From an uncultured bacterium (GTDB lineage: Bacteria > Chloroflexota > UBA5177 > JANWHV01): a stretch of DNA of 64,000 nucleotides. Where the stretch lies: contig CAVSOU010000011.1 in assembly GCA_963729625.1 (NCBI GenBank), positions 288,001-352,000 on the forward strand, written 5' to 3'. The notes under the pieces are model-generated. The model did no database searches. It was not told where the DNA came from and was given only the letters and a program-made list of their open reading frames with translations. How positions within the stretch are numbered: position 1 is the first letter of the stretch; each line of letters begins with the position of its first letter. Shown in pieces: positions 1 to 64,000 of this stretch. The position numbers were made by a program, and so were the translations under genes.

Positions 1-2973
1 ATGGTCGCCGGTGGTGTCGCCATTCGGCAGGTACCATCGGCTGGCCACCGGCAATCTGCCCTGCAGGGTTACCGACCGGCCTGCGCGGCTGCTGACACCG
101 ACGGCGGTGAGGATGTTGGCCGCATCATTCACGGTGCCAGGCGTCACCACCGTCGCTATGAAGGCGCCGCTGCCGTTTGCCAGCACCGCAGCCGGCGCGG
201 TCACCAGAGCCGCGCCGTTGAGGGCCAGGACAACCTGCTCCCCCGGAGCGAAGCCGTTACCGCGGATGGTCACAGTGGTACCTGGTTTCACTGTGACGGG
301 TGCCACGGTCAGTGTGGGGTTCAGACTGGCCACCTGAACCGCGACGGAGGCGGCTGCCTGGCCGCCGATCTGCGCCAGCAGGCTGTAGACACCAGCTGGT
401 GTGTTCGCCGGCACCGTCAGGCCCACCGGCCCGAACGTGCCGCTTGCCGCGCTCAGCACCACCCCCAGGGTAATGATCCGACCGGCCCCGGCCAGCACGA
501 TGGTGACTGGCGCGTTGGCGGGGAAGCGGCTGGCGGCGAGCAGCACCAGGCTACCAGGGCTGAGCCGGATAGGCGTGCCGCTTGCCGGGGCAAGGATACT
601 AAGGATCGGGGTGGCGCGCGGCCGCGCCTGCACGGTGAGCTTGGTCGACGCTGAGCGCCCGCTTATCTGGCCGAAGACGGCAAGCGTGTAGGCACCGGCC
701 GGCACGAAGGCCGGAATGACGAGTTTGGCGAGATGCACCGCCCCGCCAGTGTCGACCACTGCGGTGGCCAGAGTCAGCCGCAGCAGACCATTGGCCAACT
801 GCGCAACAGTGGTCTCGCCCGCGATGAAGCCACGGGCAGTCAGGCTGAGGGCGGACCCGGCTATCAACCTGGTGGGAGCGATCATCAGGGTGGCTGGCAG
901 CGCTCCCACCTGGATTTGCGCCGCGGCACTCAGATGGCTACTGATGCCGGTAGCCACCAGGCTCGCGGTGCCCTGCGGGGTGTTCGGCGGAATGGCGACA
1001 TTCGCCAGGGTGAAGGTGCCCCCGCTGGAGACCTGCACCGTGCCTAAGCGGGTACTGAAGGCCAGTGCCACCAGATCGACGGTCACGGTCTCTCCGGGCT
1101 GGAAGTGGCTGCCGGTGAGCGCCACCTGGACGGACGGCTTGACGTTGGTAGCGGAGCTGGCCAGTGTCGGCGCCTGAGCCCGCACCGTGACCGGGAGAAT
1201 GGCCTGGCGGTTAGAGCGCTGCCCGCTGGCCACTACCTGCAGCGCGCCGGACGGCACGCCGAAGGGCACATGCAACGCGGTGATGTCAAAGGCTCCCGCG
1301 CGATTGGCCACGACCTGGCCAAGCACCACAGCTGCCGTGCCGGCACGGGTGCTCAGGATGAGGCTCACTGGCTCGCCGGGCAGGAAGTTGGCGCCGGCGA
1401 CGTGGATATTCTCCTGGGGCGCGAACGTGGTGGGCTGCACCCTGAGCGTCGCCTGAGGCACGATAATCTGGAGCGGCGCCCGAGCGTTGCGGCTGCTGCG
1501 CTGGCCGATGGCCGTGATCTGATAGGCGCCGCGGGGCGTGGTAGCGGGGATGGTCAGACCGCTCAACCGGAAGCTACCCGAGGCGTTGGCGGTGGTATAC
1601 GCCAGATGGAGAGCGCCGGCACCTGCCGCGGTGGCAAGCTGGATATCGATCGGTTCGCCGGCTAGGAAGCGTTGGCCACTGACCGTGATGGTGCCGCCAG
1701 CCAGCACCGTGCTGGGATGTATTCCCAGGACGGCAGGCACCGGCGTCGGCGCGGTGGCTGGTACGGCCGTGTGCGTCGCGGTCGCGGTCGGCGCGACCGT
1801 GTGGGTGGCTCTCGGGGCGGCTGTCGCCGTCAGGCGGATCTGGGTAGCCGTCGGGCGTGGCGTATGGGTCGCGGTCGGCGCGACCGTGTGGGTGGCTCTC
1901 GGGGCGGCTGTCGCCGTCAGGCGGATCTGGGTAGCCGTCGGGCGTGGCGTATGGGTCGCGGTCGGTAGCACCGTGTGGGACGCGGTCGGCTCAGTGGTGT
2001 GTGTCGCTACCACAGCTGGTACGACGGTGTGGGTGGCTGTGGGCGTGGCAGTTGCCGCATGGATGGGGATCTGCACGGTCAATACGGCAGTCGCCAGCGC
2101 GTGTCCACCGCGGTCGGTGATCCCGACCGTGTGCCGGCCCGCGGCGACGGTGGCCGGGACGACAAAGGTAGCCGGTGCAAAGGCACCGGTGGCGTCAGTG
2201 CTCACGGTGCCGAGAGCGAGGGGGCCGAGGGCCAGCCGGAGCGTGGCATGTGCGGCAAAGCCAGTGCCATGGACGGCAATCGTCTTGCCGGCGGGGACCA
2301 CGGTGGGATCGAGGGTCAGGGTGGCACGGGTGACCGGGAAGGTGATGCGAGCCGTCAGCCCGCTTGCAACCCCCGACACCGCGCGCGCCGACCCGCTGGC
2401 CACCTGCAGCGGCTGTGTGCCGGCCAACCCGGCCGGGATGGTGATCGCCTTATCGGCAAAACCGCCTGACCGATCGGTCCTTCCGGTCAGCACTACCCGG
2501 TCGCCCAGATGAATGACGAACGGCTGGTTGGGTAGGAAGCCCGAACCGCCGATCGTGATTTCTGCTTCCGGCGGTGCCATCGGCGAGGAAAGGCTCAGGC
2601 CTACGACGGCAAGGGGCGCGGATGTGCTGAGTCCCGCGGCATCGGTCGCCTGCAGCCGGTGCGGGCCGATCGCGCCGTCTGGCACGGCAGCGGCGGCAAT
2701 CGTCACCGAGGCGGTAAAGGTGCCATCGGCTGCCGTGGTCGCGCTGCCGAGGGCCTTTCCGGCGTCATAGCGTAGGGTCACCCGGCTATTGGGCGTGAAG
2801 CCGCTGCCGTGCACGGTGAGATTGCTGGTAGTGCCGGCGACCACGGCGTTGGGCGAGAGTGCGAGAGCCGAAGGCGCGGCGGCGTGGGCGTTCGGACTGA
2901 CCGGCATCCCCGCCATGGAGGTGAGCAGGGTCAACATGAGTAACAACGTGATGAGAACGCGTGTACGGTTCAC
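1..2973 (-). CDS. Large secreted Ig-like-repeat surface protein, paralog of 3269-6478; runs off the window edge (3' partial)
   Basis: Absent from the ORF track because there is no stop inside the window. Manual translation: GTG at 2973 after AAGGAG, signal peptide MNRTRVLITLLLMLTLLTSMAGMPVSPNAHA, repeated 'G.GF.PGE.V' beta modules and a Thr/Pro linker. It is colinear with the paralog through ...RWYLPNGDTTGDH at position 1. Confidence 0.85.
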   Translation of the reverse strand, partial: MNRTRVLITLLLMLTLLTSMAGMPVSPNAHAAAPSALALSPNAVVAGTTSNLTVHGSGFTPNSRVTLRYDAGKALGSATTAADGTFTASVTIAAAAVPDGAIGPHRLQATDAAGLSTSAPLAVVGLSLSSPMAPPEAEITIGGSGFLPNQPFVIHLGDRVVLTGRTDRSGGFADKAITIPAGLAGTQPLQVASGSARAVSGVASGLTARITFPVTRATLTLDPTVVPAGKTIAVHGTGFAAHATLRLALGPLALGTVSTDATGAFAPATFVVPATVAAGRHTVGITDRGGHALATAVLTVQIPIHAATATPTATHTVVPAVVATHTTEPTASHTVLPTATHTPRPTATQIRLTATAAPRATHTVAPTATHTPRPTATQIRLTATAAPRATHTVAPTATATHTAVPATAPTPVPAVLGIHPSTVLAGGTITVSGQRFLAGEPIDIQLATAAGAGALHLAYTTANASGSFRLSGLTIPATTPRGAYQITAIGQRSSRNARAPLQIIVPQATLRVQPTTFAPQENIHVAGANFLPGEPVSLILSTRAGTAAVVLGQVVANRAGAFDITALHVPFGVPSGALQVVASGQRSNRQAILPVTVRAQAPTLASSATNVKPSVQVALTGSHFQPGETVTVDLVALAFSTRLGTVQVSSGGTFTLANVAIPPNTPQGTASLVATGISSHLSAAAQIQVGALPATLMIAPTRLIAGSALSLTARGFIAGETTVAQLANGLLRLTLATAVVDTGGAVHLAKLVIPAFVPAGAYTLAVFGQISGRSASTKLTVQARPRATPILSILAPASGTPIRLSPGSLVLLAASRFPANAPVTIVLAGAGRIITLGVVLSAASGTFGPVGLTVPANTPAGVYSLLAQIGGQAAASVAVQVASLNPTLTVAPVTVKPGTTVTIRGNGFAPGEQVVLALNGAALVTAPAAVLANGSGAFIATVVTPGTVNDAANILTAVGVSSRAGRSVTLQGRLPVASRWYLPNGDTTGDH
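1780..1965. repeat. 87-bp tandem repeat (~2.1 copies) encoding a 29-aa Thr/Pro/Ala linker unit
   Basis: Unit starts GTCGCGGTCGG at 1781, 1868 and 1955; the two full copies are identical. Confidence 0.9.
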
Positions 2974-3268
2974 GATCGACTCCTTCCAGGGCTGTTCTAG
3001 TTCAACCGCATTCCAGGCGGGGGGCAAAAATAGAGATGATTGCGATGATGGCTCCAACGGGTACAGAGCGCCGTGCAGTTGCGATGCCTCTCCGGTGTGC
3101 GAGCAGCTGCATCCCACCATGAGCTTCCCGCGACGTCCATGAGCTTGAGCCCGAAGAATCGCATAGGCATCCTCCTGTCGCTCCGGCCTGGCCAGGCTGG
3201 GACGCGGCAGGAGGGCCGCCACGTGTAGCGCCGCGACGACCCTCCTTGCCGCGCATCCCGCTGGCAGC

Positions 3269-6200
3269 CTACTGGGCAATGCCCTGCGTGCTGCTGGCGG
3301 TCTGGTGCGCGGGGTTCAGCTCCAAGCGCTCGGCGATGAATACTTGACCGTTGGTGCTTTGCAGCCGGACGCCGATTTGGCCGGCGGGCAGACCGCCGAT
3401 GCTATTGAGGTCCAGGCTGCCGCGGCTATTCGCTGCCAGTGCGAGGGTGCGTTGTACCGAGGCGCCGGTCGCGGCATACATGCTGAGAAGGATCTGCACC
3501 GGCTTGAGACCGGGGTTGAACAGGTAGATCTGCTCCTGGTTGCCGGTGCCGATGCTGCCACCGGGGAAGGTCCAGGACGTGGCGCCGCCGTTGCGGCCGA
3601 AGACGTCGCTGCCCGAAACTGCCTTGCTCAGGTCGGACGGCCCTTCGTACTGCGGTCGCTCGACCACCACCGGCACGTTGCTGGTGACGACCACCCCCAC
3701 GGTCGCGTTCGGCAGTACGTCGTTGACCTTGATGTTCCCGCGCCGTAGCGCGTCGACTACGATAGTCTTGGCGCCGACGGGTCGACCGTTGGTGTCATAG
3801 AAAGTCGCGGTCACCGCGGCAGGCGCGGCCTGGTTGGGGTTGAGGATGGTCAGGAAGGTCTGCCGGCTCGGGCTGGCGTCGCCCTGGGCGAAGAGCCAGA
3901 CGGTGGAGGCGCTGGTGACCCCGACCTTGTCGTGAGCGCCACGGCCGCCTTGGCCGAAGCGCATGGTGCGCTCCACCACCACGCCCTTGTCGGCTGTGAC
4001 GATGGTACTGACCGAGAGGCCCGGCATGTACTTGCTCACGTCCAGTCCGATGTTGGCGAGCGGTGGCACCGAGAAGCGCGTCTCCCGCAACGCCTTCCCG
4101 TTGAAGGGCACGAAGCGCACGTCGACGGTGGCGTAGCTGGTGTTGGGGTTCATGACCACCAGCGACTCGCTGAAGCTGTTGCCGGTGAAGCCCTCCGCCA
4201 GGTACCACAGCGTGGATGGCGCGCCGGCGCCCAGCGCCGTGCTGGTATCGCCACTGCCGTAGCTGATCTCGCTCTCGGCGCCGATCTGGCGGTCGGCCTC
4301 CACGATGGTGGAGATGATACGGCCGGCACCCGCCACGAGGGCCAGGTCCACCGAAGCCCGCGCATGGGCCGCTACTTGCAGGGTGGTGTGTCGCTCCGGC
4401 GCGTCCTGGTACAGGAAGGTGAGGGTGACCTTGGCCGCGCCGTCGCTCGGGTTGAGGAGGGCCAGGACGGTGCGATGGTCGCCGGTGGTGTCGCCATTCG
4501 GCAGGTACCAGCGCGTGGCGACCGGTAGCGTGCCCTGCAGCGTGACTGCTTTGCTGGCGCGACTGCTGACACCGACGGCGGTGAGGCTGTTGGCGCCGTC
4601 ATTCACGGTGCCGGGTACCACCGCGGTCGCCGCGAAGGCGCCGCTGCTGTTGGCCAGCACCGTGGCCGGCACGGTTACCAGCGCCGCGCCGTTGAGGGCC
4701 AGGACCACCTGCTCGGCCGGCGCGAAGCCGCCGCCGCGGATGGTGATGCTCGTACCCGGGTTCACCGCGGCGGGTGCCACGGTCAGCGTGGGGTTCAGAA
4801 TGGTCACTTGGACCGCCACCGAGGCGACTGCACGGCCGCCAATCTGCGCCTCCAGGCTGTAGGCGATGGCCGCGGTGTTCGCCGGCACGGTCAGGCCCAC
4901 CGGTCCGAAGGTGCCGTTTGCCGCACTCCGCACGACTCCGAGGGTGATGCTCTTGCCTGCCCCGACCAGCGCGATGGTGACGTTGGCGTTGCCGGGGAGG
5001 TGACTGCCGGCCAGCTGCACCAGGCTACCCGGGCTAAGCCGGACGGGCACCCCGCTCGCCGGGGCGAGGATGCTGAGGATCGGGGCGGTGGGCGGCGGCG
5101 CCTGCACGGTGAGCGTAGTCGACGCCGAGCGCCCGCTTTTCTGGCCGGAAGCGACAAGCGTGTAGGCTCCGGCGGGCACGACGGCCGGGATGGCCACCTT
5201 GGCGATGCTCACCGCGCCGGTCGTGCCAACTATCGCGCTGACCAGGGTCAGCCGGAGCGGGCCGCCGACGAGCTGTACGACGATGGTCTCCCCCGGGATG
5301 AAACCGCTGGCTGACAGGCTGAGCGTGGCGCCGGCCAGCAGGCTGGTGGGGGTGAGCGTCAGGGAGGCGGGCAGCGCCCCCACCTGGAGTTGCAGCGCGG
5401 CACTCAGATGGCTGCTGGCGCCGGTCGCCACCAGGCTGGCGGTGCCCTCCGGAGTATTTGGCGGAATGGCGACGTTCGCCAGGCTGAAGGTGCCCCCGCT
5501 GGAGACCTGCACCGTAGCCAGGCGGGTACTGAGGGAGAGCGTCACCAGATCGACGGTGACCGTCTCGCCGGGCTGGAAGTGGCTGCCGGTGAGTGTCACC
5601 AGGTCGGTCGGCTTGACGCTGGTCGCCGAGCTCGCCAGTGTCGGCGCCTGCGCCTGCACGGTGACCGGGACGATCGCCTGGCGATTGGAAGTCTGCCCGC
5701 TGGCCACCACCTGTACGGCGCCGGCGGGCACGCCGAAGGGCACGTGCAGGGTGGCGGAGCCGAAGGCGCCAGCACTATTGGCCACGACCTGGCCAAGCAC
5801 CACCGCGGCAGTGCCGGCACTGGTGCTCAGAATGAGGGTTACCGGCTCGCCGGGCAGGAAATTGGTGCCGGCGACCTGGATATCGTCCTGCGGTGCGAAC
5901 GTAGTGGGCTGCACGCTGAGCGTCGCCTGCGGCACGGTCACCTGGAGTGCAGACCGAGCGTTGCGGGCACTGTGCTGGCCGATGGTCACGATCTGGTAGG
6001 CGCCGGCGGGCGTGGTGATCGGGATGCCCAGACCGGTGGTCTGGAAGTTGCCCGCGCTGTCGGCGGCGGCATAGGCCAGGTGGAGGCCGCCCGTGCCCGC
6101 CGCCGTGGCAAGCTGGATATCGATCTGCTCGCCGGCTTGGTAACCCGCGCCGCTCACCACGATAGTGCCGCCCGCCTGCACGCTGTTTGGGCTGACCGCG

Positions 6201-6478
6201 ACGGTGGCGGGGAGGCCGGTGGGCGTCGCCGTCGGCACAGCGGTGCTGGTCGCGGTGGGAAGCGCCGTGTTGGTGGCACTGGGGATGGTCGCAGTAGGAA
6301 CGGCTGTTTGCGTCGCAGTCGGCACCGGGGAGTCGGTGGCGACGGCGGCGGCGACTGCGTTGAGGGCAAGCGCCGGTAGCGCGGCAGCGTGCGCGTTTGG
6401 ATGAACCGGTGTGCCCACCGCAGAGGCGAGCAGGCCCAGGATAAGGACTAACGCGATGAGCATACGTGGACGTAGCAT
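3269..6478 (-). CDS. Large secreted protein (1069 aa): Thr/Pro linker, Ig-like repeats, C-terminal DUF5719-like repeats
   Basis: ATG at 6478 after AAGGAG, signal peptide MLRPRMLIALVLILGLLASAVG. Repeated WYLPNG/WYLAEGFTG..F.E.L..MNP/WLFAQG/WTFPGG modules are typical of DUF5719. The ORF-track start at 7060 overlaps the kinase gene and is rejected. Confidence 0.85.
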   Translation of the reverse strand: MLRPRMLIALVLILGLLASAVGTPVHPNAHAAALPALALNAVAAAVATDSPVPTATQTAVPTATIPSATNTALPTATSTAVPTATPTGLPATVAVSPNSVQAGGTIVVSGAGYQAGEQIDIQLATAAGTGGLHLAYAAADSAGNFQTTGLGIPITTPAGAYQIVTIGQHSARNARSALQVTVPQATLSVQPTTFAPQDDIQVAGTNFLPGEPVTLILSTSAGTAAVVLGQVVANSAGAFGSATLHVPFGVPAGAVQVVASGQTSNRQAIVPVTVQAQAPTLASSATSVKPTDLVTLTGSHFQPGETVTVDLVTLSLSTRLATVQVSSGGTFSLANVAIPPNTPEGTASLVATGASSHLSAALQLQVGALPASLTLTPTSLLAGATLSLSASGFIPGETIVVQLVGGPLRLTLVSAIVGTTGAVSIAKVAIPAVVPAGAYTLVASGQKSGRSASTTLTVQAPPPTAPILSILAPASGVPVRLSPGSLVQLAGSHLPGNANVTIALVGAGKSITLGVVRSAANGTFGPVGLTVPANTAAIAYSLEAQIGGRAVASVAVQVTILNPTLTVAPAAVNPGTSITIRGGGFAPAEQVVLALNGAALVTVPATVLANSSGAFAATAVVPGTVNDGANSLTAVGVSSRASKAVTLQGTLPVATRWYLPNGDTTGDHRTVLALLNPSDGAAKVTLTFLYQDAPERHTTLQVAAHARASVDLALVAGAGRIISTIVEADRQIGAESEISYGSGDTSTALGAGAPSTLWYLAEGFTGNSFSESLVVMNPNTSYATVDVRFVPFNGKALRETRFSVPPLANIGLDVSKYMPGLSVSTIVTADKGVVVERTMRFGQGGRGAHDKVGVTSASTVWLFAQGDASPSRQTFLTILNPNQAAPAAVTATFYDTNGRPVGAKTIVVDALRRGNIKVNDVLPNATVGVVVTSNVPVVVERPQYEGPSDLSKAVSGSDVFGRNGGATSWTFPGGSIGTGNQEQIYLFNPGLKPVQILLSMYAATGASVQRTLALAANSRGSLDLNSIGGLPAGQIGVRLQSTNGQVFIAERLELNPAHQTASSTQGIAQ

Positions 6479-6681
6479 AATCGACTCCTTCGACTCCGAA
6501 TAGTACGAATCCCTACCACCGCCTACTGCTGGGTGGTGCGGGGCGCCGCTCGCCGGCAGGCAGGACGTTCTGCCAAGTTCTGCGGCAAGCAGTGCCTCCT
6601 TGTACACGACGGGGCGTGGCGGATTGGATGCTCCCACTCCTTCCGGCGTTGCCCAGTCCACATAGAGCGTATGCCTGCAAG

Positions 6682-6698
6682 CTGAGATGAATATGAGA
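6682..6698 (-). promoter_or_regulatory. MprA/OmpR-type direct-repeat box TCTCAT-N5-TCTCAG
   Basis: Minus strand reads TCTCAT ATTCA TCTCAG, ~200 bp upstream of the 6478 start and just downstream of the kinase gene. Confidence 0.55.
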
Positions 6699-6734
6699 AT
6701 GCAGTGCCTGATTCGGGCAGGATAGGCGGCCGGA

Positions 6735-8189
6735 TCAGGCGCTGCGCGGCGTGTGGCTCGCCGGCCTGCCGGAAAGCATTGGCGCCGCTGCACGGGGCAG
6801 CCGGACGGTGAATGTGCTGCCCTGCCCCAGGCTGCTCTCGGCACTGATCGTGCCGCCGGCCTCCTCCGCGATCTGACGGGCGATGGCCAGGCCCAGGCCG
6901 GTACCGGGCACGGCCGTGTCGCGACCCTGCGGTGCACCCGCGCGAGCGTCGCGGCTGCGAGCGCGGTCAGCACGGTAGAAGCGCTCGAAGACATGGGGCA
7001 GGTCCGCCGGGGCGATGCCGATACCGGTGTCGCGCACGGTGAACACGGCCCAGCCGTCAACGAGGCGTAGTGCGCAGCTGACCGATCCGCTGGTCGGCGT
7101 GTACTTGAGCGCGTTGTCCAGCAGGTTGATCAGTAGCCTCTCCAGGCGGTCGGGATCGCCGATGACCACCGCTGGGTCACAGCGCTCCATGGTCAGGGCA
7201 GGGGTGCAGGGATGCTCGGCCATCACATGCATCACGGAGGCCAGCAGTTCGTGGAGCAGGACCGGCTGCGGCCTGTCTTGGTGCCCGGCGTCGCCGCGAG
7301 CCAGCGCCAGCATCCCATCGACGAGGCGGGTCAAGCGGGTCGCCTCCGCCGCGATATCCCGCAAGCCATCCTCCCGATCGGCGGCCGGGGCCTCCGGGTC
7401 GAGCAGTAGAAGTTCGGCATTGCCGCGGATCGTGGTCAGCGGCGCGCGCAGCTCGTGGGACGCATCGGCGATGAAACGGTGCTGCGTGGCGCTCAGATTG
7501 GCCAGCCGGTTGAGCATGGCGTTGAAGGTCGCGGCAAGCTGGCCCACCTCATCCCGCCCGGCCCGCGCATGCAGCCGCGCGGTGAAGTCGCCGGAGCGGG
7601 CGATGGCGGCGGCCGTACTGGTCAGCGCGGAGATAGGGGTCAGCACCTGCTGCGCCAGCAGCCACACGGCCGTCGCGACCACGGCCAGGCAGAGCGCGCT
7701 CCCGGCCAGCAGCAGCACCAGCAGGGTGGCCAGGGTGTCGGAGATGTCCTTGACGCTGTGCCCGGCCAGGACGTACCGGACCGGGAAGCGAGCAGCGCTG
7801 CGCAGCGCGAACACGCGGAAGGGCTCGCCGGCCACCGGCCCGGCATAGAAGAACTGCGAGGGCAGGCTCGCCAGGCTGCCCGGCAGGGGGATGGCGGCCC
7901 CTGGAGTCCGGGCCAGCACGCCGCCGCGCGCATCCAGCAGCGTCACCGCGACGCCCGATGAGGAGAAGACGTGCACGGCGCGGTTTATCTCTTCGCGTTT
8001 GGCGACCGCCCCGCCCTGGCCGGCCGTGCTGAGCATAGTATCGAGGCGTTGCGCCCGCCCGGCGATCACCTGGTCGGCCGCCGTGCGGAGGTTCTGGCCG
8101 GCCAGCAGGTAGATCAGGGTGGTTAAGCCCAGCAGGCCCACCGCCAGGATGGCGCCGCACCACAATGCCATGCGGAGTCGAATCGCCAT
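6735..8189 (-). CDS. Sensor histidine kinase (2 TM, HAMP, HisKA, HATPase), MprB-like
   Basis: Motifs FIADASHELRAPL, NLLDNALKY, DTGIGI, GTGLGLAIA. Confidence 0.95.
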   Translation of the reverse strand: MAIRLRMALWCGAILAVGLLGLTTLIYLLAGQNLRTAADQVIAGRAQRLDTMLSTAGQGGAVAKREEINRAVHVFSSSGVAVTLLDARGGVLARTPGAAIPLPGSLASLPSQFFYAGPVAGEPFRVFALRSAARFPVRYVLAGHSVKDISDTLATLLVLLLAGSALCLAVVATAVWLLAQQVLTPISALTSTAAAIARSGDFTARLHARAGRDEVGQLAATFNAMLNRLANLSATQHRFIADASHELRAPLTTIRGNAELLLLDPEAPAADREDGLRDIAAEATRLTRLVDGMLALARGDAGHQDRPQPVLLHELLASVMHVMAEHPCTPALTMERCDPAVVIGDPDRLERLLINLLDNALKYTPTSGSVSCALRLVDGWAVFTVRDTGIGIAPADLPHVFERFYRADRARSRDARAGAPQGRDTAVPGTGLGLAIARQIAEEAGGTISAESSLGQGSTFTVRLPRAAAPMLSGRPASHTPRSA

Positions 8190-8195
8190 GGCTGC

Positions 8196-8885
8196 TCACG
8201 CACGCAGTACGTAGCCGGCGCCCCGCACGGTGTGGATCAGCCGCGGCAGTGCATTCTGTTCCAGCTTCAGCCGGAGGTAGCGGACATACACCTCCAGCAC
8301 GTTGGACTCGCCCCGGAAGTCGGTGCCCCAGACCGCCTCGATCAGGCGCTCGCGCGTCAGCACGTGGTGGGGGTGCTGCAGGAACAGCCGCAGCAGCTTG
8401 AACTCCGTGGTGCTGAGGGGGGTGGTCCGGCCGCCGCGGGCGACATAGCGGGTGCAGGTATCGAGGGTGAGATCGGCGAAGCAGAGCGAGGTTGGCCCGT
8501 CGTCTTTCTCCGCCTGCGTGCCGCCCGCCCGGCGCAGCAAAGCGCGCACCCGCGCCAGCAGTTCCTCCAGGGCGAACGGCTTGACCAAATAGTCGTCGGC
8601 GCCGGCGTCGAGGCCGAGGACCCGGTCCGGCACGTCGTCGCGCGCAGTGAGCATCAGAATGGGCGTGTCCGCCATGCCGCGCAGCCGGCGGCACACCCCC
8701 AGCCCATCCAGGCCGGGCAACATCACATCAAGGATCACCAGGTCGGGTGCCGCTGCCGCGGCGATCGCCAGGCCCTCGAGCCCATCTTGCGCCACCCGCA
8801 CCGTATGTCCGGCGTAGCGCAGGGCCCGCCGGAGCAGGCTCGTGATGCGCGGGTCGTCGTCGACTACCAACACCTGGGTGCTCAC
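8196..8885 (-). CDS. OmpR-family response regulator, MprA-like
   Basis: [46 protein letters not shown]; GTG start with GAGGAG RBS. Confidence 0.95.
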
Positions 8886-9162
8886 CGTCTACTCCTCACT
8901 GCTCGGGTGCGTTGCAGGGTGCGCTGCGCACCCTGTCGTCCTGCCTACCATCCCCTCCTCAGTGCGCCTGCCGGCCCCCGGGTGACCGGACGAGGGCGTG
9001 GTGGTCGACTTCCCGCACCGTCTGCACCGCCTGCCTGCACAGAGCGCCGATCCAGCGCCCGCATTCCTCACCGACCGGTGGCGGCCGAGGCCCTGATACG
9101 AGCGTGCCGTGCCATCCATTTACGCCAGCGCCCGCTGTGCCCAAATTCATCATAAAGCGTAT

Positions 9163-9177
9163 ATAGCCTTAGGCTAT
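9163..9177. promoter_or_regulatory. Perfect palindrome ATAGCCT-T-AGGCTAT in an AT-rich divergent intergenic region
   Basis: 7-1-7 inverted repeat; a further ATATAGCC half-site follows at ~9185. Confidence 0.4.
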
Positions 9178-9242
9178 TAACGTAATATAGCCGGATTATA
9201 GCACAATCTGCCGAGAATATAAAGAGATGATTAAGTCTAACA

Positions 9243-9271
9243 TTGACACGTTGGCACGAAACGCCCATGCT
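9243..9271 (+). promoter_or_regulatory. Putative sigma70 promoter for the xfp island
   Basis: TTGACA-N17-CATGCT. Confidence 0.45.
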
Positions 9272-9364
9272 GGAAAGGAACCTCCACGGCAGGACGCACG
9301 CGCACCGCCGCGCGGTAGGCACACGCGTGCGCTCAGTGGATAGCGAAAGAACAGGAGGACGACC

Positions 9365-9625
9365 ATGACCGCTTCGACACTGCGAAGATTACAGGACATC
9401 GGCGAGACGGTAGCCAACGCCGGTGAAGACGTCCGGGGCCGCAAAGTCCTGGATAACGCGGGGACTCGCGTCGGTACCGTCGACGGCTTGATGATCGATG
9501 ATGCTCAGAAGAAGGTGCGGTTCCTACGGGTCGAGTGCGGCGGGTTCCTCGGACTGGGCGCCACGCCCGTGATGATTCCGGTGGATGCGATTACCAGCAT
9601 CACCGCCGACGCGGTTCATGTTCGC
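9365..9625 (+). pseudogene. PRC-barrel domain gene, 3'-truncated
   Basis: AGGAGG RBS. EDVRGRKVLDNAGTRVGTVDGLMID..VRFLRVECGGFLGLG..IPVDAI is a PRC barrel; similarity stops at DAVHV. Confidence 0.7.
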
Positions 9626-9806
9626 GCAGTTGCAACCGTACCCGGAGCTGATCGCGCTGGTCGCTCAGCCCAAGGTGCAGTACGGGCTGAAGATCGTGGT
9701 GGTCAGCAACGAAGGCCGCGAGCTGAATGAGCATCGTATTCGCGCCTTCAAGCTGAACGAGTTCGTGGACGTGTGCAGCGTCCTGGATATCAGCACAGGA
9801 GCGTAG
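9615..9806 (+). pseudogene. Internal fragment of a HAD-family phosphatase
   Basis: [46 protein letters not shown] carries HAD motif II (VSN) but lacks the DxD motif I and the KP motif. Confidence 0.6.
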
Positions 9807-9810
9807 CAGC

Positions 9811-12222
9811 ATGGAGACAACAACGCTTTCCCCGGAGACGAAGAACAGCATGACGAAGACACACACACTTTCCCCGGAGCTGCTCGGCCGGATGGATGCC
9901 TACTGGCGCGCCGCCAACTATCTCTCGGTCGGCCAGATTTATCTCTACGACAACCCCTTGCTCAAACAGCCGCTGCAACTCTCGCACGTGAAGCCGCTGG
10001 TAGTCGGACACTGGGGCACAACGCCGGGCCAGAACTTCATCTGAGTGCATTTGAACCGGGTGATCAAGAAGTATGACCTGGACATGTTCTACATCGCCGG
10101 GCCCGGACACGGCGGCCCGGCATTGGTGGGAAACACGTACCTCGAGGGCACCTATTCCGAGGTCTACCCGAACATCAGCCAGGATGAAGCCGGGCTGAAG
10201 AAGCTGTTCTGGCAATTCTCGTTTCCCGGCGGCATCTCCAGCCATGTGGCGCCGACGACGCCGGGGTCGATTCACGAAGGTGGCGAGCTGGGCTACTCGC
10301 TCAGCCACGCTTTCGGGGCCGCGTTCGACAATCGCGACCTGATCGTGGCCTGCGTTATCGGCGACGGTGAAGCGGAAACAGGTCCCCTGGCTACCGCCTG
10401 GCAGTCCACTAAATTCCTCAACCCCATGGCCGACGGCGCCGTGCTGCCGATCCTGCACCTCAACGGCTACAAGATCAGCAATCCAACCGTCCTGGCCCGC
10501 GTCGAACATGAGGAATTGGACCAGTTTCTCCGCGGCTGCGGCTGGATGCCGTACTTCGTGGAAGGCGATGAGCCGGACGCGATGCATGAACTGATGGCCA
10601 CCACGCTGGACACGGCCATCGAGCAGATTCGCCACATCCAAGAGCATGCGCGGGATACTCACGACGGCACGCGGCCGCGCTGGCCCATGATCGTGCTGCG
10701 CTCGCCCAAGGGCTGGACGGGACCGAAGGTCGTCGACGGCCTGCAGATCGAGGGCACCTTCCGATCGCACCAGGTGCCGCTGATCGTGGATGCCGAGCAT
10801 CCCGATCATCTCCAGCAGCTGGAAAGCTGGATGAAGAGCTACAAACCGGAAGAACTCTTCGATGCGGATGGCCGGCTGCGGCCCGAATTGGCCGCGCTGG
10901 CGCCCACGGGCGAGCGGCGCATGGGTGCCAATCCGCACACCAACGGCGGCATGCTGCTGCGCGACCTGCGCATGCCGGACTTCCACGTCCACGCGGTACA
11001 GGTGCCCTCTCCCGGCGCTGTGGACGGCCAGGATACGCTCGTGCTGGGCACGTTCCTGCGTGACGTGGCCAAGCTCAACCAGGATCAGCGCAACTTCCGC
11101 GTCTTCGGTCCCGACGAGACGCTCTCCAATCTCCTGGGCGCGGTCTTTGAGGTCACCAATCGCCAGTGGGACGCCCGGGAAGTACCGAACGACGAGTTTC
11201 TGGCGCCGGATGGACGCGTGCTGGACTCCATGCTCAGCGAGCACCAGTGCGAGGGCTGGCTGGAAGGCTATCTGCTCACCGGACGGCACGGACTGTTCAA
11301 CAGCTACGAGGCCTTTATTCGCATCGTCGACTCCATGTTCAGCCAGCATGCCAAGTGGCTGAAGGTCACCGCGCAGCTGCCGTGGCGGCGGCCGATCGCC
11401 TCGCTGAATTATCTGCTTGCCTCCCACGTCTGGCAGCAAGATCACAACGGCTTCACGCACCAGGACCCCGGCTTCCTCGACCACGTGGTCAACAAGAAGG
11501 CCGGCATCGTGCGTGTGTACCTGCCGCCCGATGCCAACTGCCTGCTCTCGGTCTTCGATCACTGCCTGCGCAGCCGGCACTACGTCAACGTGGTGGTAGC
11601 GGGCAAGCACGCCTTGCCGCAGTGGCTATCCATGGACGCGGCGGTCGTACATTGCACCGAAGGCATCGGTATCTGGCAATGGGCCAGCAACGACCAGGGC
11701 TCTGAGCCGGACGTGGTGATGGCCTGCTGCGGCGACACGCCCACGCTGGAGATCCTGGCCGCCGTGTCCATCCTGCGCACGCATCTGTCCAACCTGAAGA
11801 TCCGGGTGATCAACGTGGTCGATCTGATGAAGCTGCAGTCCGCAAGCGAGCATCCGCACGGATTGAACGACGCCGACTACGACTCCCTCTTTACCACGGA
11901 CAAGCACATCATCTTCGGCTTCCATGGCTACCCCTGGCTGATCCACCGGCTGACCTACCGCCGGACCAACCGCAACCTGCATGTCCGGGGATACATCGAA
12001 GAGGGCACGATCACCACGGCCTTCGACATGCGCGTGCAGAACGACCTGGACCGCTTCCACCTGGTGCAAGATGTGGTCGACCGCCTGCCGCACTTGGGCG
12101 CCAAGGGGTCGTACCTGAAGCAGCAGATGCAGGACAAGCTGATCGAGCACAAGCAATACATCGACCAACATGGCCAGGACATGCCGGAAATCCGGAACTG
12201 GAAGTGGGGCAATCCGCAATGA
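9811..12222 (+). pseudogene. xfp: Phosphoketolase interrupted by one in-frame TGA (10042-10044)
   Basis: [73 protein letters not shown]; both ORF halves share one frame. Confidence 0.85.
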
Positions 12223-13268
12223 ACAAGCAAGAGCTGATGGCAACCGCGCAGGCGCTCGTCGCCGAGGACAAGGGCCTGCTGGCAATAGATGAAAGTCTGT
12301 CGACCTGCAACAAGCGCTTTGCCGGGTTGGGAATCCCCCAGACCGAGGAGGCACGGCGCGCCTATCGAGAGTTGCTGGTCACCACACCCGGCCTGGGCGA
12401 ATGCATCAGCGGCGTGATCCTGTTCGATGAGACGATCCGCCAGGAGACGAGAGACGGCACCCCGTTTCTCAGGGTGCTGAGCGCGGCGGGCATCATGCCC
12501 GGGATCAAAGTAGACACCGGTGCGAAGGACCTGGCGGGGCATCCGGGAGAGAAAGTCACCGAGGGTCTGGACGGGTTGCGAGACCGCCTGGCCGAGTACG
12601 CGCGGATAGACGCTCGCTTTGCCAAGTGGCGTGCGGTGCTTGCCGTGGCCGATGGCCTGCCCAGCCGGGCGTGCATCGAAGCCAATGCGCACGCCTTGGC
12701 GCGCTACGCCGCGCTGTGCCAGGAAGAGGGGCTGGTGCCCGTGGTCGAGCCGGAAGTGCTGATGGACGGCGAGCATACCCTGGAGCGGTGCAGCGAGGTT
12801 ACGGAGGAAGTGCTGCGTACCCTGTTTCACGAGCTGTATACGCAGCGGGTGCTGCTGGAAGGCCTGATCCTGAAGCCCAACATGGTGCTTTCGGGACTGT
12901 CCTGCCCCGAGCAGGCGCCGGTAGACGAGGCGGCCGATGCCACGGTGCGTTGTCTGTTGCGAGCCGTCCCCGCAGCCGTGCCGGGGATTGCGTTCCTGTC
13001 GGGCGGCCAATCACCTGAGCTGGCCTCGGCTCGCCTGAATGCCATGAGCGTCAGACTCACGTCGAGACTGCCATGGGCGCTGGCGTTCTCATTTGGCCGC
13101 GCCATCCAGCAACCGGCCTTGGAGATATGGCACGGCGAGGAAGCTAACGCCGCGGCGGCCCAGCAGGCGCTGTGGCATCGAGCCCGCTGCAACCAGGCCG
13201 CGCGTCGCGGCGAGTACACAGCCGAGATGGAGACGGCAGGAGCTGGGCTCCAGACCGCGGCACCGTGA
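12219..13268 (+). CDS. Class I fructose-bisphosphate aldolase
   Basis: [49 protein letters not shown]; ATGA overlap with the xfp stop. Confidence 0.95.
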
Positions 13269-14257
13269 GTCATATACCGCTCTACCCTCTGACATTCGAA
13301 CCGATCTATCAGTATCGGCTGTGGGGCGGCAGGCGGCTGGCCGACCTGCTCGACGCACCGCTGCCCGGAGATGGCCCGATCGGCGAAGCATGGCTGCTCA
13401 GCGACCGCAACGACCACCAGAGCCGCGTTGCCAATGGACCGCTCCAAGGATTGACCTTCGGGCACGTGCTGGAGCAGTACCCGGAACAGCTGATGGGAAA
13501 CCTGGCCGGACGCTTCCGCCGCTTCCCGTTGCTGCTGAAGTTCCTCGATGTGCATGAAACACTCTCGGTCCAGGTGCATCCCTCGGATGCGCAGACGGCG
13601 TTGTTGCCTGATGGCGAGAGCGGCAAGACCGAAGCATGGGTCGTGCTGGAAGCGGGGACGGAAAGCCGCGTCTATGCGGGCCTCAGGCCGGGCACCACCG
13701 CGGACGAACTGCGGCAGGCACTGGCGAAGGGGGCGGTGGCGGACCACCTTGTGTGCTTCACGCCGAAACCAGGTGACGGTGTGTTTATCCCGGCTGGAAC
13801 GGTGCACGCGCTGGGTGGCGATATCGTGGTATTCGAGATTCAAGAAAACAGCGACGTCACCTTTCGTCTGTATGACTGGAACCATGTCGATGCCAAGACC
13901 GGCCAGCCGCGGGCGCTGCAGGTCGAACAGGCGCTTGCCTGCATCGATTTTGCCGGTAGCACGGCCTGTCTGGTGGCGCCCCTGATGGAAGCGACGATGC
14001 CGGTGCGGCGCGAGCGACTCTTTCAGAGTGCACAGTTCCGGCTATGGCGCCTGCGCGGGCAGTCGCTGTTCAGCGTCGGCGCTGCCGGCGTGCCGCGCGT
14101 ACTGGTGTGCGTCGACGGCGCGGGGCAGCTGGAACACGGCGGCACCACCTGTGTCGTGGAAAAAGGCGATGTCGTGCTGGTGCCGGCGGTGGCCGGCGTG
14201 TGTGCGTTTCGGCCGCGCGGTGAGGTGAACGTGCTGGAAATCGCGCTGCCGAAGTAG
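13265..14257 (+). CDS. manA: Mannose-6-phosphate isomerase, class I
   Basis: LWGG, GEAW, FPLLLKFLD..LSVQVHP, GKTEAW, PAGTVHA, EIQENSDVTFRLYDW; GTGA overlap. Confidence 0.9.
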   Translation: MSHIPLYPLTFEPIYQYRLWGGRRLADLLDAPLPGDGPIGEAWLLSDRNDHQSRVANGPLQGLTFGHVLEQYPEQLMGNLAGRFRRFPLLLKFLDVHETLSVQVHPSDAQTALLPDGESGKTEAWVVLEAGTESRVYAGLRPGTTADELRQALAKGAVADHLVCFTPKPGDGVFIPAGTVHALGGDIVVFEIQENSDVTFRLYDWNHVDAKTGQPRALQVEQALACIDFAGSTACLVAPLMEATMPVRRERLFQSAQFRLWRLRGQSLFSVGAAGVPRVLVCVDGAGQLEHGGTTCVVEKGDVVLVPAVAGVCAFRPRGEVNVLEIALPK

Positions 14258-14337
14258 GGTAGGACCGACATTGGCGGGATGGCCGGCAGGGGCGGACACG
14301 ATACGAGCGATCGCGAGAACGGAGAGGTGGAAGAGTA

Positions 14338-15096
14338 GTGAAGAAACTCATCGTCTTTGATCTGGACGGTACGCTTGCCGACAGCAAGTCGGCACTTGAC
14401 GCCGAGATGTCGACACTGTTGCACGACCTGCTCGGCATCGTCCACGTGGCCGTGATCTCCGGCGGTGATTGGCCGCAGTTTGAAAAGCAAGTGCTCGCCA
14501 ACCTCCCCCATGACGAACGCCTGGTAAAGCTCTCCCTTCTTCCGACCTGTGGCACGAAGTTCTATGAGTATACGGGGGAGTGGAAGCAGATCTATGCGGG
14601 GAACTTCACCGCGCAGGAAAAGGAGCGCATCGTCAGCGCGCTCGACAAGGCCGTCGAGGTAGCCGGTCTGAAGGTGGACAAGGTCTGGGGCGAGGTCATT
14701 GAGGACCGGGGCAGCCAGATCACCTTCTCCGCCCTGGGTCAGCAGGCTCCCTTGGAAGAGAAGGACAGATGGGACCCCGACTACGCCAAGCGGAAGCAAA
14801 TCAAAGCAATCCTCGACACGCTCATTCCCGAGTTCTCGGTCCGCATGGGAGGCGCGACCTCCATTGATGTGACCAAGCCCGGTATCGACAAAGCCTACGG
14901 TGTCAGAAAGCTACGGGACGTCCTGGGCATTTCGTTGCACGAGATGATCTTCATCGGCGATGCCTTGTTCCCTGGAGGGAACGACTATCCGGCTGAAGAA
15001 GCAGGCGTTGTTTCCATCCCTGTGAAGGGTCCCGATGAAACGAAGCGGGTGATCGAGGCGATCATCGCCTGTCTGGATGGCGAGCAGCGGACGTGA
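14338..15096 (+). CDS. HAD-IIB phosphomannomutase-like hydrolase
   Basis: FDLDGTLA, ISGG, IEDRGSQITFSALGQ, GGATSIDVT, FIGDALFPGGND. Confidence 0.85.
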   Translation: MKKLIVFDLDGTLADSKSALDAEMSTLLHDLLGIVHVAVISGGDWPQFEKQVLANLPHDERLVKLSLLPTCGTKFYEYTGEWKQIYAGNFTAQEKERIVSALDKAVEVAGLKVDKVWGEVIEDRGSQITFSALGQQAPLEEKDRWDPDYAKRKQIKAILDTLIPEFSVRMGGATSIDVTKPGIDKAYGVRKLRDVLGISLHEMIFIGDALFPGGNDYPAEEAGVVSIPVKGPDETKRVIEAIIACLDGEQRT

Positions 15097-15113
15097 GCGA
15101 GTGGGGTGATGTG

Positions 15114-16220
15114 ATGAACGGATTCACGTTGCAGCGCCTGGGACTGGTGATGGAGCCGGAGCCGGGCAATCCCCAGGAGGTCGAGGGTGTCCTGAATCCG
15201 GCCGCCGTTCGTGGCCCCGATGGCAACCTGTACCTGTTTCCACGACTCGTGGCACGGGGCAACTACTCGCGCATCGGCATCGCCCGCGTGCTCTTCAACC
15301 AGGCCGGCGACCCAGTGGGCGTGGAGCGCCTCGGCATTGCGCTTGAGCCCGAAGCCGAATACGAGCGGCGGCCCGACGGCGGCGGGTGCGAGGATCCACG
15401 CATCACATTCGTGGAACCGCTCCAGCGCTACGTGATGACCTATGCGGCACTCTCGCCCATCGGCCCACGGATAGCCCTGGCCATCTCGGAGGACTTGTTC
15501 CACTGGACGCGACTGGGACTGGCGACCTTCGCTGCCTATCGCGGCATCGATTTCGTGTATGTGGACAACAAGGATGCCAGCCTCTTCCCGGTCGCCATCG
15601 CCAATCACGCCGGCAAACTGCAGCTTGCCATGCTCCATCGACCGCTGTTCCCCGGCACACGTCCCGAGGAAACTGCCCGCCATGCGGCTTCCCGGTTGGT
15701 GGATCTGGATCGTGAGAGCATCTGGATCTCCTACTGCCCGATGGCGCTGCCAGGCCGCCCATCGCCGCACCTCGGCCTCTTGAATTCGCATCACCGGCTA
15801 GCCGCCCCGGTAGCGCCCTGGGAGCGGCTCAAAATCGGTGGCGGCACGCCACCTATGCTCACCCGGCACGGCTGGCTGATCCTCTACCACGGCGTAAGCG
15901 CACTGGCGGAGCAGGGAAGCGACACACATCAGCTTTGCTACTCGGCCGGGGTGATGGTGCTCGCGACGGAGCATCCGCGGCTGATCCGCTATCGTTCGGC
16001 GGAGCCGGTGTTGAGCCCGGTATTGCCGGGAGAACGTAGCGGGACCGTTGCCAACGTCGTGTTCCCCACCGGTATCGACCGGCGCGACGATCTCGGCACG
16101 CCGGACCGCTTTGACGTCTACTATGGGATGGCCGACGACCGGATTGGCGTGGCGCGCCTGGACGTGCCGGAGTTCCTGCCGCCGGGAGGTGTCGCCAACC
16201 CGCCGGAAACAGTGAAGTAA
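15114..16220 (+). CDS. GH130-family glycosidase/mannoside phosphorylase
   Basis: GVLNPAA, GCEDPRIT, DNKDA, KIGGGTPP, GWLILYHGV, NVVFPTG, YYGMAD. Confidence 0.85.
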   Translation: MNGFTLQRLGLVMEPEPGNPQEVEGVLNPAAVRGPDGNLYLFPRLVARGNYSRIGIARVLFNQAGDPVGVERLGIALEPEAEYERRPDGGGCEDPRITFVEPLQRYVMTYAALSPIGPRIALAISEDLFHWTRLGLATFAAYRGIDFVYVDNKDASLFPVAIANHAGKLQLAMLHRPLFPGTRPEETARHAASRLVDLDRESIWISYCPMALPGRPSPHLGLLNSHHRLAAPVAPWERLKIGGGTPPMLTRHGWLILYHGVSALAEQGSDTHQLCYSAGVMVLATEHPRLIRYRSAEPVLSPVLPGERSGTVANVVFPTGIDRRDDLGTPDRFDVYYGMADDRIGVARLDVPEFLPPGGVANPPETVK

Positions 16221-16345
16221 GGTGTCTGATGCCGGGAGTGCAACAGCATGCATGAAACGTCTTCGCTAGCGCTAGTCCACCGATGGTCCAGGACCCTTCT
16301 GGGCCGAGACTGGCGGGAGGAAACAAGAGCAGGAGGATAGCCACT

Positions 16346-19120
16346 GTGACACCACAGACAGATACAGCGAAAGCACCCGACGCGAAGGCTGCCGATGCCA
16401 AGGCTGCCAATGCGAAGCCCGGGGCCAAGCCGGATGTGAAGGCACCCGATGCGAGAGGCGATCCCACGGCCGAATCGAAGCCGGATGCCAAGGACGATCT
16501 CAAGTCCCTGCCCATGGCGGAGGTGGAGAAACGACTGCAGTCGTCGCCCGACGGCCTCACGCAAGCCGAGGCGCAGAAACGGCTGGCCCAGTATGGACCA
16601 AACGAGATCGAAGAAAAGAAGAGCAATCCGTACTTGAAATTCCTCAGCTACTTTTGGGGTCCCATTCCCTGGATGATCGAAGGGGCAGTGATTCTGTCGG
16701 GCATAGTTCAGCACTGGCCGGACTTCTTCATCATCCTCGTGTTGCTGGTTGCCAACGCCGTGGTCGGATTCTGGGAGGAACGCCAGGCGGGCAGCGCCAT
16801 CGCCGCCCTGAAGGAGAACCTGGCGATCAAGGCCCGCGTGCAACGTGACGGGAAGTGGATCACCCCGGCGGCGCGGGAGCTTGTGCCGGGCGACGTCATC
16901 CGCATGCGCCTGGGCGACATCGTGCCGGCAGATGCGCGGCTGCTGGCCGGTGACCCGGTACAGGTGGATCAGTCCGCACTGACGGGCGAATCGTTGCCGG
17001 CCACGGTCGAATCCGGCGGGGCCGTGTATTCCGGGACGATCATCCGTCAGGGGGAAATTGGGGCCCTGGTCTATGGCACGGGTGCGAACACCTACTTCGG
17101 CAGGACGGCGCAGCTGGTCCAGGATGCGCACACCGTCAGCCACTTTCAGCGCGCGGTGCTGAAGATCGGCAATTACCTGATCATCCTCGCGGTGAGCCTG
17201 GTGGCGTTAATTATTGCCATCTCAATCCTGCGCGGTGACGCCATCCTCACCACCTTGCAGTTCGCCCTGGTGTTGACCGTGGCGGCGATTCCCGTGGCCA
17301 TGCCGACGGTCTTGTCGGTGACGATGGCGGTCGGCGCGCGCCTGCTCGCCAAGAAAAAGGCGATAGTCAGCAAATTGGTGGCCATCGAGGAGTTGGCGGG
17401 CGTGGACGTGCTTTGCACAGACAAGACCGGCACTCTGACTCAGAACAAGCTGACGCTGGGCGACCCGTTCAGCGTGAACGATATCCCGGCCGCGCAGGTG
17501 ATCCTCGCCGGCGCGCTGGCCTCGCGCGCGGACAACGACGACACCATTGACTTGGCGGTACTGGGCGGGGTGAAAGACGATCAGGCACTGAAAGGGTATC
17601 AGGTCGTCCATTTCCAGCCCTTCGACGCGGTGCATAAACGCACGGAGGCCACGGTCAAAGCAGCGGACGGCACGGCGTTCAAGGTGACGAAGGGCGCGCC
17701 GCAGGTGATCCTGGCTCTGTCGGCCAATGCCGGGCACGTGCAGGCCGCCGTGGAGCAGGCGATCGACGACTTCGCGGCGCGCGGCTTTCGTGCCCTGGGC
17801 GTGGCGCGGGCCGAAGGAGACGGTGACTGGCAGTTCCTTGGCGTGTTGCCTCTCTTCGATCCGCCGCGGGACGATGCCGAGGCCACCATCGCGACCGCGC
17901 GCCAGATGGGCGTGCAGGTCAAGATGGTGACCGGCGACGCGCTGGCCATCGCCCAGGAGACCGCCAAGAAACTGGGGATGGGCACCAACATTCTGGATGC
18001 CGGCAGCCTGGGCGACGTCAAGAAGCAGGAGGCCACGGCGGTGGCGGAGTCTATCGAGCAGGCCGATGGGTTCGCCCAGGTGTTCCCCGAACACAAGTTC
18101 CACATCGTGGATGTCCTGCAGAGACAGGGCCACATCGTCGGCATGACGGGCGATGGGGTGAATGACGCCCCCGCGCTCAAGAAGGCCGACTGCGGCATCG
18201 CCGTGTCGGGCGCCACGGACGCGGCGCGGGCGGCGGCGGCCATCGTGCTCACGACGCCCGGCCTGTCGGTGATTGTCGACGCGATCAAAGAGAGCCGCAA
18301 AATCTTCCAGCGGATGAACAGCTATGCGATTTACCGCATCGCCGAGACGCTGCGCGTCCTGCTCTTCATGACGCTGGCCATCCTGATCTTCAACTTCTTC
18401 CCCTTGACGGCCGTGATGATCGTGATGCTGGCGTTGCTCAACGACGGCGCCATCCTGTCCATCGCCTACGACAACGTGCACTACAAGGACCAACCGGAGG
18501 CCTGGAACATGCGCCTGGTGCTGGGCATCGCTACGGTGCTGGGCGTCGTCGGTCCCATCGCCGCCTTTGGCCTCTTCTACCTTGGCGACCGCGTGTTTAA
18601 GCTCGACCATCCTCATCTGCAGACCATGATGTATCTGCTGCTGTCCGTAGCGGGGCATCTGACGATCTTCTTGACGCGCACGCACGGCCCGTTCTGGTCC
18701 ATCCGTCCCGCGCGGATTCTGTTGGTCGCCGTGTGCGGCACGCAGACGCTGGCGACGCTGATGGCGGTGTATGGGCTGGGGATCATGACGCCCCTCGGCT
18801 GGGGTTGGGCGCTGGTTGTTTGGGGCTATGCACTGGTGTGGTTCCTGGTGAGCGACCGGGTGAAGCTGCTCGCGTATCGCTTCTTTGATCCGGCCAAGAT
18901 CAAGACACCGATCGATGCGACACCGCGGCTCGCCATGACACCGTCCGATTTGGGACCGCGGATCGCCAAGGGTGCCTATGCCCTGTATGAGCAGCACGGC
19001 CGCCACGACGGCCACGCAGCAGAGGACTGGCTGCAGGCGGAGCAGAAGGTCATGAACGGCGACGCCACAAAAGAGGCCGTTGGGGGCCGCACGGCGGCAG
19101 GTCAGAAGGACGGAAGATGA
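16346..19120 (+). CDS. P-type IIIA plasma-membrane proton-efflux ATPase with Ala/Lys/Pro N-terminal repeats and C-terminal DUF2934-like tail
   Basis: FWGPIPWMIE, LTGES, IPVAMPTVLS, DKTGTLT, KGAP, TGDGVNDAPALK, LLNDG; tail RIAKGAYALYEQHGRHDGHAAEDWLQAE; GTG start after AGGAGG. Confidence 0.92.
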   Translation: MTPQTDTAKAPDAKAADAKAANAKPGAKPDVKAPDARGDPTAESKPDAKDDLKSLPMAEVEKRLQSSPDGLTQAEAQKRLAQYGPNEIEEKKSNPYLKFLSYFWGPIPWMIEGAVILSGIVQHWPDFFIILVLLVANAVVGFWEERQAGSAIAALKENLAIKARVQRDGKWITPAARELVPGDVIRMRLGDIVPADARLLAGDPVQVDQSALTGESLPATVESGGAVYSGTIIRQGEIGALVYGTGANTYFGRTAQLVQDAHTVSHFQRAVLKIGNYLIILAVSLVALIIAISILRGDAILTTLQFALVLTVAAIPVAMPTVLSVTMAVGARLLAKKKAIVSKLVAIEELAGVDVLCTDKTGTLTQNKLTLGDPFSVNDIPAAQVILAGALASRADNDDTIDLAVLGGVKDDQALKGYQVVHFQPFDAVHKRTEATVKAADGTAFKVTKGAPQVILALSANAGHVQAAVEQAIDDFAARGFRALGVARAEGDGDWQFLGVLPLFDPPRDDAEATIATARQMGVQVKMVTGDALAIAQETAKKLGMGTNILDAGSLGDVKKQEATAVAESIEQADGFAQVFPEHKFHIVDVLQRQGHIVGMTGDGVNDAPALKKADCGIAVSGATDAARAAAAIVLTTPGLSVIVDAIKESRKIFQRMNSYAIYRIAETLRVLLFMTLAILIFNFFPLTAVMIVMLALLNDGAILSIAYDNVHYKDQPEAWNMRLVLGIATVLGVVGPIAAFGLFYLGDRVFKLDHPHLQTMMYLLLSVAGHLTIFLTRTHGPFWSIRPARILLVAVCGTQTLATLMAVYGLGIMTPLGWGWALVVWGYALVWFLVSDRVKLLAYRFFDPAKIKTPIDATPRLAMTPSDLGPRIAKGAYALYEQHGRHDGHAAEDWLQAEQKVMNGDATKEAVGGRTAAGQKDGR

Positions 19121-19266
19121 AAATCAAATCAAAGGACTTCTGTGTAAAGCCCGGAGAAGCGGTCAAGCTCGAAGAGCGACCGACCAACGTGCAGTCCCTT
19201 TACGAGTGGAAAAAGCAGTATCAGACACTCCTGAGAGCTGTAACAGCTGTGAAGGCACAAGCATGA
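19117..19266 (+). pseudogene. 49-codon N-terminal stub of a PPK2-family polyphosphate kinase
   Basis: MKIKSKDFCVKPGEAVKLEERPTNVQSLYEWKKQYQTLL resembles PPK2 N-termini from memory; ATGA overlaps at both ends. Confidence 0.55.
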
Positions 19267-19342
19267 GCCACCAGACACGTGTCAGCCACCCGATTTACAA
19301 CCTGCTTCCCAGCGAGATCAAAGGGCTCGAGTCCCTGGCAGC
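19263..19342 (+). pseudogene. N-terminal stub of an alpha-glucan phosphorylase
   Basis: MSHQTRVSHPIYNLLPSEIKGLESLA resembles the N-terminus of xfp-island phosphorylases; the expected ELALD..WSW continuation is absent. Confidence 0.55.
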
Positions 19343-19507
19343 AAATGACGCCCTGGCATGTCGTCCGCGCGAGTCGCGACTTCCGTCACCCGACGCCCCA
19401 GCCGCCGTACCGAGCGCTCGCCCAGGTGCGCTCAGCCCGTTTCCTCCAGGGGCCCCGCGTGATCCAGGCTAAAGGCCTCGGCTCCAGGTGGCGGCGTCCC
19501 GGCAGTG

Positions 19508-20605
19508 TCAATTCTCGTCCGGCGAGAACTCGCGCCGGAATGCCTCCGCGAACTCGGCAGCTTCCTGGTCGGTGAGGTCTTCAGCGATCTCCATGAGAAA
19601 TCCTCGGGCCCCGAGCTCTCGGGCAATCGTCCAGGCGCCACGGCGATCGACGTACACCTGGCAGAGCTTCCCGGCTGCGCGAATGCGGCGAAGGACGTCG
19701 GGCCACTTATCGGCGAGAGGTTGGCCGTCACCAGGCTGCCACTGAATGCCGCGAAGGGAAGCCAGGTCGCACAACTGGTCGAGATGCTTCAGCGCACCCG
19801 TGCCGTCCAGGTGATAGAACGGATAGTCCAGCGCAGCGCAACACCGCGCCAGGTCGGGCATGACGTATCGCTCGAAGGCCCGAGGCGAGATCATGTACGA
19901 GAAGTCGCTCTGCAGAAAGTAGCCCGGCTTCGGAAACCAGCATGGGCCCCAACAAGAGAAGCCCCGCCCGCCCTGTGCAATCTCATCGGCAAGTAGCTTG
20001 TAGTACTCCAGCCACGCTGCGGTGATCTCTGGCAGGAGCCGGTCGATCTCCTCTGGGGCGTCATGCATGTCCATAAGGAGATCCTGCGTTCCCCGCAGGC
20101 TAGCCAGGATATCCAGATTGCCGCCCAGGTCGGTGAAGCCGAGGCTCACTTCGCTGCCCCAGCGCTGCACTGCGGCCCGCGTGATGGCCTGCACCGCCTG
20201 CCACCAGGCGTTGTCCTGGTCGACACGGACCGTCACCCCCGCGAGGGACGCGGCTCCCTGCGGGTGGAACCATGTCGTGCGATCGCCATGCTCCACACGG
20301 GAACCCAGGAAGCCGGCGGCAATGCCCGGACCGTAGTTGGGCCACCAGGTTGGGAACGCGTCACCATAATAGTGTGTGCCGTCGAGCCATTGTTGCCAGT
20401 GGGCCAGAAGTCGTGCGAGCGGCATCTCGGGCGGATATTGCGTCAGCGTTTGCCAGATATCGACTTCGTGCGTGTCGAAGGAGGCATCGAACTTGTGTGT
20501 CGTCAGGACGAGCAGCGGGCGCTCGAGCTCGTGATGCCACCATGCGGTCCAGTCGGCCTTCAGACGCACCCAGTCGGCGTCCGTATACAGTGCGTAGCTA
20601 AGCAT
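19508..20605 (-). CDS. URO-D/corrinoid-methyltransferase-fold protein
   Basis: DILASLRGTQDLLMD, LQSDFSYMISPRAFERYVMP, YHLDG, IQWQPG. Confidence 0.7.
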   Translation of the reverse strand: MLSYALYTDADWVRLKADWTAWWHHELERPLLVLTTHKFDASFDTHEVDIWQTLTQYPPEMPLARLLAHWQQWLDGTHYYGDAFPTWWPNYGPGIAAGFLGSRVEHGDRTTWFHPQGAASLAGVTVRVDQDNAWWQAVQAITRAAVQRWGSEVSLGFTDLGGNLDILASLRGTQDLLMDMHDAPEEIDRLLPEITAAWLEYYKLLADEIAQGGRGFSCWGPCWFPKPGYFLQSDFSYMISPRAFERYVMPDLARCCAALDYPFYHLDGTGALKHLDQLCDLASLRGIQWQPGDGQPLADKWPDVLRRIRAAGKLCQVYVDRRGAWTIARELGARGFLMEIAEDLTDQEAAEFAEAFRREFSPDEN

Positions 20606-20674
20606 CCCCTTCAGACTCCCTTTGCAGACTCGGCCACTCCGGCCACACATTTTACGTCCCGCATGCCGCTTCGA

Positions 20675-20762
20675 CTACTCCTGGCCGTGGATGCCCACCG
20701 CGCCCACCAGCGCCCAGAGGTTTTCAAGGGGCGTGTCGAGCTGCCGTTGTGCGTCGGCGCCG
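20675..20762 (-). pseudogene. C-terminal remnant of a URO-D-family gene
   Basis: With one frameshift it reads APTHN-QLDTPLENLWALVGAVGIHGQE*, a typical URO-D/MtaA C-terminus. Confidence 0.5.
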
Positions 20763-20961
20763 TGCTCCATGGAACGCGTGCCTGGTCTGTCTCGACACGT
20801 AACACCTGAAGGACACAGAGCAGCGGCCCCGGGACGACGCTCTGCAAACCCCCCCCTCTCACAGCGCTCCGCTGTTGACCATGCCGCTCATCCTCTGGGC
20901 AGAACGCCAGGGCGCAGTTGCTCTGGCCGATACATGCATGTCGAAGCCACTGCCGAGTGCC

Positions 20962-23013
20962 CTACTGGGCCCAGCCGTAGCGTGGAAAGACCCGGGTTCC
21001 CCAGCGCTCCAGCACGGCCTGCGCGCTGCCAAGCTGGTCGAGTGTCAGCCACAGGCCTTGCGGCTTGTTGCGCGACAGCCACAGTCGCTCGTACTCTCGG
21101 CGCATCGCATGAGCTTCACGCATGCTGCGCGTGAGCTGCGGCGCAAGCTGCGCGAGATCCTGCCCTTCCGGCGTGTTGGCGATTTGCTGGCCGATCTGGG
21201 TCTTCACCCCTGTGTGCGCGATCAGGCGTGCCGACAGGCGAAGCTCGTCCAGCGTCTGGGACGCCTCCGCGTTATCACCGCGCAGCGCCGAGAGGTGCTC
21301 CAGGGCATCCGAGGCCAACGCACACATCCGTGCCAGGCTTTCGGCCGGCACAGGCTGGCCGGCTGTGCGCGCCTCTGTCTCAAAACCCCCGATGGGTCTC
21401 GGCATGCCATGGAGGCGATGCATATCTTCGAGGAACTGAACCTGCTCTTCTGTGCGGTCTGAGCTACGCTGAGCGGACGGATCGCCAAAGCACATGGACT
21501 GCGTTCGCGAACCACCAGACTGCCGCAAGCCTGGGAGTTGACAGGCCTCGTTCAGCGCGCGCATGGCGGCCAGTGCCGGGGTAGCCTCCTCGAGGCCGAA
21601 GAACAGTTGTGTAAAGCTGGTCTCGAACGCGGCGTCGTCGAGGCGGCCCGGCGCCCAGGACTCCGCGGCCCCGAACGCATAGCCATACCAGCTGCTGCCC
21701 AGCAGGTTGGGATGGCCGTTGTCACCCCAGTCAGTGTTAAGGACGCCCAGTGCGCCGCAGCGCCGTCCATCGGAGACCATGGCACGGATGTTAGCGCGCG
21801 CATTGTCCAGTCGCGGAAAAAGGGTTCCCCAGCTCGACGTGCCGGGGCAGACGATCTGGCGCAGGCCTGCAGCATGGACGACGTCGACCTGCGGATAGTG
21901 ATCGAGGGCTTCGTACCACCAGTTCAGCAGCACGACGTCTCCGGGCAGCTCGGTCAGCAGCTCGGGATAGTGCAGGAACATGTCGTCCCAGATCAGCATG
22001 GTACGCCCATGGGACGCGGCAAGCTGGTGCAGCCGGATCACATGCCCGAGGAACAGGCGGCCCCGCCCTTCGCGCTCTGCCGCCTCGCGACTCTGACCTG
22101 TACCCAGGTCGTAGGTTTCATCGCTGCACACGTTGAGGTAGGCCGAGTGGAAGCATGCCAGGTAGTCGGCATACAGGTCGTCGAGCAGGGCGTAGCTCTC
22201 GTCGCGCACGGGCGCCAGACTCCAGCGCGCCTCCGACTCCGCGAGGTGGGTATAGGCAGGAAGCTCGAGAATCCGGCGCAAGTGGCCAAACGACTGCAGG
22301 CATGGCATCAGCTCGACATAGCGCTCGCGACAGTAGGTATCAAGGGCCACAATCTCTTCCGGCGTCAGCGCGCCCCAGTCGCGGCCGATGTCAGGATGGC
22401 TGCGGAAGGCAAATGTGTCCTCCACGTACAGCTGAAGCATATTCAGCTTCCACGAGGAGATCATGTCGACGAGGCGGCAGAGAGTGGCCAGTGTCGGTAC
22501 CTTGCCGCGGGAGACGTCGAGCATCACGCCTCGCCAGCGAAATGCCGGCGCATCACCGATCCGAACGCACGGCACCGCATCCGCCACCTGTGCCAGGATC
22601 TGGTGCAGTGTCTGCGCGCCATGCGCCACGCCGGCCGGTGCGGCGCCCCAGACGACTATCCCGTCTTGGCTGACGGTGAGGCTGTAGGCCTCACCGTTGG
22701 CTGTCCCACCGTCGACGTACGGTTGGTCCGGCACCGAGGCGGCGCCGCGGCCAGTGAGAAATACGCTGTCGTCACGCCCGCGCACGGCCAGCACCACCGT
22801 GTTGCGCATCTCCCGGCACCGCAGCTGCGGCTGGATCGGCACGGCTAACCCGCGGTCGAGCAAGAGGCGCTGCAGCCTTTGCGCTGCGATCCATTCGCCG
22901 CGTTCGGCCGCGTGCGAGAGCACGATGCTCAGTCCATCGCGCAGCAAGAATCTGCCGGTGCTTTCAGAGCAGGCACCCGGGATCGGGACCAGGTACAGTG
23001 GCGTCTCCTGCAT
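20962..23013 (-). CDS. GH20-family beta-N-acetylhexosaminidase
   Basis: GH20b N-domain (EAYSLTV), DAPAFRWRGVMLDVSR, SFGH, catalytic VCSDET, WDDMF, TDWGDNGH. Confidence 0.88.
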   Translation of the reverse strand: MQETPLYLVPIPGACSESTGRFLLRDGLSIVLSHAAERGEWIAAQRLQRLLLDRGLAVPIQPQLRCREMRNTVVLAVRGRDDSVFLTGRGAASVPDQPYVDGGTANGEAYSLTVSQDGIVVWGAAPAGVAHGAQTLHQILAQVADAVPCVRIGDAPAFRWRGVMLDVSRGKVPTLATLCRLVDMISSWKLNMLQLYVEDTFAFRSHPDIGRDWGALTPEEIVALDTYCRERYVELMPCLQSFGHLRRILELPAYTHLAESEARWSLAPVRDESYALLDDLYADYLACFHSAYLNVCSDETYDLGTGQSREAAEREGRGRLFLGHVIRLHQLAASHGRTMLIWDDMFLHYPELLTELPGDVVLLNWWYEALDHYPQVDVVHAAGLRQIVCPGTSSWGTLFPRLDNARANIRAMVSDGRRCGALGVLNTDWGDNGHPNLLGSSWYGYAFGAAESWAPGRLDDAAFETSFTQLFFGLEEATPALAAMRALNEACQLPGLRQSGGSRTQSMCFGDPSAQRSSDRTEEQVQFLEDMHRLHGMPRPIGGFETEARTAGQPVPAESLARMCALASDALEHLSALRGDNAEASQTLDELRLSARLIAHTGVKTQIGQQIANTPEGQDLAQLAPQLTRSMREAHAMRREYERLWLSRNKPQGLWLTLDQLGSAQAVLERWGTRVFPRYGWAQ

Positions 23014-23448
23014 GGTGAACGCTTTCCCCTTCCTAACAGAAACCACGATGAAACCCACATGCAGCATGTGTGGAGCGCGACGCTCTGATGCCCCGCGTTT
23101 CAACGCGGTGAGCCTCACGGCATCGCAAAGCTGCCGATTTCGATCCGCCTGGCCCCGCCAATGGATCCCACCGTGGCCCGAGTGTAGGAAGACGTGCCAG
23201 TCCGGCTGAATCAACGTTGCCGCTTCGAATCTGGCCCCACGTTCGGCATAGCTTGGTATCTTCTACCATTCCAGCGAATTGGCCTCCTCGGCTTCGAAGC
23301 CCTGCAGCCTGGAGGCCGGCAGGCACGGTGCGCTGCAGGATTGGCCGCTTCTTCCTGGCGGAGTTGAGCGGTCCGGGCAAGCTCATCCCGCCTCGTGGGA
23401 CCGTGCGGTGTGGCGCGACCCACGCCGCCGCGGTCAAGCCACTGAAGC

Positions 23449-24813
23449 TTAGGTCCAACCGCGTTCCGACTCTTCACGAGCGATCTGCACCCAGCGGATC
23501 AGACGCTCAGGCTGGTTGCGGATCGTGTGGTTATCTTTCATCAGGATCTCGACTCGGCAGCCCTTCGTCAATTCGACGTACCGGCGCAGTGACTGCCGCA
23601 CGCGGTCCTCGTCGAAGGTGTCCATTGCGAGTTCCGCGGGATTAGGCTTCAGCGACAGAATATAGCGGTCCTCCAGATTCTTCGCCATGGCCGCGGCATC
23701 TGACCACGCCGAAACCGACACTCTCCGCAGACGGGGAATCTGCTTGACAAGGGGCCAACGCCTGTCCAGCGGTTCACAGCAGCCGTAGCAGTTAAGTCCG
23801 AACTGCTCGAGAATCGGCAGTTGGTATGGGAAGACGAACTCCTCGAACATTCGCGGCGAGATGCCCACGGTCTCCTGGCTCTCGGCGAAACCCCAGAGGT
23901 CACACAGGCGAGCGTTACCGACATAGTCGGGCTGTGGCAGCTCATCCGACCAGCCCAATCCACCAGAGGCCACGTACGTGGCGTCGTTATTCAGATACAG
24001 CAGCCCTGCCGCTTCCAGTGTCTCAAGCAAAAGCAATGTGCCGTCCCGCAGGATGGTCATCAGGCGATGGATCAGGTCGGGCGCCTGGACCATGTCAATC
24101 ATGATCTGTTGGAGGCCCCGCAAGTTGGCGAGGGTAAGGGTCATCCCGGTCGACCACCACCAGGCGGCATTCAGCCGGGGATCGGTGACGGGGTCGCCCC
24201 CAACACAACCAGCCGTCTTGACCCGCACAGGATACAGGTCTCCGAATATATCGTTGGCCAGCGCGGCGAGATACCGCGTGGCAGCGAAGTCCACATGCAG
24301 CACGGGCATATGCAGCCTCGCGATATCATCGGCATGCTTGACGGGCGACGACCACGTATAAGCGGTGTTTCGATCGCCGCCGATTCGCTTCTCCGCCAGG
24401 CCCCAGAATGGCTCCTCATGCACATGGCCGATGTCGAAGGACGGCGGTATCGTGTAGTCGTCCCCCATAGACCGTCCATAGAATAGTGACTGGCGGAGTC
24501 TGAACTCCCAGTCCCGCGCCACGGCATGTCTGCACAGAAGCTGCTCTGGCAGAATCACCTCCGCCCAGCCAAACTCCGGCGAACAGAAAATGACCGGGCG
24601 GGTTGCTTCCAGCTTGTTGTGCCGCCGCCAGAGTGTTCGCTTCTCTGCCTCTATCGGCAGATTGAGGAGATCGGCAACCTCCGCGGCGAGCTCACGCAGC
24701 GTATCCCGCTCAGCCCGGCTGAACTCGAAGCTGCGATCCAGCAACGGCGTATCGACGATGATACCTTGAGGGGCCGGCGGCGCGCTCAACGGCAGCGTCG
24801 AGATTGTCTCCAT
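23449..24813 (-). CDS. URO-D-fold hypothetical protein (paralog of 55922-57205)
   Basis: GGAGGTGA RBS; LRGLQQIMIDM, GGLGWSDELP, SQETVGISPRMFEEF, YGCCEPLD, LRRVSVS, KPNPA, EILMKD. Confidence 0.75.
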   Translation of the reverse strand: METISTLPLSAPPAPQGIIVDTPLLDRSFEFSRAERDTLRELAAEVADLLNLPIEAEKRTLWRRHNKLEATRPVIFCSPEFGWAEVILPEQLLCRHAVARDWEFRLRQSLFYGRSMGDDYTIPPSFDIGHVHEEPFWGLAEKRIGGDRNTAYTWSSPVKHADDIARLHMPVLHVDFAATRYLAALANDIFGDLYPVRVKTAGCVGGDPVTDPRLNAAWWWSTGMTLTLANLRGLQQIMIDMVQAPDLIHRLMTILRDGTLLLLETLEAAGLLYLNNDATYVASGGLGWSDELPQPDYVGNARLCDLWGFAESQETVGISPRMFEEFVFPYQLPILEQFGLNCYGCCEPLDRRWPLVKQIPRLRRVSVSAWSDAAAMAKNLEDRYILSLKPNPAELAMDTFDEDRVRQSLRRYVELTKGCRVEILMKDNHTIRNQPERLIRWVQIAREESERGWT

Positions 24814-25379
24814 CTCACCTCCTCGGTTACTGTTTGCAGGATTGCGTGCTCTCGATAATGCGCGTGATCCGTGCCGACACGAATGATCGGCACAGTGCTG
24901 ACTTGCCCGATATCCAGCGGCGCGATGCGAAATGACGGCATGCGCGGACCATGCCGCGAAGCGGGCCAGCCTGTTGTGCCGGCGAACCCGGCACCACATC
25001 GATGTGCCGTGATGCGCTCACATGCAGCTATCCGAGAATCGCCTGAAGATCTGGGGCTTCGAAGCGCAGGGTCGCAACCAATCGCTGCCGCGTGTCTATC
25101 ATACTGCTGATCCCCCTGGCATGACGATCTGCGGCTCCTGCCTGTAATCCTCGCACACGGCCGACACCCGCCCACGGGCTGGATCGGCGGCGAGATTACT
25201 GCTCCGGCTCCGCAAGATGCGCCTCGTGTCCGCCATCTGCAGACTGGACCTGTGAGTCGATGCGGCTCAGGCATCTACGGACCCGCGCCTGGCCAGTCTG
25301 CCCCGGATTGTGCACAGCCGGACCGCCGCGGGCCGCGATTCGGTAGCGCCTCTGACGCCCCTTTTCGCCGGCCAGACGC

Positions 25380-25451
25380 GCTTAGCGAAGTCTCACTAAC
25401 CTCTTCACCTCATCTTAGCGAGCTATCAAGAAGTCCTTATCTGCCTCTCAT
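25380..25451 (+). promoter_or_regulatory. Array of seven TCTYAN-like hexamers at exact 11-bp period (OmpR/MprA-type half-sites)
   Basis: GCTTAG 25380, TCTCAC 25391, TCTTCA 25402, TCTTAG 25413, TATCAA 25424, CCTTAT 25435, TCTCAT 25446. Confidence 0.6.
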
Positions 25452-25510
25452 AGCATCTAAGCAGGCAGAACACGACACGTGGCTGCAGACCTGTAGATAG
25501 GTCAGAGTTG

Positions 25511-25538
25511 TTGAAAGGATTTCAAACTTATGTACAAC
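25511..25538 (+). promoter_or_regulatory. Putative promoter with a palindrome over the -35
   Basis: TTGAAA-GGA-TTTCAA inverted repeat; TTGAAA-N16-TACAAC. Confidence 0.4.
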
Positions 25539-25565
25539 GGACTCGCCGCCGGTGATGTGCGGGCC

Positions 25566-26996
25566 ATGCCGCGCACTCCGGCACCGCGCAGAGGCGCCAA
25601 TTCCGTCCAGCGCCGGCAGCAAATGGCCGTTCGCGTTGCCGAACCGGCGACGCGAGCGGAATACATCGGGAGCCACGACTTCAAGCGCGCCGCGACCTGG
25701 AGCCTGCGCATCGTGTTCTATGGCATCGCCGCCGTCATCGCCGGGCTCTGGCTGAAGGACGGCGGAGTGACCGGAGTGCATGATGCCGGTACGCTGCTGG
25801 TCAGCATCGGCCGACTCACCGGCCTGTTCGGCGCCTACCTGCTCCTGCTTCAAGTGCTGCTCCTGGCCCGACTGCCGTTCCTGCAGTGGGCCATGGGCTT
25901 TGATACGCTCATGAAGCGGCACCGCCTGAGCGGCAAGGTGAGCCTACTTCTCATCCTGGCGCACGTGGGCACGATTACCGTCGGGTACGCCCTGCAGAGC
26001 AGACTATCCTTGCTTGCCCAGGCTCGGCAATTCCTGAGCTCCTGGCCGGACATGATGCCTGCGCCTATCGGCACCATCCTGCTGATTCTCGTGGCCGTGT
26101 CATCCTTCGTGATTGTCCGGCGCAAGCTGCGCTATGAGACCTGGTACGGCGTGCACCTGATGGCCTATCTCGGTATCTTCCTGGCCTGGCTTCACCAGAT
26201 CCCTACCGGCAACGAATTTCTGGGCAACCCGCTCGCCGCGGCATTCTGGACCGCGCTCTACGCCGTCACGCTCCAGCTGGTCGTGCTGTTTCGGGTGATC
26301 CAGCCCGCGATCGGGTTCCTCTGGCACCGCATGCGGGTGACCGAAGTAATTCACGAAGGGCCGGGCGTGGTGTCCCTGCGCATCAGCGGGCACAATCTGG
26401 ACTGGTTGAACGCACGGCCTGGCCAGTGGTTTAGCTGGCGGTTCCTGGATCGCGAGCGCTGGCGCGAAGCGCACCCCTTCTCCCTTTCAGCCGCGCCGGA
26501 CGCCACGTCCTTCCGCATCACCATCAAGGACCTGGGCGACTTCAGTCACGGTATTGCCGGTGTGCAACCCGGCACCTTCGTAGTGGCAGAGGGTCCGTTC
26601 GGCTCCTTCACGGAAGAGGCCAGGACTCGGGACGGCGTGGCGTTGATCGCGGGCGGTGTGGGCATCACTCCCGTCCGCGCTTTGCTGGACGAGCTGCACG
26701 GCGACGTGGTGCTCGTTTACCGTGCCGGGACGGAAAGTGACCTGGTCTTTCGCGATGAGCTGGAAGCCCTGGCCCGTGAGCGCGGCATGACAATTCGCTA
26801 CGTACTCGGCGATCGCAACGCGCCGGGCAACGCTCATCTGCTGTCCCGGGAGCACCTGCGCAGCCTCATCCCAGACATTGGTACCCGAGACGTGTATCTA
26901 TGCGGACCGGCTGGGCTGGTCCGGTCGGTGACACGCGCCTTGCACAAGCTCGGCGTGCCCAAAACTCTCATCCACATCGACGAATTCGCGTTCTAG
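25566..26996 (+). CDS. Ferric-reductase-like transmembrane oxidoreductase (heme TM domain plus FAD/NAD-binding)
   Basis: HRLSG, LAH, YETWYGVHLMAY, HQ, HPFSLS, EGPFG, IAGGVGITP, YLCGP; the start may instead be 25623. Confidence 0.9.
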   Translation: MPRTPAPRRGANSVQRRQQMAVRVAEPATRAEYIGSHDFKRAATWSLRIVFYGIAAVIAGLWLKDGGVTGVHDAGTLLVSIGRLTGLFGAYLLLLQVLLLARLPFLQWAMGFDTLMKRHRLSGKVSLLLILAHVGTITVGYALQSRLSLLAQARQFLSSWPDMMPAPIGTILLILVAVSSFVIVRRKLRYETWYGVHLMAYLGIFLAWLHQIPTGNEFLGNPLAAAFWTALYAVTLQLVVLFRVIQPAIGFLWHRMRVTEVIHEGPGVVSLRISGHNLDWLNARPGQWFSWRFLDRERWREAHPFSLSAAPDATSFRITIKDLGDFSHGIAGVQPGTFVVAEGPFGSFTEEARTRDGVALIAGGVGITPVRALLDELHGDVVLVYRAGTESDLVFRDELEALARERGMTIRYVLGDRNAPGNAHLLSREHLRSLIPDIGTRDVYLCGPAGLVRSVTRALHKLGVPKTLIHIDEFAF

Positions 26997-27023
26997 CCGA
27001 GCGCAGTTGGAGAATATGCGACC

Positions 27024-27767
27024 ATGAAAAGAAGAAGCACAGCAGCGCGGCTCGTTCCCGCCATAATGGTGGCAGCCGCCACGGCGATACCGGCTGCGAC
27101 AGCAGCGGATCTGCTGACGCACTCCACCACGCCCACAAGCCGGGTGGCGATCGGCTCCTCGACATCCGGCACCATGCTGCCGTCCGCATCGTCCGGTTCC
27201 GGTCGGTCAACCAGGTCGGCGGCTGCCAAGGCTACCAGCAGCCCGACGCCGGGAGGCGCGTCTGGTTCTGGCGGCAAGGCTACGGCTGCGGCGACGGCCA
27301 GCCCGACGCCGGGAGGCGCGTCTGGTTCTGGCGGCAAGGCTACGGCTGCGGCGACGGCCAGCCCGACGCCGGGAGGCGCGTCTGGTTCCGGTGGCACGGC
27401 GACCCCCGTGGCGACCGCCAGCCCGACGCCGGCAACAGCCTCTGCTCCCAGCGCGACAGTCGTGCCTTCGGCCACCGCCACGGCCAGCACTGTCTCCAAG
27501 ACGGTTGTCGGCACCGCGGAACAGAATCAGTACGGGACGGTCCAGGTAACGCTGGTAGTGACGGGAAACAAAGTCACCGGCGCGATCGTCACGGCTCCGC
27601 AGGACAATCCGCGCTCGGCGTCCATCAACGCCTACGCCGTCCCCATTCTGCGCAGCGAGACGCTGCAGGCACAAAGCGCGAATATCGACGCCGTCTCTGG
27701 GGCCACATATACGAGCGAATCGTACATCGGGTCGCTGCAGGCAGCGCTGACTGCCGCGCACCTCTAG
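27024..27767 (+). CDS. Exported FMN-binding (flavinylated) protein with a Ser/Thr/Gly/Pro linker
   Basis: Signal-like N-terminus; YGTVQV..; flavinylation motif IDAVSGATYTS. Confidence 0.88.
   Translation: MKRRSTAARLVPAIMVAAATAIPAATAADLLTHSTTPTSRVAIGSSTSGTMLPSASSGSGRSTRSAAAKATSSPTPGGASGSGGKATAAATASPTPGGASGSGGKATAAATASPTPGGASGSGGTATPVATASPTPATASAPSATVVPSATATASTVSKTVVGTAEQNQYGTVQVTLVVTGNKVTGAIVTAPQDNPRSASINAYAVPILRSETLQAQSANIDAVSGATYTSESYIGSLQAALTAAHL
27239..27432. repeat. 60-bp tandem repeat (~3.2 copies) encoding SPTPGGASGSGGKATAAATA
   Basis: Lines starting 27241 and 27301 are identical; 27361 is diverged; 27421 is partial. Confidence 0.92.
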
Positions 27768-27938
27768 ACGCATGATAGGGCCTGCGAGCCCTTGCGGAGG
27801 TGGACGCGGGATCCAGCGGCTCGGGCAAGCCTAGGACTGGACCGTCCGCGTCGCGTTCGCCAACCGATCTCGCTCGGGACAGCGTCCCATTCCTCTGCCC
27901 TTGGCCGTGGTATGCTCAGAAACACAGGAGGAGCGAAG

Positions 27939-28571
27939 ATGCAACCGACAATCGTATGGCTGGGCCACGACTCATTCCGACTCAGTGACGGCAACACGAC
28001 TGTGTACATCGACCCGTGGAAGCTCACGGGTGCTCAACCAAAAGCAGACCTGATTCTCGTCACGCACGATCACTTTGACCACTTCTCGCAACCGGATATC
28101 GCGATGCTCTCGAGGGACGACACGGTGATCGTCGCGCCGCCTTCCGTGGCCGTGCAGCTCACGGGCAACGTACGGACAGTGGGTCAGAGTGAGTCGCTCA
28201 CCGCGGCAGGAGTGCCTATTGAAACGGTACCTGCATACAACCTTAACAAATTCCGCGCGCCGGGCGAGCCGTTCCATCCCAAGGAAGCCGGCTTTGTCGG
28301 CTACATCGTGACGCTCGGCGGCAAACGCATCTACCACGTGGGAGACAGCGATCACACGCCCGAGATGAGCAGGGTTGTGTGCGACATCGCGCTGGTGCCC
28401 GTGAGCGGCACGTATGTGATGACCGCAGCCGAAGCTGTAGCGGCCGTGGCTGCGTTCAGGCCCGGGCTGGCGATTCCGATGCACTATGGCGACATAGTTG
28501 GTTCGCGCGACGATGCCGAGCAGTTCAAGAAGATGGCGCAGGCGCCGGTTGAAGTGTTGGAGCCGCGCTGA
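27939..28571 (+). CDS. MBL-fold metallo-hydrolase
   Basis: WLGHDSF, YIDP, THDHFDH, YHVGDSD, IPMHYG; AGGAGG RBS. Confidence 0.88.
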   Translation: MQPTIVWLGHDSFRLSDGNTTVYIDPWKLTGAQPKADLILVTHDHFDHFSQPDIAMLSRDDTVIVAPPSVAVQLTGNVRTVGQSESLTAAGVPIETVPAYNLNKFRAPGEPFHPKEAGFVGYIVTLGGKRIYHVGDSDHTPEMSRVVCDIALVPVSGTYVMTAAEAVAAVAAFRPGLAIPMHYGDIVGSRDDAEQFKKMAQAPVEVLEPR

Positions 28572-28814
28572 GAGCCCCGAGGGGTGAGGCCATGCCATCA
28601 GACCGTGCAGCCCAGCCATCACCGCCGCGTTGCTCTGCTACATGCTGTGACCCTCCCATGTCCGAGGTGCAGGTCATCGGCGCCTGTAGCCCTTGGCGCT
28701 GCGCTGGCCGACAGCGACACGGCGGGCTCGTTGACGGACCACACCGGTGAGGGCGCCAGGTGCGGAAGACGTCGCGCCGCACTCTGCAAGAATCGCGCGC
28801 GAGCGCCAACACGG

Positions 28815-29987
28815 TCAGGGCAGTTCATTCCAGGTCTGCCCGTCGTCGTCGCTGCGGTAGATGCCGGTGGCTGCCCCCGCATACGCGGTGGCGCTGCCTT
28901 GCGCGACGAGCAGGTTCCAGAACTGCAGTCGGTCCGTCGCATCAGGTGCCGGCGCTATTCTGGCGCGAGTCCACGTGGCGCCTTCATCCACCGACCGGTA
29001 GATGTTGCCGAAGTCAGTGAACAGCACGGTATGCGTGCGGGTCAGCGCCGCGAAGGAAATCACCGCCGGTTCGGCCAGTGCGCTGGTCACTCCAGCTTTT
29101 CTTGCGGCCCACGCCATGGACCAGTGCCCGCCGCCATCCCGCGACCGGTAGACGACTGCCGTAAAATACGTCAGGTCGACGCCAATGAACAGATCCGCCG
29201 GGCGCCAGGGCGCCGCGAAGAACGCCGAGATCCCGGCAAGATGGGAGAGCGCGTTTCGATCTTCGGTGCCGGACAGCACGGAGACCGGCTGCCAGGTCTG
29301 CCCGTCATCCGACGAGCGATAGAGTGAACCGGGGCCGCGATACGTCGTGCTCGGCAAGACTGACTTGCTCCTGGGTGCAAGCAGCGCTAGGAAAGTGCCG
29401 TCGGGAAGTGCGATAACGTTGCGGGTCTCCAGAATCGGTGGCCCGACAGGATGCCACGACCGGCCGCCATCCACGCTACGCGCCAGGCCTTGTAGGCAGC
29501 GGCGATTCTTCTCGGTGGCCTGGTAGTCTTGCGGGCAGACGAACGAGAGCACAAGAGTGCCGCGCGGCGAAGTGGCAATGCTTACTGGGAGGATCGCCGT
29601 GCGCGCCAGCCCGGTCGTGGCGCTGGCCCATGTTCGACCATCGTCCTCGCTGCGATAGAGCGTCTGGCTTGCAGGAGACGGGCTGGCGAGCCAGCTGCCA
29701 CCAGCCAGAATGGTGTGCGGCTGGCCGGGCGGCGCAACCAGCGTGCCGATCTCCACGCCGCCGGGAAAGCTAGCCAGATCGGTCCAGCACAGCACGCCAA
29801 TGGCGCTACGGTAAATGTGGCCGTCCCGCGTGCCCGCTAAGAGCGACCCACTCGGCCCGGCAGCCAGCACGCTGACGTACGGAAACGCGGTGCAGCCTGC
29901 TCGTGCTGTCCCATGGGCCGGAACAAACCCAGGGAGCAGCGCAATGAGAGCTGCGACGATCGCAGTGCGCGGAGCCGCCCTGGCCAT
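28815..29987 (-). CDS. Secreted BNR/Asp-box beta-propeller protein
   Basis: AAGGAGG RBS, signal peptide, six S.D.G..W Asp-boxes. Confidence 0.8.
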   Translation of the reverse strand: MARAAPRTAIVAALIALLPGFVPAHGTARAGCTAFPYVSVLAAGPSGSLLAGTRDGHIYRSAIGVLCWTDLASFPGGVEIGTLVAPPGQPHTILAGGSWLASPSPASQTLYRSEDDGRTWASATTGLARTAILPVSIATSPRGTLVLSFVCPQDYQATEKNRRCLQGLARSVDGGRSWHPVGPPILETRNVIALPDGTFLALLAPRSKSVLPSTTYRGPGSLYRSSDDGQTWQPVSVLSGTEDRNALSHLAGISAFFAAPWRPADLFIGVDLTYFTAVVYRSRDGGGHWSMAWAARKAGVTSALAEPAVISFAALTRTHTVLFTDFGNIYRSVDEGATWTRARIAPAPDATDRLQFWNLLVAQGSATAYAGAATGIYRSDDDGQTWNELP

Positions 29988-30136
29988 TGACAACCTCCTT
30001 GGCCCAACACTCCTGCCCTACCGCCAGTCTAGTATCGCTTGGAGCAGCCGGTCAACAGGTGAGCCCGCCGTCGGTCGGCGCAGCGGGTGCCGGCTCTCTT
30101 CAACGGTGCGCGCATTTCGCCATCCCCTTGGCTTAT

Positions 30137-30159
30137 TAGAATATATGTTCTACTATGAT
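30137..30159 (+). promoter_or_regulatory. LexA-type SOS box overlapping a putative -10 element
   Basis: TAGAATATATGTTCTA is a near-palindrome with one mismatch to GAAC-N4-GTTC; TTGGCT(30128)-N17-TACTAT, or TATGAT at 30154. Confidence 0.6.
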
Positions 30160-30163
30160 TACA

Positions 30164-30420
30164 GGGCTTGTAAGCCACATCGAGCGGGAGGGGTCGAGGT
30201 GGCCTGAGCGTTGGGGATGGACCGCCTCTGGGGCAGCACTCGTTGGCCGCTCCATAGCGGCTACCAGACTACACTCAATGTAGTGGGACGACGCGATCGT
30301 GCAGGCGCGCGATGAGCCTGCGACACGGAGGACAGAATGCCTTCGGAGTATTCGAGTCGCGCTCGTAGGGCGGCATCCGTCAACTCGACCGCGCTTCCAG
30401 GCGTAGCTCGCACCGCTCAC
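30164..30420 (+). ncRNA. Candidate structured non-coding RNA of unknown family
   Basis: Nested long-range helices closing four local hairpins, one with a cUUCGg tetraloop; several G-U pairs favour the + strand; no convincing ORF. Confidence 0.5.
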
Positions 30421-30426
30421 ATCGGT

Positions 30427-30470
30427 CAATGCAACCGGCCCGACACAAGCGTATCGGGCCGGTTTCATTG
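30427..30470 (+). terminator. 17-bp stem-loop, terminator-like
   Basis: CAATGCAACCGGCCCGA pairs with TCGGGCCGGTTTCATTG (16/17); the U-tract is weak. Confidence 0.55.
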
Positions 30471-30601
30471 CATCTGGCGAAGGCGCGCTCCGCCGATCTC
30501 CCCTGGCACGGCTGAGGCCGAGCGAAGTACCCTGAGGATTGAAAGAGGTAGGCGCGGCGACCGCGGCGCGCAAGAGCACAGTGAGAAGGGCGAGACCCGT
30601 A

Positions 30602-31300
30602 ATGAAGCGCTCGGAGATCAATGCCATCATGGAGCAAAGCAAAGCCTTCCTGGATCGCATGCGGTTTCTGCTGCCGCCGTTCGCGTTCTGGTCGCCGGGC
30701 ACCTGGCGCGAAAAGGGCGAGGATTGCCGAGAGATTGTCGAAAGTCAGCTCGGGTGGGACATCACCGATTTCGGTAGCGGCGACTTCCTGCGCACGGGCT
30801 TGTTCATGTTCACGATCCGCAACGGCACGCTCGAGGAGTTGCGAAAGCAGCATGGAAAGGTCTATGCGGAGAAGATCCTTATTGTGCAGGAAGGGCAGGT
30901 AACGCCGACACACTTTCACTTCCAGAAGATGGAGGACATTATCAATCGTGGCGGCGGCGACCTGGTGATTCAACTCTGGAACTCCACTGCCGACGAGCAA
31001 TTGGCCGGCACCGACGTCGTTGTCAGCATGGATGGAGTCAGGACCACGGTTGCCGCGGCTGGAACGATTGTGCTGAAGCCGGGTATGTCTGTCTGCCTGC
31101 CTCAGCGGCTCTACCACAAGTTCTGGGGCAGCCCCGGCACTGGCACCGTGCTCGTAGGCGAGGTCAGCCGTGTCAACGACGACCAGGTTGACAATCGTTT
31201 CTTCGATCCGATTGGTCGTTTCCCGGAGATAGAGGAAGATGAGCCGCCGCTTCACCTGTTGTACAACGACTACCGCCGTTACTACAGGTTTGCGGCGTAG
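30602..31300 (+). CDS. D-lyxose/D-mannose family sugar isomerase (cupin)
   Basis: MKRSEIN, LPPFAFWS, LGWDITDFG, YAEKIL, PTHFH..KMEDIINRGGG, GEVSRVNDD. Confidence 0.9.
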   Translation: MKRSEINAIMEQSKAFLDRMRFLLPPFAFWSPGTWREKGEDCREIVESQLGWDITDFGSGDFLRTGLFMFTIRNGTLEELRKQHGKVYAEKILIVQEGQVTPTHFHFQKMEDIINRGGGDLVIQLWNSTADEQLAGTDVVVSMDGVRTTVAAAGTIVLKPGMSVCLPQRLYHKFWGSPGTGTVLVGEVSRVNDDQVDNRFFDPIGRFPEIEEDEPPLHLLYNDYRRYYRFAA

Positions 31301-31536
31301 GTACCCGCCTCAGCTCTTCCGGACGATTGACGGCGCCAGGCCCGCCAACCCACATCAGTGATTATGTAAAGAATAGATTGTGGCATCGGCTGGGACGCAT
31401 CGCGCCATGGGGACGGTCGACCCGGGCGCGCCGTGCGGCGGGTAATTCGTGGCAAGTACCGTAAGTGTTCCCGGTATACTAGCATTCGCGCCGGCACGGC
31501 GCAGAGCTCTGTAATTATGATCAGAAGAGTGAGCGT

Positions 31537-32907
31537 ATGACGGAATCGACTCTTGGCACGGATCTGCAGCTTCCAGAGGGGTTTTTGTGGGGCGCCGCCA
31601 CCGCGGCATACCAGATTGAAGGTGCGGTCAATGAGGGTGGCAAGGGTGTTTCCATTTGGGACACCTTCAGCCACACACAAGGCAAGACGTGGCACGGCGA
31701 TACAGGCGACATCGCCTGCGATCATTATCACAGGACCGCGGAAGACATCGCCCTCATGCGTGAGCTTGGACTTCAGGCCTACCGGTTCTCGATCGCCTGG
31801 CCGCGCGTCCTTCCGAACGGCACCGGCCTGGTAAATGCGCCGGGTGTGGACTTCTATGACAAGCTTGTCGACGACCTGCTCGCCGCCGGCATCGAACCCT
31901 TCGTGACGCTCTACCATTGGGACCTGCCTCAGGCGCTGCAGGATGCTGGTGGCTGGGCCAATCGCGCTACGATTGACGCGTTCACCAACTACGCCGACGT
32001 GGTCACGCGAAGGCTTGGCGACCGCGTGAAGTACTGGATTACGCACAACGAACCGGCCGTCGTGGCATGGGACGGCCACATGGTAGGCTTGCACGCGCCG
32101 GGTGTGACCGACGTGCAGACGATGGTTTCCGTGGGCCACCACCTGCTGGTGTCGCACGGCGCTGCGGTCCCCGTTATCAGGGCCAATAGTGGCCCAGGTG
32201 CTCAGGTCGGCATTACCCTGAGTTTCGTCACGACGTACGCCGCGTCAGAGTCCGAGGCCGACATTGCGGCGGCAGCGTGGCACGACGAAGGCAGCAACCG
32301 CTGGTACCTCGACCCTCTTTACCGGGGTCGCTACCCGCAGGCGGCCGTACAGCGCTACGAGCGACGCGGCGCCATCCTGCCCATTCGCGACGGGGACATG
32401 GCGACGATCGCCGTGCATACCGATTTTCTTGGCGTGAACAACTACTTTCGTGCCGTGGTCAAGGCCGGCGCGCTTGGCGACGGTTCCGATGATCAATGGG
32501 TGCGAAACCCCGACGCTATCTACACCACGATGGGTTGGGAGGTCTTCCCGGACGCATTCCGAGTCCTGCTGGTGCGGCTGCAACAGGACTACCAGCTACA
32601 GCGCATGTACATTACGGAGAACGGTGCCGCATTCGAGGACACTGTTTCGGCCGATGGGCACATCCATGACGAGCTCCGAACCGCATATCTGCGCGAGTAC
32701 TTGCGGGCGATGCGGCAGGCCGTCGCTGCAGGCGCGCCGGTGAAGGGATATTTCGTCTGGTCGCTCCTGGACAACTTCGAGTGGGCCAGGGGTTTCTCGC
32801 AGCGTTTCGGCGTCGTCTATGTGGACTTCGCGACACAGCGCCGCATTATTAAGGACAGCGGCTATTGGTATGCCCGCGCGATCAAGTCAAACGCCCCGCT
32901 TGACTGA
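31537..32907 (+). CDS. GH1 beta-glucosidase
   Basis: FLWGAATAAYQIEG, YHWDLP, THNEP, ITENG, WSLLDNFEW. Confidence 0.96.
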   Translation: MTESTLGTDLQLPEGFLWGAATAAYQIEGAVNEGGKGVSIWDTFSHTQGKTWHGDTGDIACDHYHRTAEDIALMRELGLQAYRFSIAWPRVLPNGTGLVNAPGVDFYDKLVDDLLAAGIEPFVTLYHWDLPQALQDAGGWANRATIDAFTNYADVVTRRLGDRVKYWITHNEPAVVAWDGHMVGLHAPGVTDVQTMVSVGHHLLVSHGAAVPVIRANSGPGAQVGITLSFVTTYAASESEADIAAAAWHDEGSNRWYLDPLYRGRYPQAAVQRYERRGAILPIRDGDMATIAVHTDFLGVNNYFRAVVKAGALGDGSDDQWVRNPDAIYTTMGWEVFPDAFRVLLVRLQQDYQLQRMYITENGAAFEDTVSADGHIHDELRTAYLREYLRAMRQAVAAGAPVKGYFVWSLLDNFEWARGFSQRFGVVYVDFATQRRIIKDSGYWYARAIKSNAPLD

Positions 32908-33032
32908 TCTGCTCAATCGGATTGCTCTTCAGCGCGCTGATCGACGGCATATCCGGCCGGCCGTCGGCGCGCGCCGGGGCACGAAGAGTGCCGGGCTATC
33001 CGTGGCGAAAGGTCTGCTTCGCGCGATCTGGG

Positions 33033-36000
33033 CTAGACCGATGGCACGAGGCCGAAGAAGACGTCAAGCCGGCGGATCTCCCCAGTTCGGTTGAAGATCT
33101 TGCCACTCACATGCGCGTCGAGGCTCAGTCCGTCGACTGTCATTCTTGCGTCTTCGAAGCCCGTGACCTCGATTTGCCGCGGGCCGGCGGCGTGCGCCAC
33201 GACTGGAACCTGGCACAGCGTGTAGGCAAGGCTGCCCGGACCGAGATCGATGCTCCGCAGCGTGCCATCCAAATCGTAGAACTCGAATGTTCGCGGCGAC
33301 TTCAGGAACTCGCCGCTGCTCACCAGCTCCTGCCTGAAGCGGAGGCAGCCGGCCGATACCACCAATCCCAGCTCGCCCGCGCGAGCGATGATATCTTCCT
33401 TCACCTGGCCGGTCATGCCTGGTTGCTGCGCTCCTGCGAATCCGGGCGTGTGAGAGTAGGGATCGGTCGGTATCGCCCCGTGCTGCTCGGGCGACTTATG
33501 CACGCCGATTCCCTCGCGAATACGTGTGTACTGCTTCTTCAGGCATCGCACCACCAGGTCATCTTCACCCGCGTCGACGGCGCGCTGCAGTACTTCGTGG
33601 ACTGCCAACAGCAGCTTCGACACCATGTGCCAGTAGATCGATCCCAGCCCTTCGTACTTGTAGAAGGTTCCCGAGCGTCCGGTGAACGATCGATGATGGA
33701 AGACTTCCTCATAGAGCGCCAGGATCTGCAAATGCTCTTCCTGGGCAAGGCTCTCGAGGTCGGTACCCCGCAAAGCGTTCAGTGCGCTCCGCAGCAGGTC
33801 GGCGTTGCGGAACGCCGCACTGAAATGCGTGCGGCCCGCGATGTCCCGCACGATGATGCTGCGGTCCCCGCGGCGCAGTAGCTCCGTCAGCAGCCGCGAG
33901 CGCCTCACTCCGGCTGCGGGAAGGTTGTTCTTCTGGAAGAAGAGTGGCAGTCGACGATCGGGGTAGAGCATGTAGCTGTCTTGATCGGGGCGATACAGCG
34001 GGCCCGCGCGCAGCGTGTCGAGCAGTCTGGAGGCCTCCTGAGCGGAGAGTACTCCAGAGCTGAGCACCGCAACTTGACCTTCAAGCATCTCACAGAGTCG
34101 TGTGACCGCAATTGTCTCACCGGCAAACTGCAAGACGTTATAGGAATGGTAGAGACCGTCGCCTCGGCGGTTGGCTCGGATCGCGTGCGCGATGTGTTGC
34201 TGAGCGACATCGCAGAAGGATCGTAGCTCTTGGATCATAAGTGAGCAACGCCGGCCCGAGAATCCCTTTCCATAGATGGATGCTCTATAGGCGCTGCCCG
34301 CGCGACCGAGATCGTCCGCGACGACCTTGCGGTCGAGGTCTGAAATTGGTCCGCTCAGTAGCGGGAGATGGCGTTCGAGCGCCGATGTCACGTCCGCCAA
34401 TGCTCGTGAAACCTCGATAGACAGATCCACGGCAGTGCTGCCAAGGCTGTCGAAGAGATCCCGGCAGAACCCCATGAAGCGCCCCAGGTAATAGAGCGTG
34501 ACCATCGACACGCCGTTACCGACCAGCGCGTTGTTGGCATCGTTCCACTCGGGGCGCTGAGTGTTCATCCAGATACCCGCCTCGGGGATATAGTTGAACA
34601 ACTTGGCAAGCGAGAGAACGATCAGTTTCTCCGTCAGGCTCACACGGTGGATTGCGCCGTGTCTGTCCCGGAGGACGGCCGCATCGGCGCCTTCCGCAGC
34701 CACACGCTCACGGATCGCCTTGTCCAGTTCGGCGTCAAATACGATCGTATTTCGAGGATCCGCGAGTATCTCCTCGTAGGGCTTGATTCTGTAGGGCACA
34801 TGGGCGTACGTGAAGACCGGGCGAGCCAGCAGCCGCGGCAGCGCATCGGGGCTGTGATTCATCAAGGATTCGAGTAGCCTGAGCAGGTAGATGACCTGGT
34901 GGTCGCTCCAGTAGCCAATGTTCGACCAGGGGTCACGAGGGTCGAGAAGTTCCCAGTCGAAGCCATCGCGCGTGACCCGATAAGGGTTGTACCCGTCGGC
35001 AGTTGACGCGTCCGCGAACTTGAAGATCATGCTCTCCAGGTAGGATGGGAACGACAGCGCGAGCGCTTCCCAGTTCTGGAAGATGTCGCGCCAATTCCCC
35101 TGGAAGTTCAGCTTCTTCTCGCCGCGTGCGTCCCTGACTGCGATGAGGAAGGAGTTCCATGGTCGGCTGGGGTCGCCATGACGGCGACTGAACGTGAGCG
35201 GCAGGTACTCGTGCGTCAGCCGCTCCAGATCGGGGTCTCCCTGATCGCGAGCCCGTGCGAGAAGATCCTGGTGTGCCAACGCCCGCGGCAGCGCGCGCAG
35301 GAATCCAGCGTGCCTCTGGGCTACCTCTCGACTGGCTCGCGCGACGAATGTCCCCAGGTCGGCGCGGTTGATACGATAGCCGTCGTCGGGGATACCTCCG
35401 CGCATTACGTTGAACAGCGTGTTTGAGAAATGGCGAGCAGTACCGAGCGCATCCGCGCTGGCCTGCAGGCCATCCGCGGCTGCCACGATACGCACCAGAT
35501 TCGCGGTGCCCTGTCTCACATCTTCGCCAATCGTCGCGGGGATGTCGGGACACGTCATGATAAACTTCGCGAGCACGGTAACGTCAGCTGCATCCCGATC
35601 TACATCGGCGACGACATGCCAGACGTGATGGACCCCGGCAGGCAGTGCCAGGCGCGCATTCACGAAGTACGCCCCGCGCCTGCCGCGCACAAGAGTCTCC
35701 TGCCGGACGGACAATCCACGGCGGAATTGCTCGACCTGCACGGAGGAGAGCAGAGTTGCGGCGGCCTCCAGCCCTTCGAGCCAAACGACTGTAGCACGCA
35801 GGGCTTCGCTCGGCTCGGCTCTGTCCGTCGGGATCGAACTCAGCTTGATCAGCCCTATGCCCGATTCGACCAGCAGCTCGCACTCCTTATAACCATCCAC
35901 CAGGGTGCTGAACTCGAGCTGGAATCGCCGGGTAACGCCGTGTGGCAGGAGGTTTTGCAGGCCGTCAAGCAACTCTATCGAAACAGGCTCGGCGCTCGTG

Positions 36001-36500
36001 TTGTCGAGCCTTACCCGCCGAACCCAGCCAAAGCGTTCACTGGCCAACCACGCGTAGGAGAACACCAAGGATAGATCGTGGTTTGTCTCCTCGAACATGA
36101 TCTTGTTGCCGTAGATGCTCTTGTACAGCTTCCGCGTAACGCGGTAGAGACCATCGTACCGGGGTGAAAACGGTTCCCAGAGAGACGTCTTGTCGTCGCG
36201 GCTCACGAAGAGTATGGTCTTGCAGCCCGTGATATCCGCGCTGTCGTGGGTACGGTCATCGGTGTAATACGGGAAGAGCGCGTGGTCGGGGTCGCGCCGA
36301 CCGGCCGTTAGGGCACCATTGCTGGAGGGAAACATCCAGAGATCGGAGTCGCTCACCAGGCTCATCAGGAATGGCTCCATGGCATCATAGTTGGAGACGC
36401 AATAGTAGCTCTCGCCCTCGACGTCCACCAGTGCTCCTTCGACATGGCGTGGACCGTAGTGCAACGGCGCCCCAGCAACAAACGACTCCTGAACCGTCAC
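33033..36500 (-). CDS. GH149-like beta-1,3-glucan phosphorylase (~1155 aa)
   Basis: LTFSRRHGDPSRPWN, GNWRDIFQNWEAL, IWMNTQRPEWNDANNALVGNG, YEGLGSIYWHMVSK, TDPYSHTP, QQPGMTGQVKED; GTG start after GAGGAG. Confidence 0.78.
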   Translation of the reverse strand: MTVQESFVAGAPLHYGPRHVEGALVDVEGESYYCVSNYDAMEPFLMSLVSDSDLWMFPSSNGALTAGRRDPDHALFPYYTDDRTHDSADITGCKTILFVSRDDKTSLWEPFSPRYDGLYRVTRKLYKSIYGNKIMFEETNHDLSLVFSYAWLASERFGWVRRVRLDNTSAEPVSIELLDGLQNLLPHGVTRRFQLEFSTLVDGYKECELLVESGIGLIKLSSIPTDRAEPSEALRATVVWLEGLEAAATLLSSVQVEQFRRGLSVRQETLVRGRRGAYFVNARLALPAGVHHVWHVVADVDRDAADVTVLAKFIMTCPDIPATIGEDVRQGTANLVRIVAAADGLQASADALGTARHFSNTLFNVMRGGIPDDGYRINRADLGTFVARASREVAQRHAGFLRALPRALAHQDLLARARDQGDPDLERLTHEYLPLTFSRRHGDPSRPWNSFLIAVRDARGEKKLNFQGNWRDIFQNWEALALSFPSYLESMIFKFADASTADGYNPYRVTRDGFDWELLDPRDPWSNIGYWSDHQVIYLLRLLESLMNHSPDALPRLLARPVFTYAHVPYRIKPYEEILADPRNTIVFDAELDKAIRERVAAEGADAAVLRDRHGAIHRVSLTEKLIVLSLAKLFNYIPEAGIWMNTQRPEWNDANNALVGNGVSMVTLYYLGRFMGFCRDLFDSLGSTAVDLSIEVSRALADVTSALERHLPLLSGPISDLDRKVVADDLGRAGSAYRASIYGKGFSGRRCSLMIQELRSFCDVAQQHIAHAIRANRRGDGLYHSYNVLQFAGETIAVTRLCEMLEGQVAVLSSGVLSAQEASRLLDTLRAGPLYRPDQDSYMLYPDRRLPLFFQKNNLPAAGVRRSRLLTELLRRGDRSIIVRDIAGRTHFSAAFRNADLLRSALNALRGTDLESLAQEEHLQILALYEEVFHHRSFTGRSGTFYKYEGLGSIYWHMVSKLLLAVHEVLQRAVDAGEDDLVVRCLKKQYTRIREGIGVHKSPEQHGAIPTDPYSHTPGFAGAQQPGMTGQVKEDIIARAGELGLVVSAGCLRFRQELVSSGEFLKSPRTFEFYDLDGTLRSIDLGPGSLAYTLCQVPVVAHAAGPRQIEVTGFEDARMTVDGLSLDAHVSGKIFNRTGEIRRLDVFFGLVPSV

Positions 36501-36878
36501 ATCGTCTCCTCGAGCGAGCACTATGAACCATCACGTTGCGGTGCGACGCCGGAAAGAGGGCCGAACGCGGCTCGCGTCCGTATTGTACAGCGAGCTGTCG
36601 CCCGGCCACGGAGTACGGTTGGCGCCAAAATTGCCCCAGGGATCTGCTGACCACGGCGAAAGTTGACGATTACTATTGCCCCTGTTATATGTAGGCTAAT
36701 CGCCGTACCGGCGCTACCGCTCGATTCAGTTGATGAGGCGGGCCACCCGGCGCCGGCCAACCACCGCTTGACGTGACGCAACTCCGCCGGTGACCGGCTC
36801 ACAGTACGTGCCGGTCGACGCGCTCTCTCCAGGCCGCTACCCAATGTTGAGTGGACCGAAAGCCAGGAAATGGGGCAC

Positions 36879-38633
36879 ATGGGCAGAAACGATTTGGTTA
36901 TCCGCATTGCCGGTGAAAGCGGCGAAGGGGTTGTCAGCGTTGGCGATCTGGTTACGCAAGCGGCAGCGCGTGCCGGGTTCTACGTGCTCACGTTCAAGAC
37001 GTACCCAGCAGAGATCAAGGGCGGTCACGTGCTCTATCAGCTGCGCCTTTCGGATTCCCCGCTGACCTCACATGGTGACCGGGTGGACATCCTACTGGCC
37101 TTCAACCAGGAAGCGTACGACACGAGTTACGACCAACTGCGTGACGGCGGCCTGATGATCTATGACTCCGGCACGTTTACGCCTCCGGTCGACAAGCGAT
37201 GCCGCCACAAAGGTGTTCCGCTGACCGAGATTGCCGAGACCCAGCTCAGGTTCAAGCTGGGAAAGAACGTGGTTGCAGTCGGCGTAGCCGCCGCCATGTT
37301 CGGCCTGAATCCTGAGGTGATCGAACGCCTGTTGGACGAGCGTTTTGGCAGGAAGGGCCCGGACATTCTGGCCAAAAACATGCAGGCTCTGCAGGCCGGC
37401 ATCGATTTCGTGGAAACGCATGTTCCCGACCGGCAGGAGTTCCGGCTGTACCCCGGAACGCTCGCTCCAGATGTGATTGTCGTGTCGGGAAATCAGGCCC
37501 TCTCGATGGGCGCCATGGCCGCGGGTCTGCAGTGCTTCTTCGGCTACCCCATTACCCCGGCAAGCGAAGTCATGGAATTCTTGGCATCGGAACTCCCGAA
37601 GGTCGCCGGCTTGGTGCTGCAAGCCGAAGACGAGATCGCCGCTCTCGGCATGGTGCTTGGAGCCTCTTATGCTGGGCGCAAGGCCATGACCTCCTCATCC
37701 GGTCCAGGTATCAGCCTCATGACGGAGATGCTTGGCCTGGCCGCGATGGCCGAAATCCCATGCGTGATCGTTGACGTGCAGCGCGCCGGTCCCTCTACAG
37801 GTATGCCAACCAAGCACGAACAGGGCGACCTCAACCTCGCGGTGTTTGGTGGCCATGGCGAGGTTCAGCGTATCGTCCTCGCGCCGACCAGCGTGTCGGG
37901 ATGCTTCTACCAGGCAATCAACGCATTCAATCTTTCCGAACGGTATCAGATGCCGGTTCTGTTGCTGTCCGACACGGTGCTGGCAACGCGCACGGAGAGT
38001 ATTGTCCGGCCTGACCTTCCAACGCTTGACGTCTGGGAGCGTGAGCGTTTCAATGCGAAAGACGCTGAACCGACCCGCAGCGACGGCTACATGCGCTTCC
38101 AGTTGACGGAGAGTGGCGTCTCACCCATGAGTATTCCGGGCCAGGAGGGCGGCGCATACGTTTCAACCGGCCTTGAACACGATGAATATGGCCGCCCGCG
38201 GTACGACCCGATCAGCCACAGCACGATGACCGAAAAGCGATTTCGTAAGCTGGAAGCCTGCGTTCACGATGCGCCTCCGGCCGAGATGTATGGTCCACCC
38301 GACGCGGACGTGGGAGTGATCACCTGGGGGTCGACGTACGGTACCGCCGTGGAGGCAGTCAAGCTGGCAATTGCCGCTGGAATGTCCGTAGCGTCTATGG
38401 CGCCCACGATGCTATGGCCCCTTCCCGATTGGCAGATTGAGCCGTTCCTGAAGGGAAAACGGGGGATTATCGTCCCTGAGGTCAACTACAGCGGACAGTT
38501 CGCGCGGCTGCTCAAGGCACGATATGGGCTGACCGTACGAACAGTCAACACCTACGGCGGCGTGCCTTTTACGACACGAGAGATCCTGGACGCGATCGCG
38601 GAGGCTTGCGAGGAGGTTTTGCAGAATGCTTGA
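36879..38633 (+). CDS. 2-oxoacid:ferredoxin oxidoreductase, alpha subunit
   Basis: IAGESGEG, YPAEIKGG, GYPITPASE, QAEDE, SSGPG, QRAGPSTG. Confidence 0.93.
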   Translation: MGRNDLVIRIAGESGEGVVSVGDLVTQAAARAGFYVLTFKTYPAEIKGGHVLYQLRLSDSPLTSHGDRVDILLAFNQEAYDTSYDQLRDGGLMIYDSGTFTPPVDKRCRHKGVPLTEIAETQLRFKLGKNVVAVGVAAAMFGLNPEVIERLLDERFGRKGPDILAKNMQALQAGIDFVETHVPDRQEFRLYPGTLAPDVIVVSGNQALSMGAMAAGLQCFFGYPITPASEVMEFLASELPKVAGLVLQAEDEIAALGMVLGASYAGRKAMTSSSGPGISLMTEMLGLAAMAEIPCVIVDVQRAGPSTGMPTKHEQGDLNLAVFGGHGEVQRIVLAPTSVSGCFYQAINAFNLSERYQMPVLLLSDTVLATRTESIVRPDLPTLDVWERERFNAKDAEPTRSDGYMRFQLTESGVSPMSIPGQEGGAYVSTGLEHDEYGRPRYDPISHSTMTEKRFRKLEACVHDAPPAEMYGPPDADVGVITWGSTYGTAVEAVKLAIAAGMSVASMAPTMLWPLPDWQIEPFLKGKRGIIVPEVNYSGQFARLLKARYGLTVRTVNTYGGVPFTTREILDAIAEACEEVLQNA

Positions 38634-39501
38634 AGATACGGCTGTCGCGCCGGCTGCCCGGCTCGCGCACTACGACTACAAGAGCGGGAACAAACCGACC
38701 TGGTGCCCTGGCTGCGGCGACTTCGGCGTGCTCAGCGCGCTGTACGCTGCCCTCCGCCAGACAGGGCGTCATCCAAAGGATATCGTGTCCGTATCCGGCA
38801 TCGGCTGTTCGAGCCGACTGCCGTTCCTCGTTACGAGCTATGGCTTTCATGGTGTCCACGGCCGCGCCATTCCTATTGCCACCGGGCTCAAGACGGCCAA
38901 TCCCGAGCTTACCGTGCTGGTGTTCGGCGGTGACGGCGATGCGTTCGCCATCGGGGGCGACCATTTCATGCACGCTTGTCGCCGGGATGTGGACATCACC
39001 TACGTTGTCATGGACAATTCCACATACGGCCTGACAAAGGGACAGGCCTCACCAACCAGCCGCAGGGGCTACGTTACCAAGACGACGCCCTCCGGTGTAG
39101 CCGAGACGCCAATCAATCCATTGGCGCTGGCCATGGTGTGCGGCGCAACCTACGTCGCCCAGGGAATCTCGGCCCGACCAAAGGATCTCACTGACCTGAT
39201 CGTTCAGGGTGTGGCACACAAGGGGTTCGCGTTTATCGAAGCGCTCAGCCCATGCCCTACGTTCAACAAGCTTGACACGCACGTGTACTACAAAGACAAC
39301 TCGATCGACGTGCCGCCCGATCACGACCCGTCCGACCTGGCGTCTGCGTTGCGTTTGGCCAGTTCCGGCGAGCAGATCTACACAGGGTTGATCTACCAGC
39401 GCCCGACCCCAGTATTCGGGTCGAACCATCGAGAGCTGCTTGCCACGGGCGTTCAACGGCGCGAAGACGCGTTAGGCCGGCTCTTCACTCGATTCAGCTG
39501 A
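38626..39501 (+). CDS. 2-oxoacid:ferredoxin oxidoreductase, beta subunit
   Basis: WCPGCGD, SGIGCSSR, HGRA, GGDGD, DN..YGLTKGQ, SPC. Confidence 0.93.
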   Translation: MLEDTAVAPAARLAHYDYKSGNKPTWCPGCGDFGVLSALYAALRQTGRHPKDIVSVSGIGCSSRLPFLVTSYGFHGVHGRAIPIATGLKTANPELTVLVFGGDGDAFAIGGDHFMHACRRDVDITYVVMDNSTYGLTKGQASPTSRRGYVTKTTPSGVAETPINPLALAMVCGATYVAQGISARPKDLTDLIVQGVAHKGFAFIEALSPCPTFNKLDTHVYYKDNSIDVPPDHDPSDLASALRLASSGEQIYTGLIYQRPTPVFGSNHRELLATGVQRREDALGRLFTRFS

Positions 39502-39593
39502 GTCCGCCCTGGCCACCTGCGGCTGGCGACGTTCCGACATGTTGTGACGCGGCACCATTGGCAGTCACGGGCCGCCGTCTCCTTCCCGCGCCC

Positions 39594-39839
39594 TTACGAT
39601 GCCGCAGCATGGGATCCGCCTGACTTCTTGTTCTTGATCAGGGCATTGATCGGGTTGCAGCACGCAAGCCGGAACAAGATGAGAGGCAACGCCACGATGG
39701 CAGGCTTCGACTTCAGGCAGTTGATGGCGTACTGCGAACACGTTGGGACGTAAAGGCAGTTCACGCGCCGTTGAGCAAGCGATGGGGAGACCTTGAGCTG
39801 ATACCACTGAATCAGGTCGACGAGCCGTCTGTTGAGCAT
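39594..39839 (-). CDS. YidD-like membrane protein insertion efficiency factor
   Basis: LIQWYQLKVSP..NCLYVPTCSQYA..RLACCNP matches the YidD pattern; GGAGG lies upstream of ATG 39839. Confidence 0.65.
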   Translation of the reverse strand: MLNRRLVDLIQWYQLKVSPSLAQRRVNCLYVPTCSQYAINCLKSKPAIVALPLILFRLACCNPINALIKNKKSGGSHAAAS

Positions 39840-40545
39840 CCCCAGTGCGCCTCCATCACGCGTTCTGGCCCTGGCCAGAGGTGATTCCAGCCCCATTCCG
39901 GAAATGAGCGTTGCTGCCAGGCCGCACAGAGCCGGCAGCCATGTCTTCAACGTAGCAATATCTCACAGAGTACAGTGCACCGAGGCTTGCGCATGTGGCA
40001 CGAGTTTCTGGATAGCACCGTGCTAAGGTTCGGCGATCTGCCCGAGTGAAATGCGTATCGTGTCGCTCGTGGTCATCGCTTGCTGCCACTCCCTCGCATG
40101 ATTGGCCCCCGGCTCGGCACCGCGCCACTCGAACCGTGATTCTTCCAAGAGACACCTGCAGTGACTCCAATTGTCCAGCGTCCGGCCAATCCGACGACCG
40201 CTGGCACCCGAGATGCTCGCACCCGCGACCGGCTTGTGCGCCGTGCCACTGGCCAAAATACCCAGCCAGCATACGACGGCACCGATGCCTGCAGGCCCTA
40301 ACCAAATCTAGCAGGCCGCAGCACCGAAGCGCGCTTGCCGGTTGAAGCAATACCAAGAGGTCGCGACATCGACCGATAACGTGAAAGAAATGGCTGAGAA
40401 TTCTCCGGCGAGCGTGGTGGCACGTCATTTCGCATTCGTAGCACGCTGTTCCGCGTCCTGGCTCGGAGCTAGAATATGAATGGATGATGAATTCCAGCGT
40501 GCTGGCGGCCTGCGAGAACAGCGAGATTGCAAACACGGAGCCCAC

Positions 40546-42273
40546 ATGCTTCAGCAAGGCAGGAGCCGGTCAAGCTCGACGGCGAACGTCCTGGCCATTC
40601 TCTTGGCGCTCGCAGGCATTATCGACATCGTCTCGGCTCTTACGCCGGCGATTCACCCGCGTCTGATCCTCATTGAGGAGATGGTCGGCACGCCGACTAT
40701 CCGCCTGAGCCAGACCGCCATCGTGCTGACAGGAATATTGGCGGTCATGCTTGCCCAGTCGTTGGCGAGGCGGAATCGTCGCGCGGCGAGCTTGGCGATG
40801 ATGGCATTGCTCGCGTCGGCGGTCCTGAACATCCTCAAAGGCATCGACTACGAAGAAGCGTCGTTCTGCCTGTTCGTAGCGTGGTTGTTGTGGCGCGCTC
40901 GCAAGGAGTTCGTCGTGCCGGGATTACCAATATCATGGCGCGTTGCCGTCACCCGGGCGCTCTGGTTTGCCGGCTTGTGTGTAGTCTACGCCGAGACCGG
41001 GGCGCTGCTCTTGGGCCATCAGGTGCGTGTGCTGATGACACTTGGACCTTCGTCTCACCCGGTGCCATATCTGGTGGCGGCCTTCGTCGGTCTTTGGACC
41101 GACTCTCCTACCGTAAAGTACACGGGAGCTCGAGGTCCGTGGTTTCACCATACCTTGTACGCGCTTGCCTTTGTAGGGGTGATCTACATGGCAGTGCACT
41201 TGTTGCGCCCGCTTATCCAAGCCGCGTCGGCGACGGCGGACGAGCGCGTGCGGGCGAACAGACTGCTCGACCGCTATGGCGCCGACGCCCTGTGTTACTT
41301 CCACATGAGGGGCGACCGCTCGTACATTTTTGCACCTGGGGGGCAGGGATTCGTATCTTACGTGGTGCGTGGGGATATAGCCCTGCTCGGCGGCGATCCG
41401 GTTGCCGCCCCGGGAAGCGTGCGGCCGTTGATCGAACATGCCCTGGATGTGTTCGCTTCAAATGGTCTGAAGGCCTGCGTGGTAGGCGCTTCTGCGGGGG
41501 CCATGGCGCACTATCGCGCCTTGGGGATGCACGCACTCAAGATTGGCGAGGAGGCGACGATCGATCTGCCAAGCTTCGACGTGCGGATGCTCGCCAAGCG
41601 CGTTCGTCGTGCGGCGCGCGCGATCGCGGCGCGGGGCATTGAAATACGCTTCAGCACTATGGCGAGTCTCGAAACGGATCTTGTGCTGCAATGCGCGGCG
41701 GTTTCGAGGGCGTGGCTGGGCGCTCACGGTGGAGTAGAGCAGGGTTTCTCGATGACGAGCGGCAGCCTCCCAGGACGCAACGATGGTTGCCATCAGTTGG
41801 CCCTGGCCGTGGTTCCTGGACGAGCGGACGAGTCGGATCGCCTGATCGGGTTCCTGACGTTGGCGCCTGTCCCCGCCTCCAACAGCTTGTCGCTCGATCA
41901 CATGCGGCGGCTGCCTGATGCCCCGAACGGCCTCATGGAAGCGCTTATCATTTCTAGTGCCGAGCATTTCAAGGATGCTGGGTATGCGTGGCTCAGTTTG
42001 AATTTCGCCACGCTCTGCGACAAGGAGCGCCCTGAGGGCGAAGGTGCGGCGATCCGAGCGGCGCGATCCGCCCTGTTCGAAGGTGCGCGCCACTTGCCGC
42101 TGCGATCCCTCTATGACTTCAACAAGAAGTTCAACCCCTCGTGGTCCTGCCGATACTGGCTCTATGAGAATCGGCTCGGCCTGGTTTCAAGCGCCGTGGC
42201 CACAGTTCGCGCCGAGGTATCCACGCCAGCCCTGCTGCCGGGCCCGCTGGCGACTGTCTTGCGCCAACGCTGA
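40546..42273 (+). CDS. LysX/MprF-like aminoacyl-phosphatidylglycerol synthase (TM region plus DUF2156)
   Basis: TM helices with NILKGIDYEE; YFHMRGDRSY, GGDPV, KIGEEA, EQGFSM, LDHMRR..APNGLME, SLNFA, FNKKFNPSW. Confidence 0.82.
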   Translation: MLQQGRSRSSSTANVLAILLALAGIIDIVSALTPAIHPRLILIEEMVGTPTIRLSQTAIVLTGILAVMLAQSLARRNRRAASLAMMALLASAVLNILKGIDYEEASFCLFVAWLLWRARKEFVVPGLPISWRVAVTRALWFAGLCVVYAETGALLLGHQVRVLMTLGPSSHPVPYLVAAFVGLWTDSPTVKYTGARGPWFHHTLYALAFVGVIYMAVHLLRPLIQAASATADERVRANRLLDRYGADALCYFHMRGDRSYIFAPGGQGFVSYVVRGDIALLGGDPVAAPGSVRPLIEHALDVFASNGLKACVVGASAGAMAHYRALGMHALKIGEEATIDLPSFDVRMLAKRVRRAARAIAARGIEIRFSTMASLETDLVLQCAAVSRAWLGAHGGVEQGFSMTSGSLPGRNDGCHQLALAVVPGRADESDRLIGFLTLAPVPASNSLSLDHMRRLPDAPNGLMEALIISSAEHFKDAGYAWLSLNFATLCDKERPEGEGAAIRAARSALFEGARHLPLRSLYDFNKKFNPSWSCRYWLYENRLGLVSSAVATVRAEVSTPALLPGPLATVLRQR

Positions 42274-42356
42274 CGTCCTGGCACCTGCGAAGTTGCGGTA
42301 GAATTCCACCTGGAATCGCCCGCGATTGTAACGCAAACTCCTGGACAAGTGTTCAC

Positions 42357-43256
42357 ATGAACCGCATTTGGGACAACGACATCGAAATAGCTGAAATACA
42401 ATCCCTGCCTGCGCTGGCGGAGTGGCAGGCGGTTGAGGCGCTTGTGTGGTCAGGCTCTGAATCCGAGATACTGCATACCGGCTTGCTCATCACGCTCCAA
42501 CGCTACGGCGGCCTGCTCCTCAGCGCCCGAGACCAATCTGGAAAGATGATTGGAGTCCTGTTGGGCTTTCCTGGACTCAAGAACGGCGAGCTCGTTCACT
42601 GTTCGCATTTGCTCGGCATGCTGCCTGAGTGGCGCAGCAAGCACGTTGGATACGGAATGAAGCTGAGGCAACGCGAGTTCGTGCTGAACCAGGGCCTGGA
42701 CGTGGTCGTGTGGACGTTCGATCCTCTTGAGTCGCGGAACGCACATCTGAATGTGGGGTACCTGGGCGCGATTGCGCATCAGTACAGCCCAAACCTCTAC
42801 GGCAGTATGAACGACGCTTTCAATCACAGCATGGAGTCAGATCGATTGACGGCTGCCTGGTACATCCGGCACTCCCGAGTCGAGGCGCGGCTGGCCGGTG
42901 CGCGGCCGGCGCCCCTGGCACGAGATCTGCTGGCGTCGGGCCTGCCGTTGGTCACGCGCTGCGAAGCGGGAGTGCTGGCGGCCGCTCAGGAGCCGTACGC
43001 ACGGCTGGTCGACACCGTGCTCGGTGCGGATTCCGCGGCGATGCTTCTCGAAGTGCCTTCGAATTTTCAGGCGATCAAGCGATTTGCCGACGCGGACGCA
43101 CGTGCATGGCGGTATGGCACACGGTCGGTCTTCACCGATTTGTTTGATCGCGGCTATGCCGTGTTGGACTTCGCGGTTGACGTCCGGCCCGGCGAGCTGA
43201 CTCGCTGTTACTATGTGGTTGGCCGGCTGGAGTCGTTTTGGCATGATCCGGCGTGA
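42357..43256 (+). CDS. GNAT acyltransferase, D-amino-acid N-succinyltransferase-like
   Basis: HCSHLLGMLPEWR, K..QR, WTFDPLESRNAHLN, NLYG, ESDRL..W; directly upstream of NSAR. Confidence 0.75.
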   Translation: MNRIWDNDIEIAEIQSLPALAEWQAVEALVWSGSESEILHTGLLITLQRYGGLLLSARDQSGKMIGVLLGFPGLKNGELVHCSHLLGMLPEWRSKHVGYGMKLRQREFVLNQGLDVVVWTFDPLESRNAHLNVGYLGAIAHQYSPNLYGSMNDAFNHSMESDRLTAAWYIRHSRVEARLAGARPAPLARDLLASGLPLVTRCEAGVLAAAQEPYARLVDTVLGADSAAMLLEVPSNFQAIKRFADADARAWRYGTRSVFTDLFDRGYAVLDFAVDVRPGELTRCYYVVGRLESFWHDPA

Positions 43257-43271
43257 GAGTGGAGCCGATTG

Positions 43272-44390
43272 ATGTATCTCGAGGAAGTGGAAGTCTTCTA
43301 CGTCACGATGCCCTTGGTCACACCGTTCACGACCAGCTTTGGCACCCAGGTCGAAAGGCCTTGTTTGCTCGTGCGTCTCGCCGGTGGAGGCGTCGAAGGA
43401 TGGGGCGAGTGCGTGGCTGGAGACGGACCGTGGTATTCCTATGAAACCGTCGAGACTGCGTGGCACGTCATCAAGGCATTCGTCGTGCCCGAGCTGGTGG
43501 GCCGCGACGTGGCAGACGCGGCGGATCTCTGGGTGCGGCTGGCGCGAATCCGCGGGCATCGCATGGCAATCGCGGCAGTCGAGCAGGCCTTCTGGGATCT
43601 CTTGGCTCATGCGGAAGCAAAGCCGCTGGCCGAAGTCCTCGGCGGCACGCGCTCCGAGACGCCGAGCGGTGTCAGCATCGGGATCAAGGAGACGCCGGAG
43701 AAGCTGGTAGAAAGCGTCAGGTTGCACGTCGAACAGGGCTACCGGCGCATCAAGCTCAAGATCGCGCCTGGCCGCGATCTGCAATTCGTGGCGGCGGTTC
43801 GCGAGCGGTTTCCAGACATCCTGCTCAGCGTGGACGCCAACTCGGCCTATACGTTGGCGGACGCCGGCCACCTCGGCGAGCTGGACCGGTTCGGCCTGCT
43901 GATGATCGAGCAGCCGCTGGGCGACGACGATATAGTCGATCATGCCGACCTCCAGCGGCAGCTGCGCACCGCGATTTGTCTGGACGAGGCCATCTGCAGT
44001 CCGGAAGACGCTCGGCACGCCATCGCCCTGGGAAGTTGCCGCATCATCAACATCAAGCCGGGTCGTGTTGGCGGCCTGCTGCGTAGCCGGCAGATCCACG
44101 ACATCTGCCAGGCGTCCGGAGTGCCCGTGTGGTGTGGAGGAATGCTGGAAACCAACGTCGGTCGGGCGACCAATGTCTGCCTGGCCAGTCTGCCGGGCTT
44201 CACATTGCCCAGCGACATTTCGGCGAGCGCACGGTACTTCCATGAGGATATTGCCGGTCCGTCGTTTGTGCTCCAGCCCAACGGCACGATGAAGGTACGT
44301 ACCGAGCCCGGCATCGGCGTGGACGTCGATCGCGCGGCGCTTGCGCGCGTAACGCAGCGGAGCCAGTCGTTTTCCAGCACGCGGGCATAG
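43272..44390 (+). CDS. menC: o-succinylbenzoate synthase / N-succinylamino acid racemase (NSAR/OSBS subfamily)
   Basis: PFTTSFG, GVSIGI, RIKLKI, DANSAY, IEQPL, CLDE, INIKPGRVGG, WCGGMLE. Confidence 0.88.
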   Translation: MYLEEVEVFYVTMPLVTPFTTSFGTQVERPCLLVRLAGGGVEGWGECVAGDGPWYSYETVETAWHVIKAFVVPELVGRDVADAADLWVRLARIRGHRMAIAAVEQAFWDLLAHAEAKPLAEVLGGTRSETPSGVSIGIKETPEKLVESVRLHVEQGYRRIKLKIAPGRDLQFVAAVRERFPDILLSVDANSAYTLADAGHLGELDRFGLLMIEQPLGDDDIVDHADLQRQLRTAICLDEAICSPEDARHAIALGSCRIINIKPGRVGGLLRSRQIHDICQASGVPVWCGGMLETNVGRATNVCLASLPGFTLPSDISASARYFHEDIAGPSFVLQPNGTMKVRTEPGIGVDVDRAALARVTQRSQSFSSTRA

Positions 44391-44415
44391 AGCGGCCGGC
44401 TGACGACTGAATAGC

Positions 44416-44964
44416 ATGCACGCAGATCTGGAATCCGCACTTGCAGAGCTCGATCCGCCGGCAAGGACGCTAAAGGTGCTGAAACCGTCGTACCTCGATC
44501 CGGGTGATTGGCGGCCGCGAGGGGCGCGCGCGCCTGCCGGATGGCAGTCCTTGCGAGGGGACGTGCTGCAACGCGACGGAGGCTGCGTGTATTGTGGCCA
44601 GGGCGAGGGGGCTGACAGGCACGCCAGGCTGGAGGTCAACCACCTCAACGGCTATCGAGACAATCGCCTGGAGGCGCTCGAGACCGTGTGCGTGCTCTGC
44701 CATCGGGTTCTTCATGGCGGTCGCAGCGCGGCCGTTTACGGTAGTTTGCTGCTCTATCAAGAGGCTGGCTGCGATCAGAATACGCTTATCCGGCTCTGCT
44801 GGATGCTCAGGACCAGACACCACAAGCGGGATCGCGAGCTGATGAGCCTGCTAGGGCTGAAGGACAAGGTGCCGTTCCGTATGGATCGTGCCTACCTGGC
44901 AGGTCTTAGTGGCTACGTGGTCGAGCGTTTCTGGTTGCTGGAAAGCGGGGGAGGCCAAGGCTAA
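44416..44964 (+). CDS. HNH-like zinc-binding protein
   Basis: VLQRDGGCVYCG..LEVNHLNG..N..LETVCVLCH. Confidence 0.7.
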   Translation: MHADLESALAELDPPARTLKVLKPSYLDPGDWRPRGARAPAGWQSLRGDVLQRDGGCVYCGQGEGADRHARLEVNHLNGYRDNRLEALETVCVLCHRVLHGGRSAAVYGSLLLYQEAGCDQNTLIRLCWMLRTRHHKRDRELMSLLGLKDKVPFRMDRAYLAGLSGYVVERFWLLESGGGQG

Positions 44965-45068
44965 CTGCCAGGAGCGCCGAGGCAATACGGTTCCAGACGG
45001 TGGCGCGCGAACGCCTAGGTGTCGCAACTTTGCCGGCGCCTCGCGGCTGCATGAGTTGTCGATCGCCA

Positions 45069-45464
45069 TCACTCTACCGCGATTCTGACGAATGAATCTC
45101 CATCGTGCACTTCAAGCAGTGTGTTCTCCCCATCTTCCACCTGCAGGCCTTCCAAGATTGCCTCGATGCTGATTTCCCGCTCTTCCAGGTACGTTTGCGC
45201 CTGGCGCGGAATGAATCGGCCGGCAGCGCGAGCCAGAGCCAGGGGAATCCGCACGTTTACCTTCGTCTTATCGCCTTCAATGATCTCGATGGATAAGTGC
45301 CGCTTGGTTGCCGACCGGGCCGCCGTGGCGAGCGCTGGCGGCGCCGGAGGCGGTGAAGACTTTCGCTGGTGCTCGAGTGCGGCGAGGAGGTCGCCGGCCT
45401 CAGCAGGCGTGATCGTGCCTTCGGCCACCATGCGCAAAATGCGCGCTTGCTCGTCGTCGCCCAT
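45069..45464 (-). CDS. SHOCT-like N-terminal domain protein
   Basis: EQARILRMVAEGTITPAEAGDLLAAL, KVNVRIPL; GAGGAG RBS. Confidence 0.75.
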   Translation of the reverse strand: MGDDEQARILRMVAEGTITPAEAGDLLAALEHQRKSSPPPAPPALATAARSATKRHLSIEIIEGDKTKVNVRIPLALARAAGRFIPRQAQTYLEEREISIEAILEGLQVEDGENTLLEVHDGDSFVRIAVE

Positions 45465-45536
45465 TAGCAGAATCTCCTCGCGCTATAGCAGAGTGCGGTA
45501 CCGAACCCGCGAGCAACGCGCCGCAAGTTCTCAACT

Positions 45537-45565
45537 ATTATCTAGTCTGTATATAAGAATGTCAA
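45537..45565 (-). promoter_or_regulatory. Near-consensus sigma70 promoter
   Basis: TTGACA-N17-GATAAT on the minus strand, upstream of 45464. Confidence 0.65.
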
Positions 45566-45921
45566 TACTCTATCACAAATATTAAACTCATCTATGGGCC
45601 CGATGCGCGAGTGGCGTGCTGCGCACCGCGAACGGACAGACGCCAGCGGTCGCCAAGGCTCGCGTTCTAATCCATGGGGGCACAGAGGGGAGTGATGTCG
45701 CACGAGCCAGGCGGTTCTGCACATAACGACTGAAACTCTATCTCTTGGTTGAAAGAGTTTAGGTAGGGGTTCTAATCGTTATGTGTAGGCCTGGGTTTCG
45801 CGTGTTGGCGCCAACTTGCTCGTCCGCATGTACAATGCCGTGAGGCGACCTCTGTGCTGCCTGCCCCGCCCAGCCGGACTGGACTGAAGCCCGGGTGACT
45901 CACCGTTCGGGAGAGTGCTCA

Positions 45922-46526
45922 ATGGCAGACGAACGCCTGAAACGGCAGATCGAGTTCATCGTAGAGATAGACCAACTCAAAAGCGTGCTCCGACGCACCA
46001 CGATCATGAGCGGATCACGGCAAGAGAACAGCGCGGAGCATTCATGGCACCTCGCGCTCATGGCCCTGACGCTCTCCGAATATGCCGACGATTCGATCGA
46101 CATCGGCCGCGTGCTCCGGCTGGTCTTGCTCCACGACATCGTGGAGGTTGACGCAGGAGATACCTTCTGCTATGACGAGGCAGCCGCGCTCAGCCAGGCC
46201 GAACGCGAGCACCGAGCAGCGCTAGCGTGTCTTCGGCCTGCTGCCGGACGATCAGGCAGGCGCGTTACGCGAACTCTGGTACGAATTCGAAGCGGGGGAG
46301 TCTGCCGAAGCGCGCTTTGCCGTTGCACTCGACCGGCTGCAACCCCTTCTCTGCAACATGGAGAGCAAGGGCGGTTCGTGGGCTAAGTACGGGATCAGCG
46401 CCGACCAGGCACGCACGCGTATGGCCCCAATTGCCCGAAGCTCCGAGCGACTTGCAGACCTTTGCTCGCACGCTCATCGACGAGGCAATTGCTCGCGGCT
46501 TCCTGAAAGAGCCGCAGAACACCTAA
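45922..46526 (+). pseudogene. HD-domain hydrolase with two apparent +1 frameshifts (~46223, ~46460)
   Basis: IDQLK..LR, ENSAEHSWH, LLHDIVE; the next frame gives RVFGLLP..LWYEFE..EARFAVALDRLQP, and a third frame gives FARTLIDEAIARGFL. Confidence 0.8.
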
Positions 46527-46838
46527 CTCTGCTCCGCCGGAGACGCGTCGACGTACTTTCGTTCGCCAGTTGCTGGATTGTATTGCACTTCGACGAGGCG
46601 CTTCGTGGTCGGGATCCACGAAGCGCTCACCGGTCAGTTCCCAGTGCCCTGGGCCTCGCCCCAGGCGAGGCTGATAGTAGCTGCGCTCGAAGATCACGCC
46701 CCGGTAATCAATGAAGCCGTTCACTCCCAGATACGCGATAGCTACCCAGTGCGAACCTCTCAGCATCAGTAACTCGGCGCCGAGCAGCATGACCACCCCG
46801 TAGACAGCAACGACGATCCGGAGCACGATGCCGGTCAC
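46523..46838 (-). pseudogene. Small membrane protein with at least one frameshift (~46611)
   Basis: GTGA-coupled to ybjQ; hydrophobic N-terminus, IFERSYY..WELTGERFVDP, then a shifted frame TTKRLVEVQYNPATGERKYV. Confidence 0.55.
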
Positions 46839-47176
46839 CCTTCGATCTGGACGATGACTGCAGTACCAAACGCGCATACTTCAGTCATTGTCTTACCGCT
46901 GGCACACGAGTCAAAGCACATCATCGTCACAGCGTTTGCGCCGCGCGCCTGAGCGTTGGCGACCATGCGATCGATTGCTTGACGGCGCGTATCCTCCAGA
47001 AGTCGCGTGTACTCGGTTATCTCGCCCCCGCCCAGCGAGCGCAGGCCGGCAACAACGTTTCCGCCGAGTCCACGGCTGCGTACTACGACACCGGCAACCT
47101 CACCCAGAATCTCCGCCGTGCCGTAGCCCACTATCTTCCCGGTTGTCGTCACGATCATCAGCGCCTCCGTCGACAC
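46835..47176 (-). CDS. YbjQ/UPF0145 family protein
   Basis: LGEVAGVVVRSR, LRSLGGGEITEYTRLL..R..A..RM..A...GANAV, AFGTAV. Confidence 0.85.
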   Translation of the reverse strand: MSTEALMIVTTTGKIVGYGTAEILGEVAGVVVRSRGLGGNVVAGLRSLGGGEITEYTRLLEDTRRQAIDRMVANAQARGANAVTMMCFDSCASGKTMTEVCAFGTAVIVQIEG

Positions 47177-47411
47177 GTGTCATCTCGAATGATACGGCAC
47201 TGGAGAAGGAACATGCCGACACAACCGGCTCTTCCCGCGATCAACGGCTTCTCGATCGGGCGTGGTGCTGCCGGTTGGGGGTATACTGACGCGAAACCAG
47301 CGGATACATGGGCGCCATGGCCTGCCGTCGCTTGCGCGCTCATTCGGCCCGTTCCCAGTCGGCCGTGCGCGCCCCAGCGCGCTTTGGCCGCGACCTCAAG
47401 GAGATCCACCC

Positions 47412-49442
47412 ATGAGCAACCGATTGGCCTTCGAGAGCAGCCCATACCTTCTCCAGCACAAGGACAATCCCGTGGATTGGTATCCCTGGGGCGACGAGGC
47501 CCTTGCGCGCGCCAAGGCCGAAGACAAACCCATTCTGTTGAGCATCGGCTACTCGGCCTGTCATTGGTGCCATGTGATGGAGCGCGAGTCCTTCGAGGAC
47601 GATGAGACAGCCGCACTCATGAACCGGCTCTTCATTCCGATCAAGGTAGATCGCGAGGAACGCCCAGACCTCGACATGATCTACATGGAAGCGGTTCAGC
47701 GGCTCACCGGGCATGGGGGCTGGCCCATGACAGTATTCCTCACACCGGATACGCGGCCCTTCTACGGGGGGACGTATTACCCGCCAGAGCCGCGCCACGG
47801 CATGCCGGCATTCAGGACGGTGCTAACAGCTATTGCCGAGACCTATCGGTCTCGGAGAGGCGAGGTCGAAGAGGGCGCCGCGGAGTTCCTCGGAAACCTC
47901 GGCACGCACATTCCTGTACCGGACACCCTCGAGCTGAGCACAGATCTGGTGCTGCATGCGGCAATAGCCATGAGCGCGCGGTACGACAATCGCTACGGTG
48001 GCTTTGGCACTTCGCCCAAGTTCCCCCAGCCCATGGTACTGGAGCTGCTCCTTCGCGCGCACACCATCGGCGTACCGCAGGCCCTGGCAATGGCCCGAAA
48101 CACCCTGGACCAGATGTCGCGCGGCGGTATGTACGATCATCTTGGCGGCGGGTTCCATCGCTATAGCGTTGACGAGCGGTGGCTTGTGCCTCACTTCGAG
48201 AAAATGCTCTACGACAATGCCCAGCTGGCTCGCCTGTACACCATGGGGTTTACCCTCACCGAGGACCCATCGTATCGCCGCACCGCGAAGGAGACTCTGC
48301 GCTACCTGCTGCGAGAGATGCGTTCGCCGGAAGGTGGATTCTACTCCACACAAGACGCCGATAGTGAGGGCCACGAAGGGAGGTTCTTCCTTTGGCACGC
48401 CGATGAGATTCGGGGACTGCTGGGAGACGATGCGCGTCTCTTCATGCGTGTGTACGGGGTGACACCTCGCGGCAACTTCGAAGGCAGCACTATCCTCCAC
48501 CTGGCGCGACCGATCGCGGACATGGCCGCCGACTCCGCCGAGTCCCCGGAGGCGATGGACGTACAAATCGCGCAGTGTCGCCGCACACTTTTCGAAGCGA
48601 GAGAGAAGCGAGTACATCCTCACCGCGACGACAAAGTGCTCACGGCCTGGAACGGCCTGATGCTCCGCGCGCTCGCGGACGCCGCCGCGGCTTTCGGAGA
48701 CCCGCTGTACCGCGACGCGGCAGAGACAAACGCGGGCTTCGTCCTTACGGCTTTAAAGCACAATGGTCGCCTCCTCCGCAGTTACCGAGACGGCAAAGCG
48801 AAGATCAACGCATTTCTCGACGATTACGCCTTCCTAGCGGATGGGCTGCTCGCGCTCTATGAAACAACCGGCACCCACCAGTGGCTGACTGAGGCAATCT
48901 TGCTGGCACACATCATGATCGATCGCTTCGCCGATCCGGACGGCGGGCCTTTCTTCAGCACGGCAGACGACGACGCACAGCTTGTGAGCCGGCCGCGCGA
49001 GATTGTCGACAACGCGGTCCCAAGCGGTAACTCAGTGGCGGCCGAGGTGATGCTTCGTCTGGCCGTTCACACGGGTGATAGCGCTTACCGCGAGCAAGCG
49101 CTGCGCGCCATCGCGCCGCTGCAACACGCCGCGCTGCAACAGCCACTTGCATTCGGCAGGATTCTGTGCGCGGCGGACATGGCCACCGCCCCACAGCGGG
49201 AGCTGGCAATCGTCGGCGAGTCAGACGATCCGGACGTGCGCGCACTGCTGCGAGTCGCTCAACGGCGATTCGATCCGAATCTTGTGATTGGTATTGCAGC
49301 CCCCGAACACGCCGCGCTCAGCCGCTCGCCGTTGTTTCTCGGTAGAGAGCAGCGCGACGGCCGGGCAACCGCGTACCTTTGCCGTCACTACACCTGCCTG
49401 GCGCCCGTGACTGCTCCAAACGAGCTAGCCCAGATCCTCTAG
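47412..49442 (+). CDS. YyaL/SPATA20-like thioredoxin (DUF255) plus six-hairpin domain protein
   Basis: [55 protein letters not shown]. Confidence 0.93.
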
Positions 49443-49462
49443 CGCTTCCTGCGAACACGCAT

Positions 49463-50233
49463 CTATGGCGTGGTCAGGAGTTGCGGCAGCACAGAACCCG
49501 CCCCGCCGGCCAACGTCACCGTCGCGTGTAGCAGGCCCGAACCTGGCCAAGCATAGCCGTTTGAGCGAAGAGCCGGCTCCGGGTTGACCTCGACGATTGG
49601 TATCCCGTGGCGATCCGCGTGCCACAGCAAACCGGTCGGCGTCGTCACCAGCAACGACGTTCCGACCAGGAGCACAGCGCCCGCACCTTCGATCGCCGCG
49701 GCTGAGCCCCTGACCACGTCATCCGGCAGCATTTCGCCAAACCAGACGACCGCGGGACGCACAAAGCTCCCGCAGCGCGAGCAGCGCGGCACGGTTTCCG
49801 CATCCGCGACACCGAGCACCTCGTGGCGACGGTCGGCGCAGAAGAAACGATGGAGGCTGCCGTGCATCTCCACAACCGTGCTGCTTCCCGCCCGCCTGTG
49901 CAGCCCGTCTACATTCTGCGTGACGATGCGCACTGACGCATGTTGCTCCCACTGGACGAGGGCGCGGTAACCTGGATGCGGCGTCGCCTCGAGCGCCGTC
50001 CGGCGCCGCGCGGCGTACCAGGCCCAGACCCGCTGAGGATCGGCGGCGAATCCTTCCGCCGTCGCCAGCGTCTGTGCCAACGTATCCCAGTCCTCCCCGC
50101 CGTCAGCGTCGCGAAACGTCGGGATTCCGCACTCCGCAGACATGCCTGCCCCTGTTATGACAAGTAGGTTCTCCGCTGCGGCAATGATCTCGCGGGCCTC
50201 GGCCAGTGCCTCTTCCGATACTCCGACTGGCAT
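49463..50233 (-). CDS. cobB: Sir2-family NAD-dependent protein deacylase
   Basis: TGAGMSAECGIPTFR, WYAARR, TQNVDGLH, HGS, C..C, RPAVVWFGE, VGTS; AGGAGGAG RBS. Confidence 0.88.
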   Translation of the reverse strand: MPVGVSEEALAEAREIIAAAENLLVITGAGMSAECGIPTFRDADGGEDWDTLAQTLATAEGFAADPQRVWAWYAARRRTALEATPHPGYRALVQWEQHASVRIVTQNVDGLHRRAGSSTVVEMHGSLHRFFCADRRHEVLGVADAETVPRCSRCGSFVRPAVVWFGEMLPDDVVRGSAAAIEGAGAVLLVGTSLLVTTPTGLLWHADRHGIPIVEVNPEPALRSNGYAWPGSGLLHATVTLAGGAGSVLPQLLTTP

Positions 50234-50490
50234 ACAACGACTCCTCCTGAGATAGTGTACTTGGGGCCGAGCCATATCCATGCGCCCAGAGCGACCAAGT
50301 GCCTGGAACACGCGATCACATTGTGCAGGCATGCACGCGCCGAGACTGGTCGTGGTGTCGACAGCACGCTACAGTGCATCTATGGCGGATGCGTGCACGG
50401 TCCCGGCCAGCCAGATGCTACGGCGGGAGAATCGCACTCCAGTGGGCGCGTCAGACGTTGACTGGAAGGACATAGGGAGAGCGTCATTGC

Positions 50491-51660
50491 ATGGCCTATG
50501 ACCTGGTGCTCAAGGGCGGAACGGTTGTCGATCCTGGCAATGCAGTTCATGCCCCGCTAGACGTCGCGGTCCGGGATGGCTGCGTCGCGGCAGTTTCGGC
50601 TGATGTGCCGACAGGTGAAGCCGACGTCGTACTGGACATGCGCGGCTGCCTGATCGCGCCCGGCCTCATCGACCTCCACACACATTGCTATTGGGGAGCC
50701 ACCTATTGGGGGATCGAGCCAGACCCGGTGTCTGCGCGCTCAGGAGTCACGACTTGGGTAGACGCCGGAAGTGCCGGCGCGTACAACTTTCCGGCGTTCC
50801 GACGCTATGTCGTCGAAGCGAGTCGCTCGCGCGTGCTTGCCCTTCTCAACGTCAGCACTATTGGACTCGTAGCACCCACATATGAGCTGACCAACCCGGC
50901 CTATTGCGATGTCGACGCCGGGGAGATCGTGGTCGAGGCGAACCGCGACTGTATCCGAGGCATCAAGGCGCGTGTGGATCGCGCGACAACCGGCGAGATA
51001 GGTGTCGAAGGCCTCCGGCGTGCACGAATGCTCGCCGATCGCGTTCGGTTGCCGCTGATGGTTCACATCGCTTCTGCGCCCCCGCACCTGCAGGAGATCG
51101 CCGGCTTCTTGAGGGCCGGTGACATCCTCACGCACTGCTTTACCGGACAGGACAATCGCCTCGTCGATCCGGCCGGCAATGTGCTCCCGATGGCGAAGGG
51201 CCTCCGCGACATCGGCGTGATGCTGGATATCGGTCACGGATCCGGAAGCTTCAGCTTTGCCTCCGCGGAGGCGCTGCTGGCTGGCGGTATTGCGCCCGAC
51301 ATAATCAGCAGCGACATTCACCAGCTCAGTCGAATCGGTGCCATGTGCGATCTGCCGACCACACTATCGAAGTTCCTGCATCTGGGAATGTCTCTTGACG
51401 CTGTGATAGCCAGCGCCACCGTACGACCGGCGGCAGCGATCGGAGAACGTGCACTCGGCACTCTCAGCGTCGGATCGCGCGCCGACATCGCCGTCTTCCA
51501 ACTCGAATATGGGGAGTTCACATATTCCGATACCGCCTGGCAGTCACGGCAGGGGTCCGTTCGCCTAGTGAGCGCTGCGACGTTTGTCGGCGGCGAAAGG
51601 TTGCCACGGTTGGAGGAGCGCCCTCCCGCGCCCTGGGTGGCGCGGGACTCGACGCGATAG
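50491..51660 (+). CDS. Amidohydrolase/deacetylase-family metallohydrolase (dihydroorotase-like fold)
   Basis: PGLIDLHTH, GVTTWVDAGSAG, GIKAR, MVHI, THCF, DIGHG, ISSDIH. Confidence 0.85.
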   Translation: MAYDLVLKGGTVVDPGNAVHAPLDVAVRDGCVAAVSADVPTGEADVVLDMRGCLIAPGLIDLHTHCYWGATYWGIEPDPVSARSGVTTWVDAGSAGAYNFPAFRRYVVEASRSRVLALLNVSTIGLVAPTYELTNPAYCDVDAGEIVVEANRDCIRGIKARVDRATTGEIGVEGLRRARMLADRVRLPLMVHIASAPPHLQEIAGFLRAGDILTHCFTGQDNRLVDPAGNVLPMAKGLRDIGVMLDIGHGSGSFSFASAEALLAGGIAPDIISSDIHQLSRIGAMCDLPTTLSKFLHLGMSLDAVIASATVRPAAAIGERALGTLSVGSRADIAVFQLEYGEFTYSDTAWQSRQGSVRLVSAATFVGGERLPRLEERPPAPWVARDSTR

Positions 51661-51813
51661 TGTCCGGTTCTCGCAGGTCCGGCGGTCTGACTGCCGAGCG
51701 TGGAATGGCCTTGTAGCTGCCGCCGGGTCACGGCGGTTCCTCCCGCTCTGGCACTGGCCCGTTGCAGAAGCAAGCGAACGCCGCATAGATATGACCTTGC
51801 GATCGGCCCCTTT

Positions 51814-53139
51814 TTAGCGGCGTCCACAGGCGCGGGCGTATGCGGCCGCAACTTCGTCAATCTTGTGCAGCACGAGGTCACGCGGTCTATTCGCAATCAC
51901 TCCGCCACGCACCGCCTCGTACTGCTTCGGCAGGAACTGGCTGATCAACGTGAGGGGGATCGTTCGACCTGAGAGGTTCGCCATCAGCCTGTCCAGCGCA
52001 CTCTGCACCGCTGGGTTCGGCCAGTAGTACCGGATCCGGTCGGACAGGCTGAAACCTCGGGCCAGGCGCTGCGCCGTTCCGTCGCCGTGGTAGTAGTTCT
52101 TCCAGTAGCCGGGAGCATCGATCATCACCTGCTCAAGCGTGCGTCGTAGGCCGGAGAGCTCGACATTCATCCCCGACAGCCACTCCTGCTCTATCATCTC
52201 CAGGCTAAACACGGCTTCGCGGAAGGCAAATGTCAGCGCAGGGCCAACCTTGAGTATGGCGAAGTGATCCATGACCAAACTGCGCAGGGAATCCTCGCGC
52301 TGGTAGTCCGTGGAGTGCGCCTCGAACACGAGGTTGCCGTACCCCTCGATCGCGTGCGACAAGGCGCGCGCCTTTTCCGGCTGATAGTCAAAGATGGATT
52401 CTTCGCCAAACTCGACGCCAGGCTGAACGACCGTGGCAACCACGCGCTCCCAGGCTGCCTGCAAACCGCGCTCCTTGAACGCCTTGCCGGTAACTTCAAC
52501 CGTGTGCTTGGCCGCTTCAGGCGTCGTTACTGCCAGTGTCTCCTCGGATTCCTGCGCCCCTCCCGGAATCGGTACCTCCGTACCGATCACGTAGACCGGA
52601 GCGGGCACTCCAGTTTCGCCGCGCGCAAAGGTGTCCTCGGCCGCGCGACAGAGCTCCGCGGCGCGCGCGGCCACGATCTCCTCTTGAAGAGGCGCGCGCG
52701 CCTCGCCGGGATCATCGGCACAACGCATGCTCGCGTCAAGATGAATCTTCTGGAAACCTGCCAGCACGTAGTCCCGCACCATCTGGCACGCCTTCTCCAT
52801 GGCGACGGCGGCCGTGTCTGTTTGCCAGGCGTTTGGGCCCAGGTGATCTCCGCCGAGGACCAGGTGCTCGGGCCCCAGGCCGGTCTTGAACGCCAGCTTC
52901 CGCACGTAGTCGGCGTACCGGACAGGAGTCATGCCGGTATAGCCGCCGAACTGGTTAACCTGGTTGGATGTCGCCTCGACGAGCACTATGTCATCGTTGG
53001 CGACCGCTTCCCGCATGCACGCTTCCAGTGCGTACGGATGCGCAGAACAGATGGATGGCATACCGATGGACTCGCCTCGCTTGTGGCGGCGCACCAGGTC
53101 CTGCACGACGCTCCGTTGCACGTTTCCCTCACTGTTCAT
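51814..53139 (-). CDS. KbaZ/GatZ-family protein (tagatose-6-phosphate 4-epimerase-like)
   Basis: SICSAH, EATSNQVNQFGGYTGM, GGDHLGPN, KIHLDAS, GTEVPIPGG, EAHSTDYQ, SDRIRYYW. Confidence 0.92.
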   Translation of the reverse strand: MNSEGNVQRSVVQDLVRRHKRGESIGMPSICSAHPYALEACMREAVANDDIVLVEATSNQVNQFGGYTGMTPVRYADYVRKLAFKTGLGPEHLVLGGDHLGPNAWQTDTAAVAMEKACQMVRDYVLAGFQKIHLDASMRCADDPGEARAPLQEEIVAARAAELCRAAEDTFARGETGVPAPVYVIGTEVPIPGGAQESEETLAVTTPEAAKHTVEVTGKAFKERGLQAAWERVVATVVQPGVEFGEESIFDYQPEKARALSHAIEGYGNLVFEAHSTDYQREDSLRSLVMDHFAILKVGPALTFAFREAVFSLEMIEQEWLSGMNVELSGLRRTLEQVMIDAPGYWKNYYHGDGTAQRLARGFSLSDRIRYYWPNPAVQSALDRLMANLSGRTIPLTLISQFLPKQYEAVRGGVIANRPRDLVLHKIDEVAAAYARACGRR

Positions 53140-53521
53140 GACCTGTCACCCTATCATCTCTAGCTCAAGTCAAAGATCCCGGTGATTCAGGCTCCACATC
53201 CCGCAGGAAAGCGCCATGGCTATCCAGCAGATCGACCAGGCCACGTACGCCGGCGTAGGCGGCGCTGCTACGCCGAGAGGATCGGTGTTGAGCCTGCCTA
53301 ACCTCAGCACCGTGGGCTCGAGGTTATGACTGCTCCACGCCACAGACCGTCCGTCGGCAGTACCAGGCTGACGACTCTACCTATTCTCTCCAACCTCGTA
53401 CCTGTAACCGCATATACCATACCGCTCTTCCGCCAGAACGCGCCGTTGCCATCGCTGGTGAGTTCCCGAGCGCCAGGCCCTGCCCAGTCGCTTAGATCGC
53501 GCAAGGGCACGGCGACGCGCG

Positions 53522-53555
53522 AAAAAGACCTCCGGCGATACCTCGCCGGAGGCCT
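53522..53555 (-). terminator. Rho-independent terminator after yceI
   Basis: Minus strand AGGCCTCCGGCGA-GGTA-TCGCCGGAGGTCT followed by a T run. Confidence 0.75.
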
Positions 53556-53620
53556 GACTGAGAATACTACAACGCCGGAGAGAACAACCCGCAGATAGCC
53601 GGGAGTCGACGCCGGCTGTG

Positions 53621-54172
53621 TTATGCCTGCTTGGTCGCTTCGATCTCGAGCGAGATCTTGACCATCTCGCCTACCAGCACACCGCCCGCTTCAAGGGCGA
53701 CATTCCAGCCGAGGTCGAAGTCCTTACGGTTGATCTGGGTGGCGCCGCTGAACCCAGCGACCTGCTGGCCCCAGGGATTGGTTCCGCTGCCCGTCCTCGT
53801 GACGTCGAGGGTCACCGGACGAGTGGTTCCGCGTATCGTCAGGTCGCCCGTCACACTCAGGTGGTCGGCGCCGCCCGCGGTGACACTCGTGCTCTTGAAG
53901 GTAATGGTCGGGTGCTGTTCGGCCAGGAAGAAGTCCGAAGAACGCAAATGCTCGTCGCGCTTCGAGTCGCGCGTGGTAATGCTGGCAACGTTGATGGTGA
54001 CGTCGACGGAAGAGCGCGTCGGATCAGCTGCATCTTCGACGATGGTGCCGCTGAACTCGGTGAACTGGCCTTTGACGGTGGCAAACATCATGTGCTTTAC
54101 GGCGAATTCGATTTCCGAGTGGGCTTGGTCGATTACCCAGGTGGCGGTTTGAGGCTGGATCTGTGTCGTCAT
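53621..54172 (-). CDS. YceI-family protein
   Basis: WVIDQAHSEIEFAVKHMM, RDEHLRS.DFF, GDLTIRG, INRKDF. Confidence 0.93.
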   Translation of the reverse strand: MTTQIQPQTATWVIDQAHSEIEFAVKHMMFATVKGQFTEFSGTIVEDAADPTRSSVDVTINVASITTRDSKRDEHLRSSDFFLAEQHPTITFKSTSVTAGGADHLSVTGDLTIRGTTRPVTLDVTRTGSGTNPWGQQVAGFSGATQINRKDFDLGWNVALEAGGVLVGEMVKISLEIEATKQA

Positions 54173-54657
54173 GTCTTCTCTCCATCTATATGCTTGTCGC
54201 TCGCGAGCGAACGATCCAACTTCCTGAGCAGGGTCACGAGCTGAAGCTGCTCTGGCCTGGTCAACGCCGAGAACATGCCGCCTATTGCCAGTTCCTGAGC
54301 GGGCACGGATTCGACAAACAGTCGCTTCCCTCGATCGGTAAGGAATAGCTTGTTTGACCTTCCCTCCGGAACTCTCCGGACAAGCCCATCCCGCTCCATG
54401 CGATCCACAAGCTGGCAGACGTTGCCCTTGGTGACCAGCAGCGCAGCCGCCACATCCTGCTGTGTGATTCCTTCGGAGCCGCCCACGTGCACGAGCAGGT
54501 CAAACTGGGCGGAGCTTAGGCCCCAGAGCCGGAGGTGATCCGCTGAAAGCTGCTCGAGCCGTTGGAACACGCGCGCCAGTCGCAGCCAAGACAGCACCGC
54601 TGCGGTTGGGCGAGCAGTGCGTTCCTCGACTGAAAGATTCGCCTCCACTCGCGTCAC
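54169..54657 (-). CDS. MarR-family regulator
   Basis: GLSSAQFDLL, ITQQDVAAALLVTKGNV..LVDRME..GLV.R, LTDRG; 4-bp overlap with yceI. Confidence 0.9.
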   Translation of the reverse strand: MTRVEANLSVEERTARPTAAVLSWLRLARVFQRLEQLSADHLRLWGLSSAQFDLLVHVGGSEGITQQDVAAALLVTKGNVCQLVDRMERDGLVRRVPEGRSNKLFLTDRGKRLFVESVPAQELAIGGMFSALTRPEQLQLVTLLRKLDRSLASDKHIDGEKT

Positions 54658-54675
54658 TCCTATCCCTGCTCGCAG

Positions 54676-54708
54676 CTATAGTTTATACCTAAACTATAGT
54701 GATGTCAA
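54676..54708 (-). promoter_or_regulatory. marR promoter with an overlapping perfect operator palindrome
   Basis: CTATAGTTTA-TACC-TAAACTATAG (54676-54699) lies within TTGACA-N17-TAAACT. Confidence 0.8.
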
Positions 54709-54859
54709 TGCCACTTAGAGAAATCAACTGCGGAATAGTCGACCATGCTATGCCTCGGGCCACCTGGACGCGCGTCGCGCTTCCCGGGCCGCGGCGTATG
54801 CGGCCGCCTGCGCTGAACTATCCTTCTCTGTGGCAGGCGAGACAGGTAGCCGACCGGGA

Positions 54860-55630
54860 TGACAAGCGAGCGAATCGCGTCGCGCAGCACCTTGAGGTAG
54901 GCAGGGAGATCTTGCGTGGGAGAGGCGACGCTGGCGATAATCGCTCTGCTGAAGTTGTCCAGAATGGTCACACAGTAGGCCTGCTGGCCGAGCAACGGCG
55001 TGTCGAGATAGCGCACGTCCGAGGTCCAGTATTGGTGGCGTCGACTGGCGGCGAAGGGCATGGGCTTCTTCACGTGCGGCTCGCGCTCAGCTGCTTCCAG
55101 GTGATAGAGCGCGCTATGGTGGGCCATGATCCGGTTGCAAGCGCGCACACTCGCCCGTATACCCAGCCGGAGTAAGGCGGCATGCATCCGAAAGCCACCC
55201 AGGCGCGGATCTTCCTGCTGTTTCTTCTCAATCATGGCCATCGTCTTGAGGTCGACAGCGCGGAACCCTGGTTTCGGCCCGGGCCTCTTGTCCTCGAGCC
55301 CGAGCCGGCCCTCTTCAATCCAACGGCGCAGCGTCGTGTGTACGGTCTGGCGGCTGGTGGCCAAGTAGGCCGCGATGCTCTTGGCATTCCAGCCCTCTGC
55401 ATGCGGCGTGATAATTGCGCTGGTTCACCCGATGGTAGAGCGTGCTCCGTGCAACGCCGGTCTCCAGCGCACGTTCAGAGGGGGACTGGCCGAAGAGCAC
55501 TACCGAACGCAGCACCTCATAGCGGACTGGCTCTTCCCAATGCATCCGCTTGCGCAGTCCCGCGAACTCGCGCTGTCGTTCCAGGCGCTCTTGCACATCC
55601 ACGGTTGGCCGATCGTCCTCGCGTACACCA
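54860..55630 (-). mobile_element. Degenerate IS481/rve-type transposase remnant
   Basis: HTH segments YEVLRSVVLFGQSPSERALETG and HAEGWNAKSIAAYLATSRQTV sit in different frames; integrase start HQYWTSDVRYL..ILDNFSRAI is truncated before the rest of the DDE. Confidence 0.7.
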
Positions 55631-55921
55631 TCTGACCACTGGAGAGTGATTGCTCCACGGTACGCATCGCACGCGAAAGCGTGCAACTCTGGGCGACGCG
55701 AGCTGCGTCTCTTGACGACTCGGCGACGCGCGGGCCGCTCCTCTGCACAGGCTAGCACCCCACTGTCCAGGTCACATCCGGGCGTGTCTTGGACATGATG
55801 CGTCGCCTCCGCTCGTTGCTCCCCGACCGTGACTTGATAGGAGCCTGCGGCTACGTGCCTCCAGAGAGCTTGGCCCCGTCGGAAGCAGGGCTCGCGTGGT
55901 TCAGAAGAAAACGGTCGTCCG

Positions 55922-57205
55922 TCATGCGTATTCCTGCGTCACTTCAGCTGCCATTGCCGCCCACTCCCACAGACGCTGCGGCTGGTGGCGCATCGTGCTG
56001 ATGTCCTTCATGATCACCTCGACGATGCAGTCGTGCGCTTTCGCCTTTGTCAGCACAGTCTCGAGGTCGCGCCTGGCTTTGTCGAGATGCCACGTTTCTT
56101 CGGCGAACACGGCGGGACTGGGCTTGTAGGAGAACACATAGCGATCCCCTACAGTAGCAACCGCCTCGTCGACATTGATCCACGGGCTCATCGACACCTT
56201 CCGCAGGTTCGGAATCTTCTCGAGCATCCGCATTTTCCTGTGCAGCGGGTCGCAACAGCCGTAGTACGTGAGGCCAAACCTGCTCAGCCAACGCAGTTCG
56301 TACTGCAGCGCGAATTCCCAATGCATGCGCGGCGACACGTCGGAGAAGATCTGCGCCGCTCCATGGCCCCACAGGTCCTTGACACGCACATGGGATGGTT
56401 CAAAGTCCGGCTGCGGCAACTCGTCCGTGTATCCCAGTCCCCCGGACCCGATGCGGTTGTAGCCGTTGTTGAGGGTAAGGAGATTCTGGTCCTGCCACTG
56501 ATCGAGCATGGCCAGGTAGGCGTTGACCAGCCGGTCCATCGCCTTGTGCACCAGGTCCGGCTTGTCGACCAGATCGGTAAGGGCTTGCTGCGGTCCCCAC
56601 CACCGGATCAGCTCATCCCAGGGCGCAAACCACGTAACAAAGCCGGGCGCCCCGCGCTTCTCGACGTGAAGAACGCCGCCGAAGATTTCTTTCAGCTGCT
56701 GGCAGTGCTCCTCGGACGCGACTGCATCATGCGCCACGACCGGCGTCTCGATCTTCTCCAGATCCTCTTCATCGCGTATCTGGAAGTTGAAGTGCCGGGA
56801 GACGACGTCACTCGCGTCGTCGGTCTTGACGATGTCGACATTTTCGGCAATGCCAAAGCCGGTATTGTGGATCACCAGGGGCGAGAAGACCGTGGGCTCC
56901 ACGACCATGTCGCCCGGAAAGTGCTTCCATTGGTAGAGCAGCGACCGCAATTCCCATTCGTGGTAACGGCACCATGCGGTCGTCGTCCGCAGCCGGAGCT
57001 CGCCGTCGACGTCCATTTCGTGCCAGGGAACCTCGTTGATCCAGACCAGCGGTCGGACGCGCTTGAGGCCGTTCAGGTCGCGCCACATGGCTGCCCGCTC
57101 AGCGTGCACCGGCAACGCAGCGATCTCGGCAAGCTGCTCCCCGAGGTCGCGCAGCACCGTACGGTCCCCTGCGGATACATCCGCGCTATGAAGCTTGACG
57201 GACAT
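55922..57205 (-). CDS. URO-D-fold hypothetical protein
   Basis: GSGGLGYTDELP, AQIFSDVSPRMHWEF, YYGCCDPLH, LRKVSMS, YKPSPA, EVIMKD. Confidence 0.78.
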   Translation of the reverse strand: MSVKLHSADVSAGDRTVLRDLGEQLAEIAALPVHAERAAMWRDLNGLKRVRPLVWINEVPWHEMDVDGELRLRTTTAWCRYHEWELRSLLYQWKHFPGDMVVEPTVFSPLVIHNTGFGIAENVDIVKTDDASDVVSRHFNFQIRDEEDLEKIETPVVAHDAVASEEHCQQLKEIFGGVLHVEKRGAPGFVTWFAPWDELIRWWGPQQALTDLVDKPDLVHKAMDRLVNAYLAMLDQWQDQNLLTLNNGYNRIGSGGLGYTDELPQPDFEPSHVRVKDLWGHGAAQIFSDVSPRMHWEFALQYELRWLSRFGLTYYGCCDPLHRKMRMLEKIPNLRKVSMSPWINVDEAVATVGDRYVFSYKPSPAVFAEETWHLDKARRDLETVLTKAKAHDCIVEVIMKDISTMRHQPQRLWEWAAMAAEVTQEYA

Positions 57206-57320
57206 GTAACACTCTTTTCGCTACTGATCGATCGAGCCAACCACAGCAGGTGCTGTAGCTATCATCCAGGAGCGCCATGCCAGGTTGGATCGGCCTGTGC
57301 TGCGCCAGCATGCATGGCCG

Positions 57321-58658
57321 TTAGATCCGCTCGATAGGCTTGTCAATGCAATGCTCCTGATCCAACGGACTCTGCAGATCGATCTTCAGCACGGTGGCAT
57401 ACGGATCCAGTTCCTGCTCCGGCACGGAAATCCACAATACACCTGGCACGTTCGCCCACGGCGCTCCGCCCAGCGTCCGGTGCGCCACTTCGGTGCCGCG
57501 TCCCAGCACGCTGACGCGTGACACCCTCGCGTTGATACCCTTGACGGCGACCTCATCGTATGGCCGGTCGAAATTGAAGACGTACAGGGATCGACGATCT
57601 GCCGAGAGCGTGGTGGCGCCGTACGCATAGCCGGGCGGCAGACCCGCTACCGTGCCGTAGACCGCCTCCTCATGCCTGCCGATCCAGGCTCCGAGCGTCT
57701 CCAGCCGCTCGACCTGCTCAGGTGGTATCGTACCGTCGGCCCTCGGCCCCGCGTCCAGCAACAGATTGCCCCCCATGCCAATGCACTCCGCGAAGGTGCG
57801 AATGATCTGCCGCGCCGACTTGTAGTTGCGGTCGTGCTCTTTGTAGCCCCAGGAATCGTTCATGGTCATGCAGAACTCCCAGGGTCCCGAGGGTGGCGTG
57901 ATCGGTAACCCCTGTTCCGGTGTCTCATAGTCGCCGCAACCGGCCATACGGGAGTTCAGGACGACCTTGGGCAGCATTCTATGGAGCTGTTCGCGAAGAG
58001 CGGGCATGTTCCAGTACGAGGCCTCTGGTGTCCAGTCACCGTCGAACCAGAGCAGATCCGGCGCGTAGCGCGTGCATAGCTCCTCCAACTGGGCGTTGCG
58101 GAACTGCAGAAAGCGCTGCCAGTCCGGTGTGGCCGGGCCCTCCGGCCATCCCTGCCGGTAGGTTTCCACGTCGAGGGTTGCCGGAATACGGCCGCCTTCG
58201 AACTGTGCCAGCCACGCCGGAGTCGCCAGCTTCTCCCATGTACGCTCTGCTGGGAAGACGGGCGCGTAGTCGGGGTGCGACCAGTCGAGGTGTGAGAAAT
58301 ACAGCCCGACTTTGAGGCTTTGGGCGCGCAGCGCGTCGCAATAGGGGCCAATAAGGTCCCGTGCGGCGGGCGTGCAAGCCGCCATGTTGAGGTCGCTCAG
58401 CGCCGTCGGCCAGAGGGCCACGCCGTCGTGATGTTTGCTGGTGAGCACTGCGTAGCGTGCCCCGGCGCGCCGGAACAGGTCGGCCCAGGCCGGCGGGTCG
58501 TAGCGATCCGCCGTGAACCCGTCCAGCTGAGCCATGTATGCGGCATAGGGTACGTCGCGGTTGAAGATCGCCCACGATTCCGAGGTGCCGTTGACGGCAT
58601 AGATGCCCCAATGGATGAAGATGCCGAGCTTGGCTTCCGAGAACCAGGGTTGCAACAC
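57321..58658 (-). CDS. GH29 alpha-L-fucosidase
   Basis: WFSEAKLGIFIHWG, LTSKHHDG, LLWFDG, YETPEQ, SWGY, GGNLLL; GGAGGT RBS. Confidence 0.93.
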   Translation of the reverse strand: MLQPWFSEAKLGIFIHWGIYAVNGTSESWAIFNRDVPYAAYMAQLDGFTADRYDPPAWADLFRRAGARYAVLTSKHHDGVALWPTALSDLNMAACTPAARDLIGPYCDALRAQSLKVGLYFSHLDWSHPDYAPVFPAERTWEKLATPAWLAQFEGGRIPATLDVETYRQGWPEGPATPDWQRFLQFRNAQLEELCTRYAPDLLWFDGDWTPEASYWNMPALREQLHRMLPKVVLNSRMAGCGDYETPEQGLPITPPSGPWEFCMTMNDSWGYKEHDRNYKSARQIIRTFAECIGMGGNLLLDAGPRADGTIPPEQVERLETLGAWIGRHEEAVYGTVAGLPPGYAYGATTLSADRRSLYVFNFDRPYDEVAVKGINARVSRVSVLGRGTEVAHRTLGGAPWANVPGVLWISVPEQELDPYATVLKIDLQSPLDQEHCIDKPIERI

Positions 58659-61402
58659 CTACTTACCTCCAACTGACTACCGAAACCGTCGTTATCGGGT
58701 TGAGCTGAGAAAATACGTTGGACGTTACTGAGCGGGATACTGAAGTGATAGACTCCTGAACCGATCTCCAGTACTGGCGAGCCGTGGCCGACCGTGCCGC
58801 CGGCGAGGACAGACATCCCGTCCACCGGCACATCATCCTCGAGCACGGCGCCCAGCCGGGATGCCGGCAGGTACACAGCAGCAACTGTATTCACGGGTAT
58901 CTCAAGGGCCAGCTCGCAAGCCTCGTCGGTGAGCCGCCACGAACAGCCGATGCGCCCGTAGAGTGACCGGTGTTCCGCTTCCACCCACGTGAGATCCCCG
59001 ACCACGTGTGGCTGAATGCGAAAGTGCTGGAATCCCGGAGCTTCGAGATCCGGCATGATGCCGCCGAGCGTCTTGAACAGCCATGCGCTGATATCGCCGA
59101 ACATAATATGGTTCTGCGAGGAGCGCCCTTCCCAATCTTCCCACAGCGTCGTCGCGCCTTGCTCGATCCAGTAGCCCCAGCTCGGGAAGGTCGTCTGCGT
59201 GGCAAGGGCATAGGCGACGGCCGCATGGCCGTATTGGCCGAGTACGTTCAGCACGTACTTCGTGCCCAGGATGCCGCAGTTCAGATGACCGTCGTGCAGG
59301 GCGATTGCCCTGAGGAGCGCATCGACCACTTTGTCCTGCTCGGCAGGTTCCACGAGTCCTTGAAAGAGCGCGCAAGCCTGCGACGTCTGGTCGCCCTCTG
59401 CATAACGCCCCAGTGCCGGGTCATAGAACCTGGCGTTGAAGGCGGTCTTCACCGCTTCCGCCGACTCCTCATACTGCCGGGCATCGTCGTCTCTGCCGAG
59501 CATGGAGGCTATCCGTGCGATCAGCCTGCAGTTCGCGTGGTAGTAGCCGGTCGAGGTCAGCGCTGTCGGGGACTCATGCCCATCCGGTTCCCCTCCAGGT
59601 GGGCACCAGTCACCCAGGCCGAACGAGATGATGTGGTCGGTCGCCATGCTCGTCATGAAGTCCACGTAGCGGCGCATGCCATCATAGTGGGTCTCCAGGA
59701 TCCGCCGGTCGCCGCTGTACAGATACAGGTACCAGGGAATATGCGTGTAGGCGCTGTCCCAGGCCGGCCCGCTGCCCCAGTTGAAGCCCCAGCCTCCGGT
59801 GGGCACGACACCGGGCAGCTGGCCGTTTGCGCGCTGGATGTCGGCGAAGTCCGTCAGCCATTTCGTGTAGGCGGCCTGCGGGGCGAAGTTCAGCAGGCCG
59901 GTCTCGGCGGCCAGCATCGCGTCGCCTGTCCAGCCGTTCTTCTCCCGGTGCGGGCAATCGGTCGGGATGCCCACGAAGTTCGTCAGATATGACCAGCGTG
60001 TGCAGGTCTGGATGGCGTTGAGCAGCGGGTTGGAGCAGCGGAACTCGCCCGTTGGGTCCATGGCGGTGTGCACGACCCGGCCGCGCAGGCTGTCGAGGCT
60101 GGGGTTGCCAGGGAAGCCCGTCAGCTGCACGTAGCGGAAGCCGTGATAGGTGAAGCGCGGTTCCCAGACCTCCTCGTCTTCGCCCTTGAGCGTATAGCGG
60201 TCGGTCTGGCATTCGCCGCTCCGGATCAGCCCGGCAATCAGCGACTGGTCGATGTCGCCATCCGGCGCCAGCCGCTCGGCATAGCGGAGCGTCACGGTCG
60301 CACCGGCTACTCCTCGTACGGTCAGTTGTGACCAGCCGGAAATGTTCTGGCCCAGATCATAGATGTAGACATTGGGATGGACTTCCGCCATGGAGACCGG
60401 TGTCAGCGTCTGCATGACCTTGCACGGCGGCATCTGCTGCGCCGCCAGGACGCCCCCCGGACTGGACACGATCATAGCGGGCAGCCAGTCAGCCGCGTCA
60501 TAGCCTGTAGCTTGCCATCCCGGTCTCTCCCGACGGGCGTCGTAGGTCTCCCCGTTGCGCAGTCCATCGAAGACGACCGGCCCGGTCGTCGTCTGCCAGG
60601 TGGCGTCACTGCAGATCGTTCTCGTGCTGCCGTTCGCAAACGTGAGGCACAACTGCACTAGCAGCTTGGGCCGGTCACGCCAGGGGGCTTTCTCATAATC
60701 CCAGCCACACGCCGTGTGGCAGTCGTACCATCCGGTTCCCAGCATTACGCCGACAACATTCTCGCCGGTGCCGAGCATGCCGGTGATGTCGTGCGTGATG
60801 TACAGTGCCCGTTTGTCGTAGTGGGTGACCACCGGATCGAGGACGTGATCGCCCACTTTCCGGCCGTTGAGGTAGAGCTCGTGGAATCCCAGCCCGCAGA
60901 TGTAGGCTCGTGCCGACGCTACGGGGCGATCCAGACTGAATGCCTTGCGGAAGAGGGAACCGGGAATAGACGGTGGACCCAGCGGCGTGGAAGGGTTGGG
61001 CGCGCCTATCCACTGCGCGTGCCAATCTCGGTGGCTGAGCAGGCCCATCTCCCACCAGCTCACCTCGCTGAACGGTCCCGTCTGCCCGTCCCGATCGCGG
61101 GCGCGCACTGTCCAGTAGTACCGCTGTCCCGACCGCAACTGCGCACCTGCATAGGGCACCTGGACCGACTGCCCGGAAGTGACCCAGCCGGAGTCCCACA
61201 CGTCTCCGGTGCCATGCTGCAGTATCCGCGGCGCACTCCCGACCAGGATCTGGTACGCCGATTGCCGTTGCTCGCGTTCGTCGGCCCGCAGCTCCCAGCT
61301 GAGGCGTGGGGCGTGCGTGTCTATACCCAGGGGTGTCTGCAGGTATTCGCAGCGCAGCCGAACTGGCATGAGCGAGGCAGGCGCGTGGATCTCGGCCATC
61401 AT
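58397..61402 (-). CDS. GH78 alpha-L-rhamnosidase; homology ends near 58740, but the frame stays open into the GH29 gene
   Basis: LRCEYL.TPLGID..PRLSW, GLGFHEL, GETYDAR, PRFTYHGFRYV, IPTDCPHREKNGWTGD, GDWCPP, GATTLWE, GSGVYHF. Confidence 0.9.
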   Translation of the reverse strand: MMAEIHAPASLMPVRLRCEYLQTPLGIDTHAPRLSWELRADEREQRQSAYQILVGSAPRILQHGTGDVWDSGWVTSGQSVQVPYAGAQLRSGQRYYWTVRARDRDGQTGPFSEVSWWEMGLLSHRDWHAQWIGAPNPSTPLGPPSIPGSLFRKAFSLDRPVASARAYICGLGFHELYLNGRKVGDHVLDPVVTHYDKRALYITHDITGMLGTGENVVGVMLGTGWYDCHTACGWDYEKAPWRDRPKLLVQLCLTFANGSTRTICSDATWQTTTGPVVFDGLRNGETYDARRERPGWQATGYDAADWLPAMIVSSPGGVLAAQQMPPCKVMQTLTPVSMAEVHPNVYIYDLGQNISGWSQLTVRGVAGATVTLRYAERLAPDGDIDQSLIAGLIRSGECQTDRYTLKGEDEEVWEPRFTYHGFRYVQLTGFPGNPSLDSLRGRVVHTAMDPTGEFRCSNPLLNAIQTCTRWSYLTNFVGIPTDCPHREKNGWTGDAMLAAETGLLNFAPQAAYTKWLTDFADIQRANGQLPGVVPTGGWGFNWGSGPAWDSAYTHIPWYLYLYSGDRRILETHYDGMRRYVDFMTSMATDHIISFGLGDWCPPGGEPDGHESPTALTSTGYYHANCRLIARIASMLGRDDDARQYEESAEAVKTAFNARFYDPALGRYAEGDQTSQACALFQGLVEPAEQDKVVDALLRAIALHDGHLNCGILGTKYVLNVLGQYGHAAVAYALATQTTFPSWGYWIEQGATTLWEDWEGRSSQNHIMFGDISAWLFKTLGGIMPDLEAPGFQHFRIQPHVVGDLTWVEAEHRSLYGRIGCSWRLTDEACELALEIPVNTVAAVYLPASRLGAVLEDDVPVDGMSVLAGGTVGHGSPVLEIGSGVYHFSIPLSNVQRIFSAQPDNDGFGSQLEVSRCCNPGSRKPSSASSSIGASMPSTAPRNRGRSSTATYPMPHTWLSWTGSRRIATTRRPGPTCSGAPGHATQCSPANITTAWPSGRRR

Positions 61403-61434
61403 GTTGCTTCCCCCTTCATGGTGCTGGAGTCTCC

Positions 61435-62550
61435 CTAGCCGAACACCGCGTGCATCCGGTCGCAGTAATACCGCACGGTGTCCCACTCGGCATCGGGAGC
61501 GATGCGATGATCCGGGCACGGGATGTAGCCACCCAGAGCGACCAGAGGGCGGAGGCGCTCGATCTCGGCGTCGACCGCCGCGCGATCCCGAGCGAAAACC
61601 CGCTTGTCCATGCCGCCGACGCCGCGGAGCTCGCGCCCGAAGCGCTCGCGCCAGGAGGCGATGCTGGCATTCCAGGTGCCGACCTCGATCGGGAACATCG
61701 TGTTTACCCCGTTTCGCAGCCATATCGGCAGCAAGCGGTCGATCTTGCCATCACAGTCGAGCGATACGATGTCGATGCCGTGATCGTGCAATAGCCGGGT
61801 GATGCGTGCGTAGTGCGGGCCAACCTTGCGCTCGAAGACGGCGGGATTGACCAGTGGTCCGTTCTTAAAACAGATATCTTCCCAGAAGTGCCCGAAATCG
61901 AAGATGACACCAGAGGCAAGGACCTGCCGAGTAACGTCGTAGCACAAATCAGCGACCGTCGTGATCATCTCGTCCACGAGGTCCTCGTCGTCGGCGAGCA
62001 GATAGCTGAGCCCCACGACACCACACCAGTCGCGGAGCTTGCCGAACAGGCTGCCGCAGTGGATGCCGATCGGCGTGTCGCGGTCGTGCGCGTTGCGCAC
62101 CGCCTCCAGCGCCTCGCGGTCAATTCGCCCGGCCGCCGGTTGCAGTCGCGGCTTGTAATGCTCTTCCCAGCCGGCTCGGTCTTTGAGCAGGTGGTCGACT
62201 TCCGCGGGGATCGAGCGTAGGCCGTCTTTCTGCATGACAACGACCCCGTCGACGCTGACGATCAGCCTGGTGCCGTCGGGTCGTTCCTCTACTACGCGCT
62301 CCTTGAACGGCGGCTCGAGCCCGGAGTTGGCGGCGAAGCAGGAGTACCAGTTGAAATCGAAACCGAGCCGGGCCGAGAGCGTCTGGTCCCACTGATTGCC
62401 GTCAGCGAAACCCTGCGCCTCCTCCGATGACACATGTCCGTCGGCCCGCCACTTGGCGAGCGTCTCTTCCCAGAACCCAAAATGGACTACCGGCAGCCGG
62501 TCATAGGCTGTGTAGCGGAGCAGGGCCAGCGTTCGCTCCCTGTTCGTCAT
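61435..62550 (-). CDS. Uroporphyrinogen-decarboxylase/MtaA-like protein
   Basis: MTNRER, FWEDICFKNGPLVNP, LDCDG, FPIEV, GGMDKR, GGYIPCPDHRI. Confidence 0.82.
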   Translation of the reverse strand: MTNRERTLALLRYTAYDRLPVVHFGFWEETLAKWRADGHVSSEEAQGFADGNQWDQTLSARLGFDFNWYSCFAANSGLEPPFKERVVEERPDGTRLIVSVDGVVVMQKDGLRSIPAEVDHLLKDRAGWEEHYKPRLQPAAGRIDREALEAVRNAHDRDTPIGIHCGSLFGKLRDWCGVVGLSYLLADDEDLVDEMITTVADLCYDVTRQVLASGVIFDFGHFWEDICFKNGPLVNPAVFERKVGPHYARITRLLHDHGIDIVSLDCDGKIDRLLPIWLRNGVNTMFPIEVGTWNASIASWRERFGRELRGVGGMDKRVFARDRAAVDAEIERLRPLVALGGYIPCPDHRIAPDAEWDTVRYYCDRMHAVFG

Positions 62551-62694
62551 TGCGTCATTGTCCTTCTCACTCTCTGGCGGTCAGAGATGGCGGACGTACG
62601 AACCGGAGCCCACAGCGGTTACCGCCTCGCGTGTGCTTGCTCCAGGTGCTGCTCTCCAGATATGGTAGCTTTGGTCGGTCCCCACCCGACTGTA

Positions 62695-63472
62695 TCATTG
62701 TCCGGCGCCGTCCCCACTCGCCGGACGCGGCAAGACGAGGTAGCTCCCACCCGTCTCGACAGCGAAGTGCACGACACAAACCTCCGGACACGTGACAGGC
62801 ACCGGCAGACTACCCCGCGACACCGTCAAAGGCTGGAGGCCCCGCACACGGCATATGCCATTGCGCGATGCATCGATGATCGCACACTGCAGGGTCCCGT
62901 CTTGCCATGCGATTGCCGCCTCAAAGCCGCCTCGTGCCCGCAAGCCCTGCACTTTGCCCGCCGGCCACGCGCTGGGGAGGGCAGGAAGCAGGTGGATTTC
63001 ACCGTCGTGGCTCTGGAGCAACATCTCGACGATCCCCGCCGTCACACCGAAGCTCGCGTCAATCTGGAACGGCGGATGGGCTACGAACATGTTGGGATAC
63101 AGCCCGGCACCGGCGCCGGCATAGCTCGTGCCGGCCGTCGTGGTCGGGACAATCAGGCGTGAAAGCAGGCTGCAGGCCCGGTCTCCGTCCTGCAGCCGGG
63201 CCCACTGGCTGATCCTCCAGGCAATCGCCCAGCCGGTGGCCTCGTCCCCGCGCAACTCCAGGCTCTTGCGCGCGGCTCGCGACAGCGCCGGGGTGCCGCG
63301 CAGCGTGATCTGTCGCCCGGGGTGTAGGCCGAACAGGTGGGACGTGTGGCGATGCCGATCCTCGGGATCGTCCCAATCCTCCGACCATTCCTGAAGCTGG
63401 CCGAGCCGGCCGATACGCGGCGGGGTGAGACGCGCGCGGGCAGCGGCCAGTTGCACCTGAAAGTCGCGATCG
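62695..63472 (-). pseudogene. C-terminal third of a GH95 alpha-1,2-fucosidase
   Basis: GQLQEW, HRHTSHLFGLHPG, TGWAIAWR, LYPNMFVAHPPFQIDA, EMLLQSH, LLPALP, GLRARGG; no GH95 sequence upstream of ~63472. Confidence 0.8.
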
Positions 63473-63474
63473 AA

Positions 63475-64000
63475 GTTCTCCAGCGCGATGCCCTGGGCAA
63501 AGCGACGGTGCGCGGAGAGTCGGGAGACAGCACCGATCTGCCCGTGGGTGGGCCCTATGCGATTCGCGGAGCGACGGGCGTGCTGGTGGGGGACATCTGG
63601 GTTTTGGCCGGGCAAAGCAACATGGAGGGCGTGGGGGACCTGGTGGATGTCGAAGAACCCTCCCCGTTCGTGCACTCATTCCAGTCCCGCGAGGAGTGGG
63701 CGATCGCGGAGGAGCCCTTGCACTGGCTCTATGAGTCGCCGCAGCCGGTGCATCATCGCTTGTTTGACCGGGAACCTATACCTGACAGACTCGAGGAGCG
63801 TGATCCGAGCCGGGCCAAGGGCGCCGGCCTTGGCCTTCCCTTTGCCAAGCACCTGCACGCATGCACGGGTGTGCCGATCGGTCTCGTCCCCTGTGCGCAC
63901 GGGGGCACGACGATGGCGCACTGGGATCCGCGCCTCAATGACGGATCGGGTGAATCGCTCTACGGGGCCTTGTTACGGCGCATTCATGCAGTGGGCGGCA
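63475..64000 (+). pseudogene. Sialate O-acetylesterase (SASA domain) gene, 5'-truncated or lacking a start, running off the window
   Basis: Manual translation VLQRD..LPVGGPY..VLVGDIWVLAGQSNMEG..AEEPLH..GAGLGLPFA..PIGLVPCAHGGT..W..LYG. Confidence 0.75.

Follow-up and report, generated by a model that had tools for sequence, protein, structure and literature searches.

The results of our analysis pointed to a self-contained transcription unit that may be repressed by LexA and may make an untranslated RNA of about 300 nt. This is the reading that we favored, and we considered its chances to be a little short of even. A LexA-type operator was found inside a promoter-like site of fitting geometry, no coding signal was detected downstream of it, and the two ends of the predicted RNA formed a closing helix that was beyond chance and that favored the + strand. 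We regard the locus as a candidate LexA-repressed orphan small RNA (sRNA), which is plausible but unproven.

The DNA that was analyzed, referred to here as the window, was a stretch of 64,000 nucleotides (C11:288001-352000) in an assembly of 5.4 Mb that was distributed over 21 contigs, had a GC content of 63%, and was 87% complete. A preliminary description of this DNA had placed a self-contained unit in an intergenic gap of about 600 bp. We measured the gap as 608 bp; it was located between a BNR-repeat gene (start at 29993, - strand) and a D-lyxose isomerase gene (start at 30602, + strand), as shown in Table 1. The wider neighborhood contained ordinary metabolic genes and nothing phage-like. 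The idea of a mobile element was rejected, because no direct or terminal inverted repeats flanked the unit and the neighbors were of this ordinary metabolic kind.

Table 1. Features of the candidate unit and its flanking genes (positions in the window)
Feature	Position	Strand	Basis or remark
Secreted BNR-repeat protein gene	28815-29993	-	
-35-like hexamer TTGGCT	30128-30133	+	17 nt upstream of TACTAT; 4 of 6 positions; 3 nt before the box
LexA-type operator TAGAATATATGTTCTA	30137-30152		GAAT-N4-GTTC, one core mismatch; 11 of 12 consensus positions
-10-like hexamer TACTAT	30151-30156	+	begins with the last TA of the box
5' hairpin GGGCUUGUAAGCC	30164-30176	+	pair probabilities 0.85-1.0; at the putative transcript start
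5' arm of the long, interrupted closing helix	30181-30242	+	minimum-energy fold, duplex energy
Candidate ORF of a small-peptide mRNA	34 aa from TTG 30211	+	GAGGTG 9 nt upstream, buried in the long helix
Apical multiloop	30244-30349	+	five predicted hairpins (30244-63, 30264-87 holding 30268-84, 30288-300, 30301-21, 30323-49)
Segment matched by two read-length metagenome contigs	30338-30479	+	X1, 8 differing letters; X2, 5 differing letters (match to 30446); sequence divergent upstream of 30338
3' arm of the long closing helix	30353-30424	+	minimum-energy fold, duplex energy
Terminator-like hairpin, then UUUCAUUG	30427-30470	+	-28.6 kcal/mol on +, -33.7 kcal/mol on -
D-lyxose isomerase gene (lyxI)	30602-31300	+	followed by a family-1 glycoside hydrolase gene (GH1)

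In the congener G001, both flanking genes were present on different contigs, and the segment at about 30060-30515 was missing at both of them. The D-lyxose isomerase ortholog of G001 was 82% identical, and upstream homology to the window stopped about 90 nt before the ATG. The missing segment, which spans about 455 bp between two conserved promoters, was private to the host genome among the genomes searched, and the element itself was found whole in the host genome only. Upstream of the isomerase gene, a motif of about 17 nt, GAAGTACCCTGA-G/C-G-A/G-AT, was the only block conserved between the host and G001. This motif (window 30520-30537 and G001 locus L009 at about 2250-2270, - strand), which preceded the start of the isomerase gene by about 70 nt, may serve that gene as an operator or as part of its promoter. 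On the other side of the gap, the promoter-like TTGACC-18-TAGACT of the BNR-repeat gene (window 30026-30055, - strand; locus L026 at about 1405-1436) was kept in both congeners, and everything further upstream differed.

The consensus used for the LexA box was TAGAAC-N4-GTTCTA. The preliminary description had reported a LexA-type box at 30137-30152 that overlapped a -10 element, and these coordinates were confirmed; the hexamer TACTAT covered the last two bases of the box. The LexA part of that interpretation also held, because GAAC-N4-GTTC boxes were located directly upstream of the host's own lexA and recA genes, as well as upstream of uvrB. In the case of lexA (C8:843394), which was the only match to the LexA DNA-binding domain in the genome, TTGAACATACGTTCTA was found about 55 nt upstream of the domain match (box at C8:843322). 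In the case of recA (C10:177671), TAGAACGCACGTTCAA was found just upstream (box at C10:177606). The uvrB box was at C11:386993, and boxes of the form TAGAAC-N4-GTTCTA also preceded a radical-SAM gene and several other ORFs; uvrB and these additional genes were named by eye from their translated starts.

Across the genome, 13 sites matched the LexA consensus at 11 of 12 positions, compared to 0 to 10 sites (mean, 5.4) for seven control palindromes of the same composition, which yielded 10, 7, 8, 3, 8, 0, and 2 sites. The exact form TAGAAY-N4-RTTCTA occurred at 3 sites in the host genome, one of which was the TAGAATATATGTTCTA site, and at 2 to 6 sites in each of four congeners; the 15 sites over all five genomes compared to 4 for a reversed-pattern control. 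When a crude stop-to-stop coding filter was applied, 9 of the 13 LexA-type sites fell outside coding-like ORFs, as did 18 of 38 sites for six of the controls. The 4 remaining LexA-type sites included the lexA and uvrB boxes, which were located inside coding-like ORFs but just upstream of the starts of those genes. The LexA motif was enriched in the host genome, although not overwhelmingly. Palindromes as AT rich as these also arise by chance; with 0 to 10 control sites against 13, operator function is absent from perhaps a quarter to a third of the LexA-type sites. On these motif counts, the TAGAATATATGTTCTA site is probably a true operator, and its promoter-like context raised this estimate further.

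The box filled the spacer of a sigma-70-like promoter, TTGGCT-17-TACTAT. The geometry of this promoter (a -35 hexamer, 3 nt, the box, and a -10 hexamer that started with the final TA of the box) was identical at the SOS box at C8:776203 on the reverse strand, and the box at C10:395002, also on the reverse strand, filled a promoter spacer with similar geometry. Together, the two hexamers matched 8 of 12 consensus positions. The pair was absent from the list produced by our consensus scan because the scan required 9 of 12 matches, and the -35 hexamer contributed only 4 of 6. Judging from the position of the -10 hexamer, the transcript would start near 30163. The divergent BNR gene had its own promoter, TTGACC-18-TAGACT, at 30055-30026 on the - strand (82 nt from the box), and this promoter was kept in G001, where no LexA box was present. 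Because the BNR gene had a promoter of its own that was conserved in the box-less congener, the box most likely serves the + strand and not the BNR gene.

It had been proposed that no credible protein is encoded downstream of the box, and our results were in agreement: codon periodicity, Pfam matches, protein homologs, and hydrophobic peptides were all lacking in the region of about 270 nt. On the + strand, the ORFs within 30155-30425 were 42, 34, and 35 aa in length. A 146-aa ORF on the + strand started at 30337 and ran into lyxI in a different frame, and a 188-aa ORF was found on the - strand. The GC content by codon phase was flat over 30160-30425 (0.62/0.64/0.65), whereas the flanking genes (lyxI, GH1, and BNR) were periodic (0.39-0.76). 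No Pfam family was identified in the 188-aa and 146-aa ORFs or in 12 of the 15 open stretches of at least 25 aa (three short ones were left out). The 188-aa ORF had no relative among 5.8 billion clustered proteins in a length range of 103-329 aa. When translated queries were searched against the host's own genome, no match was found elsewhere, and the best non-self E value was 0.009 over 15 queries. A six-frame translation contained no hydrophobic peptide of the type I toxin kind; the only strings found were basic or arginine rich.

The predicted fold was dominated by the long closing helix, whose arms (30181-30243 and 30352-30424) formed a duplex of -71.5 kcal/mol. None of 400 dinucleotide shuffles was as good (-52.7 +/- 5.0 kcal/mol), and neither was any of 600 GC-matched genomic pairs with the same spacing (mean, -47.2 +/- 7.0 kcal/mol; best, -69.4 kcal/mol). 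On the - strand, the corresponding duplex had an energy of -54.3 kcal/mol; therefore, the + strand was better by 17 kcal/mol. The minimum-energy fold contained nine G-U pairs, seven of which were in the closing helix; the preliminary description had counted at least five. The fold was well defined (mean pair probability, 0.92), its longest unpaired stretch was a 9-nt loop, and the apical domain alone had a folding energy of -41.3 kcal/mol.

When the terminator was included (30160-30470), the folding energy was -149 kcal/mol, with a z score of -5.36 on the + strand and -2.97 on the - strand. When the body was folded alone (30164-30425), the energy was -119.3 kcal/mol and the z score was -2.20, with 3 of 200 shuffles as good; the z score on the - strand was -0.65. 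In a comparison with 1,513 random 262-nt windows of the genome (GC content within 3%), 86 folded at least as well as the body (z score, -1.53). The preliminary description had called the RNA highly structured. This was only partly upheld, because the z score of about -5.4 depended on the terminator hairpin and dropped to about -2.2 for the body. According to these folding models, only the long closing helix exceeds the genomic background, and the term is overstated.

The six long-range helices in the preliminary description all existed at the positions assigned to them, but four had pair probabilities of about 0 to 0.02 and belonged to a poorer register. Forcing the helices of the preliminary description yielded -109.0 kcal/mol compared to -119.3 kcal/mol for the preferred fold, a loss of 10 kcal/mol. 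In the preferred register of the outer stem, GGTCGAG at 30192-98 paired with 30407-14 and not with 30384-90. The inner helices CCGCC/GGCGG and ACTCG/CGAGT had pair probabilities of 0.88-1.0. A multiloop was indeed predicted at the tip of the closing helix, but its hairpins differed in two respects from the four of the preliminary description: a fifth small hairpin (30288-30300) was added, and the hairpin with the cUUCGg tetraloop (30335-30353) was outcompeted. The latter scored -4.2, and its competitor at 30326-30345, which was flanked by the pairs 30323-24/30348-49, scored -8.4. The hairpin that ends the unit, originally given as 17 bp, was found to be an inverted repeat with 20-nt arms (30427-30446 and 30451-30470) that were 90% complementary. 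This hairpin was strong, but the U tract UUUCAUUG that followed it was weak, and the - strand version of the hairpin was the more stable one. Our terminator scan did not list the hairpin, which we attribute to a loop of more than 8 nt and the weak T run.

No known RNA family was recognized in the preliminary description, and Rfam 15 at gathering thresholds yielded 0 matches in the whole window. At E values up to 10, seven weak matches were obtained, and the best of these (P37, 21.9 bits compared to a threshold of 50) was located on the terminator hairpin only. ARAGORN identified no tRNA or tmRNA. In overall shape, the candidate was similar to 6S RNA and bacterial Y RNA, since the 5' and 3' ends of all three pair in a long interrupted helix. 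Both of these families were rejected. The 6S model found nothing anywhere in the genome, and the absence of the RNA from the congeners argued that it was not a 6S RNA; moreover, 6S RNA has a central bubble and is conserved, whereas the candidate had a branched tip, was not conserved even within the genus, and had no Rfam match. In the case of bacterial Y RNA, no Ro60/TROVE (PF05731) protein was found in the 87%-complete genome, and control genomes were positive.

We searched for homologs in several ways. The host's own genome contained no second copy. BLAST searches of 60 relatives, all 20 of the remaining class members, and 400 phylum genomes produced only matches of 22-49 nt (E values of 2e-4 to 9e-3 per genome), which were taken for chance. 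A covariance model was built from the single sequence 30202-30402 and the structure predicted for it; in the host genome, 100 relatives, and 150 genomes of the phylum, it recovered nothing except this same sequence. With the filters off, the model found nothing at 14 LexA-box loci of the genus, where the best score was 15.5 bits. Nothing was found in phage and plasmid collections, and exact-pattern scans of metagenome, genome, and viral contig collections yielded chance pattern matches only; four loci from the metagenome and genome contig scans matched over the pattern and no further.

Two DNA runs (X1 and X2, which came from two studies and were labeled freshwater sediment and soil metagenome) contained a small share of the element's words. 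The X1 contig matched 30338-30479 with 8 differing letters, the X2 contig matched 30338-30446 with 5 differing letters, and the two contigs had most of their differences from the window in common. As for the positions that differed in the metagenome contigs, the C-to-T change at 30390 was in a bulge of the fold, the A-to-G change at 30399 kept the pair with U30205 as a G-U pair, and the C-to-A change at 30432 created a pair in the terminator stem where the window has a C-T mismatch. With regard to pairing, the two partial contigs thus gave one G-U-compatible change and one mismatch repair, a number much too small for an analysis of covariation, and no full homolog was recovered. Because both contigs diverged upstream of 30338, the apical domain was not conserved there. 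This divergence may be read in two ways: the apical domain may be variable, or the contigs may come from a gene whose last codons, 3' untranslated region (UTR), and terminator remain in the window.

From the operator, the promoter, and the fold, we infer binding by LexA, a transcript, the ends of this transcript, and any function that it has. In the mechanism that we propose, LexA in undamaged cells would occupy the operator, which takes up the spacer of TTGGCT-17-TACTAT and overlaps its -10 hexamer, and RNA polymerase would be blocked. Following DNA damage, RecA-stimulated self-cleavage of LexA would free the promoter, and transcription would proceed from near 30163 and stop at the hairpin at 30427-30470. 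The RNA would then fold into the 5' hairpin and a helix of about 55 bp with small bulges (30181-30242 x 30353-30424), capped by a branched tip of five short hairpins. Because almost no stretch longer than 9 nt is unpaired in this fold, a structured-RNA role seems likelier than the role of a classical seed-pairing sRNA, and we lean, by inference from the predicted fold only, toward a role that depends on shape. For example, a protein such as a nuclease specific for double strands might bind the RNA or cleave it.

A bolder version of this idea, which we consider rather doubtful, is that the locus makes an RNA of about 260 nt that is restricted to the lineage, repressed by LexA, and double-stranded over nearly its entire length. 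Such an RNA would act in the DNA-damage response through its shape (it would bind a protein, sequester one, or be diced by one) rather than through seed pairing, and its function would reside in the 3' 140-nt module, which would be conserved and possibly portable. In the portions of the literature returned by our search, no SOS-controlled RNA of a nearly double-stranded, shape-acting kind was described. The element is a possible addition to the LexA-controlled RNAs, which are a known if small kind, and would not constitute a new category.

Other explanations of the locus were considered. It is conceivable, though unlikely, that the segment at about 30060-30515 is junk from a rearrangement, in which case the palindrome would be either an orphaned operator or an AT-rich site that arose by chance, and the inverted repeat would be without a role. 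The absence of the segment from both flanking genes of G001, which are on different contigs there, fits with such a leftover, as do the control palindromes that reached 10 sites compared to 13 for the LexA consensus, whole-body folding that was within the genomic range, and the lack of a homolog in any collection searched. However, the box, -35 hexamer, -10 hexamer, 5' hairpin, long helix, and final hairpin were ordered and spaced like the parts of a transcription unit, the helix outperformed all 1,000 of its controls and was strand biased, and the promoter geometry was the same as that of another SOS promoter in the genome. Moreover, the recurrence of the 3' 140 nt in contigs from two metagenome runs of two studies, with only 8 and 5 differing letters, would be unexpected for junk. 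An improbable alternative is that the locus is what remains of an SOS-regulated protein gene. According to this explanation, 30338-30368 corresponds to the last codons of the gene in relatives and is followed by the 3' UTR and terminator; in the host, the coding sequence upstream of these codons would have decayed or been replaced. Homology to both metagenome contigs began sharply at 30338, and the frame that stops at TAG 30366-30368 stayed open over the 29 extra upstream letters of X2 and gave what we read as an ordinary-looking peptide; in our reading, the other two frames of these letters gave a stop or an arginine-rich string. We retained the gene remnant among the candidates because of this open frame. 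On the other hand, the frame was open for only 36 codons in the host and lacked codon periodicity (0.54/0.62/0.65), it had no Pfam match and no match in the host's own genome, and the case for it draws on 29 letters of one read-length contig. In addition, the 5' arm right behind the promoter was complementary to the supposed 3' UTR far beyond chance, which a decayed gene does not predict.

We consider the remaining two explanations very improbable. In one, the transcript is an SOS-induced mRNA for a small peptide, and its 5' and 3' parts pair so that the ribosome site is hidden, as in tisB or dinQ transcripts. A Shine-Dalgarno-like GAGGTG at 30196-30201 was in fact paired in the fold, and known LexA-controlled small loci are often toxin-antitoxin transcripts, according to the available part of PMC10907235. 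The 34-aa product, however, was basic and tryptophan rich instead of hydrophobic, codon periodicity was absent, and there was no antisense partner or conserved ORF for comparison. In the other, the box serves a neighbor, either as the control site of a long damage-inducible leader of the D-lyxose isomerase/GH1 operon, with the hairpin as an attenuator, or as a repressor site of the divergent BNR gene. The unit did point at the isomerase gene, which started 130 nt beyond the hairpin, and our consensus scan listed no + strand promoter between the hairpin and this gene. Nevertheless, the isomerase ortholog of G001 had no such leader, and the point at which upstream homology to G001 stopped, about 90 nt before the ATG, suggests that the isomerase gene has its own control region. 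The conserved BNR promoter was likewise without a box in G001. Finally, sugar genes are not expected to be SOS targets.

IstR-2/tisB, dinQ/agrB, and similar SOS toxin-antitoxin loci of enterobacteria are small LexA-controlled intergenic units with highly folded transcripts of about 300 nt. Loci of this type combine a short hydrophobic toxin with an antisense or overlapping partner RNA. The candidate is likewise a small LexA-type unit in an intergenic gap with a putative transcript of about 300 nt, but it contained no hydrophobic peptide, and no Rfam model matched it. This toxin-antitoxin class is mentioned in the available part of PMC10907235, which describes DinR of Klebsiella pneumoniae, an RNA regulator that is made from a promoter containing a LexA box and depends on it. 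DinR has a primary transcript of about 350 nt, of which the 3' 157 nt, terminator included, are conserved and functional, as stated in the same part of that source. The candidate was similar in that only its 3' 140 nt recurred in other data. It differed from DinR, as far as the available text describes the latter, in that it lacked an upstream ORF, contained no long unpaired stretch, and was not similar in sequence, and the LexA motif type and the lineage were different as well. The 9-nt maximum for unpaired stretches in the predicted fold left no seed of the kind found in DinR-type sRNAs.

Two small RNAs of Mycobacterium tuberculosis, MTS1082 and MTS2823 (Ms1), are located at LexA ChIP-seq peaks; in the portion of PMC3381160 that was available, MTS1082 showed no induction by mitomycin C, and MTS2823 had no recognizable SOS box. 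These are also small RNAs tied to LexA, in their case in a GC-rich Gram-positive bacterium. In comparison with what that portion reports, the candidate had a clear box and predicted binding only, and it had no sequence relation to either RNA.

Outside the model bacteria, what is known of SOS regulons concerns protein genes almost exclusively, and descriptions of LexA-controlled RNAs are few (DinR and the IstR type). If the candidate is indeed a damage-induced structured RNA, it would add an RNA arm to the SOS regulon of a poorly sampled lineage, whose class was represented by 21 species genomes in the set that we searched. As it stands, the candidate is one unconserved locus in one metagenome-type assembly, which makes it worth an annotation line and gives it no bearing yet on a wider question.

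Several observations were made on the other LexA boxes of the genus. A draft SOS regulon of the host was compiled from TAGAAC-N4-GTTCTA boxes at C8:843322, C10:177606, C11:386993, C11:188637, C17:168272, C10:502436, C10:395002, C8:292202, and C17:9432. It covered lexA, recA, uvrB, a SplB-like radical-SAM gene, an ORF whose helix-turn-helix resembled that of the DnaA C terminus, and several ORFs without a name; all names except lexA and recA were read by eye from translated starts. At locus L031 (G000:C8:774703-777718), two divergent units flanked the LexA box TAGAACAAATATTCTA at 1501-1516. About 58 nt after the box on one side was the start of an ORF of about 58 aa whose C-terminal stretch was hydrophobic, and by analogy of role only, this ORF may encode an SOS cell-division inhibitor. 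On the other side, a secreted ORF of about 419 aa was found behind a leader of about 125 nt. The congener G001 contained two paralogous LexA-box loci of the TAGAAT type, L041 (G001:C16:950202-953217) and L042 (G001:C19:165125-168140), with boxes at 1501-1516 and similar flanks on both sides; judging from these flanks, the two loci are a duplicated SOS unit.
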